A stretch of 45,329 nt of DNA, from NCBI GenBank assembly GCA_045121195.1, contig JBGVFO010000152.1, forward strand, positions 1 through 45,329. Reading direction: 5' to 3'. Each line of letters starts with the position of its first letter. The stretch's first letter is position 1. Shown here piece after piece: positions 1 to 45,329 of the stretch. Origin of the DNA: Eubacteriales bacterium. GTDB lineage: Bacteria; Bacillota; Clostridia; Oscillospirales; CAG-272. Below the pieces are notes generated by a model, which saw only the letters and a program-made list of their open reading frames with translations, did no database searches and was not told the origin of the DNA. Both the position numbers and the translations under genes were made by a program.

Positions 1-173
1 GAATCTCAAAAAATTCGCTAAAAGAAAGTGGAAGGATAACCATCCCTCCAACTTTTCTCCACTTCTTTCGTTTTTTGCTCATCTTTATACCAAAACGCCC
101 ATCTTCGCTTCTGCGTGATAGGCGTTTTTCGACAGACTGAAGCACCTGCGAGGCTTCGCAGGTGCTTGTTGTT

Positions 174-1937
174 TTATTTCTCCCTAAGCCTTTTGATCTC
201 CTCGGCGTCGGGGGTGACGTACGCCGTCCAGTTGGTGTGGTAGATCACGAAGCCGGGCTTTGCGGCGGGGGGCTTCTTCACGTTTTTGGCGAAGGTGTAA
301 TCCACCGCGATATTCTGTCCGCCAACGGCACGGGAATAGTAGGCGGCGATCTCGGCGGCTTGGGTAAAGTCGCGGGCGTCGGGCTCTTCGCCGTTACATA
401 CCATCACCACGTGGGAGCCGGGAACGTTCTTGGCGTGGAACCAATAGTCGGTCTTGGCGGCAAGCTTGTAGGTGATATACTCGTTCTGAATATTATTCTT
501 TCCGCAGAGCACGGTGTAGCCGCCGTCGGTCTTGAAGCGCGCCACGGTGGGCGCCGCCTGCTTGTGGGCGGTATAACCCTTCATACGGGAGGCGTAGCCT
601 GCGCGGTACAGCTCGTCGCGTATCTCCACAAGATCGGTGGGGGATTCGGCGTGCTCCAGGGAGGCGATGACCGAATTGATATAGGCAAGCTCGTCACGGG
701 CGATGGTAAGCTGCTTGGTCAGCTCGATCTTGGCGTTTTTGGACTTGTTGTATTTCTTGTATAGCCGCTGAGCGTTGGCGGCAGGGGAGAGCCGCTCGTC
801 AAGGGTGATGGTGACCTCGGCAAAGCTGCCGTCCTCCCTCATATCGGAATAATCCACCAGGGTGGCTTGCTTCATACCGCGCTTTAACTGATAGAGGTTA
901 GCGGTGATGAGGTCTCCCTCCTTTTTGTATTGCTCTCCGTTGGCGCACTCGGCAAGCTCGCCCTCTTGAAGCTCGATCTTCTTGACAAGACGGGCGTGGG
1001 CGTTTGCGAGAAGCTTCTGCACGTCGGACGCCCGTTGCTTGACCCGCACCTCACGGTCACGGCTTCCGAAGAAGGTGTCAAGAAGCTCGCCCGCGCTCTC
1101 GAACGACTTGTGGGTAAAGCCGCTTCCGTACTGGGTGAGGGCGCAGAAGGCGTATTCCACGGGACGCTCCCCCTCGGTGACGAGGGTAGGGAAATAGCGA
1201 TTTTCTCTGACGTGATCCACGATCTCGGAGAAGCTTTGCCAAAGCGCGTCTGCGGACGCGTCACCGCAGGGGGTATCGGTAGATCCCGTGGCACGGTAAG
1301 CGATCTCACGGGCAACCGACGCGGAAATGCCGAGATAGGTGGCAAGAAGCCACTTGTCGCATCCGCGCTCGACGGGAGCATCGGCAAGGCGCGCCGTGAA
1401 AGCCTCACGGGACTCCGTAAGGGGATCGTTCTTGTCCTGCTTGGGTGGCAGCTCGTACTTCATACCGGGCAACACCTGGCGCAGACTGCTGGTGGAGAAG
1501 TCCACGGTCTTTAAGGTGTTGATGACCCGCATATCGCCGTCGGCGAAGATCAGATTGCTGTATTTTCCCATCACCTCGGCGATGATATATTTTTTACATT
1601 CGTAGCCCATTTCGTCCCGCGTGTCAAAGCCAAGAATGGCAACGCGCTCAAAGCCAGCCTGCTCCACGGAGGAAAGCTTGGCGCCCGAAAGATGCTTGCG
1701 AAGAAGCATACAGAGCATAGGGGGATTCTGGGGATTCTCCTTTTGTTCGGTGGAGAAGCCGATACGGGGATTGTTAGCGCCCGCGTTGATGAGAATACGC
1801 CGTCCGCCGCTTCGGGAACGGATCTGAAGCACGATCTCGTCGCGCTCGGGCTGATAGACCTTTTCCACGCGCGCGCCGAGGGATTCCTCCCGAAGCTCGT
1901 GCAGAGCGCACGCGAGCATACCTGCGTCAAATGCCAT
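174..1937 (-). CDS. rqcH: RqcH/FbpA-type NFACT-family ribosome quality-control protein
   Basis: From ORF 174..2132. The N-terminus MAFDAGMLACALHELREE, GKYSNLIFAD and the C-terminal DYWFHAKNVPGSHVV block are typical of the FbpA/DUF814 architecture. I moved the start to the ATG at 1937, because the 65 upstream codons are Arg/Cys/Trp-rich read-through into the neighbouring gene. Confidence 0.85.
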   Translation of the reverse strand: MAFDAGMLACALHELREESLGARVEKVYQPERDEIVLQIRSRSGGRRILINAGANNPRIGFSTEQKENPQNPPMLCMLLRKHLSGAKLSSVEQAGFERVAILGFDTRDEMGYECKKYIIAEVMGKYSNLIFADGDMRVINTLKTVDFSTSSLRQVLPGMKYELPPKQDKNDPLTESREAFTARLADAPVERGCDKWLLATYLGISASVAREIAYRATGSTDTPCGDASADALWQSFSEIVDHVRENRYFPTLVTEGERPVEYAFCALTQYGSGFTHKSFESAGELLDTFFGSRDREVRVKQRASDVQKLLANAHARLVKKIELQEGELAECANGEQYKKEGDLITANLYQLKRGMKQATLVDYSDMREDGSFAEVTITLDERLSPAANAQRLYKKYNKSKNAKIELTKQLTIARDELAYINSVIASLEHAESPTDLVEIRDELYRAGYASRMKGYTAHKQAAPTVARFKTDGGYTVLCGKNNIQNEYITYKLAAKTDYWFHAKNVPGSHVVMVCNGEEPDARDFTQAAEIAAYYSRAVGGQNIAVDYTFAKNVKKPPAAKPGFVIYHTNWTAYVTPDAEEIKRLREK

Positions 1938-2763
1938 AGAAACCTCCGAACATTGCCTTGTCCACCTCGGAAAGAGAGGGGAACACGTAGTCAGGGCGGT
2001 CACAAGCATCGGCGGCTTCCACGTCCGCCTCGGTGGTCTCGCCCGACAGCACCAGCACCGAGCAAACACCGTGTCGGCGACCGAGGGCGATGTCGGTATA
2101 CAGGCGGTCACCGAAGATGCACATTTCCCCACGGTCTACGCCCGTTGCCTCCTCGATCATCTGCACCGTTTCGGCGTAGGGCTTGCCGAAATAGGTAGGC
2201 GCCTTGCCCGTGGACGCCGTAACGAAGGCGGCAATGGCGCCGCTGTCGGGGATAAAGCCGTCCTCGGTGGGGCAGTTGAAGTCGGGATGGGTGGAAAGAT
2301 ATTCCGCGCCGTTTCTGATAAAGCGGCAGGCGTTGTCAAGTTTTTCGTAGGTAAGGGAGGTGTCAAAGCTGGTGACCACGATGTCACAGGTCTTACCCGC
2401 GCCGTCCGAGAGAGGAATGCCGCGGCTCTTGAAATTTTCCACAAGCTCGTCGGTACCCACGAGATAGACCTGCTTGCCCGCGCGGTGACGAAGCAGAAAC
2501 TCCGCCGTTACGTCCCCCGAGGTCATAATTTCAGAGGAGGAGGGAGAGAAGCCGAGACGGGTCAGCTTTTCCAAATAAAACTCGGTGGTATGAGAAGCGT
2601 TATTGGTGAAAAACAGAACGCGGCGCCCGCTTTTGCGAAGATTTTCAATAAAGCGAACGGCAAAATCAAAGACGCGGCCGCCCAGATAAATGGTGCCGTC
2701 CATGTCAAAAATATACAGCTTTTTATCGGCGAGAGCGCCGATTTCCTTGCGATTGGCGGTCAT
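1927..2763 (-). CDS. HAD-superfamily subfamily IIA hydrolase (NagD-like sugar phosphatase)
   Basis: From ORF 1927..2793. HAD motifs are present: FDMDGTIY (motif I), FFTNNAS, GKP and FGDRLYTDI (motif IV). I prefer the start at ATG 2763 (MTANRK), which has AAGGA 8 nt upstream. ATG 2793 is an alternative. The gene overlaps the rqcH start by 11 nt. Confidence 0.85.
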   Translation of the reverse strand: MTANRKEIGALADKKLYIFDMDGTIYLGGRVFDFAVRFIENLRKSGRRVLFFTNNASHTTEFYLEKLTRLGFSPSSSEIMTSGDVTAEFLLRHRAGKQVYLVGTDELVENFKSRGIPLSDGAGKTCDIVVTSFDTSLTYEKLDNACRFIRNGAEYLSTHPDFNCPTEDGFIPDSGAIAAFVTASTGKAPTYFGKPYAETVQMIEEATGVDRGEMCIFGDRLYTDIALGRRHGVCSVLVLSGETTEADVEAADACDRPDYVFPSLSEVDKAMFGGFYGI

Positions 2764-2810
2764 GGGATCCGTCCTTTCCAAAAATAAATCCATTTCATTA
2801 TAACACCTTC

Positions 2811-2839
2811 TTGATTTTTTTGCAAGATAGTGCTATAAT
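2811..2839 (+). promoter_or_regulatory. sigma-A-type promoter upstream of coaW
   Basis: TTGATT (2811-2816), a 17-nt spacer, then TATAAT (2834-2839). It lies 35 nt upstream of the ATG at 2874. Confidence 0.55.
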
Positions 2840-2873
2840 GATAAGAGAAAATTTTTTGTGAGGATGAAACGGT

Positions 2874-3725
2874 ATGAAAACGGTTATCGGAATCGACGTG
2901 GGAGGTACCACGACAAAGATCGTCGGCTTTCAGAAAAAGAATGGAGCGCTGACCCTTATCGAGCCGCAGTTTGTGCGCGCCAATGACCCCGTGACCTCAG
3001 CGTACGGTGCCTTTGGAAAATTCACTCTTCAGAACGGGCTTGCCCTTTCCGACGTGGACTGCGTCATGATGACGGGCGCGGGCTCTTCCTTTATCGACAA
3101 GCCCATTTACTCGGTGAATTGTCGCGCGGTGACGGAGTTCTCCTGCATCGGTCGCGGCGGTCTGTATCTGTCGGGACTTGACGAGGCGGTGGTTGTCAGC
3201 ATGGGAACGGGAACGGCTCTCGTTCACGCCAAGCGGGAAGGGAACGACATCAAAACCGAATACCTCGGCGGTACGGGCGTGGGCGGCGGCACCCTTGTGG
3301 GACTGACGCGGAAGATCCTCGGCGTGGATACCGTCGATCACATCGAGCAGCTTTGCGAGGGCGGCAATCTTGAAAACGTAGACCTTCGCATCAAGGATAT
3401 CTCAAAGCACAACAACTATAACGGTGTCAACCAAGAGCTGACGGCGGCAAATTTCGGTAAGCTCAGCGACATCGCTACTAAGAACGATATTGCTATGGGA
3501 ATTACCAATATGGTTGCTGAAACCATCGGAATGATGGCAATTTTTGCGGCGCGGAACTTCGGACTTCGCGATATCGTGCTGACGGGCAACCTCAGCTCGG
3601 TGGCGCCGATCAGAGAGCGACTGCTGGCGCTGAACGAAAGCTTTGGCGTCAACTTTATGATCCCCGAGAACGCCCAGTTTGCCACGGTCATCGGTGCGGC
3701 GCTTCACAACGTCGAAAGTCTGTGA
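2874..3725 (+). CDS. coaW: Type II pantothenate kinase
   Basis: 283 aa. ASKHA-fold phosphate motifs GIDVGGTTTKIVG and GGTGVGGGTLVGL are present, and overall it resembles the Staphylococcus-type CoaW family. Confidence 0.8.
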   Translation: MKTVIGIDVGGTTTKIVGFQKKNGALTLIEPQFVRANDPVTSAYGAFGKFTLQNGLALSDVDCVMMTGAGSSFIDKPIYSVNCRAVTEFSCIGRGGLYLSGLDEAVVVSMGTGTALVHAKREGNDIKTEYLGGTGVGGGTLVGLTRKILGVDTVDHIEQLCEGGNLENVDLRIKDISKHNNYNGVNQELTAANFGKLSDIATKNDIAMGITNMVAETIGMMAIFAARNFGLRDIVLTGNLSSVAPIRERLLALNESFGVNFMIPENAQFATVIGAALHNVESL

Positions 3726-3741
3726 AAATCCGCGAAACCTA

Positions 3742-3770
3742 TTGACACAAGGCACGCCGAGTGTTATACT
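3742..3770 (+). promoter_or_regulatory. sigma-A-type promoter upstream of alaS
   Basis: TTGACA (3742-3747), a 17-nt spacer, then TATACT (3765-3770). Confidence 0.6.
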
Positions 3771-3811
3771 AACAGTTGTGTTTATTGATTTGAAAGGTAA
3801 GGAATTGTATT

Positions 3812-6442
3812 ATGAAATGGACATCCCTCAACGAGCTGAGAGAAAAATATCTTTCCTTTTTTGAGAGCAAGGGGCACCTTCGTCTGCCCTCGTTCCCCCT
3901 GGTACCTCAGGGCGACAAGTCGTTGCTTCTCATCAACTCGGGCATGGCGCCCATGAAAAAGTTTTTCACGGGTGAGGTAGAGCCTCCCCGTAGCCGCGTT
4001 ACCACCTGCCAGAAGTGTATCCGTACCCCCGACCTTGACCGCGTAGGTCTTACGGCGCGTCACGGCACCTTCTTCGAGATGCTGGGTAACTTCTCCTTCG
4101 GTGATTACTTCAAGAAAGAGGCGATCCCGTGGGCGTGGGAGTTCCTTACGGTAACCCTTGAGATTCCCGAGAATCTCCTTTGGCCCTCGGTTTACGAGGA
4201 GGACGACGAGGCGTACGCCATCTGGCGCGACGTCATCGGTGTGCCCGAGGAGCATATCGTAAAGCTCGGCAAAGCAGATAACTTCTGGGAGCACGGCACC
4301 GGTCCCTGCGGACCCTGCTCCGAGATCTACTTCGACCGCGGTGAAAAGTACGGCTGCGGATCTCCTGACTGTAAGCCCGGCTGTGAGTGCGACCGCTACA
4401 TGGAGATCTGGAATAACGTATTCTCCCAGTTCAACAATATGGGCGACGGTACCTATACCGAGCTCGTGCAGAAGAATATTGATACCGGTATGGGTCTTGA
4501 GCGTCTGGCGTGCGTCATGCAGGGCGTTGACAATATGTTCGAGGTGGATACCATCCGCAAGGTCATTGATACCGTTTGCGCGATTGCCGAAAAGAAGTAC
4601 GGCGACGACTCCAAGAACGACGTTTCTATCCGCGTGATCACCGACCACGTTCGTAGCGCCATGTTCATGATCTCGGACGGCGTTATCCCCTCCAACGAGG
4701 GACGCGGCTACGTGCTTCGCCGTATCATCCGCCGCGCTTGCCGTCACGGTAAGCTGCTCGGCATCAACCACGCCTTCCTTGTGGACGTAGTTGAGGTTGC
4801 CATCGGCGAAAGCTGCTCCGCCTACCCCGAGCTGTCCGAAAAGGCAGACTATATCAAGAAGGTCCTTTCCATGGAGGAGGAGCGCTTTGACGCTACCATC
4901 GACGCGGGACTTTCTATTCTGTCCGACCTGATCCGCGGCGCTATCGCAGAGAACGCCGATACCATTTCGGGCGAGGAGGTATTCAAGCTTTACGATACCT
5001 TCGGCTTCCCCATTGACCTGACCCGTGAGATCGCGGCAGAGAGCCATCTTGCCATTGATGAGGATACCTTCAATACCCTCATGAAGCAGCAGAAGACCCG
5101 TGCCCGCGAGGCGCGTGCCAATATCAGCGGCTGGAGCGAGTCCTCCAAGAGCCTGCTTGCCGATCTTCCTACCACCGAGTTCACCGGTTACGCCGACTAT
5201 CGCACCGAGGCAAAGATCATTGCCATCCTTGCGGAGGACGCATCCGTGGATTCCATCTCCGAGGGACAGTGCACCATCGTCCTTGACCGCACTCCCTTCT
5301 ACGGAGAGGGCGGCGGACAGGTAGGTGATAGCGGTACTATGTATGCCGACGGTAAGCTTCTTACCGTGTACGATACCAAGAAGACCGACGGCGTGTATCT
5401 CCACCTGTGTACCGTAGCAGACGGTACCTTCTCGGTAGGGGATACCGTTATGGCGGATATTTCCGATTCCCGCCGCCGTGCCATCGCCCGTAACCACTCG
5501 GCAGCCCACCTGCTTCAGGCGGCGCTCCGCAAGGTTCTCGGCGATCACGTAGAGCAGGCAGGATCCTACGTAAACGAAAGCGTTTGCCGCTTTGACTTCA
5601 CCCACTTTGCCGCAATGACCGATAAGGAGCTGGCGGCGGTGGAAGCCCTTGTCAATGCTAACATTCTGGTTGCCAATCCCATCACCACGATGGAGACCGA
5701 CCTTGAAACTGCCAAGAAGAACGGCGCAATGGCTCTGTTCGGCGAAAAGTACGGCAAGACGGTCAGAATGGTCAAGATGAGCGACTTCTCCACCGAGCTT
5801 TGCGGCGGTACCCACTGCGCAAATACGGGCGAGATCGGTCTTTTCAAGATCGTTTCCGAGTCCTCGGTTGCCGCGGGCGTTCGTCGTATCGAGGCAGTAA
5901 CGGGACACGGCGTGCTGGCTCTGCTGGCAGAGAAGGACGCGCTCCTTCGCGAGACCGCCCAGAAGCTGAAGGCGCAGAACGTGAGCGACATTCCCATGCG
6001 CGCCGCGCAGCTTCAGGATGAGCTGAAGAGCGCCAAGCACGAGGTCGAGGCACTTTCCGCAAAGCTGGCTTCCTCCAAGCTTGACGATATTATTGGCAAC
6101 GCCGTAAGCGTAGGTAAGGTAAGACTTGCCACCGCAAGCTTCGAGGGTATGCAGATCGACGTGGCAAGAAGCCTTGCCGACGAGATCAAGGGCAACTATG
6201 CCGATATGGTAGCGCTTATCGCCATCCATACCGACGGCAAGCTGAACTTTATTGCCGTTGCGGGCAAGGATGCCGTAGCCGCAGGCGCACACGCAGGTAA
6301 GCTTGTAGGTGCCGTTGCCGCCATCACGGGCGGTAAGGGTGGCGGACGTCCCGATAACGCTATGGCGGGCGGACGCGATGCCGACAAGATCGCAGAGGCA
6401 CTGGCAAGTGCCGAAGCAACCCTTGGCGGAATGCTTAAGTAA
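3812..6442 (+). CDS. alaS: Alanine--tRNA ligase
   Basis: 876 aa. Canonical AlaRS blocks are present: LREKYLSFFESKGH, FEMLGNFSFGDYFK, WNNVFSQFN, the editing-domain HSAAHLL and CGGTHC, and a C-terminal DHHA1-like GGGRPD. Confidence 0.97.
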   Translation: MKWTSLNELREKYLSFFESKGHLRLPSFPLVPQGDKSLLLINSGMAPMKKFFTGEVEPPRSRVTTCQKCIRTPDLDRVGLTARHGTFFEMLGNFSFGDYFKKEAIPWAWEFLTVTLEIPENLLWPSVYEEDDEAYAIWRDVIGVPEEHIVKLGKADNFWEHGTGPCGPCSEIYFDRGEKYGCGSPDCKPGCECDRYMEIWNNVFSQFNNMGDGTYTELVQKNIDTGMGLERLACVMQGVDNMFEVDTIRKVIDTVCAIAEKKYGDDSKNDVSIRVITDHVRSAMFMISDGVIPSNEGRGYVLRRIIRRACRHGKLLGINHAFLVDVVEVAIGESCSAYPELSEKADYIKKVLSMEEERFDATIDAGLSILSDLIRGAIAENADTISGEEVFKLYDTFGFPIDLTREIAAESHLAIDEDTFNTLMKQQKTRAREARANISGWSESSKSLLADLPTTEFTGYADYRTEAKIIAILAEDASVDSISEGQCTIVLDRTPFYGEGGGQVGDSGTMYADGKLLTVYDTKKTDGVYLHLCTVADGTFSVGDTVMADISDSRRRAIARNHSAAHLLQAALRKVLGDHVEQAGSYVNESVCRFDFTHFAAMTDKELAAVEALVNANILVANPITTMETDLETAKKNGAMALFGEKYGKTVRMVKMSDFSTELCGGTHCANTGEIGLFKIVSESSVAAGVRRIEAVTGHGVLALLAEKDALLRETAQKLKAQNVSDIPMRAAQLQDELKSAKHEVEALSAKLASSKLDDIIGNAVSVGKVRLATASFEGMQIDVARSLADEIKGNYADMVALIAIHTDGKLNFIAVAGKDAVAAGAHAGKLVGAVAAITGGKGGGRPDNAMAGGRDADKIAEALASAEATLGGMLK

Positions 6443-6453
6443 ATGAATACTAT

Positions 6454-6487
6454 GCCCCCACGGACAGCGGTCCGTGGGGGCTTTTTC
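6454..6487 (+). terminator. Rho-independent terminator of alaS
   Basis: An 11-bp stem, CCCCCACGGAC / GTCCGTGGGGG, with a 4-nt loop, followed by CTTTTTCTT. Confidence 0.85.
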
Positions 6488-6633
6488 TTCGATTTGTTGC
6501 TTGTGAACAAATTTGATGGTGATTCTTGTGCGAAATTGTACAAATAGGTGCTTGCGATGTAAAAAACAACCATTTTCAGTTGTCTAAAAACGGAATTATA
6601 ACCACGGAAAAATTCCAAAGAGAGGAAAGTGCG

Positions 6634-6642
6634 TGGTATAAT
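6634..6642 (+). promoter_or_regulatory. Extended -10 promoter element for the giant gene
   Basis: TGgTATAAT at 6634-6642. The -35 is weak (TTCCAA at 6613-6618). The AGGAGG RBS is at 6663-6668. Confidence 0.45.
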
Positions 6643-6676
6643 TAATCTGTATTTTTATATACAGGAGGAACCAATT

Positions 6677-9600
6677 ATGAGAAAGTTTAGGCTTTCTTCC
6701 GTGCTTGCGATGCTGTTATCGGCGCTTTTGCTGATTACCTCGCTTCCGATGGCGGCGTTTGCCGTAACGCCCTCGATCGGAATCGGCGCAGGCACCCCCA
6801 ACTATGACAAGTTCCGCGGAAACGGTATGACCGCCGACGCGAACGGTGTCATGGTTTATGACGATCTGGCCGCCTACAAGAAGACGAGCCAAAAGGACAT
6901 GGCGCTTACTGTCAGCTACGAGACGAAAGCGGGAAATGCTACCAACTCCGGTACCACTACCTCTGTCGCTACGTATGACGAGTGCTCTGTTCTGTACGCA
7001 GATTACGCCATCTACTACGACGATACCATCGAGGGGAACACCGTAAAGATCCGTTACGGTCTTTCTATGATGGATAGCGTGCAGTATGTGGATAAGGACG
7101 GCGTTATCACCGAGGGCAAGTCCCCCATCCAGCTTTCCGCAAGCTACAAGAATGATGCCAACCCCGACTGGAACGCAGGCTACGGCATGGTTGATGAAGA
7201 CGGTGACGAAAAGGTTGATTACACCACCCGTCATTATGAGGAGAAGGCGATCCTTTTCTACATTATTAACCATACCTCCTACGAGCGGATCGGTCAGGAG
7301 GATGACGTTTCCATTCTTCAGGACTACATCGATCAGGGCTACGTGATCGTGACCCTTGATTTCAAGAGTCACGCAAACGCTACCAGCCCCTACATTGAGC
7401 AGGCACTGGTTTCGGCACAGTCGATGTTCAAGTCCTGCGCGGCAGGCACCGTTCTCGGAAATCTTGGTGTAACCACCAGCGCGCAGTACATTTACTGCCT
7501 GCCCGAGGGATGCCGTATCGAGCGTGACGTTTGGTTCTGGGACTCCTCCATTTGGGGCGCCAAGGGTACCATGGACGCTTACCGCAATAAGTGGAATCAA
7601 AAGATTTCCCGCGATTCTACGTACACACTGGACGACGGTACTCAGCCCACTTTCCTTGACACAGAGATCGGTAACCTTCAGACGGTTGAAGACATGATCG
7701 CTAAGGTCGGTCAGTACGTGAACAAGGAGGGATATTCCGATGAGAATAACGGCAAGCCCATCGAATATAAGCTTTCCATGAACATCATTTACCCCTCCCA
7801 GCCCAAGGCGGACTACGAGGTCCCCGTCTACGTGCAGGAGGGAACAGGCTACACCCGTGAGGACGGTATCGGTACCGAATATAAGCGCGGTACCTTCAAC
7901 GCCTTTGCTCTCAACGGTTACGCCTGCGTACAGTACGACCACGATTACTGGCCCTTCCTTTACAGATGGGGCTATCAGTTCTACAACAGTGGTTCGGACT
8001 ATACCCTTGGTGTTAACCTGCCCAGAAACGCTCAAGCCGCTATGCGTTGTGTGCGTTCTCTTGCCGATGAGCTTGGCTACAGCAGCCGGTATCTCGGTGC
8101 CGCAGGTATCTCCAAGGCAACCGTTGGTATGTCCGCACTTGCTATCCAGAATAACGAGAACTATCCTCATAGCACCGTTTCCTACAAGGATGTCCTGAAT
8201 AACGATAAGACGGTAAGCTATACAGAGGGTGGTTTTGAAGGGGATCTTCGCGACGAAAAGGGAACGGTTACTCACACCATCCTTCAGCCCTTCTCCTACT
8301 ACGATGACGAGCACACCGAAAAGATCAGCTCCGATTCTTGCGTGACCTACATCTCCTCGGGTCAGGGTTACGAAAGACTGTTCGGTATCGGAAGAGTTGC
8401 TTCTTACCCGAAGGTTCCGCTTCTTGTTTCGGGAGGTCTTCGTGATAACTACAACTGCTACAATTACTGGGATGAGTCAGTAGAATGGTTTGAGGATAAC
8501 CTCACCGGTCCCTGGCTTCCTCTCACCCAGCTTGACCAGGGTCACGCCTACCCCGTAGGTGATGATACCCAGTTCGGCTACAACCGCGGCAACGCTATGA
8601 TCAGGTACTTCGACGTGTTCCTGAAGCCCGATGCGAACCGCGCTCCCGAGGTGCTTTGGGCCACCCCCTTTAACGGCGCCTCCGACGTCGCCTGCTCCAC
8701 CAAGTGGACGGTCGGTCCCTTCACACCTTACGGCGCGGCTAACTGGGCACCGGATTCCTACTACTATCCTCAGGCGATCCAGATCCGCTTCCTTGATGCG
8801 GTGGATCCCGACTCGGTCAACAGCGGCGTAACCGTTACCGTAACCGAAACGGGCGCCAAGGTGGACGGTACTTGGGTAGCAAGTCAGAACGACGCCCTCT
8901 ATACCTTTGAGTGCGATGCTCTTACTCCCGGTACCCGTTATACCATTGACATTACCTCGGGCGTCGAGGGCAAGAACGGCGTAGCCCTTGCCGAGACGAG
9001 AAAGATCGGCTTCAAGACCGAGGGCACCTACGCGCTCTCTCCCGTTGCCGATGCTTACGTTTCCTCCAACGAGCCCAATAAGGTGTTCGGAAGCGCAAAC
9101 AAGCTTCAGGTAAGCAACGCTTACACCACCCTTGTCAGCTACGATACCGAGCATATTCTTGACGCGAATAAGATCCAGCTCAAGGCAAACGGCTCGGTTG
9201 AGGATACGGTAAACGTTGAGATCTTCGCTCTTGCCGACTATAAGGTAGACGAAGCGACCCTTACCTATAATACCTTGACTGCATCCACCGCGTGGGCAAA
9301 CAAGATTTCCCTTGGTAAGTACAGCCTGGTTGACGGCAATATTTCTATTGACCTTTCTGCACTTTCTGCAGTAGAGGGACTTGGCAAGACCGTCACCCTT
9401 GCCGTTGTTTCTACCGACAAGACGGTTAGCGAGAAGCCTTATGTCTTTACCAACGACTTCGAAACTCCTGCCGCTAATACGGCACTGACGAAGGAGATCA
9501 CGAATGAGGACGAAACTACCAGCACGATCACCATCGTTAGATCGGACGGTACGGTGATCCGTGATACGGATGCCAGCGTTGGTAGAGTATACTCCGATTA

Positions 9601-12600
9601 TTGGTATACCGCTACCGGCGCAGACAAGGGCGCAAAGCTGGTTGGCTCCGCGACCATTCCGATCCAGTCGGGAAGCACCCGAGCGCTTGGTATCTACGTC
9701 AATACCGGTAACAACCATATGAAGTTCTTCAACACGCTTTCCGACAAGGCGCTGACGGCGGCTGATATTGGAAAGACCTTCCGCGTATCCGTAGACGTTT
9801 ACACGACGCAGGATGTTACCCTCTCCGTAGGTGTTGCCGTTTTGAAGGACGTGACCGGTTATTCTGTTTATACTAACTATAATACTGAGACCTTCGCGGT
9901 TAAGAAAGAAACTTGGACACCTATTACCCGTTTGATCACCATTACGGAATCTATGGTGCAGGCGCAGGCCGGTCTTGTTGCTTTCACAGCTAACTATCGG
10001 GAGCAGGTGGATGACGGAACAGCAGAAACCTACTATACTTATTATGATAATATGGTAGTTGAGGAGTGCACCCCCATGCTGACGGTGGATTCTACCGAGA
10101 CAGCTGGAAACGATGGCTTCACCCTGATCACCACCAATCCCGGTGCGCCTCTCAATCAACCCATCACCGTTACCTTTGACGAAGCAATGGATCTTTCCAC
10201 CTTTAAGAAGGGAATGGTCGTTACCAACGAAAAGACCGGCGAGCGCATCAAGGGCTCTTGGGCGGCAGCCGATGATACCAACACCGTATTTACCTTTACC
10301 ACTAACGGTCTTGCGGCAAACACCACCTATACCGTAGCAACCACCGATAAGGTGAAGACCGCGGCAGGCGTTGCTTGCACCGAGGAGATTGTAAAGACGG
10401 TCGCAACCGAGGGCAGTTATTCGCTGCGTCCCCTTGCCACCTCTTACGTTTCCGTGGCAAATGCATCGACTCATTACGGTCTGAACGCAGATCCCGTCCT
10501 TGACACGGATAAGCTTGGCGTCGTGACCTTCTCGGCAAAGACCCTGGCAAGCGCGCAGATCGCCAAGATGTATCTCGGTGTAGACTCCGCAAAGAACGGC
10601 GCGGTTCGTGTATACGCACTGAACTACACGCCCGACGATACCCTTTGCTACAACTCGGTGAAGGATTCTCTCACCGATGCGAATCTTCTGGGGCTCTACG
10701 AGGTAGATGCTAATGGAACGGTCGGAATCGACCTTTCCGATCTTCTTGACAAGACCTTTGGCGATACCGTGACCTTTGTTCTTAAGGCAGGATACGTATT
10801 CACCAATGATTTTGAGACGCCTCTCGTTTCTCAGGCAACAGGTCTTTCTGCAGGATCTTTGGCGGCTCATCCCGCGAACGAAGCGTTCTCCGATAAGTAC
10901 GTTTGGACATATACGGGTATGATGCCCAATGCCGACCTTATGCCCGCGACCGACGGTGCTTCCCAGACCCTTCGAGTGAAGACCAAGGGCGGTCAGACCA
11001 CCAAGTTCTATAATGCTATCAAGGCAAGTCTGTTGGACGCAAACGACGTGGGAAGAACCTACAATATTAGCTTAAAGATGCGTTCTTCCGAAACCACGGC
11101 AACACCTGTCGGCACCGTGGACAAGATTACTGTGACTGCAGGATTTATGAACCGTGTAACGGCTTCCTATGGTGGAACCAACTATAACAACTATACCTTC
11201 CGCGATACGCCGACAACTCGTCCCTCGGCTACTCTGGAACTGGGTGATACTGACTGGACAACTGTTTCCTTTACGGCAACGGTGAACCAGACGATGGTCA
11301 ACCTGCAGGCAGGTATGCTGACCCTCAATATCCCCAAGGTTGCTGATAGTAGTGATGCTAACGTTCTGCTGTATCACTTCTACGACGATATTCTCGTGGA
11401 AGAGGTTGTGACCGATTCTATCACGGTCGACAAGGATTCTCTGATCCTTATGACCGAGAACACCGAGATTGAGGACGTTACCAACGAGGATAATCCCGTC
11501 AAGGACGAACTGTATCCCAGCGTTCTTAACAAGCCCATCGTGGTTTCCTTCAATACCGCAATGGATCTTACCACCTTCGAGAAGGGAATGGTAGTGACCA
11601 ATGTGGCAACCGGCAACCGCGTTGACGGTACCTGGTCTGCAACCGATGCAACCAATATGAACTTCGCCTTCACCACCCGGGGCTTCGTGGCAGGCGCAAC
11701 CTATACCGTTGCTACCACCGCGGCAGTCAAGACGCTTGGCGGCACGGCAGTTGGCGGCGCGGTTATCAAGACCGTGACCATGGAGGGCAGCTACGCGCTG
11801 AAGCCTCTGGTTACCTCTTACGTTTCCAAGTCCGAGCCCAAGCAGCACTTCGGACTTGACACCGACCTTGTGCTTGACACCAACAAGCTTGGCGTCGTTA
11901 CCTTCTCGGCAAAGACCCTGGCAGATGCGGAGGATGCCTTCCTCTACATGCCTTGGAACGCGACGAGAAAGACCTTTATCTACGTTTACGCACTTGCCGA
12001 TTATCTTCCCGACAGTACCCTTTGCTACGATTCTATCAAGGCACAGCTCACTGACGCGAATCTCGTCCTTATGGATGAGTGGGCAAGCGGTGCTTACGCT
12101 CTTGATCTTAACGCGCTTGCCGATAGGGATCTTGGCGATAACGTGACCCTCGTGATCAAGGCGGGTTATACCTTCCAAAACGACTTTGAGACCTACCGTA
12201 TCGAGAACGGTGTAAAGGTCACCAAGCCCCTCGTGAATAAGGTTGGCAATACGATTAACGCCGAGATACTGTCTTATGGACAGAGCACATACCCGGACTA
12301 TAACAAGGAAACGAATCCCAATAGCTATGATTACGGCTTGAACTTGAAGAATACAGCGTATATTGGCAGCTATAATTTGGACGAGAAGGATTACGCAAAC
12401 TTCTGGTTTACCGCTTCCGGTTCCTCTCAGGTGGCGACTATCGTTAATGGACCGGACAGTGCCAATTCCACGCAGGTGCTTCGTACCAAGCTTTCCTATG
12501 ACAAGAATGGTATTAAGCTTTACAATGCCTTCCGTCCCGGAATCACCTTGACTGAGGATGATATTGGAAGAACCTTTAACGTTTCTTACGACATTAGGAC

Positions 12601-13864
12601 TCCGCAGTCTATTACCATTTACACGGCGCCCCTTAAGTTTAATACAGGAACGAGCACCTTGGGCGCTTCCAATGCGGTCGCAACTGCGACTACGGCAGAT
12701 ACCTGGACAGAGGTGAACGCAACCCTGACTCTTACGGCTACACACGTGACCAACCAGTCGGCAAATCTGGGTATCCAGACTCCCAACGCGAGGGGCAATG
12801 ATACCAACACGTCCTACTTCCAGTATTTCGATAACTTCCTTGTTGAAGAGGTCGTATCCGAGTTCACCCTTCCCGCAGATTCCTTCATTCTCGTCACCGA
12901 GAACGAGGCAAGTGTAGACGTGACCGACGTGAATCCCGTTGTGGATGAGATCTACGAGGACGACGTAGTCGTACCGGAGCCTCCCGTTGAAAGCGTAGAG
13001 ACCAAGATCACCGCGGCAGAGGTCGCACTTGGTACCAGCATTACGGTTCACTACTACGCAACCCTCAACGAGGATCACGCGGGCGCACAGATGCGCTTCA
13101 CTGTGGACGGCGTCAAGACGCTTGTTGACGGTGTAAAGAGCGGCAAGGAATACGTATACTCCTACACGGGTATCGCTCCTCAGGCTCTTGGTGAAAACAT
13201 CAAGGCAGAGCTGATCGTAGACGGCGAGGTAGTTGCTACCAAGGACGAGTACAGCGTGCTTCAGAACTGCAAGAATCTTCTTGCAAAGACCGCGGCAGAG
13301 CTTGGTGTTTCCGACGAGAAGTACGCGGCAATGAGGACCCTCATCGCCGACCTTCTTGAGTACGGTGCTGCGGCACAGCTTTACGTGAACCACAAGACCG
13401 ATGCTCTTGTAAACGAGGGCAACGAGGGCGCAACCGCGTTCGAAGAGCTTGATGGCGACGAGTGGAGCAAGATGCCCACCGTGACCACCGACGCAGCGGT
13501 CGATCTGATCAGCGCGGGTCTGCACTTCAACAATACCAACAAGCTGTACTTCCGCTTTGAGGCAGCCGACATCACCGAGGACAACTTCAAGGTGACGATC
13601 GATGGTAACGAGTACACGCTTGGTGACTTTGAGCTGACCGACAACGGATATATTCTTCGTACCGAGGATATTGCCGCTACCGAGCTTGACCACCTCTTCA
13701 CCATTGAGCTGATCAAGAACGGCGAAACGGTACAGACGCTGGAGTACGGCGTATTCGCTTACGTTTACAACATGCAGAACAATACCAGCGAAGCAATGGC
13801 AACCCTCGCCAAGACACTGTACAACTACGGTGTATCGGCAGATGCCTATGCACTCGCAGAGTAA
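6677..13864 (+). CDS. Giant secreted modular protein (2395 aa): alpha/beta-hydrolase-like head, three [Ig-like / DNRLRE(CBM96)-like / beta-sandwich CBM-like] supermodules and a duplicated C-terminal module
   Basis: From ORF 6629..13864. The start is set at ATG 6677, with the AGGAGG RBS 8 nt upstream. The signal peptide is MRKFRLSSVLAMLLSALLLITSLPMAAFA. The head has the motifs IIYPSQP..VPVYVQEG, LGAAGISKAT, SGGLRDNYNCYNYWDE and QLDQGHAYP. The repeated boundary motifs are YVFTNDFETP and Y(Y/F)D(N/D)xxVEE. Confidence 0.9.
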   Translation: MRKFRLSSVLAMLLSALLLITSLPMAAFAVTPSIGIGAGTPNYDKFRGNGMTADANGVMVYDDLAAYKKTSQKDMALTVSYETKAGNATNSGTTTSVATYDECSVLYADYAIYYDDTIEGNTVKIRYGLSMMDSVQYVDKDGVITEGKSPIQLSASYKNDANPDWNAGYGMVDEDGDEKVDYTTRHYEEKAILFYIINHTSYERIGQEDDVSILQDYIDQGYVIVTLDFKSHANATSPYIEQALVSAQSMFKSCAAGTVLGNLGVTTSAQYIYCLPEGCRIERDVWFWDSSIWGAKGTMDAYRNKWNQKISRDSTYTLDDGTQPTFLDTEIGNLQTVEDMIAKVGQYVNKEGYSDENNGKPIEYKLSMNIIYPSQPKADYEVPVYVQEGTGYTREDGIGTEYKRGTFNAFALNGYACVQYDHDYWPFLYRWGYQFYNSGSDYTLGVNLPRNAQAAMRCVRSLADELGYSSRYLGAAGISKATVGMSALAIQNNENYPHSTVSYKDVLNNDKTVSYTEGGFEGDLRDEKGTVTHTILQPFSYYDDEHTEKISSDSCVTYISSGQGYERLFGIGRVASYPKVPLLVSGGLRDNYNCYNYWDESVEWFEDNLTGPWLPLTQLDQGHAYPVGDDTQFGYNRGNAMIRYFDVFLKPDANRAPEVLWATPFNGASDVACSTKWTVGPFTPYGAANWAPDSYYYPQAIQIRFLDAVDPDSVNSGVTVTVTETGAKVDGTWVASQNDALYTFECDALTPGTRYTIDITSGVEGKNGVALAETRKIGFKTEGTYALSPVADAYVSSNEPNKVFGSANKLQVSNAYTTLVSYDTEHILDANKIQLKANGSVEDTVNVEIFALADYKVDEATLTYNTLTASTAWANKISLGKYSLVDGNISIDLSALSAVEGLGKTVTLAVVSTDKTVSEKPYVFTNDFETPAANTALTKEITNEDETTSTITIVRSDGTVIRDTDASVGRVYSDYWYTATGADKGAKLVGSATIPIQSGSTRALGIYVNTGNNHMKFFNTLSDKALTAADIGKTFRVSVDVYTTQDVTLSVGVAVLKDVTGYSVYTNYNTETFAVKKETWTPITRLITITESMVQAQAGLVAFTANYREQVDDGTAETYYTYYDNMVVEECTPMLTVDSTETAGNDGFTLITTNPGAPLNQPITVTFDEAMDLSTFKKGMVVTNEKTGERIKGSWAAADDTNTVFTFTTNGLAANTTYTVATTDKVKTAAGVACTEEIVKTVATEGSYSLRPLATSYVSVANASTHYGLNADPVLDTDKLGVVTFSAKTLASAQIAKMYLGVDSAKNGAVRVYALNYTPDDTLCYNSVKDSLTDANLLGLYEVDANGTVGIDLSDLLDKTFGDTVTFVLKAGYVFTNDFETPLVSQATGLSAGSLAAHPANEAFSDKYVWTYTGMMPNADLMPATDGASQTLRVKTKGGQTTKFYNAIKASLLDANDVGRTYNISLKMRSSETTATPVGTVDKITVTAGFMNRVTASYGGTNYNNYTFRDTPTTRPSATLELGDTDWTTVSFTATVNQTMVNLQAGMLTLNIPKVADSSDANVLLYHFYDDILVEEVVTDSITVDKDSLILMTENTEIEDVTNEDNPVKDELYPSVLNKPIVVSFNTAMDLTTFEKGMVVTNVATGNRVDGTWSATDATNMNFAFTTRGFVAGATYTVATTAAVKTLGGTAVGGAVIKTVTMEGSYALKPLVTSYVSKSEPKQHFGLDTDLVLDTNKLGVVTFSAKTLADAEDAFLYMPWNATRKTFIYVYALADYLPDSTLCYDSIKAQLTDANLVLMDEWASGAYALDLNALADRDLGDNVTLVIKAGYTFQNDFETYRIENGVKVTKPLVNKVGNTINAEILSYGQSTYPDYNKETNPNSYDYGLNLKNTAYIGSYNLDEKDYANFWFTASGSSQVATIVNGPDSANSTQVLRTKLSYDKNGIKLYNAFRPGITLTEDDIGRTFNVSYDIRTPQSITIYTAPLKFNTGTSTLGASNAVATATTADTWTEVNATLTLTATHVTNQSANLGIQTPNARGNDTNTSYFQYFDNFLVEEVVSEFTLPADSFILVTENEASVDVTDVNPVVDEIYEDDVVVPEPPVESVETKITAAEVALGTSITVHYYATLNEDHAGAQMRFTVDGVKTLVDGVKSGKEYVYSYTGIAPQALGENIKAELIVDGEVVATKDEYSVLQNCKNLLAKTAAELGVSDEKYAAMRTLIADLLEYGAAAQLYVNHKTDALVNEGNEGATAFEELDGDEWSKMPTVTTDAAVDLISAGLHFNNTNKLYFRFEAADITEDNFKVTIDGNEYTLGDFELTDNGYILRTEDIAATELDHLFTIELIKNGETVQTLEYGVFAYVYNMQNNTSEAMATLAKTLYNYGVSADAYALAE

Positions 13865-13877
13865 GGAGAGAATTGAG

Positions 13878-14012
13878 ATGAACAACAAGAAGACCTACGT
13901 GCCTGCTGAGGCAGAGATCATTCGCGTTGACGCGAAGGACATCATCACCGTCAGCGGCTTCGTTGGACAGGAGTTTTCCTTCAGAGCGAACAGAAACTCC
14001 TCCGAAAACTGA
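13878..14012 (+). CDS. 44-aa micro-ORF co-transcribed with the giant gene (function unknown)
   Basis: The sequence is MNNKKTYVPAEAEIIRVDAKDIITVSGFVGQEFSFRANRNSSEN. An AAGGAGAG RBS at 13863-13870 overlaps the giant gene's TAA stop and lies 7 nt before the ATG. The ORF sits between that stop and the only terminator at 14032-14073. Confidence 0.45.
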   Translation: MNNKKTYVPAEAEIIRVDAKDIITVSGFVGQEFSFRANRNSSEN

Positions 14013-14031
14013 GCGGCGCAAAAACAGTTCA

Positions 14032-14073
14032 GATCCCCCCCGACGGCTTGCCGTCGGGGGGATCTTCTTTTTT
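14032..14073 (+). terminator. Rho-independent terminator of the giant-gene unit
   Basis: Stem GATCCCCCCGACGG / CCGTCGGGGGGATC with loop CTTG, followed by TTCTTTTTT. Confidence 0.9.
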
Positions 14074-14097
14074 AGCAAATTTTATTTCATAAAAGGG

Positions 14098-14126
14098 TAG
14101 ACAGAAAACGGGTTTTCCTTTATAAT
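14098..14126 (+). promoter_or_regulatory. sigma-A-type promoter of the paralogue
   Basis: TAGACA (14098-14103), a 17-nt spacer, then TATAAT (14121-14126). The AGGAGG RBS is at 14157-14162. Confidence 0.55.
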
Positions 14127-14168
14127 ATATTTGTTAGATATAGCAAATTCTTTTATAGGAGGAGCACA

Positions 14169-17100
14169 ATGAAACGATCTGTTTTTTCTATCGTCTTATC
14201 AATGCTTCTGTCGGTGCTGATGCTGCTCGGAATCGTTCCGATGTCCGCATTTGCCGCAAAAAGCACCGAAAGAGCGGCGAATTCCTCTCCCAACTACAGT
14301 GAATACCGCGGTCAGGGAATGAGCGCCAACAGTAAGACGGGTGTTATGGTGTACGACGATCTGCAGGCGTACTACAAAAAGAGCCAGAGTAACGTGGCTC
14401 TCAGCACCAATTACAGTACCTCGACGGTCAACAGGAACACGGGTAAGAACCTCGCCCATGAAGCGCGGTACACCGAGTGTCCCAACCTTTACGTGGACTG
14501 GGCGCTCTACTACGATGAGGACATCGTAGGCAATACCGTTGTGATCAAGTACGGACTTTCCATGCTTGATAGCGTGCAGTATGTGGATAAGGACGGCGTT
14601 ATCACCGAGGGCAAGTCCCCCATCGAGCTGACGGCAAGCTACGGCGACGCGTCGTATAACGCGGGCTATGAGGTGGTAAAAAGCGCCTCGGGCAAGACGC
14701 GATACACCACGAGATACTATGAGGAAAAGGGAATTATTTTCTATATTCTCAATCACTCCGAAAGCGCCCGTGTGGGCGGCGAGGATGATATTTCCATCCT
14801 GTTTGATTACATTGATCAGGGCTACGTGATCGTGACCCTTGACTTCAAGAGCCATGCCGACGCGAGATCCCCCTATATTGAGCAGAGCCTTGTTTCGGCG
14901 CGCGCTTTGTTTGATAGCACGTCGGACGCGGCGCTGAAAGGCCTCGGTGTGAAGACCAGTGCCAACTACATCTATTTCCTTCCCGAGGGCTGTCGTCTGG
15001 AGCGTGACGTATGGTATTGGGATACCTCTATCTGGGGCGTGAACGGTACCATGGAAAAATACCGCGATACGTGGGACAACAAGATCGCGGGAACCTCCTA
15101 CGATCCCTTGAAGATCGGCAAGGTTTCCACTGTGGAAAATCTGATCGCGAAGGTCACGCAGAAGGACGGAAAAACCCCCATCGAATACAAGCTCTCCATG
15201 AATATCGTCTATCCCTCTCAGCCCGAGGACGGCTATGAGGCGCCCCTGTATATTCAGGAGGGAACCAACTATACAAAGGAGCTGAACATACAGACCTCGT
15301 ACACCCGCGGTGCTTATACGGGCTTTGCCCTCAATGGCTACGCGTGCGTGCAGTACGATCACCCCTATTGGCCCTTCCTCTACAGAAGTGCATATGCTTT
15401 CGAGGGCTCGGGCGGCAATTACGGTATGTCGCAGAGCAGTGAGAATAACGCCCGCGCGGCAGTTCGCTGCGCCCGTTATTACGCGGAGGAGCTTGGTTAT
15501 AGCTGTGAGCTTGTTGGTGCCGCGGGTATCTCCAAGGCAACACCGGGACTTTCCGTTTTGTGTGTCAAGAATAACAAGCAGATCCCCCAGCTTCCCATAT
15601 CGGGCTACGATCCCTCCATATACGAGGGAGATATTGTCGAGAACGGACGTGTCAGCCGCGCGATCGTTCAGCCCTTTATGTACTACGACGAGGAGAATAC
15701 CGACGAGATAAGCTCGGATTGCACCGTGGCGTATATTTCGTCCGGTAACGGTATTGAGCGTCTTTTTGGAACGGGCTCCTACGCCTCCTACGAAAAGATC
15801 CCGCTCGTCATCTCGGGCGGTACCCGCGATGAATACAACTGCTACAATTATTGGGACGAGATGGTTACGTGGTTTACCGCCAACGCCACCGAGCCCTTCC
15901 TTCCTATCGTTCAGCTCGATCAGGGGCATACATTCCCCGTGGGCTACGATAATCAGTTCGGCTATGAGCGCTTCAACGCCATGGTCAAGTTCTTTGACAT
16001 ATACCTGAAGCCCGACAGTAAGCGGGCGCCCGAGGTCCTTTGGGTGACCCCCACTGACGGCTCCGTCAACGTTTCGGTTTCGGGCGAGTGGACGGTAGGC
16101 CCTTACACTCCGTATGGTTGGGATCAGGATTCCTATTATTACGGACAGACCATCCAGATCAAGTTCGTTGCTCCCGTTGACCCCGAGAGCGTGAAGAACG
16201 GCGTCTTCCTCCGCACCGAGGGCGGTGCTGTTCTTGACGGTGAATGGATCGCGGAGCAGGGAAATACGCTCTATACCTTCCACCACAACGGACTTGCCGC
16301 AGGTATGCGGTACGTCATCGATATTACCGAGAACGTCAAGAGTGAAAACGGTATTGCTCTTGAGGAGGCGAAGCAGGTTCGCTTCAAGACCGAGGGCACT
16401 TACGCCGTTGCCCCCGCGTTGCCGACGCGTGCGTTTCGATCAACGAGCCGGATAAGTACCTCGGTGAGGACGTGGCTCTGACCGTAAGCAACGCCAAGAT
16501 CACACTCCTGACGTTTGATACCAAAACTATCGTAAACGCCGAGAAAATTATTCTCAAGGCGAACGGTGACGCCGAAGCGGCGGTGAAGATGGCAGTCTAC
16601 GCCATGCCCGATTATACCGTGGACGGCAAAACGGTCACCTACAATACCCTTACCGCCTCCGACGCATGGAAGAACAGGGTCGAGCTTGGTGAATACAGCG
16701 TGAGAAGCGACGCTTCCGTAGACCTTTCCGCCCTTGCCAAGGTAGAGGGACTCGGCTCCTACGTGACGCTTGCACTCGTTTCAACGGATAAACTCAAGAG
16801 TGAGTCTCCCTACGTTTTTACCCTTGATTTTGAGACACCTGTTCTCGGAACGCCTCTGGTTGACGCGGACGGAACCGTTGGCGTCAAGGCGGACGGTAGC
16901 GTTGTGGATGCGGGAAAGGTGAATGTCACCATTAACAAGCCCTCCTCCACCACCTATATCTGGCGGAGAACGGGTGCGGTTTCCAACGGAAAGATCGTAA
17001 AGGATGCCGCCATCTCCTCTTCCCAGATCTTTCGTGTTGTGACCAACGTGGGAGAAGGACAGTTTGTCAAGTTCTACAACACCGTGACCGACGGGTATAT

Positions 17101-18673
17101 GACGAGTGCGGACATCGGTAAAAACTTCCGCATTACCTTCGACATTATGCCCAATCGCGCATTGGATATCCAGGTTGGCTTTTCCTCGGCTTCCGCAGGA
17201 AACGGAACCAAGGAGAGCCCCTCTGCGGGTGCTTTCTCCTTCTACGGAGCAACCCATTCCGAACGGATCCCTGCCGACGCGTGGACGCGCGTTTCCTGCG
17301 TCATTACCCTGTCCGAGGATATGGTGAACAAGCAGGCTGGTATGGCGACGGTAAAGCTGCTGTATCCCACCGAGGAAAAGACGTATACGCCTGTTACCTA
17401 TATCGACAATCTTGTTGTTGAGGAATGCACACCCGCGCTTACCGTGAACAAGCAGACGGGAAGTGGCTATATGATGGTTACCACCAACCGCGGTGACGCC
17501 ATCGACGCGCCTATTGCCGTTACCTTCAGAAAGCCGATGGACGCAACGACCCTCGACGAAGGCGTTACCGTTATCAATATGATGACGGGCGACCGTGTGG
17601 CGGGCAGATGGATGGCACAGGATAGCGAAGGAAAGAGCTTTTCCTTTGTGACCGAAGGACTGATGCCGGGCGTGACCTATTCGGTGAGCACCACGGGCAA
17701 GGCAAAAACGGCGGACGGCGAGATCTGCCGCAAGGAGCTGATCTGCACGGTGGTGACCGAGGGTGCCTATGCGGTTCGCCCGACGGTAACCTCTACCGTT
17801 TCGACCGCGGAGCCCCAAAAGCATTTTGGCTTGAATGAGGACGTTACGGTATCGGCGGATCGGCTGGGTGTCGTCAGCTTCTCCGCAAAGCTTTTGGAGA
17901 AGGCGACCGCAACGACCCTGCGACTTTCCGTTGCCGCGGAAAAGGCGTCCAAGGTGGAGATCTACGTGCTTGGCAACTATAAGCCCGACAGCACTCTTTG
18001 CTACGATTCCGTTTCGGCGAAGCTTACCTCCTCCAACCGTATGGGAACGTACGAGGTGGCAAACGGCACGGTTGCCGTAGACCTTTCCATTCTTCCCCGA
18101 CTGAACGTAGGAAAGAACGTGACCCTGGTTCTTAAGGCGATCGAAGGCGGCTCCGCTTCGTTGAACAAAAACGGCATCTTCCTTGTGACCGAAACGGATG
18201 CCGTGGTGGAGCTTGCGTCCGAGGACAATCCCGTAACCGATACGGCTCGCGACTTTGCGGAGATCACGGCAGCACAGGTGAGCATCGGCTCCGAGATCAC
18301 CGTAAAGCTCTACGCAAGCATAAGCCGCTCGTATGCCGACGCGAAAATGAAGTTCACCGTGAACGGCAGAGAGTCGGTTATGGAAGGTACCAAGCAGGGC
18401 GGCGAATACGCCTTTGTGCTGAAGGGTATGTCTTATGAGGAAATAAATCAGACTATCAAGGCAGAGCTGGTGCAGGGCGAGCAGACGCTTGCGACTCTGG
18501 AGTCCTACAGCGTGACACAGAACTTTAAGAACCTTCTTGCTAAGTCCGCCGACGAGCTTGGCGTAAGCGAAAAGGTAGATACGGCGCTCAAGAGTGTTCT
18601 TGCCGAAATGCTGGCAAATGGAATCTCCAAGCAGGCAATGAAGGAATACAGTGACGTGATTCGTGGTCGATAA
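14169..18673 (+). pseudogene. Frameshifted paralogue of the giant secreted protein (would be about 1500 aa if the frame is restored)
   Basis: ORFs 14169..16481 and 16472..18673 are colinear with the giant protein. They share the same head motifs (LVGAAGISKATPG, GGTRDEYNCYNYWDE, QLDQGHTFP), Ig-like and DNRLRE-like modules and C-terminal module. The frame breaks just after ...FKTEGTYAVAP, at the C5 run at 16412-16416. A -1 shift restores VADACVSINEPDKYLGEDVALTVSN, which matches PVADAYVSSNEPNKVFGSANKLQVSN in the intact copy. Confidence 0.75.
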
Positions 18674-18696
18674 TATTAAAGAAAGCGAGAACAAAC

Positions 18697-18915
18697 ATGA
18701 AAAAGAGAGAGTTTATAAAGCTTTTGTCCATGCTTCTTCTGGGGGCGCTGCTCCTCAGCTTCGTTGCTTGCGGTGACGACGTGGAGAGTGATGACGAGGA
18801 ATTCTTTGAGGGAACCGAATCCCGGGAGGATACGGAATCCGAAAACGAAAGTGAGAGCGAAAGCGAAACGGAAACCGAAGGAAGCGATATCACCTTCCCC
18901 AGAGACGAATTTTAA
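18697..18915 (+). CDS. 72-aa hyper-acidic small lipoprotein
   Basis: The signal peptide and lipobox read MKKREFIKLLSMLLLGALLLSFVAC. The mature part is almost entirely D/E/S/T (GDDVESDDEEFFEGTESREDTESENESESESETETEGSD...). It starts 24 nt after the paralogue's stop and ends just before the terminator at 18922-18962. Confidence 0.55.
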   Translation: MKKREFIKLLSMLLLGALLLSFVACGDDVESDDEEFFEGTESREDTESENESESESETETEGSDITFPRDEF

Positions 18916-18921
18916 TTCTTA

Positions 18922-18962
18922 CAAGCCCGACGGCAATTTTCCGTCGGGCTTGCACCTTTTTT
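18922..18962 (+). terminator. Rho-independent terminator of the paralogue unit
   Basis: A 12-bp stem, CAAGCCCGACGG / CCGTCGGGCTTG, with a T-run at 18957-18962. Confidence 0.85.
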
Positions 18963-19014
18963 GGACGGCAGGCATACTGTGTATTGACACTATCGGAGCA
19001 GTAGGAGGTCTGAT

Positions 19015-20082
19015 ATGAGAGCCGATACACAACACAGAAGATATTTTGCCGCCTCCAACAGTAGCACGGGCTTTGTTAACTACTTTCCGCGTATCTTTGG
19101 CGAAGGCAGATGCAGACGCCTTTTTGTCATCAAGGGCGGTCCCGGAACGGGGAAAAGCAGCTTTATGAAGCATATAGGAAGTATGGCAGAGGAGAAGGGA
19201 CACACCGTCACCTACTATCTTTGCTCCTCCGATCCCGAGTCCCTTGACGGGCTCTTTATTGAGGAGCTTTCCGTCGGCTTCGTGGACGGTACGGCGCCGC
19301 ACGTCTGGGAGCCTGCGTCGGTTGGAGCGTTTGAGCAGATCGTAAATCTGGGAGATTTCTGGAACGGTGATCGCCTTATGGAAAGGCGTCCCGAAATCGA
19401 GGAGATCTCGGGAAAAAAGAAGGCGGGATATGGCAGGGCGTACCGATATCTCTCGGCATACGGAGCGCTTCTTTCGGCGGCGCAGGAATCGGTTTTGCCG
19501 TTTGTCGACAAAGAAAAGCTTTCGCGTGCGGCGGAGCGGTTGCTTTTGCGGTATGCGCCCCCTGCCGCGACACGTTTTCTTGAGGAGGTAGGGCTTTGTG
19601 ACTCCATCGGAATGGGAGGACGCGTGCGGTTGGATACCTACGAGAGATTTGCCAAGTGTCGCTGTCCCATTCAGGATCTCGGGGGAACGGCGCACCTATT
19701 CCTTGCAGCCCTGTATGCCCTTTGCCGTGAGCGCTGCATCTCGGTCCGCGTGTCCTACCATCCGATTTTGCCCCATCAGATCGACGCGCTGGAGTTGATA
19801 GACAACGGCGTTGTGTTCAGCTCGGCGGAGAGGGAAGAGGAGGATCGCGTCATCCATATGCGGCGTTTCGTGGACGCGGACGGATACCGAGGCGTGCGAG
19901 GCAATCTCCGCGAGAGCGCCGCACTTGGCGAGAGGTTGCTTACGTTGGCGGAGGGAGCGTTTACCGAGATCCGCGCGTGCCATTTTCAGCTTGAGAGGCT
20001 TTTCGGCGACACTATGGATTTTTCCGCCAAGGAGCAGTTTGAGGCGCGATTTGCCGACAGCCTGTTCTCCCATTCCCCATAA
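19015..20082 (+). CDS. Uncharacterised P-loop NTPase (resembles the PRK06851-type Firmicute ATPase family)
   Basis: 355 aa. The AGGAGG RBS is at 19003-19008. Walker A reads VIKGGPGTGKSSFMK, followed by CSSDPESLDG and VDGTAPH blocks that I associate with this family from memory. Confidence 0.75.
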   Translation: MRADTQHRRYFAASNSSTGFVNYFPRIFGEGRCRRLFVIKGGPGTGKSSFMKHIGSMAEEKGHTVTYYLCSSDPESLDGLFIEELSVGFVDGTAPHVWEPASVGAFEQIVNLGDFWNGDRLMERRPEIEEISGKKKAGYGRAYRYLSAYGALLSAAQESVLPFVDKEKLSRAAERLLLRYAPPAATRFLEEVGLCDSIGMGGRVRLDTYERFAKCRCPIQDLGGTAHLFLAALYALCRERCISVRVSYHPILPHQIDALELIDNGVVFSSAEREEEDRVIHMRRFVDADGYRGVRGNLRESAALGERLLTLAEGAFTEIRACHFQLERLFGDTMDFSAKEQFEARFADSLFSHSP

Positions 20083-20095
20083 AAGTGTATAATCT

Positions 20096-20128
20096 GTGCG
20101 GTTTCCCGAGGGAAGCCGCACGTTTTTT
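20096..20128 (+). terminator. Rho-independent terminator
   Basis: Stem TGCGGTTTCCC / GGGAAGCCGCA with one G-U pair, followed by TTTTTT at 20123-20128. Confidence 0.8.
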
Positions 20129-20142
20129 GTTCGTTTTTCGTC

Positions 20143-20171
20143 TTGACAGAGGGAAGCACGCGTGGTAAAAT
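20143..20171 (+). promoter_or_regulatory. sigma-A-type promoter upstream of the AEC transporter
   Basis: TTGACA (20143-20148), a 17-nt spacer, then TGgTAAAAT (-10 at 20166-20171). Confidence 0.6.
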
Positions 20172-20201
20172 AGGCGTGTATTTTGATTGGGGAGATGTGA
20201 C

Positions 20202-21146
20202 ATGGAGCTTTTTATTCCTACACTGAATCAGATGATCTATCTGGTAGCGTTTATTCTGATCGGCTATCTGCTGGCGCATTTTGGCGCCGTGAAGGCAGAG
20301 GCGGCGAGTATGCTTTCCAAGCTTGAAAATCTCGTCTTTATTCCCGCCCTTATGATGGGTACCTTTATGACCGACTTCTCGGTCGCCGACCTGAAGGCGT
20401 CGTGGAAGCTGATCTTGTTCAGTACCGTGATAGAGCTTGTTTTTCTTCCTCTTTCTCTGTGGGTGGGACGCAAATGCTCAAAAAAGGAATTTGAACAAAA
20501 GATCTTCGCGTACGGGCTTGCCTTCTCCAATTTCGGCTATATGGGACACGCCGTCGTCCGCGCCGTGTTCCCCGAGTATTTCAGCCAGTACGTTATGTTC
20601 ACCATGCCCCTTTACGTGATCATCTATACGTGGGCAGTTCCCGCGCTTCTTATGCCGAAGGAAGGGAAGCAGACCTGGAAGCAACGGCTCAAGGGCGTCT
20701 TCAATCCTATGGTGATCGGTATGCTTGCGGGCATTCTTGTGGGGCTGAGCGGACTTCGACTTCCGTCCAGTATCGTTTCTGTCGTGCAGACGGCGGGAAA
20801 CTGTATGTCCCCCATTGCCATGATGTTGACGGGTATCACGATTGCCTCCATCGATCTTTCCAAGGTATTCCGCTCGTGGAATATTTATCTTCTGACGGTA
20901 CTTCGGCTTATCGTCTATCCCCTCGTCGGACTTGCGGTGCTGATCCTTCTCCCTCTTCCCAACGTATATAAGATCTGCGCGGTTTGCGCGCTGGCGATGC
21001 CGCTTGGCTTGAGCAACGTGGTAATTCCTGCCGCATACGGAATGGATACCACCAAGGCGGCGGCGATGGCGCTGGTTTCCCACGTGCTTTCGATCATTAC
21101 CATTCCGCTGATGTTCATTCTCTTGAATCTGGCGCTGGTGGTATAA
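20202..21146 (+). CDS. AEC (auxin efflux carrier) family permease
   Basis: From ORF 20187..21146, with the start taken at MELFIPTLNQ. It is polytopic and hydrophobic throughout, with the two-repeat layout and N-terminal pattern typical of the membrane transport protein (PF03547-like) family. Confidence 0.8.
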   Translation: MELFIPTLNQMIYLVAFILIGYLLAHFGAVKAEAASMLSKLENLVFIPALMMGTFMTDFSVADLKASWKLILFSTVIELVFLPLSLWVGRKCSKKEFEQKIFAYGLAFSNFGYMGHAVVRAVFPEYFSQYVMFTMPLYVIIYTWAVPALLMPKEGKQTWKQRLKGVFNPMVIGMLAGILVGLSGLRLPSSIVSVVQTAGNCMSPIAMMLTGITIASIDLSKVFRSWNIYLLTVLRLIVYPLVGLAVLILLPLPNVYKICAVCALAMPLGLSNVVIPAAYGMDTTKAAAMALVSHVLSIITIPLMFILLNLALVV

Positions 21147-21155
21147 AAGAAATAT

Positions 21156-21184
21156 AGGGCTGTTCATCTGCAACAGCCCTTTTT
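21156..21184. terminator. Hairpin terminator between convergent genes
   Basis: Stem AGGGCTGTT / AACAGCCCT followed by TTTTGTTTT on the + strand. It sits between the AEC stop (21146) and the cysteine desulfurase stop (21188). Confidence 0.75.
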
Positions 21185-21187
21185 GTT

Positions 21188-22342
21188 TTATGAAAGAAGA
21201 TCGGAAAGCACCCCTGTAAGACGGTCAACGTCAGCCGCGGTGTTGAACATACCGAAGCTTGCCCGTACCGCGCCATCGGGCGGGGTCCCTATCGTGGCGT
21301 GTCCGAGCGCTGCGCAATGGTATCCGCCCCTTACGCAAATGCCGCGCCTTCCAAGCTCCCCGGCAAGCGCTTCCGAAGGGATTCCCTCGGCGCTGAACAG
21401 AAGGACCGAGCCGGAATAGTCGGGGGCGTGAACGGTGATCCGTGACAGAGAAGAAAGCCGCTCCTTGGCGCGGACAAAAAGACGGCGCTCGTGCGATGCG
21501 ATGGCATCGATACCGATACGGGAAACCGTTTGAATGCCACGGAGCAGACCTGCAATGGCAGGGGTCGGAAGGGTTCCGCTCTCATAGCGCTCGGGTGGCT
21601 GATCGGGCATATTGCCCTCCAGAGAAAGCAGCCCGTTGCCCCCTTCGACCAGGGTGGAGAGGGAGATAGGCTCCGAAAGCGCCAGAAGTCCTGCCCCCTG
21701 TATCCCGTAAAGTCCTTTATGTCCGGGCGCCGCCAGCGCGTCAATGTGCATCGCCTTCATATCGATGGGAAGATGACCTGCCGATTGAGCCGCGTCCACC
21801 GCGAAAACAAGACCGTGTCGATGACAGAAGGCGCCGATCTCCGCGATGGGAAGGACATAGGAGCAGATGTTGGAGGCGTGGGCACACAAAACCAGACGGG
21901 TGTTGGGCTTGAGCCGCTTGGCAATTCCCGCACAGATCCTTGTGGGAGAGGCGTTTTTTTGATTGCACATGGAGGGAAACAGGTCGTATTCGATCACGCC
22001 CTCCCGCGCCAGCTTCCAGATCGGGCGAAAGACCGCGTTATGCTCCAGATCACTGATGAGTACGTGATCGCCCCGTTTGAGAAATCCTTTAAGGAACAGG
22101 TTGATGGCGTAGGTGGTATTCATGGTAAAGATCACGGTTTCGGGCGTGTTGAGTCCCAATAGCTCCGCGGCGGCGCTTCGGCACTCAAAGATACGCTCCG
22201 CGGATGCCATGGCAAGGGGATGGGAGCCCCGTCCGGGGTTTCCGCAATAGCGGCGAATACAATCTCCCACCTCCGTCAGAACACCGAGAGGCTTCGGGAA
22301 GGTGGTTGCGGCATTATCCAGATAAATGGCTCGGGGGATCAT
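21188..22342 (-). CDS. Class V aminotransferase-fold cysteine desulfurase family protein
   Basis: From ORF 21188..22435, with the start at MIPRAIYLDNAATTFPKP (ATG 22342). The PLP-lysine motif APGHKGLYG is present, along with SDLEHNAV and the C-terminal CVRGGYHCA. The start overlaps the upstream ORF's stop as TGATG. Confidence 0.88.
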   Translation of the reverse strand: MIPRAIYLDNAATTFPKPLGVLTEVGDCIRRYCGNPGRGSHPLAMASAERIFECRSAAAELLGLNTPETVIFTMNTTYAINLFLKGFLKRGDHVLISDLEHNAVFRPIWKLAREGVIEYDLFPSMCNQKNASPTRICAGIAKRLKPNTRLVLCAHASNICSYVLPIAEIGAFCHRHGLVFAVDAAQSAGHLPIDMKAMHIDALAAPGHKGLYGIQGAGLLALSEPISLSTLVEGGNGLLSLEGNMPDQPPERYESGTLPTPAIAGLLRGIQTVSRIGIDAIASHERRLFVRAKERLSSLSRITVHAPDYSGSVLLFSAEGIPSEALAGELGRRGICVRGGYHCAALGHATIGTPPDGAVRASFGMFNTAADVDRLTGVLSDLLS

Positions 22343-22581
22343 CAAAGAAGCGCCCCTCCGCCGTTGTTGATATAACTGGTTACCGTGATGTTCTCGGCGT
22401 TTATAATCGCGCGCACCGACCGTTGCTCCGAGCAAGGAAATTCAACGCCGTACGCGCAGCCCCGACGCGTCATAGAAGCGTCCAGCTTGACGATCTCGCA
22501 GGGGATCTCCGCTTCGGCGAGGGCGCGTTGCGCCTTGATCGCATAGGTGAGAGATCCCAGCGCAGCAGTACACTGTTTCAT
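22342..22581 (-). CDS. DUF3343-like small putative S/Se carrier protein
   Basis: 79 aa: MKQCTAALGSLTYAIKAQRALAEAEIPCEIVKLDASMTRRGCAYGVEF... The pattern and size fit DUF3343. It is translationally coupled to the desulfurase. Confidence 0.65.
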   Translation of the reverse strand: MKQCTAALGSLTYAIKAQRALAEAEIPCEIVKLDASMTRRGCAYGVEFPCSEQRSVRAIINAENITVTSYINNGGGALL

Positions 22582-22688
22582 ATCCGCACTTCCTTTCCGA
22601 GCAGTCTTCGGGAGTCCCGTATGCTCTGCTTTACAGATTGCCGCAGCACCTTCAATGTCAATATATGAGGATGGCTGTCGAAGGGTGC

Positions 22689-22712
22689 AAAAAAGCCCCG
22701 CTTATGCGGGGC
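22689..22712 (-). terminator. Rho-independent terminator of murE
   Basis: On the minus strand, stem GCCCCGC / GCGGGGC with loop ATAA, followed by TTTTTT (the complement of the A-run at 22689-22694). It begins 6 nt after the murE stop. Confidence 0.8.
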
Positions 22713-22717
22713 TTTCA

Positions 22718-24211
22718 TTACGGCTTTCCTGCGAGCGCCGCGGCGGCGTCAAGGAGGATCTCCCGTTCGGAGAAGGGTCGCTTTTCACCGAGAATGAGCT
22801 GATAGTCCTCGTGTCCCTTTCCCGCCAGCAGGAAGACGTCACCCTCGCGGGCAATGCTTACGGCATAGCGGAGCGCTTCCTCGCGGTCGGGGATACGGAC
22901 AAAGGGACAGCCTCCAAAGCGGAATTGGGAGGCAATATCGTCAAGGATGGCGTCGGGATCCTCAAAATCGGGGTTGTCCGAGGTGAGAATGCAAAGGTCG
23001 GCGAGCTCGGCGGCGACCGAGCCAAGCTCTACGCGGCGTCCCTTGGTACGACCGCCTACGGAGCCGAACAGACAGATCAGACGGCTTGGCTTGTACAACC
23101 GCAGGGTCTCCAGCGCCGACGTCAGACTGGCGCGATTGTGGGCGTAATCGATGATAAAGGTGGCGTAGGGTAGAGCGCGAACCATCTCAAACCGTCCCTT
23201 GATGTATACGTTTTTGAGGCTGTCAGCGATCTCGTCGAGGGAAAGACCGCAGACGTGGCAGGTCGCGATCGCCGCCAAAGCGTTGTAGACGCTGAATTTC
23301 CCCGGGAAATTGAGGGTGGCGTCAAGGGTCTTTCCCTGATGCTCGTAGCGAAAATTGATGCCAAGGCAGTCGGATTGACGGAACAGGGTGGCGTCGGTCG
23401 CCCGATAGTCGGAGGGGGAGTCGGCGGAGAAGCCGATCACGGTCGTCCCCGCGGGGGCGGCGGACATCATTTCCGCGCCATAGGGATCGTCGGTGTTGTA
23501 GAGCAACGTTCCTGCGCCGAAATCGGAGAACAGGGACTTCTTGCAATTTTTGTAGTGGTCAAAATCGGGATGCTCACTGCCGCCGATATGATCCTCGGAA
23601 AGATTAGTGAAAAGACAAATATCAAAGGAAATGCCGTGAACACGGTGCAGATACAGCGCCTGGGAGGAAACCTCCATAACGAGATATTTGACGCCCACGT
23701 TTACCATTTCCCGCATAAACATTTGCAGGGTGTAGCTTTCGGGGGTGGTGTTGGGCGTTTCGCCGTGGAAGGAGCGGTAGTCGATCCCGTTGGAGCCAAT
23801 ATAGCCGCAGGGAAGTCCGCGAGCATTGAGGATGTTGTAGATCATAAGTGCGGTGGTGGTCTTTCCCTTGGTTCCCGTAATGCCGATGACGACCAGCTCG
23901 TCCGCGGGATCACCGAAAAATCTAGCGGACAGCTCGGCCAGAGAAATACGGGTGTCCTCGCAAAGGATCACCGTGGCGTCCTCGCCCAGATCGGGGAGGG
24001 AATGCTCGGCGGCAAAGATCCGACATCCGCGGTCGTACGCCATACGCGCGTAGTCGTGACCGTCTACCGTCGCTCCCTTAATGCAGACGAAAATACAGTT
24101 GCCTCCCGCCTTTCTGGAGTCGTGGCACAGGGAAGAAATTCTATGAGAAAGATCGGCGTTTTCGGGAACCGTAATGCCCGAAAGTCCGTGTAGCAGGTCG
24201 GAAAGCTTCAT
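22718..24211 (-). CDS. murE: UDP-N-acetylmuramoyl-L-alanyl-D-glutamate--2,6-diaminopimelate ligase
   Basis: From ORF 22718..24616, with the start at MKLSDLLHGLSG (ATG 24211, GGAGA RBS). Mur ligase motifs are present: GITGTKGKTTT, the DNPR-like TSDNPDFEDP and GKGHEDYQ. Confidence 0.92.
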   Translation of the reverse strand: MKLSDLLHGLSGITVPENADLSHRISSLCHDSRKAGGNCIFVCIKGATVDGHDYARMAYDRGCRIFAAEHSLPDLGEDATVILCEDTRISLAELSARFFGDPADELVVIGITGTKGKTTTALMIYNILNARGLPCGYIGSNGIDYRSFHGETPNTTPESYTLQMFMREMVNVGVKYLVMEVSSQALYLHRVHGISFDICLFTNLSEDHIGGSEHPDFDHYKNCKKSLFSDFGAGTLLYNTDDPYGAEMMSAAPAGTTVIGFSADSPSDYRATDATLFRQSDCLGINFRYEHQGKTLDATLNFPGKFSVYNALAAIATCHVCGLSLDEIADSLKNVYIKGRFEMVRALPYATFIIDYAHNRASLTSALETLRLYKPSRLICLFGSVGGRTKGRRVELGSVAAELADLCILTSDNPDFEDPDAILDDIASQFRFGGCPFVRIPDREEALRYAVSIAREGDVFLLAGKGHEDYQLILGEKRPFSEREILLDAAAALAGKP

Positions 24212-24570
24212 AATGCGGAATCTCCTTGCTCTATGAAAGTCCACTCGATGACGTAGCTTGCCTCGAGGGCGGTTTGATGGGATCTTACAAATTGATAAGC
24301 CTCTTCGGTTACGGGGATCAGTCGCATACACCGTCCCCCGTTTCGTGCCGCAAGATCGGCAAGCTCCATAGCGAGAATGTCGGAATAGCCACGCGCCGAG
24401 CTGCGAACAAGCCTTGCGAAGGGAATGAGGGCGAACGGAAGAGGAAAGCGTCGCGCTACAACGGTGGGGCGGCTTCCCGTTTTTTGGTAGAGCTGCCACA
24501 GAAGGCGGATCCTTGGAAGCCCCAAGATCAAAGCACCCGTATTGGCGCGGAGAAAGGATTTCTGAAGCAA
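24208..24570 (-). CDS. Hypothetical 120-aa protein coupled to murE (possible GNAT-like C-terminal motif)
   Basis: Its stop overlaps the murE start as ATGA. The segment ARGYSDILAMELADLAARNGGRCMRLIPVTEEAYQFV weakly resembles GNAT motif A/B. I recognise no convincing family. Confidence 0.35.
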   Translation of the reverse strand: MLQKSFLRANTGALILGLPRIRLLWQLYQKTGSRPTVVARRFPLPFALIPFARLVRSSARGYSDILAMELADLAARNGGRCMRLIPVTEEAYQFVRSHQTALEASYVIEWTFIEQGDSAL

Positions 24571-24869
24571 TGGGGCACCGCCTTTCTGATAAAATCGTTA
24601 TATTATAGTATAGCATAAAACGGAAGATTTTTCAAAGCTTTTTGTGGGAATTTTGCAAATCAAGCGAAAATTTTGTTGAATTTGACGGCTTTGCGGAAAA
24701 AAAGTTTCCAATATGCAATAAAAATTGCGATAATATGCAAAATCTTTGCAGATAGTGTGTTGTATAATAAAATGGAATAGAAATGTTCATCGAAAGAAAT
24801 TGCGATCCCGATGTGCCGACGCCAAAGGGGATATTCGCGTAAACTTGCGTCGGGGAAAGAGGTAAAAAT

Positions 24870-25697
24870 ATGGCAAACAAGGTATGTGTCATTACCGGTG
24901 CGGGAGGCGTTCTTTGCTCGTCCTTCGCAGAAGAAATGGCAAAGCTCGGCTACTCCGTAGCGCTTCTCGATCTGAACGAGGAGGCGGCGCAGGAGGTTGC
25001 TGACAAGATCAACGCGGCTGGTGGCGTAGCAAAGGCTTACAAGACCAACGTGCTTGATAAGGCAGTAATCGAGGAGGTTCACGAAAAGGTTCTCGCAGAT
25101 CTCGGCAAGTGCACGATCCTCATCAACGGTGCCGGCGGAAACAATCCCCGCGCAACCACCGATCACGAGACCTTTGAGATGGGCGATGAGAGCCGCGAGG
25201 ACATCAAGACCTTCTTCAACCTTGACAAGTCCGGCTTCGAGTTCGTTTTCAACCTTAACATTATGGGAACCCTTCTTCCCACGCAGGTATTTGCAAAGGA
25301 TATGGTAGGTGAGGAAGGCTGCAGCATTCTGAACATATCCTCCATGAATGCGTTTACGCCTCTTACCAAGATTCCCGCATACAGCGCCGCGAAGGCGGGT
25401 ATCTCCAACTTTACCCAGTGGCTTGCCGTTCACTTTGCTGAGGCAGGAATCCGTGTCAACGCCATCGCGCCCGGCTTCTTCGTAACCAAGCAGAACGAAA
25501 AGCTTCTCTTTAACGAGGACGGTACGCCCACGGCAAGAACGGGCAAGATCCTTCGCGCAACGCCCATGAACCGTTTCGGCGAGGCAGACGAGCTTCTCGG
25601 CGCGCTTCGCTTCTTCACCAATCCCGCTGAGTCGGGCTTCGTGACCGGCGTTGTCCTTCCCGTTGACGGCGGCTTTTCCGCATATTCGGGCGTATAA
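24870..25697 (+). CDS. SDR-family oxidoreductase (mannonate/fructuronate-reductase-like subgroup)
   Basis: 275 aa. It has the cofactor motif ITGAGGVLC, then NGAGGN, and the catalytic YSAAK within ISSMNAFTPLTKIPAYSAAKAG. Confidence 0.88.
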   Translation: MANKVCVITGAGGVLCSSFAEEMAKLGYSVALLDLNEEAAQEVADKINAAGGVAKAYKTNVLDKAVIEEVHEKVLADLGKCTILINGAGGNNPRATTDHETFEMGDESREDIKTFFNLDKSGFEFVFNLNIMGTLLPTQVFAKDMVGEEGCSILNISSMNAFTPLTKIPAYSAAKAGISNFTQWLAVHFAEAGIRVNAIAPGFFVTKQNEKLLFNEDGTPTARTGKILRATPMNRFGEADELLGALRFFTNPAESGFVTGVVLPVDGGFSAYSGV

Positions 25698-25718
25698 TCG
25701 GGAAAGGAGCCTGTAAAA

Positions 25719-26561
25719 ATGGCAGACATTAAGCTTTGTGCATTTGCCGATGAGGCTGACGACTCCCTTGCGGGGCAGATCAAGGCGATGCAGGAAAACG
25801 GTATCGGGCTTCTTGAGCTCCGCACCATTGAAAAGAAAAACGTAACCAAGTTCACCGATGCAGAGGTGAAGGAATATAAGAAGCAGCTTGACGACGCAGG
25901 GATCAAGGTTTGGTCCATCGGTTCTCCCATCGGTAAGGTAAAGATCACCGATGATTTCAACGTGGATCTTGACCTTTGCAAGCGTACCGTTGAGATCGCG
26001 AATATGTTTGGCGCGAAGAGCATCCGTATGTTCAGCTTCTACGGAACGAACGGAGAGGCTTGCTACCGCGACGAGGTTATGGAGCGCCTTGCGAAGTACG
26101 TAGAAACTACCAAGGGAACCGACGTTACCCTTTGCCACGAGAACGAGAAGGGCATCTACGGTGATATCGCCCTTCGCTGCAAGGAGATCCACGAGGCGAT
26201 CCCGCAGTTGAAGTCGGTATTTGACCCCGCGAACTTTGTTCAGGTCGGTCAGGATACCCTTGAGGCGTGGGATATGCTTGAACCCTATGTGTTCTACGGA
26301 CATATCAAGGATTCGCTTGCCGACGGCAACATCGTTCCTCCCGGAAAGGGAATCGGACATATTGCCGAGTACCTGCCCAAGTTTGTGGCTAAGGGCTGCA
26401 ATGTTCTAACCCTTGAGCCCCACCTCTCTGTGTTCAGTGCTCTTAAAAGCCTTGAGGAAGAGGGCGAGGAGAGCAAGGTCGGCCTCTATAAGTTCGCATC
26501 CAAGCGCGAGGCGTTTGATTGTGCGGTCAATTCTTTGAAAGACATTATAAAGGAGATATAA
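25719..26561 (+). CDS. Xylose-isomerase-like TIM-barrel protein (sugar phosphate isomerase/epimerase family)
   Basis: 280 aa. The pattern GIGLLELR ... IRMFSF ... LCHENE ... DPANF is typical of the AP-endonuclease-2/XI-like TIM family. Confidence 0.82.
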   Translation: MADIKLCAFADEADDSLAGQIKAMQENGIGLLELRTIEKKNVTKFTDAEVKEYKKQLDDAGIKVWSIGSPIGKVKITDDFNVDLDLCKRTVEIANMFGAKSIRMFSFYGTNGEACYRDEVMERLAKYVETTKGTDVTLCHENEKGIYGDIALRCKEIHEAIPQLKSVFDPANFVQVGQDTLEAWDMLEPYVFYGHIKDSLADGNIVPPGKGIGHIAEYLPKFVAKGCNVLTLEPHLSVFSALKSLEEEGEESKVGLYKFASKREAFDCAVNSLKDIIKEI

Positions 26562-26565
26562 GATT

Positions 26566-27360
26566 ATGATTCTCGGTGCACAGCTTTTTACACTCAGAAA
26601 CTTCTGTAAGACCCCCGAGGCTCTTGACGAGACCCTCAAGAAGGTAGCCGACATCGGCTTTACCGCCGTTCAGCTTTCCGGCGTTTGCGCGTACGATGCA
26701 GAATGGGTTGCCGAGAGATGCCGTGAGTACGGTCTGAAGATCGTGATCACCCACTTTGATTACAACAAGATCATCAATGATACCGAGGCGACCATTGATT
26801 TCCACAAGAAGATGGATTGCCCCTATATCGGTCTTGGCTCCGCAAAGGGCGCTATGGTCGGCGACAGCTATAATAACCTTGTAAACGAGATCCCCGAGGC
26901 GGTTGAGAAGATCGCCGCAAGCGGCCTCAAGTTTATGTACCATAACCACAACCAGGAGTTCGCGAGAAATCCCGAGACGGGCAATCTCTTCATTGACGAT
27001 CTTTGCGCGAGATTCCCCGCAGAGCAGCTCGGCATTACCCTGGATACGTACTGGGTACAGGCAGGCGGCGCGGATCCCGCGGCTTGGATCAGAAAGCTGA
27101 AGGGAAGAACCCCCGTGGTTCACTTCAAGGATATGACCACCTACGTTCATCTTCCCGAGGGTGAGAAGTGGCCCAAGCGCGACCAGCGCATTGCCGCTAT
27201 CGGCGAGGGTAATATGAACTACGACGCCATCATCGAGGCTTGCCTTGAGTGCGGCGTTGAGTACGGCTTCGTTGAGCTGGATGACTGCTACGGCGCAGAT
27301 CCCTTCGACGCTATGAAGAGAAGCTACGAGTTCCTTACCACAAGATACGGCTTGAAGTAA
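26566..27360 (+). CDS. Xylose-isomerase-like TIM-barrel protein (second, divergent copy)
   Basis: 264 aa. It begins GAQLFTLRN, with GFTAVQLSG, YHNHNQEF and LDTYW motifs. It starts 4 nt after the previous stop. Confidence 0.82.
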   Translation: MILGAQLFTLRNFCKTPEALDETLKKVADIGFTAVQLSGVCAYDAEWVAERCREYGLKIVITHFDYNKIINDTEATIDFHKKMDCPYIGLGSAKGAMVGDSYNNLVNEIPEAVEKIAASGLKFMYHNHNQEFARNPETGNLFIDDLCARFPAEQLGITLDTYWVQAGGADPAAWIRKLKGRTPVVHFKDMTTYVHLPEGEKWPKRDQRIAAIGEGNMNYDAIIEACLECGVEYGFVELDDCYGADPFDAMKRSYEFLTTRYGLK

Positions 27361-27382
27361 TTTTTGAAAGGAAATACTTATC

Positions 27383-28588
27383 ATGGAAAAGATTAAACTT
27401 GGTATTATCGGTCTCGGTAATCAGGGATCGCTTTATACAAAACATTTCTTCGGCAGAAAGTGCCCCGAGATCGAGCTTGCCGCAGTGGCAGATATCGATC
27501 CCACGAGAATTGAAAACGTAAAGAAGCTTTATGTAGAGTTCAAGGAGAAGGACGGGACCCTCGTTGAGCCCGCATACTTTGACGATGCTATCAAGATGAT
27601 GGAATCCGGTCTTATCGACTCGGTAATCGTGGCCGTTCCTCACTACGATCACCCCAAGTATGTGATCGAGGCATTCCGTCACGGTCTTCACGCCATCAGC
27701 GAGAAGCCTGCAGGCGTTTACACCCTTCAGGTTCGCGAGATGATGGAGGAGGCTGATAAGCATCCCGAGCTTGTGTTTGGTATGATGTTCAACCAGAGAA
27801 CCAATCATGTGTTCCGCAAGATGAAGGAGATCATCGAGAGCGGCGAGCTTGGTGCCATCAAGAGAACCAGCTGGATCATCACCAACTGGTACAGACCCCA
27901 GTTCTACTATGATTCCGGCGCATGGCGTGCAACCTGGAGCGGAGAAGGCGGAGGCGTTCTTCTGAACCAGTGTCCCCACAACCTTGACCTTTGGCAGTGG
28001 ATCTGCGGTATGCCCACCAAGATCGAGGCAAAGCTGAAGTTCGGTAAGTGGCACGATATCGAGGTTGAGGACGACGTAACGGTATTTGCCGAGTACGAGA
28101 ACGGCGCAACCGGTACCTTCATTACCACCACCGGTGACGCTCCCGGTACCAACCGCTTTGAGATCACCTGCGACGGCGGTAAGCTGGTTTGCGACGACGC
28201 AAAGACCCTTACTATGTGGAAGCTGGATATGCCCGAGTCCGAGTTCACCAAGGTGAACACCAAGGCGTTCGGCGCCCCCAAGGCAACCGTTGTTGACGTA
28301 GAGACCGACGGTGAGAATCCTCAGCACGTAGGCGTGTTCAATGCCTTCGCGGCAGCCGTTCTCCGTGGCGAGCCTCTGGTTGCAGACGGACGTGAGGGTA
28401 TCTTCGGACTTTCTCTTTCCAACGCAATGCACCTGTCCTGCTGGCAGAACAGAGAAGTAACCCTTCCTCTTTCCGCAGAGGACGAGAAGTCGTTCTACGG
28501 TGAGCTTATGGAGCGCGTAAAGACCTCCAGACGCAAGGAGAACGTAACCTCGGCGGTTGCAGATACCTCTGATACCTTCAATAGCTGA
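27383..28588 (+). CDS. Gfo/Idh/MocA-family NAD(P)-dependent oxidoreductase
   Basis: 401 aa. It has the N-terminal Rossmann motif KLGIIGLGNQG, plus the EKP motif (AISEKPAG) and the C-terminal alpha/beta domain. Confidence 0.9.
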   Translation: MEKIKLGIIGLGNQGSLYTKHFFGRKCPEIELAAVADIDPTRIENVKKLYVEFKEKDGTLVEPAYFDDAIKMMESGLIDSVIVAVPHYDHPKYVIEAFRHGLHAISEKPAGVYTLQVREMMEEADKHPELVFGMMFNQRTNHVFRKMKEIIESGELGAIKRTSWIITNWYRPQFYYDSGAWRATWSGEGGGVLLNQCPHNLDLWQWICGMPTKIEAKLKFGKWHDIEVEDDVTVFAEYENGATGTFITTTGDAPGTNRFEITCDGGKLVCDDAKTLTMWKLDMPESEFTKVNTKAFGAPKATVVDVETDGENPQHVGVFNAFAAAVLRGEPLVADGREGIFGLSLSNAMHLSCWQNREVTLPLSAEDEKSFYGELMERVKTSRRKENVTSAVADTSDTFNS

Positions 28589-28606
28589 TTCTCAAAATAT
28601 TTTCAA

Positions 28607-28633
28607 GGGCGCCCTGCGCGGCGCCCTTTTTTT
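28607..28633 (+). terminator. Rho-independent terminator of the four-gene sugar operon
   Basis: Stem GGGCGCC / GGCGCCC followed by TTTTTTT at 28627-28633. Confidence 0.8.
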
Positions 28634-28721
28634 AGAAAAAAGAAAAAATATTTTTCAAAATCCTATTGACAACCGAGGGGAAAAGTGGTATACTATGCAA
28701 GTACGAAAAAATCGCACACCT

Positions 28722-28798
28722 GCGGCGTTAGCTCAGCTGGATAGAGTGTCTGGCTACGAACCAGAAGGTCAGGGGTTCGAGTCCCTTACGCCGCGCCA
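28722..28798 (+). tRNA. tRNA-Arg (anticodon ACG), CCA encoded
   Basis: I folded the cloverleaf by hand. Acceptor stem is GCGGCGT/ACGCCGC, anticodon stem TCTGG/CCAGA with loop CTACGAA, T-arm AGGGG-TTCGAGT-CCCTT, discriminator G, then CCA. Confidence 0.93.
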
Positions 28799-28816
28799 CA
28801 AAAAGAGCATACCCAA
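28778..28816 (+). repeat. Direct repeat DR1, copy a (tRNA-Arg 3' end plus start of its terminator)
   Basis: CGAGTCCCTTACGCCGCGCCACAaAAAGAGCATACCCAA recurs at 28926-28964 with one mismatch. Confidence 0.9.
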
Positions 28817-28881
28817 AGGGTATGCTCTTTTTGTATTTGATGTGGAAGGGACTCGAAGGGTTCGGTAGTGAATGACCGTCC
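28815..28881 (+). repeat. Direct repeat DR2, copy a (67 nt)
   Basis: AAAGGGTATGCTCTTTTTGTATTTGATGTGGAAGGGACTCGAAGGGTTCGGtAGTGAATGACCGTCC recurs at 30133-30199 with one mismatch (28866 T versus 30184 A). Confidence 0.9.
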
Positions 28882-28925
28882 GGGGGACGGTCAGAGCCGA
28901 ACCCCGACCGAGCCGAAGCGAGACA

Positions 28926-28964
28926 CGAGTCCCTTACGCCGCGCCACAGAAAGAGCATACCCAA
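28926..28964 (+). repeat. Direct repeat DR1, copy b (orphan tRNA-Arg 3'-end fragment, att-like scar)
   Basis: 39 nt, matching 28778-28816 at 38 of 39 positions. There is no 5' half of a tRNA upstream of it. Confidence 0.9.
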
Positions 28965-29150
28965 TGGAACGTACTCTTAAGGACAGTTTTGAGAGTGTTT
29001 ACCTGCTCACAGAAAAACAGAAATCGCAGATTGTTTTTCTGCGGTTTTTGTATTATAATAGGGATAGGGACTAAACTTGATTCATTTGTTAATCAAAAGC
29101 GAAATTTGAATGAATCAGACAAATAAACAAGAATTTGAAAAGGAAAGAAT

Positions 29151-29516
29151 ATGGAACAAAAATATCAGATTGGTAATGAATATGGATCTATAATGTGGGA
29201 CATCGAAAAGCTCCTCAAAGATATTGAAAAGTTTAGAATAAAAGCATTTGATGTTAAGCATCTCGTTCTCAGCAATCCGTTTCACGGAAATGAAGAATAT
29301 GCTATGACTACCGACATTACTCAACCTTTAATTGTTGTCAATCTGACAGAAAATATAGATAAGCTAATTGATGGTAACCATAGGTTGCAAAAGGCATTGA
29401 AACTTGGTGTAGCAACGATCGATGCTTATTATCTGTCGTTTGAAGAACATCGCAACTACATTATTGATTTTCACGAGGATATATATCACCATATAGTAAG
29501 TCATTGGAAAAATTAA
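29151..29516 (+). CDS. Small ParB N-terminal-domain-like (ParB/sulfiredoxin-fold) protein
   Basis: 121 aa in an AT-rich segment. PLIVVNLTENIDKLIDGNHRLQKALKLGVATIDAYYL matches the core DGxHR motif region of ParB-like nuclease domains. Confidence 0.6.
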   Translation: MEQKYQIGNEYGSIMWDIEKLLKDIEKFRIKAFDVKHLVLSNPFHGNEEYAMTTDITQPLIVVNLTENIDKLIDGNHRLQKALKLGVATIDAYYLSFEEHRNYIIDFHEDIYHHIVSHWKN

Positions 29517-29557
29517 ATTCTAATTTGTCGAGAAATAAGGGAACGCTCATAGATAAA

Positions 29558-29608
29558 AGCCTCCCTTATGTAAAGGGAGGTGGCACGCGTAGCGTGACGG
29601 AGGGATTG
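29558..29608 (+). repeat. Left two-hairpin inverted-repeat arm flanking the DUF559 gene
   Basis: AGCCTCCCTTATGTAAAGGGAGGTGGCACGCGTAGCGTGACGGAGGGATTG. The hairpins are CCTCCCTT/AAGGGAGG and CACGC/GCGTG. The reverse complement of 29956-30004 aligns along its whole length. Confidence 0.75.
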
Positions 29609-29610
29609 TA

Positions 29611-29979
29611 ATGCAGAGAAAACACAACAAAAATATCGTACCAACAGCAAAAATGCTGCGAAAGAATATGACGAAAGAAGAAAATTATCTTTGGTATGAT
29701 TTTTTGCGTACCTATCCCGTCCGCTTTTCTCGTCAAAAGGTTCTCGGAAAGTATATAGCGGATTTTTACTGTGCAGAGGCAAAGCTTGTTATTGAGCTTG
29801 ACGGTTCTGGGCATTATACCGGGGAAGGAAAGCAATACGATGAAGAAAGAACAGCTTTTCTTGAAGAATACGGATTGACAGTTATCAGAATACCGAATAC
29901 GGAAATACATAAAAACTTTCGGGGTGTTTGCGAATATATTGATCGCCTCGTAGAACAATCCCTCAGTCTGCTTCGCTGA
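29611..29979 (+). CDS. DUF559 (Vsr/restriction-endonuclease-like fold) protein
   Basis: 122 aa. AKMLRKNMTKEENYLWYDFLR...FSRQKVLGKYIADFYCAEAKLVIELDGSGH...YDEERTAFLEEYGLTVIRIPNTEI is a textbook DUF559 pattern. Confidence 0.85.
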   Translation: MQRKHNKNIVPTAKMLRKNMTKEENYLWYDFLRTYPVRFSRQKVLGKYIADFYCAEAKLVIELDGSGHYTGEGKQYDEERTAFLEEYGLTVIRIPNTEIHKNFRGVCEYIDRLVEQSLSLLR

Positions 29980-30004
29980 CAGCTCCCTTTACACAAGGGA
30001 GCCT
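29956..30004 (+). repeat. Right two-hairpin inverted-repeat arm flanking the DUF559 gene
   Basis: CAATCCCTCAGTCTGCTTCGCTGACAGCTCCCTTTACACAAGGGAGCCT. It contains the DUF559 stop codon (29977-29979). It matches 30461-30506 closely, sharing a 29-nt block with one mismatch. Confidence 0.75.
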
Positions 30005-30132
30005 TTTTTGTTCACCTATAGCTTGTCAATTTTACTGACAAGCACTGCATTTGTGTCCACAAATGCAAAATACGGCATACCTATTTCGAGATATACCGTA
30101 TTTTTGAAAACTGTCCTTTAGAGTGACGCTCT

Positions 30133-30199
30133 AAAGGGTATGCTCTTTTTGTATTTGATGTGGAAGGGACTCGAAGGGTTCGGAAGTGAATGACCGTCC
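30133..30199 (+). repeat. Direct repeat DR2, copy b (67 nt)
   Basis: Matches 28815-28881 at 66 of 67 positions. Confidence 0.9.
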
Positions 30200-30371
30200 T
30201 CCAAAAAAGGCACGCTCATTAGGCTGGTTCTCATAAGGATGTTTTGGGAATATGGTAGGGGCGAACTGTGTTCGCCCGCGGGAGACCGCAGGTCTCCCCT
30301 ACGCATACACATAAATTTTGGCAGAGATGTTGTTTCCTCTGCCGATTTGTGTTATAATGAGGCTAACGAAA

Positions 30372-30506
30372 AGCCTCCCTCCGGGAGGGAGGGGGACCGC
30401 GTTAGCGGTGAAAGGAGCCTGCGCAACTTTAGTTTTGGATAAAACCTATTGTATCGCACTCTCCCTCAGTCAGCTTCGCTGACAGCTCCCTCTCCGGAGG
30501 GAGCCT
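30372..30506 (+). mobile_element. Gene-less (MITE-like) copy of the same inverted-repeat pair
   Basis: A left-arm homologue at 30372-30417 and a right-arm homologue at 30461-30506 are separated by only about 43 nt, with no ORF between them. Confidence 0.6.
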
Positions 30507-30598
30507 ATGAACGCGCTCGCGCATCTTTAGAGGCTTGGGCTTTGCCCTATGTCTTTGTAATACAAAGGCGAAACTGACGATAAAACAAGAGGATACGT

Positions 30599-31045
30599 AT
30601 GGTGTTTTTGAGAAATTTAAAAAAAGAAGATGCATCGGAATTGCGAGAATACGGATATTCGGATTTATCCGCAGAGCAAGTAGAAACTCTTATTTGTGAT
30701 TGGGAAAAAAAGCAGTTCAACGGTAAGTATTTTGAAATGTATGCTATTGTTTCTGATGAAAGAATTGTAGGCACAATTTCGTTATATCAACATTCATCGG
30801 AAGTTGTATCGTTTGGACCGGAGGTCTTTTGCAAGTACCGAAGAAATGGTTTTGCCAAAGAAGCAATGATATGTGCTTGTCAAATAGCAAAAGAAAAGGG
30901 GTTCAAAATAGTTTCACAACAGATTCTAACCAATAATACCGCAAGTATTGCATTACATTGTTCTCTTGGCTTTGAAACAAGCGAACTCATTTTTACAAAT
31001 GCTAAAGGAAATCAAGTATCTATTTATTTGAAATGTTTAGTATAA
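30599..31045 (+). CDS. GNAT-family N-acetyltransferase
   Basis: 148 aa in an AT-rich segment. It has a motif A-like region CKYRRNGFAKEAMICACQIAKEKGF and a motif B region NNTASIALHCSLGFE. Confidence 0.8.
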   Translation: MVFLRNLKKEDASELREYGYSDLSAEQVETLICDWEKKQFNGKYFEMYAIVSDERIVGTISLYQHSSEVVSFGPEVFCKYRRNGFAKEAMICACQIAKEKGFKIVSQQILTNNTASIALHCSLGFETSELIFTNAKGNQVSIYLKCLV

Positions 31046-31050
31046 ATAAA

Positions 31051-31090
31051 AAAGCAGATAATCAGCTGTTGCGAGCGATTATCTGCTTTT
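31051..31090 (+). terminator. Rho-independent terminator after the GNAT gene
   Basis: A 13-bp stem, AAAGCAGATAATC / GATTATCTGCTTT, followed by T. Confidence 0.7.
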
Positions 31091-31144
31091 ATCATCCTTA
31101 TGCGACGTCGCCTTTGGCGTGCCTTTTTATATTAGACAGAGATA

Positions 31145-32221
31145 TTATCCGTCGGGATCCAAAGACCGCCAGACCTGCTCCGCGGGCTTTCCTTGAATGG
31201 TGAAGCCCTTGTCGCAATTCGGCTCGTCGAAATAGTGGGGGCGAAGCTGGGTTTCATCCCACTTCCACCAGCACCATCCCATCCACTGGGGAAGCACCTT
31301 GAAAACGTCCCAAGACGCCTTCATAAAGTTTGCCTGCTCCTCGCCGTCGTAGCGTGCCTTCCACATGAAGTTCCACGGAACCTGGATCGAGCCGTGGGAG
31401 GAGCGGACGCCGTACTCGGTAAAGAGGATCGGCTTGTTTCCGAAGCGCTCGGAGATGGATACGATCCGTTCCCGTCTCGGCAAGAGATATTGGAACATAT
31501 CGTCGTAGGTGTAGACGGGATTGTTGTCGGGGTCGGTCTTGTGCTCGGGCGCACATGCCGGGGGATAATAGCTGTAGCTCAAGAAATCCAGCTCGTTCAG
31601 CCAGTTCAGCGGATGCTTTTTGCGTGAAGCGAAGGTGAACTCATAAGTAAGAGGACCGTCGTAAAGGGAGCGCGCGTCGGCGATCACCTGCTGCCAGTAT
31701 GCCTCCTTGTGCTCGGTTCCCAGATTTTCCGCGCCCAGCATCAGACCGTCAATACCGATCCGTTGCGCAAGATCTGCGCTGTATCGAATGATCTTTCGAT
31801 AGCTGTCAAACCACATTTTCCAGTAGTCGATCTTCACGCCGTTGATCTGCTGTCCCGCCTCGGGAAAGGTAACGGAGCCCATGGGCTGACCGTCAAGACA
31901 GGTCATACACGGCTTGAGCAATACCAGAATGCCGTGGGCGTGCAGAAGATCGGTCATTTCCTTCAGCTCCAGATCGCTTACACTCCATTCAAGGTCAATG
32001 CGAATATCGGTGGAATAATAATGATCCTGAACGATATTTTGATTGAGCGTGACGCAGTTGACGCCCATCTCCGCCATCTTTGCAGGCTGTGCCAGCATCT
32101 CGGGGGAGGCGTAATAGCCCCGCTTGGAAAGGAACCCGAAATTCATACCCTTGATACGGCGGGTAAAAAGCGGATGGTTGCGGAATCGCTCGGGAATATT
32201 TACTGCTTCATTGTTATACAT
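31145..32221 (-). CDS. TIM-barrel glycoside hydrolase, clan GH-A-like (family not assigned)
   Basis: 358 aa with no signal peptide. The candidate nucleophile strand is PILFTEYG, the candidate acid/base region is MLGAENLG, and CWWKWD lies near the C-terminus, as in clan GH-A beta-8. Confidence 0.65.
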   Translation of the reverse strand: MYNNEAVNIPERFRNHPLFTRRIKGMNFGFLSKRGYYASPEMLAQPAKMAEMGVNCVTLNQNIVQDHYYSTDIRIDLEWSVSDLELKEMTDLLHAHGILVLLKPCMTCLDGQPMGSVTFPEAGQQINGVKIDYWKMWFDSYRKIIRYSADLAQRIGIDGLMLGAENLGTEHKEAYWQQVIADARSLYDGPLTYEFTFASRKKHPLNWLNELDFLSYSYYPPACAPEHKTDPDNNPVYTYDDMFQYLLPRRERIVSISERFGNKPILFTEYGVRSSHGSIQVPWNFMWKARYDGEEQANFMKASWDVFKVLPQWMGWCWWKWDETQLRPHYFDEPNCDKGFTIQGKPAEQVWRSLDPDG

Positions 32222-32251
32222 TGGCGTACCTCTTTTGGTGACGTTTTCTGT

Positions 32252-33553
32252 TTACTTGCGGGAAAGCTCTTGATCGGAAACGGAACGTCCGCTCCACTGC
32301 GCGGCGCCGGAGTAGAGAATGGTGGGGAGTGCCGTCTGCGGACGGTGCCAGGAGGTCTGCAGAATACCAAGGCTGCCCTTTTTCGCGCAGAGCTTGATCA
32401 TGCTGTTGGTGCCATCCTTGTTGAGGAAGGGAGAATAGATGGTCTGGAATCCGCGGCTCTCAAAGTAGTCGATATCGGCCCAGTGGCTTCCCACGTCGTT
32501 GTGGGTCCAGATGTTGATCAGGATGTTCTTCGGCAGCGTGTCGGCAATGCCCTCGGCAGGCTTCCAATAGAGGGCATCCATAGAGGAGTAAAGCATATCG
32601 CTCCACATAACCATACGGGTGCCCTTGCTCTGCAGATAGGTGTTCAGATTGCAAAGATGGGTGGTGAACAGCGCGTCGGCAGGCTTGGTGCGGTCCTCCT
32701 CGGTGGAGCCGAAGCCAAAGCACTTGTCCGAGCTGACGTGGAAGAGGGGAGGATTGCGGAAGGTCTCGCAAAGATCGTCGATGAGATCAAACAGGAACTG
32801 CTTGGTCTTGGGGTTCTCCGTTGCGAAGCACCATCCGCCCGGGACCCACATATCGGCAAGATCGGGGCGCTGATCCAGCACCACGTGCTGACGGGAGGAA
32901 ATACGGCTCCATCCCGCGTGAGAGGTCAGATTCTGACAGGGCAGAGGCGTCATATGAAGATCGTCGATGATGTGCGCGATAAGTGCTTCCACCGATTCAC
33001 GGGTGTAGGGACTGTCGGGCCAGCAAGCGTAAGGATGCTTGCGATAGGGGAAGGTACCCCAGAACTCAAGGAAAACGTGGTTGTATCCGGCAAGGCAGGC
33101 GTTTTCAAGAAGGGCGTTCAGCGCCTCGGGAGAGGAATCCTCCTTGTCGGTTCCGTCGTTCGGACGGAAGATGCAGCAATGCAAGCCGCGGAACGAGATC
33201 TTGGGCTCGTCCTGAATCGTCATGCAGGGAACTTGACCGTTATAATCGTCGACAAGACTGATCAGCATACGAAGACCTTGAGAAAGACCTTCCTCAAAAT
33301 TCGCGGCAATTGCCACGCCGTTTTCGCTGACGGTCAGCGCGTAGGCCTCCTTGTCGCTTCCGTCAACGGTGGGGATCTCGGCGTTTCCGACGGTGAGAGC
33401 AAGGCGTCCGTCATCAACGACGGTCCCAGTGAGCAAGCCACAGCGTGCGGCAAGCCAACCGTAATCTTTTTTTGCGGCGAAGTGTAACGTATAGTTACCC
33501 TCTACCTTATAGAATCCTTTACCAAGGGTCATAGACTGGGGAATGTGTACCAT
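32252..33553 (-). CDS. GH20-like (beta-hexosaminidase-fold) protein with divergent catalytic motifs
   Basis: From ORF 32252..33562, with the start at ATG 33553 (GAGGTG RBS 6 nt upstream). It has a GH20 N-domain-like EAYALTVSENGVAIAANFEEGLSQGLRMLISL and then IQDEPKISFRGLH. FHVSSDK occupies the position where GH20 enzymes carry H-x-G-G-D-E. Confidence 0.6.
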   Translation of the reverse strand: MVHIPQSMTLGKGFYKVEGNYTLHFAAKKDYGWLAARCGLLTGTVVDDGRLALTVGNAEIPTVDGSDKEAYALTVSENGVAIAANFEEGLSQGLRMLISLVDDYNGQVPCMTIQDEPKISFRGLHCCIFRPNDGTDKEDSSPEALNALLENACLAGYNHVFLEFWGTFPYRKHPYACWPDSPYTRESVEALIAHIIDDLHMTPLPCQNLTSHAGWSRISSRQHVVLDQRPDLADMWVPGGWCFATENPKTKQFLFDLIDDLCETFRNPPLFHVSSDKCFGFGSTEEDRTKPADALFTTHLCNLNTYLQSKGTRMVMWSDMLYSSMDALYWKPAEGIADTLPKNILINIWTHNDVGSHWADIDYFESRGFQTIYSPFLNKDGTNSMIKLCAKKGSLGILQTSWHRPQTALPTILYSGAAQWSGRSVSDQELSRK

Positions 33554-33633
33554 AAGTATCACCTCAACTTTTAGATTTCGCCTTTATTGTACTATAGCCG
33601 CTCAAAAATTTCAAGAAATAATGAAAAACTGTT

Positions 33634-33659
33634 GTATATCAAACGCATATGTGATATAC
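33634..33659. promoter_or_regulatory. Candidate operator palindrome in the divergent GH/regulator intergenic region
   Basis: GTATATCA-N10-TGATATAC has 8-bp perfect arms. Its right arm overlaps a TATACT -10-like hexamer 27 nt upstream of the regulator ATG. Confidence 0.45.
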
Positions 33660-33686
33660 TGTATTCGAAAAGAGGAGGGATAGACC

Positions 33687-34757
33687 ATGAGAAAATCCAG
33701 AAACTTAGCGGCACAGCTCCTTGATGAGATCCAAACGGGGAAGCACGGTGCTTCCGGCAGCGTGTTTCCTACGGTCCGCGAGGTGGCGGAGCACTACGCC
33801 GTTTCTTACGTGACGGCGCAAAAAGCATTGCAGGGGCTTCGCAGTGAGGGCTGGCTGTATCCCCTCGGCAATCATAGTTATCTTGCTACGGGAGCCATAC
33901 GAAAGCATACGCCGCTGGCAAGAGAGCTGGAACGGATACAAACGGAACGTCGGCGCTTTGGACTTCATATCAGGCGAATCGATAACCTGTTTTTTACCTC
34001 TATAGCGGCGCAGCTGATAACCGTTCTTGAGAAATACGGATGGCAGCTGATCATTATGTCCTCCGGCGGTGATCCGATCACGGAGCGACGCATTCTCAAC
34101 GAGTTTACGTCGCTGGGGGCATCCGGCGTTTTCACCTGCCCCGGCAAGGAAAACGTATATCGGAACTGTGTTTTGCCCGTGGTGTATCTTGGACGAAGCC
34201 TCATCGGCGGCAACGCGGTTCTCGTCAACAACAAAAGCGCGGGCTTGAAGATGGCGACCCATCTTTTGGAGCAGGGGTATCAGCACTTTCTCTACGTGGG
34301 CTCCTCCGCTTTGCCCGCAGAACAGGATTATCGCTTGATCGGATTTCGCGAGGGTCTTGCGGATAACGGGATCATACTGACACCGGAGGATGTTTTTTTT
34401 CTCGATTCGTCCGCTTCCTCCAAGGATGAGCATCTGCATTTTATCAGCCGAAGGATCAAGTCCCTTGACGGACCCGTCGGCGTTTTCTGCTATCACGATC
34501 TTCTGGCGTTCGACGTTTTGGATCTTTGCCGACGGAGCGGGATCGACGTACCGAAGGAGGTGGGGATCGCCGGCTTTGACGATCTTCAGATGCCCGGCTA
34601 TATGGGAAATCAGATGACCACGGTTTCCTACCGATATGAAAGAATGGCGGAGCAGGCGGTAGAGCTCATGCTGACGTTGCTCTCGGAGCCGGAGCTGCAC
34701 AAGGATATCTATGTGAATCAGGTTCTGACGGTTCGGAAGAGCACGATGCTTCGGTAA
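33687..34757 (+). CDS. Hybrid transcriptional regulator: GntR-type winged-helix N-terminus plus LacI/PBP1-type sugar-binding domain
   Basis: 356 aa. FPTVREVAEHYAVSYVTAQKALQGLRSEGWL is a GntR-type HTH. The C-terminal two-thirds has LacI-like periplasmic-binding-fold blocks (GIAGFDD, VGVFCYHDLLA). Confidence 0.8.
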   Translation: MRKSRNLAAQLLDEIQTGKHGASGSVFPTVREVAEHYAVSYVTAQKALQGLRSEGWLYPLGNHSYLATGAIRKHTPLARELERIQTERRRFGLHIRRIDNLFFTSIAAQLITVLEKYGWQLIIMSSGGDPITERRILNEFTSLGASGVFTCPGKENVYRNCVLPVVYLGRSLIGGNAVLVNNKSAGLKMATHLLEQGYQHFLYVGSSALPAEQDYRLIGFREGLADNGIILTPEDVFFLDSSASSKDEHLHFISRRIKSLDGPVGVFCYHDLLAFDVLDLCRRSGIDVPKEVGIAGFDDLQMPGYMGNQMTTVSYRYERMAEQAVELMLTLLSEPELHKDIYVNQVLTVRKSTMLR

Positions 34758-34783
34758 AAGCTTGAAAAATATTTGAAAAGCAC

Positions 34784-34812
34784 TTGACAAAATCTGCGGT
34801 GGGGTATATAAT
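34784..34812 (+). promoter_or_regulatory. Consensus sigma-A promoter of the trpB leader
   Basis: TTGACA (34784-34789), a 17-nt spacer, then TATAAT (34807-34812). Confidence 0.75.
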
Positions 34813-34818
34813 ACTAAC

Positions 34819-35072
34819 ATCAGTAAAACCTGTGATTAAGAGTAGTACTCATCACGATGCTTCCAAGAGAGCCGCTGTTGGTGTGAATGCGGTATCCGAG
34901 TGATGACGAATGGACTTATGAGGGCGGACGAAAGCGTGGCAAGTAGTAACCGACGGAGGCGCACCGTTATCGGCGCAGTGCATTTTTGTGCATGCAAAGT
35001 GGACGCATAGCGTCAATTTGGGTGGTACCGCAGGAATTTCATCCTGTCCCATACGTGGGACGGGATTTTTTG
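34819..35072 (+). promoter_or_regulatory. T-box riboswitch leader, Trp specifier (UGG)
   Basis: An AGAGAG box at 34866-34871. The specifier context GACGAA-TGG-A places the codon at 34911-34913. The T-box sequence is CAATTTGGGTGGTACCGCAGG at 35014-35034. The terminator stem is TCCTGTCCCA / TGGGACGGGA followed by TTTTTT at 35042-35071. Confidence 0.85.
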
Positions 35073-35166
35073 TTTACATGGAGGAAAAGCGATGTTATAT
35101 AAACGATGGCGAGGCTGCCTTTCTCTTTGACAGCGAACGAAAACATATATTACGGAGGAACCGATT

Positions 35167-36384
35167 ATGAACTTTAACGGAATTGATTTTGAAACATATT
35201 TTAAGCATTATCCCGACGCAAACGGCTTTTTTGGGAAATATGGCGGCGCCTATATTTCTCCCGAGCTGAAAAAGGCGATGGAGGAGATCACCGAGGCGTA
35301 TTTTACCATCTGCAAGTCCCGTAAATTTATTGCCGAGCTTCGCCGCATCCGCAAGGAATTTCAAGGCAGACCTACGCCCATTTCCCATCTGGAGCGCCTT
35401 TCCAACAGCCTTGGCGACGTTCAGCTTTACGTCAAGCGTGAGGATCTGAACCATTCGGGCGCGCACAAGCTGAACCACTGTATGGGTGAAGCATTGCTCG
35501 CAAAATATATGGGCAAGAAAAAGGTGATCGCGGAAACGGGAGCGGGTCAGCACGGCGTGGCACTTGCTACCGCGGCGGCGTATTTCGGTCTTGAGTGCGA
35601 TATTTATATGGGCTCCGTGGATATTAAGAAGCAGGCGCCCAACGTGGCGAGAATGAAGATCCTCGGCGCAAACGTGGTGGAGGTGACCCACGGTCTTGCT
35701 ACCCTCAAGGAGGCGGTAGACGCCGCGTTTGACGCCTATGCCAAGGAATATAAGGACGCGATCTATTGCATCGGTTCGGTTCTCGGTCCGCATCCGTTCC
35801 CCATGATGGTGCGCGATTTCCAGAGCGTTGTCGGCATTGAGGCAAGAGAGCAGTTTATCGGTATGACGGGTGAGCTTCCCGACGCCATCGTTGCTTGCGT
35901 GGGTGGCGGATCCAACGCTATGGGTCTGTTCTCGGGCTTTCTCAACGATCCCGTGGATATTTACGGCATTGAGCCTCTCGGTAAGGGTCCCGCCCTCGGC
36001 GACCACGCCGCGAGTTTGCAGTTCGGAACCGAAGGCATTATGCACGGCTTTAACAGCATTATGCTGAAGGATGAAAACGGTGATCCCGCTCCCGTTTACT
36101 CGGTCGCAAGCGGTCTGGACTATCCCTCCTCGGGTCCCGAGCACGCCTTCCTGCACGACCTTGGTCGCGTGAAGTATGACGTGATCTCGGACGACGAGAC
36201 CATCGACGCCTTCTTTGCGCTTTCCCGTCTTGAGGGCATTATTCCCGCTATCGAAAGCGCGCACGCCGTCGCGTACGGTATGAAGCTGGCGAAGACCATG
36301 GGGAAGGGATCGGTGCTCATCAACCTTTCCGGCCGTGGCGATAAAGATATGGATTATATCATCGAAAAATACGGGATTCGCTGA
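35167..36384 (+). CDS. trpB: Tryptophan synthase beta chain (stand-alone)
   Basis: 405 aa. It has the PLP-lysine motif [13 protein letters not shown], then [10 protein letters not shown], and GGGSNAMG. There is no trpA or other trp gene in the window. Confidence 0.92.
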
Positions 36385-36409
36385 TTCCTTTGGGAAAAGG
36401 CAGATACAG

Positions 36410-36442
36410 AAAGGCGCGCGGCGAAAACCGCGCGCCTTTTTT
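36410..36442 (+). terminator. Rho-independent terminator of trpB
   Basis: A 12-bp stem, AAAGGCGCGCGG / CCGCGCGCCTTT, followed by TTT. Confidence 0.85.
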
Positions 36443-36486
36443 ACTACCCAAAATTGCATATTTGTGTAAGAAAACACAAAAAACGA

Positions 36487-36515
36487 TTGACAAAACAGAA
36501 AAAATATTATACAAT
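36487..36515 (+). promoter_or_regulatory. sigma-A-type promoter upstream of the lipoprotein gene
   Basis: TTGACA (36487-36492), a 17-nt spacer, then TACAAT (36510-36515). Confidence 0.6.
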
Positions 36516-36558
36516 AATATCGTCGAAAGACAAATTCATAGAAGAGGAGACTTTTACG

Positions 36559-37005
36559 ATGAAAACATTTACGAGAATTACTGCAGTTGTGATCCTTGCT
36601 GTAATGGTCCTTTCTCTGGTAGCTTGCTCCAGCTTCGGCGGAATCAAGGCAAACTTTGAGAAGAACGGTTACACCTACGTAGAGGATGCTGATTCCGAGA
36701 ACACGACCAAGACCATCACCGCAGAGCTTGAGGAGGGCAACATTTCTTGCACCGCTCATCTGTTCAAGATCAAGATCGGTGAAGTTCCGATCATTGGTAC
36801 GGAAATCTGCGAGTATGCTCTTGTTCTCGAGTTCGGTTCCGATAAGGACATGCAGGAAGCAATGGCTGAGAGCGAGACCATTAAGGGCATTATCAAGGAT
36901 GCTCAGGATTCCGAGTATGTAAACGGAAACTGCCTTCTTGTTCCCATTGGTCTTACCAAGTTTGAAGAGATGGTAAAGATCTTCAACGGCGAAAAGCTCG
37001 ACTGA
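36559..37005 (+). CDS. Hypothetical lipoprotein (148 aa)
   Basis: From ORF 36454..37005, with the start at ATG 36559 (GAGGAG RBS at 36544-36549). The signal peptide and lipobox read MKTFTRITAVVILAVMVLSLVAC. Confidence 0.7.
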   Translation: MKTFTRITAVVILAVMVLSLVACSSFGGIKANFEKNGYTYVEDADSENTTKTITAELEEGNISCTAHLFKIKIGEVPIIGTEICEYALVLEFGSDKDMQEAMAESETIKGIIKDAQDSEYVNGNCLLVPIGLTKFEEMVKIFNGEKLD

Positions 37006-37020
37006 TTTCACACATTCATA

Positions 37021-37051
37021 AAAACGGCTTCGGTTTTACCGAAGCCGTTTT
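37021..37051. terminator. Bidirectional hairpin terminator between convergent genes
   Basis: A 13-bp stem, AAAACGGCTTCGG / CCGAAGCCGTTTT, that is T-rich on both strands. Confidence 0.8.
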
Positions 37052-37053
37052 CT

Positions 37054-37458
37054 TTATATTTGGCGGAAGAATTCGATCTGCTCGCCGTCGGGACCCTTGA
37101 CAAAGGCAATGTTGATGCTGATCTTCTCGGGCTTGGAATCCAGGGGAACAACCTTGGGGGGCGTCAGCGGCGTAGCTCCTGCCGCAAGCGCCGTCGCGTA
37201 TGCCTGCTCCACGTCCTCAACGCACATGGCGAAATGCACCCACTTGCCACACTCGGCAAACTCGTCGCCGCCGTTGGCGAAGAGCTCGATACGACCGCCG
37301 TCGCCGATGTCGTACATAATGATCTCGCGCTCTCCTTCGCCCCAGCGGACGATCTCGCGGAGTCCCAACGCCTCGTAGAATTTTTGAGATCTTTTAAAAT
37401 CGGAAGCCTTGAGTCCAATGTGATGGAAGCCAAGCCCCTTCAAAACAGAGTTTGCCAT
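37054..37458 (-). CDS. VOC-family (glyoxalase/bleomycin-resistance/dioxygenase fold) protein
   Basis: 134 aa. It begins with the GFHHIGLKASDFKRSQKFYEALGL beta-alpha-beta-beta-beta module and has a second module with HFAMCVEDVEQAY. Confidence 0.85.
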   Translation of the reverse strand: MANSVLKGLGFHHIGLKASDFKRSQKFYEALGLREIVRWGEGEREIIMYDIGDGGRIELFANGGDEFAECGKWVHFAMCVEDVEQAYATALAAGATPLTPPKVVPLDSKPEKISINIAFVKGPDGEQIEFFRQI

Positions 37459-37708
37459 AATTGCGCCTTCTTTCCCACGGGACGGAATATTTACTGAAAA
37501 AACGGATAGAATGAACAGTAAACAACCTCGTAACCGTGTATATTCTCGGATTTATCATAGCATAAGGCGCGCGACTTGTCAAGGGGAGGGATTCCCTTTT
37601 TGCTTCACAAAAAGGAAACACAATATTCAAAGATTTGCGCTTGAATGGGCGGGAAATTATGACTACAATGGCAGTAGATCGCAAAGGGCGACCGCGGAGG
37701 TGATCCTG

Positions 37709-38587
37709 ATGAAAAAGAAAAAAAACTCTATGATTCCCAATATGGATGAAATGAAGAGTCACGTGAGATCTAAGGGAAGGGTCATAAGAGCCTTATATAT
37801 TTTTTTGAGCATCTTGGTGCTCTTTACCCTGGTGCGTTCCTGCGTCAGACGAGAATACTTCAACGTTATGGTTTGCCTTCTGACGTTGGCGCTCTTCATG
37901 CTTCCCGCCATTGTCGAGAAGAATTTCAAGCTGCGCTTGCCCCGTTTCTTTGAGGGAGTCGTCTTGGTCTTCATCTTTTCGGCGGAGATCCTGGGAGAGA
38001 TCAACAGCTATTATCAGCGGATCCCTCATTGGGATACGGTGCTTCATACCGTCAACGGATTTATGTTCGCGGCGTTTGGCTTTGCGCTTCTGGATATGAT
38101 CAACCGCGACGGGAATATCAAATTCAAGCTTTCCCCCTTTTATCTGGCGCTTGTGGCGTTTTGCTTCTCTATGACCGTAGGCGTCGTCTGGGAATTTTAC
38201 GAGTTTGGCGCGGATATGATCTTCCATACCGATATGCAAAAGGATACCTACGTCGCCGATCTTTATACGGTTTCTTTGGACGCCGCAAAGACCAACACCG
38301 TCATTCCCGTGGAGAATATTCGCGAGGTGGTGCTTCGGGGTGAGGATGGCACCGAAACCGTGCTTCCTGCCTATCTGGATATTGGTCTTATCGATACGAT
38401 GAAGGATCTGATGGTGAATTTTATCGGTGCCTTCGTGTTCAGTATCATCGGATTTTTCTTCGTAAAGGAGAAGGGAGAGGGGAAGTTCGCCAAGCAGTTT
38501 ATTCCCCAGCTTCAGGAGAGCGAAAAGACAGCAGAGGAGGGGAACCTTACCGTGTCGCCCTCGCAAGAGCTTGTGAGAAAAGACTGA
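37709..38587 (+). CDS. Polytopic integral membrane protein, family not recognised
   Basis: From ORF 37511..38587, with the start placed at ATG 37709 (GGAGGTGA RBS at 37696-37703). It has at least five hydrophobic spans and a conserved-looking IPHWDTVLHTVNGF segment. Confidence 0.65.
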   Translation: MKKKKNSMIPNMDEMKSHVRSKGRVIRALYIFLSILVLFTLVRSCVRREYFNVMVCLLTLALFMLPAIVEKNFKLRLPRFFEGVVLVFIFSAEILGEINSYYQRIPHWDTVLHTVNGFMFAAFGFALLDMINRDGNIKFKLSPFYLALVAFCFSMTVGVVWEFYEFGADMIFHTDMQKDTYVADLYTVSLDAAKTNTVIPVENIREVVLRGEDGTETVLPAYLDIGLIDTMKDLMVNFIGAFVFSIIGFFFVKEKGEGKFAKQFIPQLQESEKTAEEGNLTVSPSQELVRKD

Positions 38588-38694
38588 AAATGGAAATAAT
38601 AAGAGGAAAACGGCAAGAAATCTTGCCGTTTTTTTGTAAAATTGCGGTATTTTCAACAAAAAGAAAAAAATATAAAATTTTTTTCAAAAAGGGG

Positions 38695-38723
38695 TTGATT
38701 TTTTGTTTTTGGTGTGATATAAT
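38695..38723 (+). promoter_or_regulatory. sigma-A-type promoter of the tRNA-Ser/tRNA-Thr pair
   Basis: TTGATT (38695-38700), a 17-nt spacer, then TATAAT (38718-38723). Confidence 0.65.
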
Positions 38724-38740
38724 GACAAAGTCGCAAGCAC

Positions 38741-38832
38741 GGAGAGATGGCTGAGCTGGTCTAAGGCGCACGACTGGAAATCGTGTTAAGGCTAATACCC
38801 TTACGAGGGTTCGAATCCCTCTCTCTCCGCCA
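38741..38832 (+). tRNA. tRNA-Ser (anticodon GGA), class II with long variable arm, CCA encoded
   Basis: Acceptor stem is GGAGAGA/TCTCTCC, anticodon stem CACGA/TCGTG with loop CTGGAAA, a variable-arm stem AAGG/CCTT, and T-arm GAGGG-TTCGAAT-CCCTC. Confidence 0.93.
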
Positions 38833-38839
38833 CTGTTAT

Positions 38840-38915
38840 GCTGGTATGGCTCAGTCGGTAGAGCACGTCATTGGTAATGACGAGGTCATCGGTTCGATTC
38901 CGATTACCAGCTCCA
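38840..38915 (+). tRNA. tRNA-Thr (anticodon GGT), CCA encoded
   Basis: Acceptor stem is GCTGGTA/TACCAGC, anticodon stem CGTCA/TGACG with loop TTGGTAA, and T-arm ATCGG-TTCGATT-CCGAT. Confidence 0.93.
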
Positions 38916-38916
38916 A

Positions 38917-38946
38917 ACCCGAACACAATGTGTTCGGGTTTTTTCT
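38917..38946 (+). terminator. Rho-independent terminator of the tRNA pair
   Basis: Stem AACCCGAACAC / GTGTTCGGGTT followed by a T-run. Confidence 0.85.
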
Positions 38947-38950
38947 TTGT

Positions 38951-38980
38951 AAAAAAGCCACCGTGATCGGTGGCTTTTTT
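38951..38980. terminator. Hairpin terminator, mainly serving the minus-strand membrane gene
   Basis: AAAAAAGCCACCG-TGAT-CGGTGGCTTTTTT. It abuts the stop codon at 38979-38981 of the minus-strand CDS. Confidence 0.8.
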
Positions 38981-40376
38981 ATTGGTTCGTCGATGGTATG
39001 TTCCGTTGCTCTTTTTTTAGCTTGTCTTCAAGGAGAACAAAAAGAAGAACCGAGATCACGGCGTAGGGGATGGGCGCAAACTCGCCCACGTCGGTCTGAG
39101 AATATAAGAACAGTCCCAAATACATAAGACCGAGCGCCGAGCTTTGTGAGGAGGGCTTGTACAAAATGAGCTTGGCACGGAGAAAAAGCTGATACAGATA
39201 GGTTCCAACGCCAAGCAAGCCCATACTCCCCCAAAGCTGGGGAAAATACATATGATACCAGCTGATACAGCCGGGGGCGGCGTAGAGATCGGAATTTTTG
39301 GTAGAGGATATGCCAATGCCGAACAGGGGATGTGCCAGAAAATCCTGCACGGAGCGAAGGATCAGTTTTACGCGAGGCTCGTCGGGGTTGATAAATCCGC
39401 GGGACAACCGACGGTTGATGATGGTTATAAGTGGCATGCGGAAATAATAAAGCAGAGCCGCTCCGATTCCGACAAAGAGAAGCAAACAGACGAATTTTCC
39501 GCGGTGCAAGGGATTCCGATACAGATAGTATCCGCAGCAGATCAAGAGAAGCAGGGTTCCGCAGATCCACGCCGTTCTTGCCGCAGATAAGAGAAGCGCC
39601 GCATAGAATGCGAAGCCAAGGAGTAGGAACGCGAATTGGGAGAAAAAATGTTTTGCGTGTTTAGCAAGATAGAAAGTGGCGGGGAAGCACATCACCAAAA
39701 GGGTGGTGATGGTGTTTCGATACGTGAAGTCCTTGAGATATTCGTTTGCGATAAAGCGCTTTTCGGTAAGGATCTCGGTCAGATTGGAAAGAAGCCAATG
39801 CAAAAATTCCGCGAAGATCACACCGGCACAAAGGATGCCGAGAAAGAACATACTCCAAAGAAAGTAATGCATGGGATCGTATTCCCGGCCCTCGCGGCGG
39901 TTAGAGGCGAAAAGGAAGTACAAAAGGATCAAGCCAACGGAAAGTCCGATGATGTGATAGATGGCTGCCATAGAGGTGTAATCTCTTGAGGCGAACGGCG
40001 CGCCGATACCGCTGAGTAATACGGCGATAGAGGTGGCAACCAGCCCGTAGAAGGATTTCCCAATATAAAGGGGGCGCCTGTACCGTATCAGGTGGAACAC
40101 AAGGCCCGCTACCACCGAGAAGGCGACGGGAATATAGGGGATGAATTCGGTGAGGTCAGCAAGATTGGTGGCACCAAGGGTGATCACACAAAATGAGGGG
40201 AGAAACGCGGGGAGAAGATCATCGCAGAAAAAAAGAAGAAGAGCGATGAGCTGAACGTTGAGTATCATAGACGGCAGCAACGCCTTTTTGCCGCCGATAA
40301 GCCCCACCATAGCGATGACAAAGGGGATAAGCAAAAAGGCGGGCGACGTGCAGAACCGTCGGATCTTTTGTATCAT
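38979..40376 (-). CDS. O-antigen ligase/polymerase-like (Wzy_C family) polytopic membrane protein
   Basis: From ORF 38979..40400, with the start at ATG 40376 (GGAGGA RBS). It has at least ten hydrophobic spans and an LLLSAARTAWICG segment resembling the Wzy_C signature loop. Confidence 0.65.
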   Translation of the reverse strand: MIQKIRRFCTSPAFLLIPFVIAMVGLIGGKKALLPSMILNVQLIALLLFFCDDLLPAFLPSFCVITLGATNLADLTEFIPYIPVAFSVVAGLVFHLIRYRRPLYIGKSFYGLVATSIAVLLSGIGAPFASRDYTSMAAIYHIIGLSVGLILLYFLFASNRREGREYDPMHYFLWSMFFLGILCAGVIFAEFLHWLLSNLTEILTEKRFIANEYLKDFTYRNTITTLLVMCFPATFYLAKHAKHFFSQFAFLLLGFAFYAALLLSAARTAWICGTLLLLICCGYYLYRNPLHRGKFVCLLLFVGIGAALLYYFRMPLITIINRRLSRGFINPDEPRVKLILRSVQDFLAHPLFGIGISSTKNSDLYAAPGCISWYHMYFPQLWGSMGLLGVGTYLYQLFLRAKLILYKPSSQSSALGLMYLGLFLYSQTDVGEFAPIPYAVISVLLFVLLEDKLKKEQRNIPSTNQ

Positions 40377-40492
40377 AAAATCCTCCAGACAGGAAAACAA
40401 GTGTCGAAAAACAATAGTATTCTTTTACATTGTACTACCGAAAGGAGGATTTGTCAATAGAAGGGGGGAGCGTCAGGAAATCATTTCTCTTT

Positions 40493-41614
40493 TTACCGAT
40501 TCTTTCCTATCTTTTTGCAATAGAGCATAGTACAGATCAAGAAGACGAGGCAGAGGGGGAGGGTATAAGAGAGTCGTGCGGTCACGGGGATTTCGGCAAA
40601 GCCTTGTGATACGGAGGGCAAGGACAGGGAAAACCGCTTGGCATAGAAAAAGGATGCGGCGGCACAAAGCAGACCCTGGGAAACTTTCGCGAGAAAATAA
40701 GGGCGGAAGGAAATGCCGCGGTCGCCTCCAAGGGACAGAATTTGGCAATGCACCGAAATGCCGGACCAACCGATAGCAAACCCACAGAGGATAGCGCTGA
40801 TGACAGAGGAGTCGAGAGAAGCGGCGGCGCTGACGCCCGAGGAGATCTCAAACAGACAAAACAGGAGGGCTTCCAAGGATCGAGGCACCTCCGCCGTGTA
40901 AAGCGCCGAGGATAGACAGCCGATCACGGCGGTGAAAAATAACACACAGGCGCACACCGATAGGATCGAGGCGGTGGCAGAGGAAATGGCGCGCGTAAAC
41001 ACGGTGACGTCAATGCGCGGAAGCCGAAGATGGCTATGAGGTCGCTCGACAGGCGCTTCTTTGGGAAGGGGAAAAAGGATCCGTATCGCAAGTCCGATCA
41101 CGAGGGCGGAAATCAGAGCGGTAAAAAAGAGAAAGATCCCGAAACGGCGATCGCCGTACATAGATACGCCTACTGCGCCGATTAGGAAGCCCGAGCTCGG
41201 AACGTTGCAAAAAGCCATAACGCGCTCCACCTCTCGCTTGGAGAGGATTCCGCGGTCGTAGAGGGAGATCGCGGTCTTGGCGCCAACGGGGAAGCCGCAT
41301 ACTGCGCCGAGAAGGAGGGCAGAGCCGGCATCGCCCGAAATGCCGAACAGCCGCTCCATAGGACGTCCCGGGAGCCGACCGAGAAGCTGCCCGAAGCCGC
41401 AGTCTACCAATAGCTCGGAGATCACCATAAAAGGGAAAAGGGAGGGAATGACGGTAGAGGCACAAAGGCGAAGCCCCGTTCTCATATAGTTGATGGCGAC
41501 TTCGGAATTTCGCAAAAGCAGACAGAGAAGAAAAACGCCTGCGAGGCAAAGAAGTGCGGTGCTTGCGCGATAAGAATCGTGTGTTCGTGGGGTGGTTTTG
41601 TGGTTAGCGGTCAT
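40493..41614 (-). CDS. ylbJ: Sporulation integral membrane protein YlbJ (nucleoside-recognition-domain family)
   Basis: From ORF 40493..41887, with the start at MTANHKTT (ATG 41614). It has TVIPSLFPFMVISELL and GAVCGFPVGAKT blocks typical of YlbJ. Confidence 0.78.
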   Translation of the reverse strand: MTANHKTTPRTHDSYRASTALLCLAGVFLLCLLLRNSEVAINYMRTGLRLCASTVIPSLFPFMVISELLVDCGFGQLLGRLPGRPMERLFGISGDAGSALLLGAVCGFPVGAKTAISLYDRGILSKREVERVMAFCNVPSSGFLIGAVGVSMYGDRRFGIFLFFTALISALVIGLAIRILFPLPKEAPVERPHSHLRLPRIDVTVFTRAISSATASILSVCACVLFFTAVIGCLSSALYTAEVPRSLEALLFCLFEISSGVSAAASLDSSVISAILCGFAIGWSGISVHCQILSLGGDRGISFRPYFLAKVSQGLLCAAASFFYAKRFSLSLPSVSQGFAEIPVTARLSYTLPLCLVFLICTMLYCKKIGKNR

Positions 41615-41701
41615 TTGCTTGCTCCCTGTGGCATAAAATACGTTGTATGCTAAATAGTACGGCAATCTTGCGGAGGATATGAATCGAAGGGGAGTGAGAG
41701 T

Positions 41702-41989
41702 ATGAAAAAGAAGATGGGCGAAAAACGCCCCTTTTGGGAAGCCGTTGGCACGAAGCTTGAGATTGACGCGGATATGATTCGGGGCGGAAGCCTTGTTGAG
41801 ATTCGAGGAAGAAGCCGCGTGGAGATCGGCGGCGTAAAAAGGATCGGTTCCTATTCCACCGAATGCGTGGTGCTGATTATGAATCAAGGCTCGCTTTCGG
41901 TTTGCGGGGAGCGATTGGAGTGTATCTTTTACAGGCGAGGTGAAGCGGCGGTCGAGGGAAAGATCTCGTCCGTTTGCTTTTCCGAGTAG
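41702..41989 (+). CDS. yqfC: Sporulation protein YqfC (YabP family)
   Basis: 95 aa, with a YabP-like beta-rich pattern (VEIRGRSRVEIGGVKRIGSYS...GSLSVCGERLEC). It lies immediately upstream of yqfD, as in Bacillus and Clostridium. Confidence 0.75.
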   Translation: MKKKMGEKRPFWEAVGTKLEIDADMIRGGSLVEIRGRSRVEIGGVKRIGSYSTECVVLIMNQGSLSVCGERLECIFYRRGEAAVEGKISSVCFSE

Positions 41990-41997
41990 GTGGCGAT

Positions 41998-43167
41998 ATG
42001 ATGGGCCTTCTTTTTGGACGCGTACGCGTCAGCGGTGAGGGGCGATTCACGGCGAAGCTTCTCAATCTTTTGATGACCTATGGGATCTCCTATGAGTCGC
42101 TTTCCCTTCGCGGCGGGCAAATTCAATTTCAGGTATCCGAGAGGGCGTTCAGACGACTGGCGAAGCTTTGCGACGTCGAGGGGATCTGCCTTACGGTGGA
42201 GGAACGAAACGGCTTGCCGCAGATGGTACGTCGTTACGGGAAACGGATAGGACTTCTTGCAGGCATCCTTCTGGCGGCGGTTGTTCTGTTTTGGGGCTCT
42301 CGCGTAGTTTGGGACGTGCGGGTGACGGGGAATGTTGCCCTTGCCGATGAAACGGTTCGGGAGATGCTCTCAGCGTGCGGACTGAAGAGCGGCACCTACC
42401 TGCCAACCCTGGATACCGATCTCGTGGAGAGCAAAATGCTGCTCTCTCACAGAGAGCTTTGCTGGATCTCGGTCAATATTCGGGGGACGACGGCAAACGT
42501 AGAGGTTCTGGAAACCGTTTCGGGCGACAGGGAGACGGAGATGAACGCCAACCTGGTTGCATCGTGCGACGGACAGATCGAGCGCATTGAGGTCTATGAG
42601 GGAAACGTAACCGTCAAGGTGGGGGACGTGGTGCGGGAGGGCGACCTTCTTGCCGGCGGGATCTATGACAAGGGACTGCTCGGCGTCCGCATTACACGGG
42701 CGAAGGGAGAGATCTACGCCCGAACCGTCCACAGCTTTGAAATTGAAATTCCTCTTGAAAGTGAGGAAAAGGTGTACACGGGACGGGAATGGACCGAAAA
42801 ATACGTAAATTTTTTCGGAAAGCGGATAAAAGTTTTCGCAAATACTGGAAATATGGGGGCGGAGTGTGATATAATATATCGTGATAATGGGGTATCCTTG
42901 CCCGATGGCACGGTTCTGCCCATCAGCATACAGAGCGTGGTCTACCGAGAGTATCGGAAGGAGATCTGTACCTACGGCACCGAGGAGGCAATGGAGCGGG
43001 CGTTTTCCGCTCTTTCGGGAGAGCTGGAGGACTTCGTTACAAAAACGGGCGCGGAGCTTTTGTCCAAAACGGTTCGGTGTGAATTAGACGAATCGGCTTT
43101 CCGCATTTACTGTACCGTTATCTGTGTTGAAAATATCGCACTTGTGCAGGAATTTGATATCAATTAA
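41998..43167 (+). CDS. yqfD: Sporulation protein YqfD
   Basis: From ORF 41974..43167, with the start at ATG 41998 (AGGTGG RBS). It has one transmembrane segment (IGLLAGILLAAVVLFWG) followed by VWDVRVTGN, which is typical of YqfD. Confidence 0.8.
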   Translation: MMGLLFGRVRVSGEGRFTAKLLNLLMTYGISYESLSLRGGQIQFQVSERAFRRLAKLCDVEGICLTVEERNGLPQMVRRYGKRIGLLAGILLAAVVLFWGSRVVWDVRVTGNVALADETVREMLSACGLKSGTYLPTLDTDLVESKMLLSHRELCWISVNIRGTTANVEVLETVSGDRETEMNANLVASCDGQIERIEVYEGNVTVKVGDVVREGDLLAGGIYDKGLLGVRITRAKGEIYARTVHSFEIEIPLESEEKVYTGREWTEKYVNFFGKRIKVFANTGNMGAECDIIYRDNGVSLPDGTVLPISIQSVVYREYRKEICTYGTEEAMERAFSALSGELEDFVTKTGAELLSKTVRCELDESAFRIYCTVICVENIALVQEFDIN

Positions 43168-43182
43168 AGAAAAGAGGAAACT

Positions 43183-44211
43183 ATGGCGCAAAGGATTGTA
43201 AAGGTCAGCACCAGCGAGCTTACGTTGAGGCTCTTTGGCAGCTTCGATTCCAACGTAAAGGAAATAGAGAGCGCGTTCGGCGTAAGCATCCGCAATCGGG
43301 AGACCGAGGACGGAAATGCTATTGTCGTGGATGGAGAGGGTGACGGCATCCATCTTGCCGCCGAGGTCATCACCTATCTTTTGGAGGTGGCGCGCATCAA
43401 CGAGTCTATCGACGGTCAGACGCTTCGCTACGCCATTGATATGGTAAAGACGGGACAGGGTGCCGCCCTTTCGGGGCTTGACGACGACTGCATCTGCATT
43501 ACACACCGCTCCAAGCCCATCAAGGCAAAGACGGTAGGACAGAAGCAGTACGTGGACGCTATCTCGAAGAATACCATCATTCTCGGTGTCGGCCCCGCCG
43601 GTACGGGTAAGACCTTCCTTGCCGTTGCCATGGCAGTCAAGGCGCTTCGTGCCAAGCAGGTCAGCCGTATCATTCTGACCCGTCCCGCTATCGAAGCGGG
43701 CGAGAAGCTGGGCTTCCTGCCGGGCGATCTGCAAAGCAAGATCGACCCCTACCTTCGTCCGCTGTACGACGCTCTTTACGAAATGATCGGCACCGAGGCG
43801 TATGCGCGGTACGTAGAAAAGGGAACGATCGAGATCGCGCCCTTGGCGTATATGCGCGGACGCACCCTTGACGATTCCTTCATCATTTTGGACGAGGCAC
43901 AGAACGCCACCCCCGAGCAGATGAAGATGTTCCTGACCCGTCTTGGCTTCAACTCCAAGATGGTGGTCACGGGTGACCTGACCCAGACCGACCTGCCTTA
44001 CGGGCAGAAGAGCGGTCTTGCGTCTGTGGTGAAGATCCTCGAAAATATCGATGACATTGCGATCCATCACTTCAGCGAGCGTGACGTGGTTCGTCACAAG
44101 CTGGTGCAAAAGATCATTCTGGCGTATGAAAAGCACGAGCGCGAAAGCGCGCGGAAGGCAGAGGAGGCGCGGAAGCGTTACACGGGGAAGCCCCCTCGGG
44201 ACAAGAATTGA
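43183..44211 (+). CDS. phoH: PhoH-family ATPase (PhoH/YbeZ)
   Basis: 342 aa. Walker A reads GPAGTGKTFLAVA, Walker B FIILDEAQN, and PGDLQSKIDPYLRPLYD is present. Confidence 0.93.
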   Translation: MAQRIVKVSTSELTLRLFGSFDSNVKEIESAFGVSIRNRETEDGNAIVVDGEGDGIHLAAEVITYLLEVARINESIDGQTLRYAIDMVKTGQGAALSGLDDDCICITHRSKPIKAKTVGQKQYVDAISKNTIILGVGPAGTGKTFLAVAMAVKALRAKQVSRIILTRPAIEAGEKLGFLPGDLQSKIDPYLRPLYDALYEMIGTEAYARYVEKGTIEIAPLAYMRGRTLDDSFIILDEAQNATPEQMKMFLTRLGFNSKMVVTGDLTQTDLPYGQKSGLASVVKILENIDDIAIHHFSERDVVRHKLVQKIILAYEKHERESARKAEEARKRYTGKPPRDKN

Positions 44212-44220
44212 GAGGACAGT

Positions 44221-44697
44221 ATGAAGGTAAAGATCTATTTTGAAAATAATCAGGAGAAGGAAACGGTTACGTATCGCCTCAAGATGCTGATCCGCCGTGC
44301 CGTACAGGAGGCTCTTGCCTATGAGTCGGTGGAGGAGGATTGCGAGGTTTCGGTCACCTTTTCCGACAACGAGGGAATTCGAGAGATCAACCGAAGATTC
44401 CGCAATATCGACCGTGCCACCGACGTGCTGTCTTTCCCCCTTTTCGATGAGGACGGGATGGACGCGCACGTGGAGGAGCTGGACTGTATGCTGGGTGATA
44501 TCGTTCTTTCCCTGGAGCGCGCCCGTGAGCAGGCAAACGAGTTCGGACACAGCTTTGCGCGCGAGGTTGCCTTTCTGACGGTACATTCGGTGCTTCATCT
44601 TCTCGGATACGATCACGAGCTTTCGGAGGAGGACGATGCCGATATGAGAAAGCGGCAGACCGAGATCGTGGACCGTATGGGACTCTCGGTAAAATAA
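44221..44697 (+). CDS. ybeY: rRNA maturation endoribonuclease YbeY
   Basis: 158 aa, with the zinc motif HSVLHLLGYDH. Confidence 0.93.
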   Translation: MKVKIYFENNQEKETVTYRLKMLIRRAVQEALAYESVEEDCEVSVTFSDNEGIREINRRFRNIDRATDVLSFPLFDEDGMDAHVEELDCMLGDIVLSLERAREQANEFGHSFAREVAFLTVHSVLHLLGYDHELSEEDDADMRKRQTEIVDRMGLSVK

Positions 44698-44709
44698 TAA
44701 GGAGAACAT

Positions 44710-45329
44710 ATGAAAAAAACAGGATTTATTGCTATCGTGGGACGCCCGAACGTGGGCAAGTCTACGCTGATGAATCAGCTTTTGGGCGAGAAGGTCGCTA
44801 TCGTTTCCAGCAAGCCGCAGACGACAAGAAACCGCATTTTGGGGATCTTGACCCGCGGTGAGGAGCAGTTTGTCTTCCTTGATACCCCCGGTATTCACAG
44901 ACCCAAGAATGTTCTTGGTGAATATATGGTCAACGCCGCCAACAGCTCTATGCGTGACGCCGACGCCGTTGTGCTTGTGGTTGACGCGGGGCGCGAGATC
45001 AGCTCGGTGGAGGAGAACGTGATCGCCTATCTTCGCGAAACGGGGCTTCCCTCGATCCTGGCGCTCAATAAGGTGGATCTTTACCGCCGTGAGCAGATTG
45101 CGGAAACCATTGCCCGTTACGCGGACAAGTATAGCTTTGACGCATTCGTTCCGATCAGCGCCAAGAAGGGCGAAAAGACCGATGCGCTTCTTGACGAATG
45201 TGCCAAGTTCCTCGGAGAGGCAGAGGAGTGGTATTTCCCCGACGATATGATCACCGACCAGCCCGAGCGGCAGATGGTGTCCGAGATCATTCGCGAGAAG
45301 ATCCTCAAGACCCTCAACAAGGAGATCCC
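44710..45329 (+). CDS. era: GTPase Era (5' part, runs off the window end)
   Basis: This ORF is not in the ORF track because it has no stop in the window. My hand translation from ATG 44710 gives MKKTGFIAIVGRPNVGKSTLMNQLLGEKVAIVSSKPQTTRNRILGI...FLDTPGIH, which contains the G1, G2 and G3 motifs. Confidence 0.92.
   Translation, partial: MKKTGFIAIVGRPNVGKSTLMNQLLGEKVAIVSSKPQTTRNRILGILTRGEEQFVFLDTPGIHRPKNVLGEYMVNAANSSMRDADAVVLVVDAGREISSVEENVIAYLRETGLPSILALNKVDLYRREQIAETIARYADKYSFDAFVPISAKKGEKTDALLDECAKFLGEAEEWYFPDDMITDQPERQMVSEIIREKILKTLNKEI

Follow-up and report, generated by a model that had tools for sequence, protein, structure and literature searches.

Introduction

BoxC/PIT/TM (TMECO) repeats have been known since the 1990s from hundreds of genomes and are tied to genome instability, with no established origin, partner or function. 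Their descriptions include those of Bachellier, Hoyne and Maher (2000) and Holder et al. (2015, PMC4666352). The last of these ties TM repeats to local rearrangement, links them to no gene class or mobile element, and makes no mention of an endonuclease.

DUF559 comprises a very large number of small nucleases, with no substrate defined for the family, its small stand-alone members included. I-Bth0305I-type enzymes and DUF559 have been placed in one PD-(D/E)XK clade (PMC3424549). The DUF559 protein VsrA causes DNA damage inside Caulobacter cells, its proposed target being T/G mismatches at a methylation motif and not repeats (PMC12907096). As for the question of prior description raised by the initial annotation, the repeat type was already known, as BoxC, PIT and TM, while no description of its connection to DUF559 was found in the literature on DUF559, REPIN/RAYT, ycjD/boxC, terminator-targeting elements and intrastrand triplexes.

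Several mobile elements are directed to hairpins, among them IS1397/ISKpn1 in REP loops, class C group II introns at terminators, and IS200/IS605. The ends of IS200/IS605 are subterminal hairpins and not inverted repeats of each other.

Here, we describe a DUF559 gene enclosed by inverted repeats in a Clostridial contig. The window analysed is a stretch of 45,329 nt, and its features are listed in Table 1.

Results

Table 1. Coordinates of the nuclease gene, its arms, the larger element and neighbouring features in the window.
Feature	Position	Strand	Remarks
tRNA-Arg(acg) terminator, intact	28798..28834	+	Paralogous empty site for the larger element
Second copy of tRNA-Arg 3' end	28926-28948	+	Precedes the 5' half-stem
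Interrupted terminator stem, 5' half (AAAGAGCATACCC)	28950..28962	+	
Larger element with the cassette inside	28963..30132	+	1170 nt; terminal inverted repeats; in the AAA loop of a tRNA-Arg terminator copy
Terminal inverted repeats ACTCTTAAGGACAGTTTT and AAAACTGTCCTTTAGAGT	28973-28990 and 30107-30124	+	
Promoter-like piece, conserved	28998..29062	+	3' end TGTATTATAAT, read as an extended -10
Variable cargo gene	29151..29516	+	121 aa; DGNHR motif
Left arm	29555..29608	+	Outer hairpin, inner hairpin, mirror purine block
Left-arm outer hairpin	29560-29580	+	CCTCCCTT / AAGGGAGG
Left-arm inner hairpin	29584-29596	+	
Mirror purine block GGAGGGA	29599-29605	+	Includes Shine-Dalgarno (SD) GGAGG, 7 nt ahead of the ATG
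DUF559/YcjD-type Vsr-fold nuclease gene (fold as modelled)	29611..29979	+	122 aa; Pfam PF04480
Right arm	29955..30009	+	Holds the stop codon and the final 7 codons of the ORF
CAATCCCTC	29956-29964	+	Mirror-block complement; predicted anti-SD
Right-arm inner hairpin	29966-29980	+	
Right-arm outer hairpin	29982-30002	+	With T-run, predicted intrinsic terminator
Hairpin-rich conserved tail	30010..30106	+	From right arm to right terminal repeat
Interrupted terminator stem, 3' half (GGGTATGCTCTTT)	30136..30148	+	Followed by T-run and 50-nt repeat of tRNA-downstream sequence
Second, gene-less doublet of the same architecture	30370..30510	+	About 45 nt between arms; precedes a GNAT gene

Arms Flanking the Nuclease Gene

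The two arms are joined by an inverted repeat of 31 nt (29555-29585 versus 29977-30007, 87% complementary) and another of 14 nt (29596-29609 versus 29955-29968, 93% complementary). The 45-kb window contains exactly two matches to the outer-hairpin pattern CTCCCTTN5AAGGGAG where 0.14 would be expected, a count reached in 0 of 100 shuffles. As single-stranded DNA, each arm folds into two hairpins (plus strand, z = −5.6 and −3.6 relative to shuffles). Two nucleotides separate the left arm from the ATG, and no target-site duplication was detected at the arm ends. The initial annotation had described the locus in these terms, as a DUF559 gene between inverted arms of about 50 nt with two hairpins each, the left arm stopping just short of the ATG, the right arm containing the stop and no duplication in evidence, and this description holds.

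Across 66 distinct copies, the helices of the left arm were 99.4% paired, with compensatory changes in four pairs; this level of pairing was matched by 0 of 500 shuffles. The majority-base frequency was 0.96–0.97 in the left arm and 0.98 in the right arm (74 copies). Conservation of the arms, loops included, greatly exceeded what neutrality would predict and reached 96–98%, compared to 83.5% at third codon positions; concerted evolution, and not selection, could underlie such high values.

The left arm contains three blocks, CCTCCCTT, AAGGGAGG and GGAGGGA, and the right arm, read as its reverse complement, contains CTCCCTT, AAGGGAG and GAGGGA. In one related locus (L074), the three blocks vary in concert (T>C, A>G and A>G). 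By its sequence, each arm is a Clostridial form of the 'intrastrand triplex' motif known as BoxC/PIT/TM, with the inner hairpin as the linker between the purine block and the mirror purine block.

Nuclease Gene and Its Product

The 122-aa ORF matches Pfam PF04480 (DUF559) at 100.4 bits (cutoff 20.6, E = 6.9e-29). PRK09767 (NCBIfam) matches it with a score under its cutoff, and PDB 3HRL (NGO0050) with E = 1.4e-12. Residues D51, E62, D64 and H68 are unchanged across 12 sequences of 33–52% identity; among 34 close homologues, D51, E62 and D64 are invariant and H68 is conserved in at least 90%. An AF2 model of moderate quality (pLDDT 68.8) gave 3R3P and 3HRL as top fold matches (probability 1.00, TM-score 0.72–0.75 on target), the best being the homing endonuclease I-Bth0305I (3R3P, TM-score 0.72 on target), and Vsr 1CW0 as a weak match. 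According to this model, the nuclease probably has a Vsr-type fold. The gene had initially been called Vsr-like and not a known transposase; consistent with this, only DUF559-related profiles match the ORF, and no HUH/Y1 (TnpA) domain was found in it. In PADLOC, DpdF and a methyl-directed restriction enzyme were matched weakly (E about 2e-5). Purifying selection on the ORF is strong, with a dN/dS of 0.047 at a dS of 0.57 among 76 intact copies.

Related Loci and Gene-Less Doublets

Of 80 related loci in other genomes, 69 had both arms around the ORF under a strict pattern, so that a systematic association of arms and gene, proposed as a check in the initial annotation, was found. Inspection of the 80 loci by eye showed the left arm to be absent or degenerate only in L010, L050 and L059, the last retaining the gene, and the right arm to be broken up only in L037, L047 and L074. 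Left and right arm types remain distinct in all copies, including gene-less ones. The cassette occurs in multiple copies per MAG (L029, L053, L054 and L060, for example, come from one genome), and copies with 89–96% identity are spread over many species. Occasionally, other sequence lies behind it (L014/L022, L064/L068, L021 and L071). Only a few ORF-bearing copies have inner hairpins of other types, and such copies lie dispersed over the ORF tree. An 806-nt contig identical to 28815-29620 was present in two independent public runs, X1 and X2; therefore, the arrangement is not an assembly artefact.

The arms are not confined to the gene. They belong to a repeat family that is 50–250 times as abundant as the ORF in gut metagenomes. 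In run X8, host genes had a depth of about 10, the ORF body one of 116–862 and the arms one of 26,000–129,000. Metagenomes yielded more than 120 gene-less doublets, with about 20 nt in place of the 342-nt ORF body. The joint 29611 -> 29954, an exact removal of the ORF body, was seen in seven runs, four of DNA and three of RNA, with differing fillers of 12–20 nt, and both the ORF form and the gene-less form were found behind the same upstream context. The presence/absence polymorphism with precise boundaries that had been suggested as a check thus exists for the ORF body; the outer ends of the arms gave no empty site. An asymmetric palindromic repeat holds the nuclease gene in its central loop, and the gene-less doublets far outnumber the gene-bearing form.

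In gene-less doublets, the outer hairpin and the GAGGG block are fixed, and the inner hairpin is free in sequence yet always paired. The arms flanking the ORF are near-invariant and the gene-less inner hairpins very diverse, so frequent homing into random doublets is not evident. No DUF559 gene was located near the doublet in any of 80 fetched gene-less loci, and a scan of viral contigs with a gene-less doublet yielded 0 matches. Related doublets without the gene were also found in human gut samples. In the second doublet of the window, 30462-30491 is 97% identical to 29959-29988 of the cassette; this doublet is itself polymorphic, the joint 30358 -> 30536 being present in runs X4 and X8.

Larger Element in Terminator Loops

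The cassette lies within a larger element that sits in the loops of intrinsic terminators. In the window, the insertion is bordered by a direct repeat of 67 nt (28815-28881 and 30133-30199, 99% identical), and the intact paralogous terminator maps as the joint 28962 -> 30133 with 2 nt of ambiguity; any target-site duplication is at most 2 nt. The same joint in runs X1 and X2 was considered as excision and is read as the intact first terminator copy of the same genome. A search for the empty site in other strains through the flanking host genes gave no record for the upstream gene and only known contigs for the downstream gene.

Elements of this kind measure 0.7 to 1.8 kb, and 48 complete homologous ones were found. 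The outer flanks of these 48 showed exact complementarity of at least 8 nt in 35 cases versus 11 of 48 controls, and of at least 10 nt in 32 versus 3 of 48. A left A-run was present in 47 of the 48 and a right T-run in all 48. The same cargo was found in different terminators, the elements occupy many different sites, and L004 shares the insertion site of the window with a different cargo. tRNA genes were rejected as a general target, as only the window, L004 and L026 adjoin a tRNA. An integron cassette/attC reading was set aside because elements that share a cargo have different outer stems; nor is an integrase seen.

The piece at 28998-29062 is 83–93% conserved in most of the 80 loci despite a different gene behind it and may be a promoter; a simple promoter-consensus scan made no call there. 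The 121-aa cargo protein of the window had no family match. Elsewhere, the cargo includes SAM methyltransferase, NUDIX, GNAT, DUF4932, peptidase S51, kinase and membrane proteins, and in L056 and L080 its position is empty. No recognised transposase was found in the elements; DUF559 is the only gene constant across them, and ORF depth is close to that of the terminal repeat and the promoter-like piece. The tail at 30010-30106 is highly conserved in sequence, with compensatory changes in two pairs and a covariation term of 0.02, a value too weak for us to claim a structured RNA. A permissive Rfam search of 28400-30800 matched only the tRNA.

Distant DUF559 Loci

Phage and plasmid records held no close relatives, only matches below 60% identity, which constitute the distant DUF559 set. 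Inverted repeats flank 21 of 81 distant loci (z at least 8), including those of Deinococcus, Sinorhizobium, a cyanobacterium and others; 20 of these 21 scored at least 40, compared to 0 of 81 mismatched control pairs. The repeats lie 0–119 nt from the start codon, with the arms in either orientation, and about half of the good distant loci have no flanking inverted repeat. A mirror block (at least 85% identity) was found in 62% in the hairpin analysis of distant loci. DUF559 genes in other phyla are thus flanked by inverted pairs of what, from sequence comparison, is a putative triplex-motif repeat of their own genome. Pyrimidine/purine hairpins occurred at 3.45 per kb near gene ends versus 0.47 per kb further off, a difference that is in part an intergenic-versus-coding effect.

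One S. meliloti replicon contains 26 copies of the repeat core, and the full 114-nt arm is found solely at the DUF559 gene; in Sinorhizobium, there is about one copy of the gene against dozens of repeats. In E. coli, TMECO no. 9 adjoins ycjD, with the repeat on one side only. The gene is single-copy in this species and missing from 38% of genomes, and in the ten ycjD-lacking genomes listed, extra matches to the repeat-containing query remain. The sapF-ycjD-fabI locus was dropped as a site of ORF presence/absence, since strains lacking ycjD carry another island there and the boundary is not precise.

Discussion

We suggest that these repeats are the target of the DUF559 nuclease, whose action would resemble a REP/RAYT system or homing, and give this step a probability of about 0.45. 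The enzyme would be a sequence- and structure-specific nicking endonuclease with the folded arm, as hairpin or triplex DNA, as its substrate. A nick followed by host repair could copy the gene into gene-less doublets, the 50-nt arms supplying homology as in homing. Nicking could also promote recombination, cargo exchange and repeat spread, in parallel with REP/RAYT and with a different enzyme. A PD-(D/E)XK nuclease cuts without joining, so spread would have to use host repair or a further partner. In expression, the left arm would provide the SD and the right arm the stop codon and terminator, and arm-to-arm pairing in the mRNA could mask SD and ATG. The wider proposal, that DUF559/YcjD proteins are the partner enzymes of BoxC/PIT/TM repeats bacteria-wide, forming a second REP/RAYT-like system, and also the engine of new terminator-loop-homing cargo elements in gut Clostridia, is more tentative, and we hold it with less confidence than the nuclease step.

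The expression features could be all there is to the arms. They would then be mere expression or insulation devices (outward-facing terminators, SD, anti-SD panhandle) for a potentially toxic nuclease, with no enzymatic tie to it, and would resemble a repeat family because these genomes are rich in generic hairpins resembling terminators or REPs. On the strand that exits the cassette, both outer hairpins are indeed scored as terminators. The left arm contains the SD and the right arm the complement of the SD, and the predicted fold of the cassette RNA is an arm-to-arm panhandle that hides SD and ATG (z = −6.1). The metatranscriptome coverage profile mirrors the DNA profile, and transcription is therefore not established from it. 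The Caulobacter DUF559 protein harms cells if its target is unprotected (PMC12907096), which fits this view. However, expression control leaves unexplained why unrelated phyla flank DUF559 with their own triplex-type inverted pairs, at variable distances from the start codon and in either orientation. Nor does it account for the sequence-level conservation of loops and mirror block or for the three-block grammar kept by gene-less doublets. In addition, PMC4666352 cites tests in E. coli in which PIT elements had no promoter or terminator activity. We consider this explanation unlikely.

A comparably low likelihood is assigned to DUF559 being cargo or a host-useful gene, such as a Vsr-like mismatch repair or defence nuclease, while an unlinked transposase or recombinase acts in trans on the larger element and the doublets; repeats would flank the gene because they are recombination hot spots that trap genes. 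The lack of a known transposase in the element, the rearrangements tied to TM repeats (PMC4666352) and the weak PADLOC matches fit such a scheme, as does the apparent age of the elements, given the dS value and the common site with other cargo in L004. Yet DUF559 is the sole constant gene while cargo varies or is absent, and its depth follows that of the terminal repeat and promoter-like piece. Host benefit hardly accounts for such strong purifying selection (dN/dS 0.05) when a genome carries several copies, and a trap predicts many gene families between repeat pairs, whereas one family is seen across phyla.

The reading favoured in the initial annotation, in which arms and gene form one selfish unit moved by single-stranded transposition with the hairpins as IS200/IS605-like ends, is very improbable. 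Arms and ORF have stayed together despite large synonymous divergence, and the different sequences sometimes found behind the cassette would suit an independent unit. On the other hand, the recurrent mobile unit ends at 28963 and 30132, not at the arms, its target is a terminator loop, and the polymorphic part within the arms is the ORF body alone, with no empty site at their outer boundaries. The enzyme is of the PD-(D/E)XK type without an HUH or Y1 domain, and we know of no such nuclease capable of the HUH chemistry used by single-strand transposases. Furthermore, the arms are inverted repeats of each other, which the ends of IS200/IS605 are not.

Our preferred reading of DUF559 as a nuclease acting on the repeats would link two families and give both a concrete, testable hypothesis. 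The Clostridial element is compact and occurs abundantly in metagenomes of the ruminant gut; it is relevant to gene flow among gut bacteria and may offer a hairpin-targeted insertion system. It also breaks metagenome assemblies, as indicated by the 0.5–1.5 kb contigs on which most homologues sit.

Comparison with Known Systems

The arms share with BoxC/PIT/TM repeats the pyrimidine, purine and mirror purine blocks, the dispersed, multi-copy, intergenic distribution, the frequent pairing of two subtypes in inverted orientation (A and B there, left and right type here) and an association with local rearrangement. Their blocks are shorter (7–8 nt) and richer in A/T, and whereas loop 1 has 5 nt, loop 2 is an 18-nt hairpin, compared to the 1–6 nt of the ITxF definition; ITxF-type searches would therefore miss them.

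The likeness to REP-type elements drawn in the initial annotation is apt, since inverted dispersed repeats flank the gene. As in REP/REPIN-RAYT systems, the palindromic repeat that is dispersed through the genome flanks a nuclease gene in inverted copies, and the gene-less inverted doublets, with their short spacer, are similar to REPINs. In contrast, the RAYT enzyme is an HUH/Y1 transposase and the one here a PD-(D/E)XK Vsr-fold nuclease by its model, and the REP is a GTAG/CGTC-tagged hairpin where the arms follow a triplex-type grammar. A REPtron is single-copy and vertically inherited, while the gene of the window lineage is multi-copy, found across species and built into a cargo element.

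Among nucleases, YcjD (E. coli), NGO0050 (N. gonorrhoeae, PDB 3HRL) and VsrA (Caulobacter) belong to the same Pfam DUF559 family. I-Bth0305I (EDxHD) resembles the present enzyme in fold and in having an ORF whose presence or absence is precisely delimited by homologous flanks; it lies in a group I intron, whereas the gene here is free-standing inside a repeat, and only the catalytic domain is common to both. IS200/IS605 differ in having TnpA, and in ends unlike the mutually inverted arms. Like the hairpin-targeting elements, the larger element lies in hairpin loops, those of intrinsic terminators, with a duplication of at most 2 nt. Unlike them, it has no DDE, HUH or reverse-transcriptase gene, and it carries a promoter-like piece followed by exchangeable cargo.

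Structure and conservation of the DUF559 cassette

The initial annotation placed a DUF559 endonuclease gene between inverted arms of two hairpins each. Re-reading of the sequence bore this out, and the flanked cassette is real and richer than was then described. Folding of each arm yielded z values of −5.6 and −3.6, in agreement with two hairpins per arm, and the outer-hairpin pattern was found at two places in the 45 kb, where 0.14 would be expected. Since an identical contig was present in two public runs, the arm-ORF-arm arrangement is not an assembly artefact. Regular flanking of the gene was confirmed by a strict pattern that found both arms in register in 69 of 80 related loci from other genomes.

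Features of the cassette and its surroundings (window coordinates), with read depth in public sequencing run X8
Feature	Position	Description	Sequence	Depth in X8
Inverted segment 1	29555-29585 vs 29977-30007	31 nt, 87%
Inverted segment 2	29596-29609 vs 29955-29968	14 nt, 93%
Arm hairpins				26,000-129,000
Arm block 1		pyrimidine	CCTCCCTT
Arm block 2		purine; pairs with block 1 as outer hairpin	AAGGGAGG
Arm block 3		mirror copy of purine block; inner hairpin between blocks 2 and 3	GGAGGGA
DUF559 ORF	29611-29979	122 aa; Pfam DUF559, E = 6.9e-29
ORF body		342 nt		116-862
Larger element	28963-30132
Left end of larger element	28973-28990	terminal repeat	ACYCTWAAGGACAGTTTT
Right end of larger element	30107-30124	terminal repeat	AAAACTGTCCTTWAGRGT	~500
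Promoter-like piece				~330
First terminator copy	28798-28834	intact
tRNA-Arg(acg) 3' copy, intact	28778-28881
Spacer between copies	28882-28925	44 nt
tRNA-Arg(acg) 3' copy, split	28926-28967 and 30133-30199	split by larger element
GC-rich palindromic repeat	30254-30311		GGTAGGGGCGAACTGTGTTCGCCCGCGGGAGACCGCAGGTCTCCCCTACG
Diverged gene-less doublet	30370-30510
GNAT acetyltransferase gene	30599-31045	low GC; downstream of promoter-like box and gene-less doublet (region 30320-31045)	TTGTGTTATAAT (promoter-like box)

The 'perfect terminal GAGGGATTG' described initially comprises the mirror block together with the Shine-Dalgarno sequence. Conservation of the arms is 96-98% with the loops counted, compared with 83.5% at third codon positions. 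Base pairing in the two left-arm helices stands at 99.4%, with compensatory changes in four pairs, a result reached by 0 of 500 shuffles. This three-block grammar is that of BoxC repeats, also published as PIT and TM/TMECO 'intrastrand triplex motifs' (PMC4666352). All three blocks changed jointly in locus L074, which fits the triplex grammar, while in L021 blocks 1 and 2 changed and the mirror block did not; co-change supports the grammar in one case of two.

In locus L059 (3990-4003), the ORF and right arm are kept and the entire left arm, including the Shine-Dalgarno sequence, is absent. The ATG directly follows the stop codon of the upstream NUDIX gene, suggesting translational coupling.

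The DUF559 protein and its relatives

More than 8000 close homologues (83-95% identity) came up, mostly on short contigs (0.5-1.5 kb), the mark of a repeat that breaks assemblies. When species-representative genomes were scanned, 531 relatives emerged. The best 80 derive from MAGs of ruminant and other guts that carry the labels Clostridia, Oscillospiraceae or Acutalibacteraceae, and several copies per genome can occur among them. Across 76 intact copies, median dS was 0.57 and dN/dS 0.047, indicating an old, strongly constrained gene. The catalytic D, ExD and H are invariant in the alignment.

The only solved structure among sequence homologues is NGO0050 (PDB 3HRL). An AF2 model of moderate quality matched best the catalytic domain of the homing endonuclease I-Bth0305I and 3HRL; Vsr matched weakly. 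A Caulobacter DUF559 protein triggers the SOS response when cognate methylation is missing (PMC12907096), so family members can be active nucleases in cells.

Annotated DUF559 ORFs in loci L089, L090 and L083 extend into the flanking repeats, which encode Pro/Ser/Gly-rich tails; DUF559-family protein ends are therefore often repeat-derived. In E. coli strain KE47, the flanking repeat encodes the tail LSPSPQPSP.

Arm abundance and gene-less doublets

Depth was compared in gut metagenomes with the host genome at ~10 depth, and the arms far exceeded the ORF body (see table). The joint 29611 -> 29954 leaves out exactly the ORF body, with 12-20 variable nt in its place, and turned up in DNA from four runs and RNA from three. 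A metagenome scan revealed over 120 stretches of gene-less doublets among the matches listed, some of which came from human gut samples. The outer hairpin and a GAGGG block are fixed in them, and the inner hairpin is free in sequence with pairing always kept. No DUF559 gene was found near the doublets in the 80 loci fetched of the more than 120 listed.

One upstream context exists in two forms, with the ORF in L043, L055 and L070 and gene-less in L001, L040 and L078. In L021, the ORF form is followed by the sequence usual downstream of gene-less doublets. Gene-less doublet L189 has its centre from one family and its right flank from another (compared with L169 and L167), which suggests that doublets of different loci have recombined.

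The promoter-plus-doublet module upstream of the window GNAT gene was also observed in L185, L200, L209, L215 and L246, and a homologue of this gene is element cargo in L070. In runs X4 and X8, 21 other nt replace the window doublet (joint 30358 -> 30536). The nearby GC-rich repeat, matched at 92-95% in L023 and also in L024, belongs to a different repeat family.

A larger cargo element in terminator loops

Homology among related loci reaches outside the arms, into a larger element whose terminal-repeat motifs span 726-1833 nt. Within it lie a promoter-like piece and a hairpin-rich tail, both conserved, together with a variable gene and the DUF559 cassette. Cargo types include SAM methyltransferase, NUDIX, GNAT, DUF4932, peptidase S51, kinase, HTH protein and many small membrane proteins; some elements carry none.

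The outer flanks are locus-specific and mutually complementary, with an A-run ahead of the left flank and a T-run after the right one, which places the element in the loop of intrinsic terminators. Exact complementarity of at least 8 nt was found in 35/48 elements versus 11/48 controls, and of at least 10 nt in 32/48 versus 3/48. One methyltransferase cargo occurred in four different terminators; hence the stems are the host's and the element has moved. In the window, the site entered is the second of two copies of the tRNA-Arg 3' end and terminator. The intact first terminator copy is a paralogous empty site, mapping the element to an AAA loop with a duplication of at most 2 nt.

In X1 and X2 the window cargo was covered as deeply as the host, and in X4 and X8 its depth was zero, so strains vary at this locus. 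In X4, zero depth extended across 29070-31073; in X8, the cargo part 29070-29403 had zero depth and the GNAT part was present. Flanking host genes were covered in both.

The tRNA-Arg(acg) 3' end, together with its terminator and the next 47 nt, occurs twice in the window (28778-28967, 30133-30199), and L004 has the same layout 3' of its tRNA-Arg(acg) with NUDIX as cargo. A nested MITE-like module with TTAATTAAAGACA- and TGTCTTTAATTAA-like ends was observed in L001 (about 640-960) and in L018, L040, L078, L021, L032, L051 and L077. It is inserted at AAGCACTG in the element tail and contains a promoter-like TTGACA box, a small hairpin ACCTTCCGGGAGGTA and a gene-less or ORF-bearing doublet.

DUF559 genes and triplex-type repeats in other phyla

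The distant DUF559 loci (26-64% identity) numbered 15 in plasmid or phage records and 69 on viral contigs. For each, 200 nt upstream was aligned to the reverse complement of 200 nt downstream. The z value was at least 8 in 21/81 loci, and the score at least 40 in 20/81 versus 0/81 mismatched upstream-downstream pairs. All positives were good full-length DUF559 matches, about half of which showed the pattern and half did not; no flanking inverted repeats were found at weak partial matches among the 81 loci.

Among the positives were four Deinococcus species, with at least three genomic contexts between them, S. meliloti, whose inverted repeat measures 114 nt, a Pseudanabaena plasmid and gut Firmicutes. 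A CCCTCTCCC/GGGAGAGGG-type hairpin was present in all positive arms and a mirror or third block in most, and the arms can point either way with respect to the gene. In one S. meliloti replicon the repeat core is present 26 times, whereas the full arm is confined to the DUF559 locus. In E. coli, TMECO no. 9 adjoins ycjD, a single-copy gene present in 62% of complete genomes.

On Deinococcus plasmids L084, L086 and L095, DUF559 genes with flanking repeats lie within catabolic gene clusters, at hpaB/oxidoreductase, oxidoreductase/hpaE and paaD/paaZ, and look like insertions into operon spacers.

Proposed mechanism and alternatives

The data establish the anatomy described above, constraint by selection on both ORF and arms, the excess of arms over ORF, an ORF body that is either there or missing at one exact site, the placing of the larger element in terminator loops and the flanking pattern across phyla. 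Beyond this, we propose that DUF559 may recognise and nick the folded arm motif. Repair after the nick would copy the DUF559 gene into gene-less doublets and could also drive recombination, cargo exchange and spread. The arms serve expression as well; by sequence and terminator scoring, they supply the Shine-Dalgarno sequence, stop codon and outward-facing terminators of the cassette, and in the predicted mRNA fold they can pair as a ~48-bp panhandle hiding the Shine-Dalgarno sequence and ATG. The nicking proposal has weak points: a hydrolytic nuclease cannot join DNA, about half of the good distant matches have no flanking repeat pair, and there is little sign that homing into varied doublets is frequent, as ORF-adjacent arms form one narrow subtype. 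Moreover, ycjD-lacking E. coli strains among the genomes listed seem to have TM repeats nonetheless.

Three rival readings were considered beside nicking and repair. The arms might act purely in expression control. DUF559 might also be cargo moved in trans, against which stands its being the only gene common to every larger element. Or the cassette might transpose as one unit, against which stands that the ORF body by itself comes and goes between the arms.

Comparison with known repeat systems

BoxC/PIT/TM repeats are dispersed, intergenic and linked to local rearrangement; inverted pairs are frequent, and each always joins two subtypes (PMC4666352). The arms likewise fall into a left and a right subtype, both constant, and this asymmetry is kept in gene-less copies. 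They differ in loop 2, an 18-nt hairpin here versus the 1-6 nt allowed by the published search. The authors of the TM study reported that the repeats were not associated with gene class or with mobile elements, and did not mention an endonuclease (PMC4666352), and no published description of a DUF559-triplex-repeat link was found in the literature. The repeat type is already known, and so is the broader concept of nucleases flanked by palindromic repeats of their own genome; new are the connection of DUF559 with triplex-motif repeats and the cargo element that lies in terminator loops in Clostridia.
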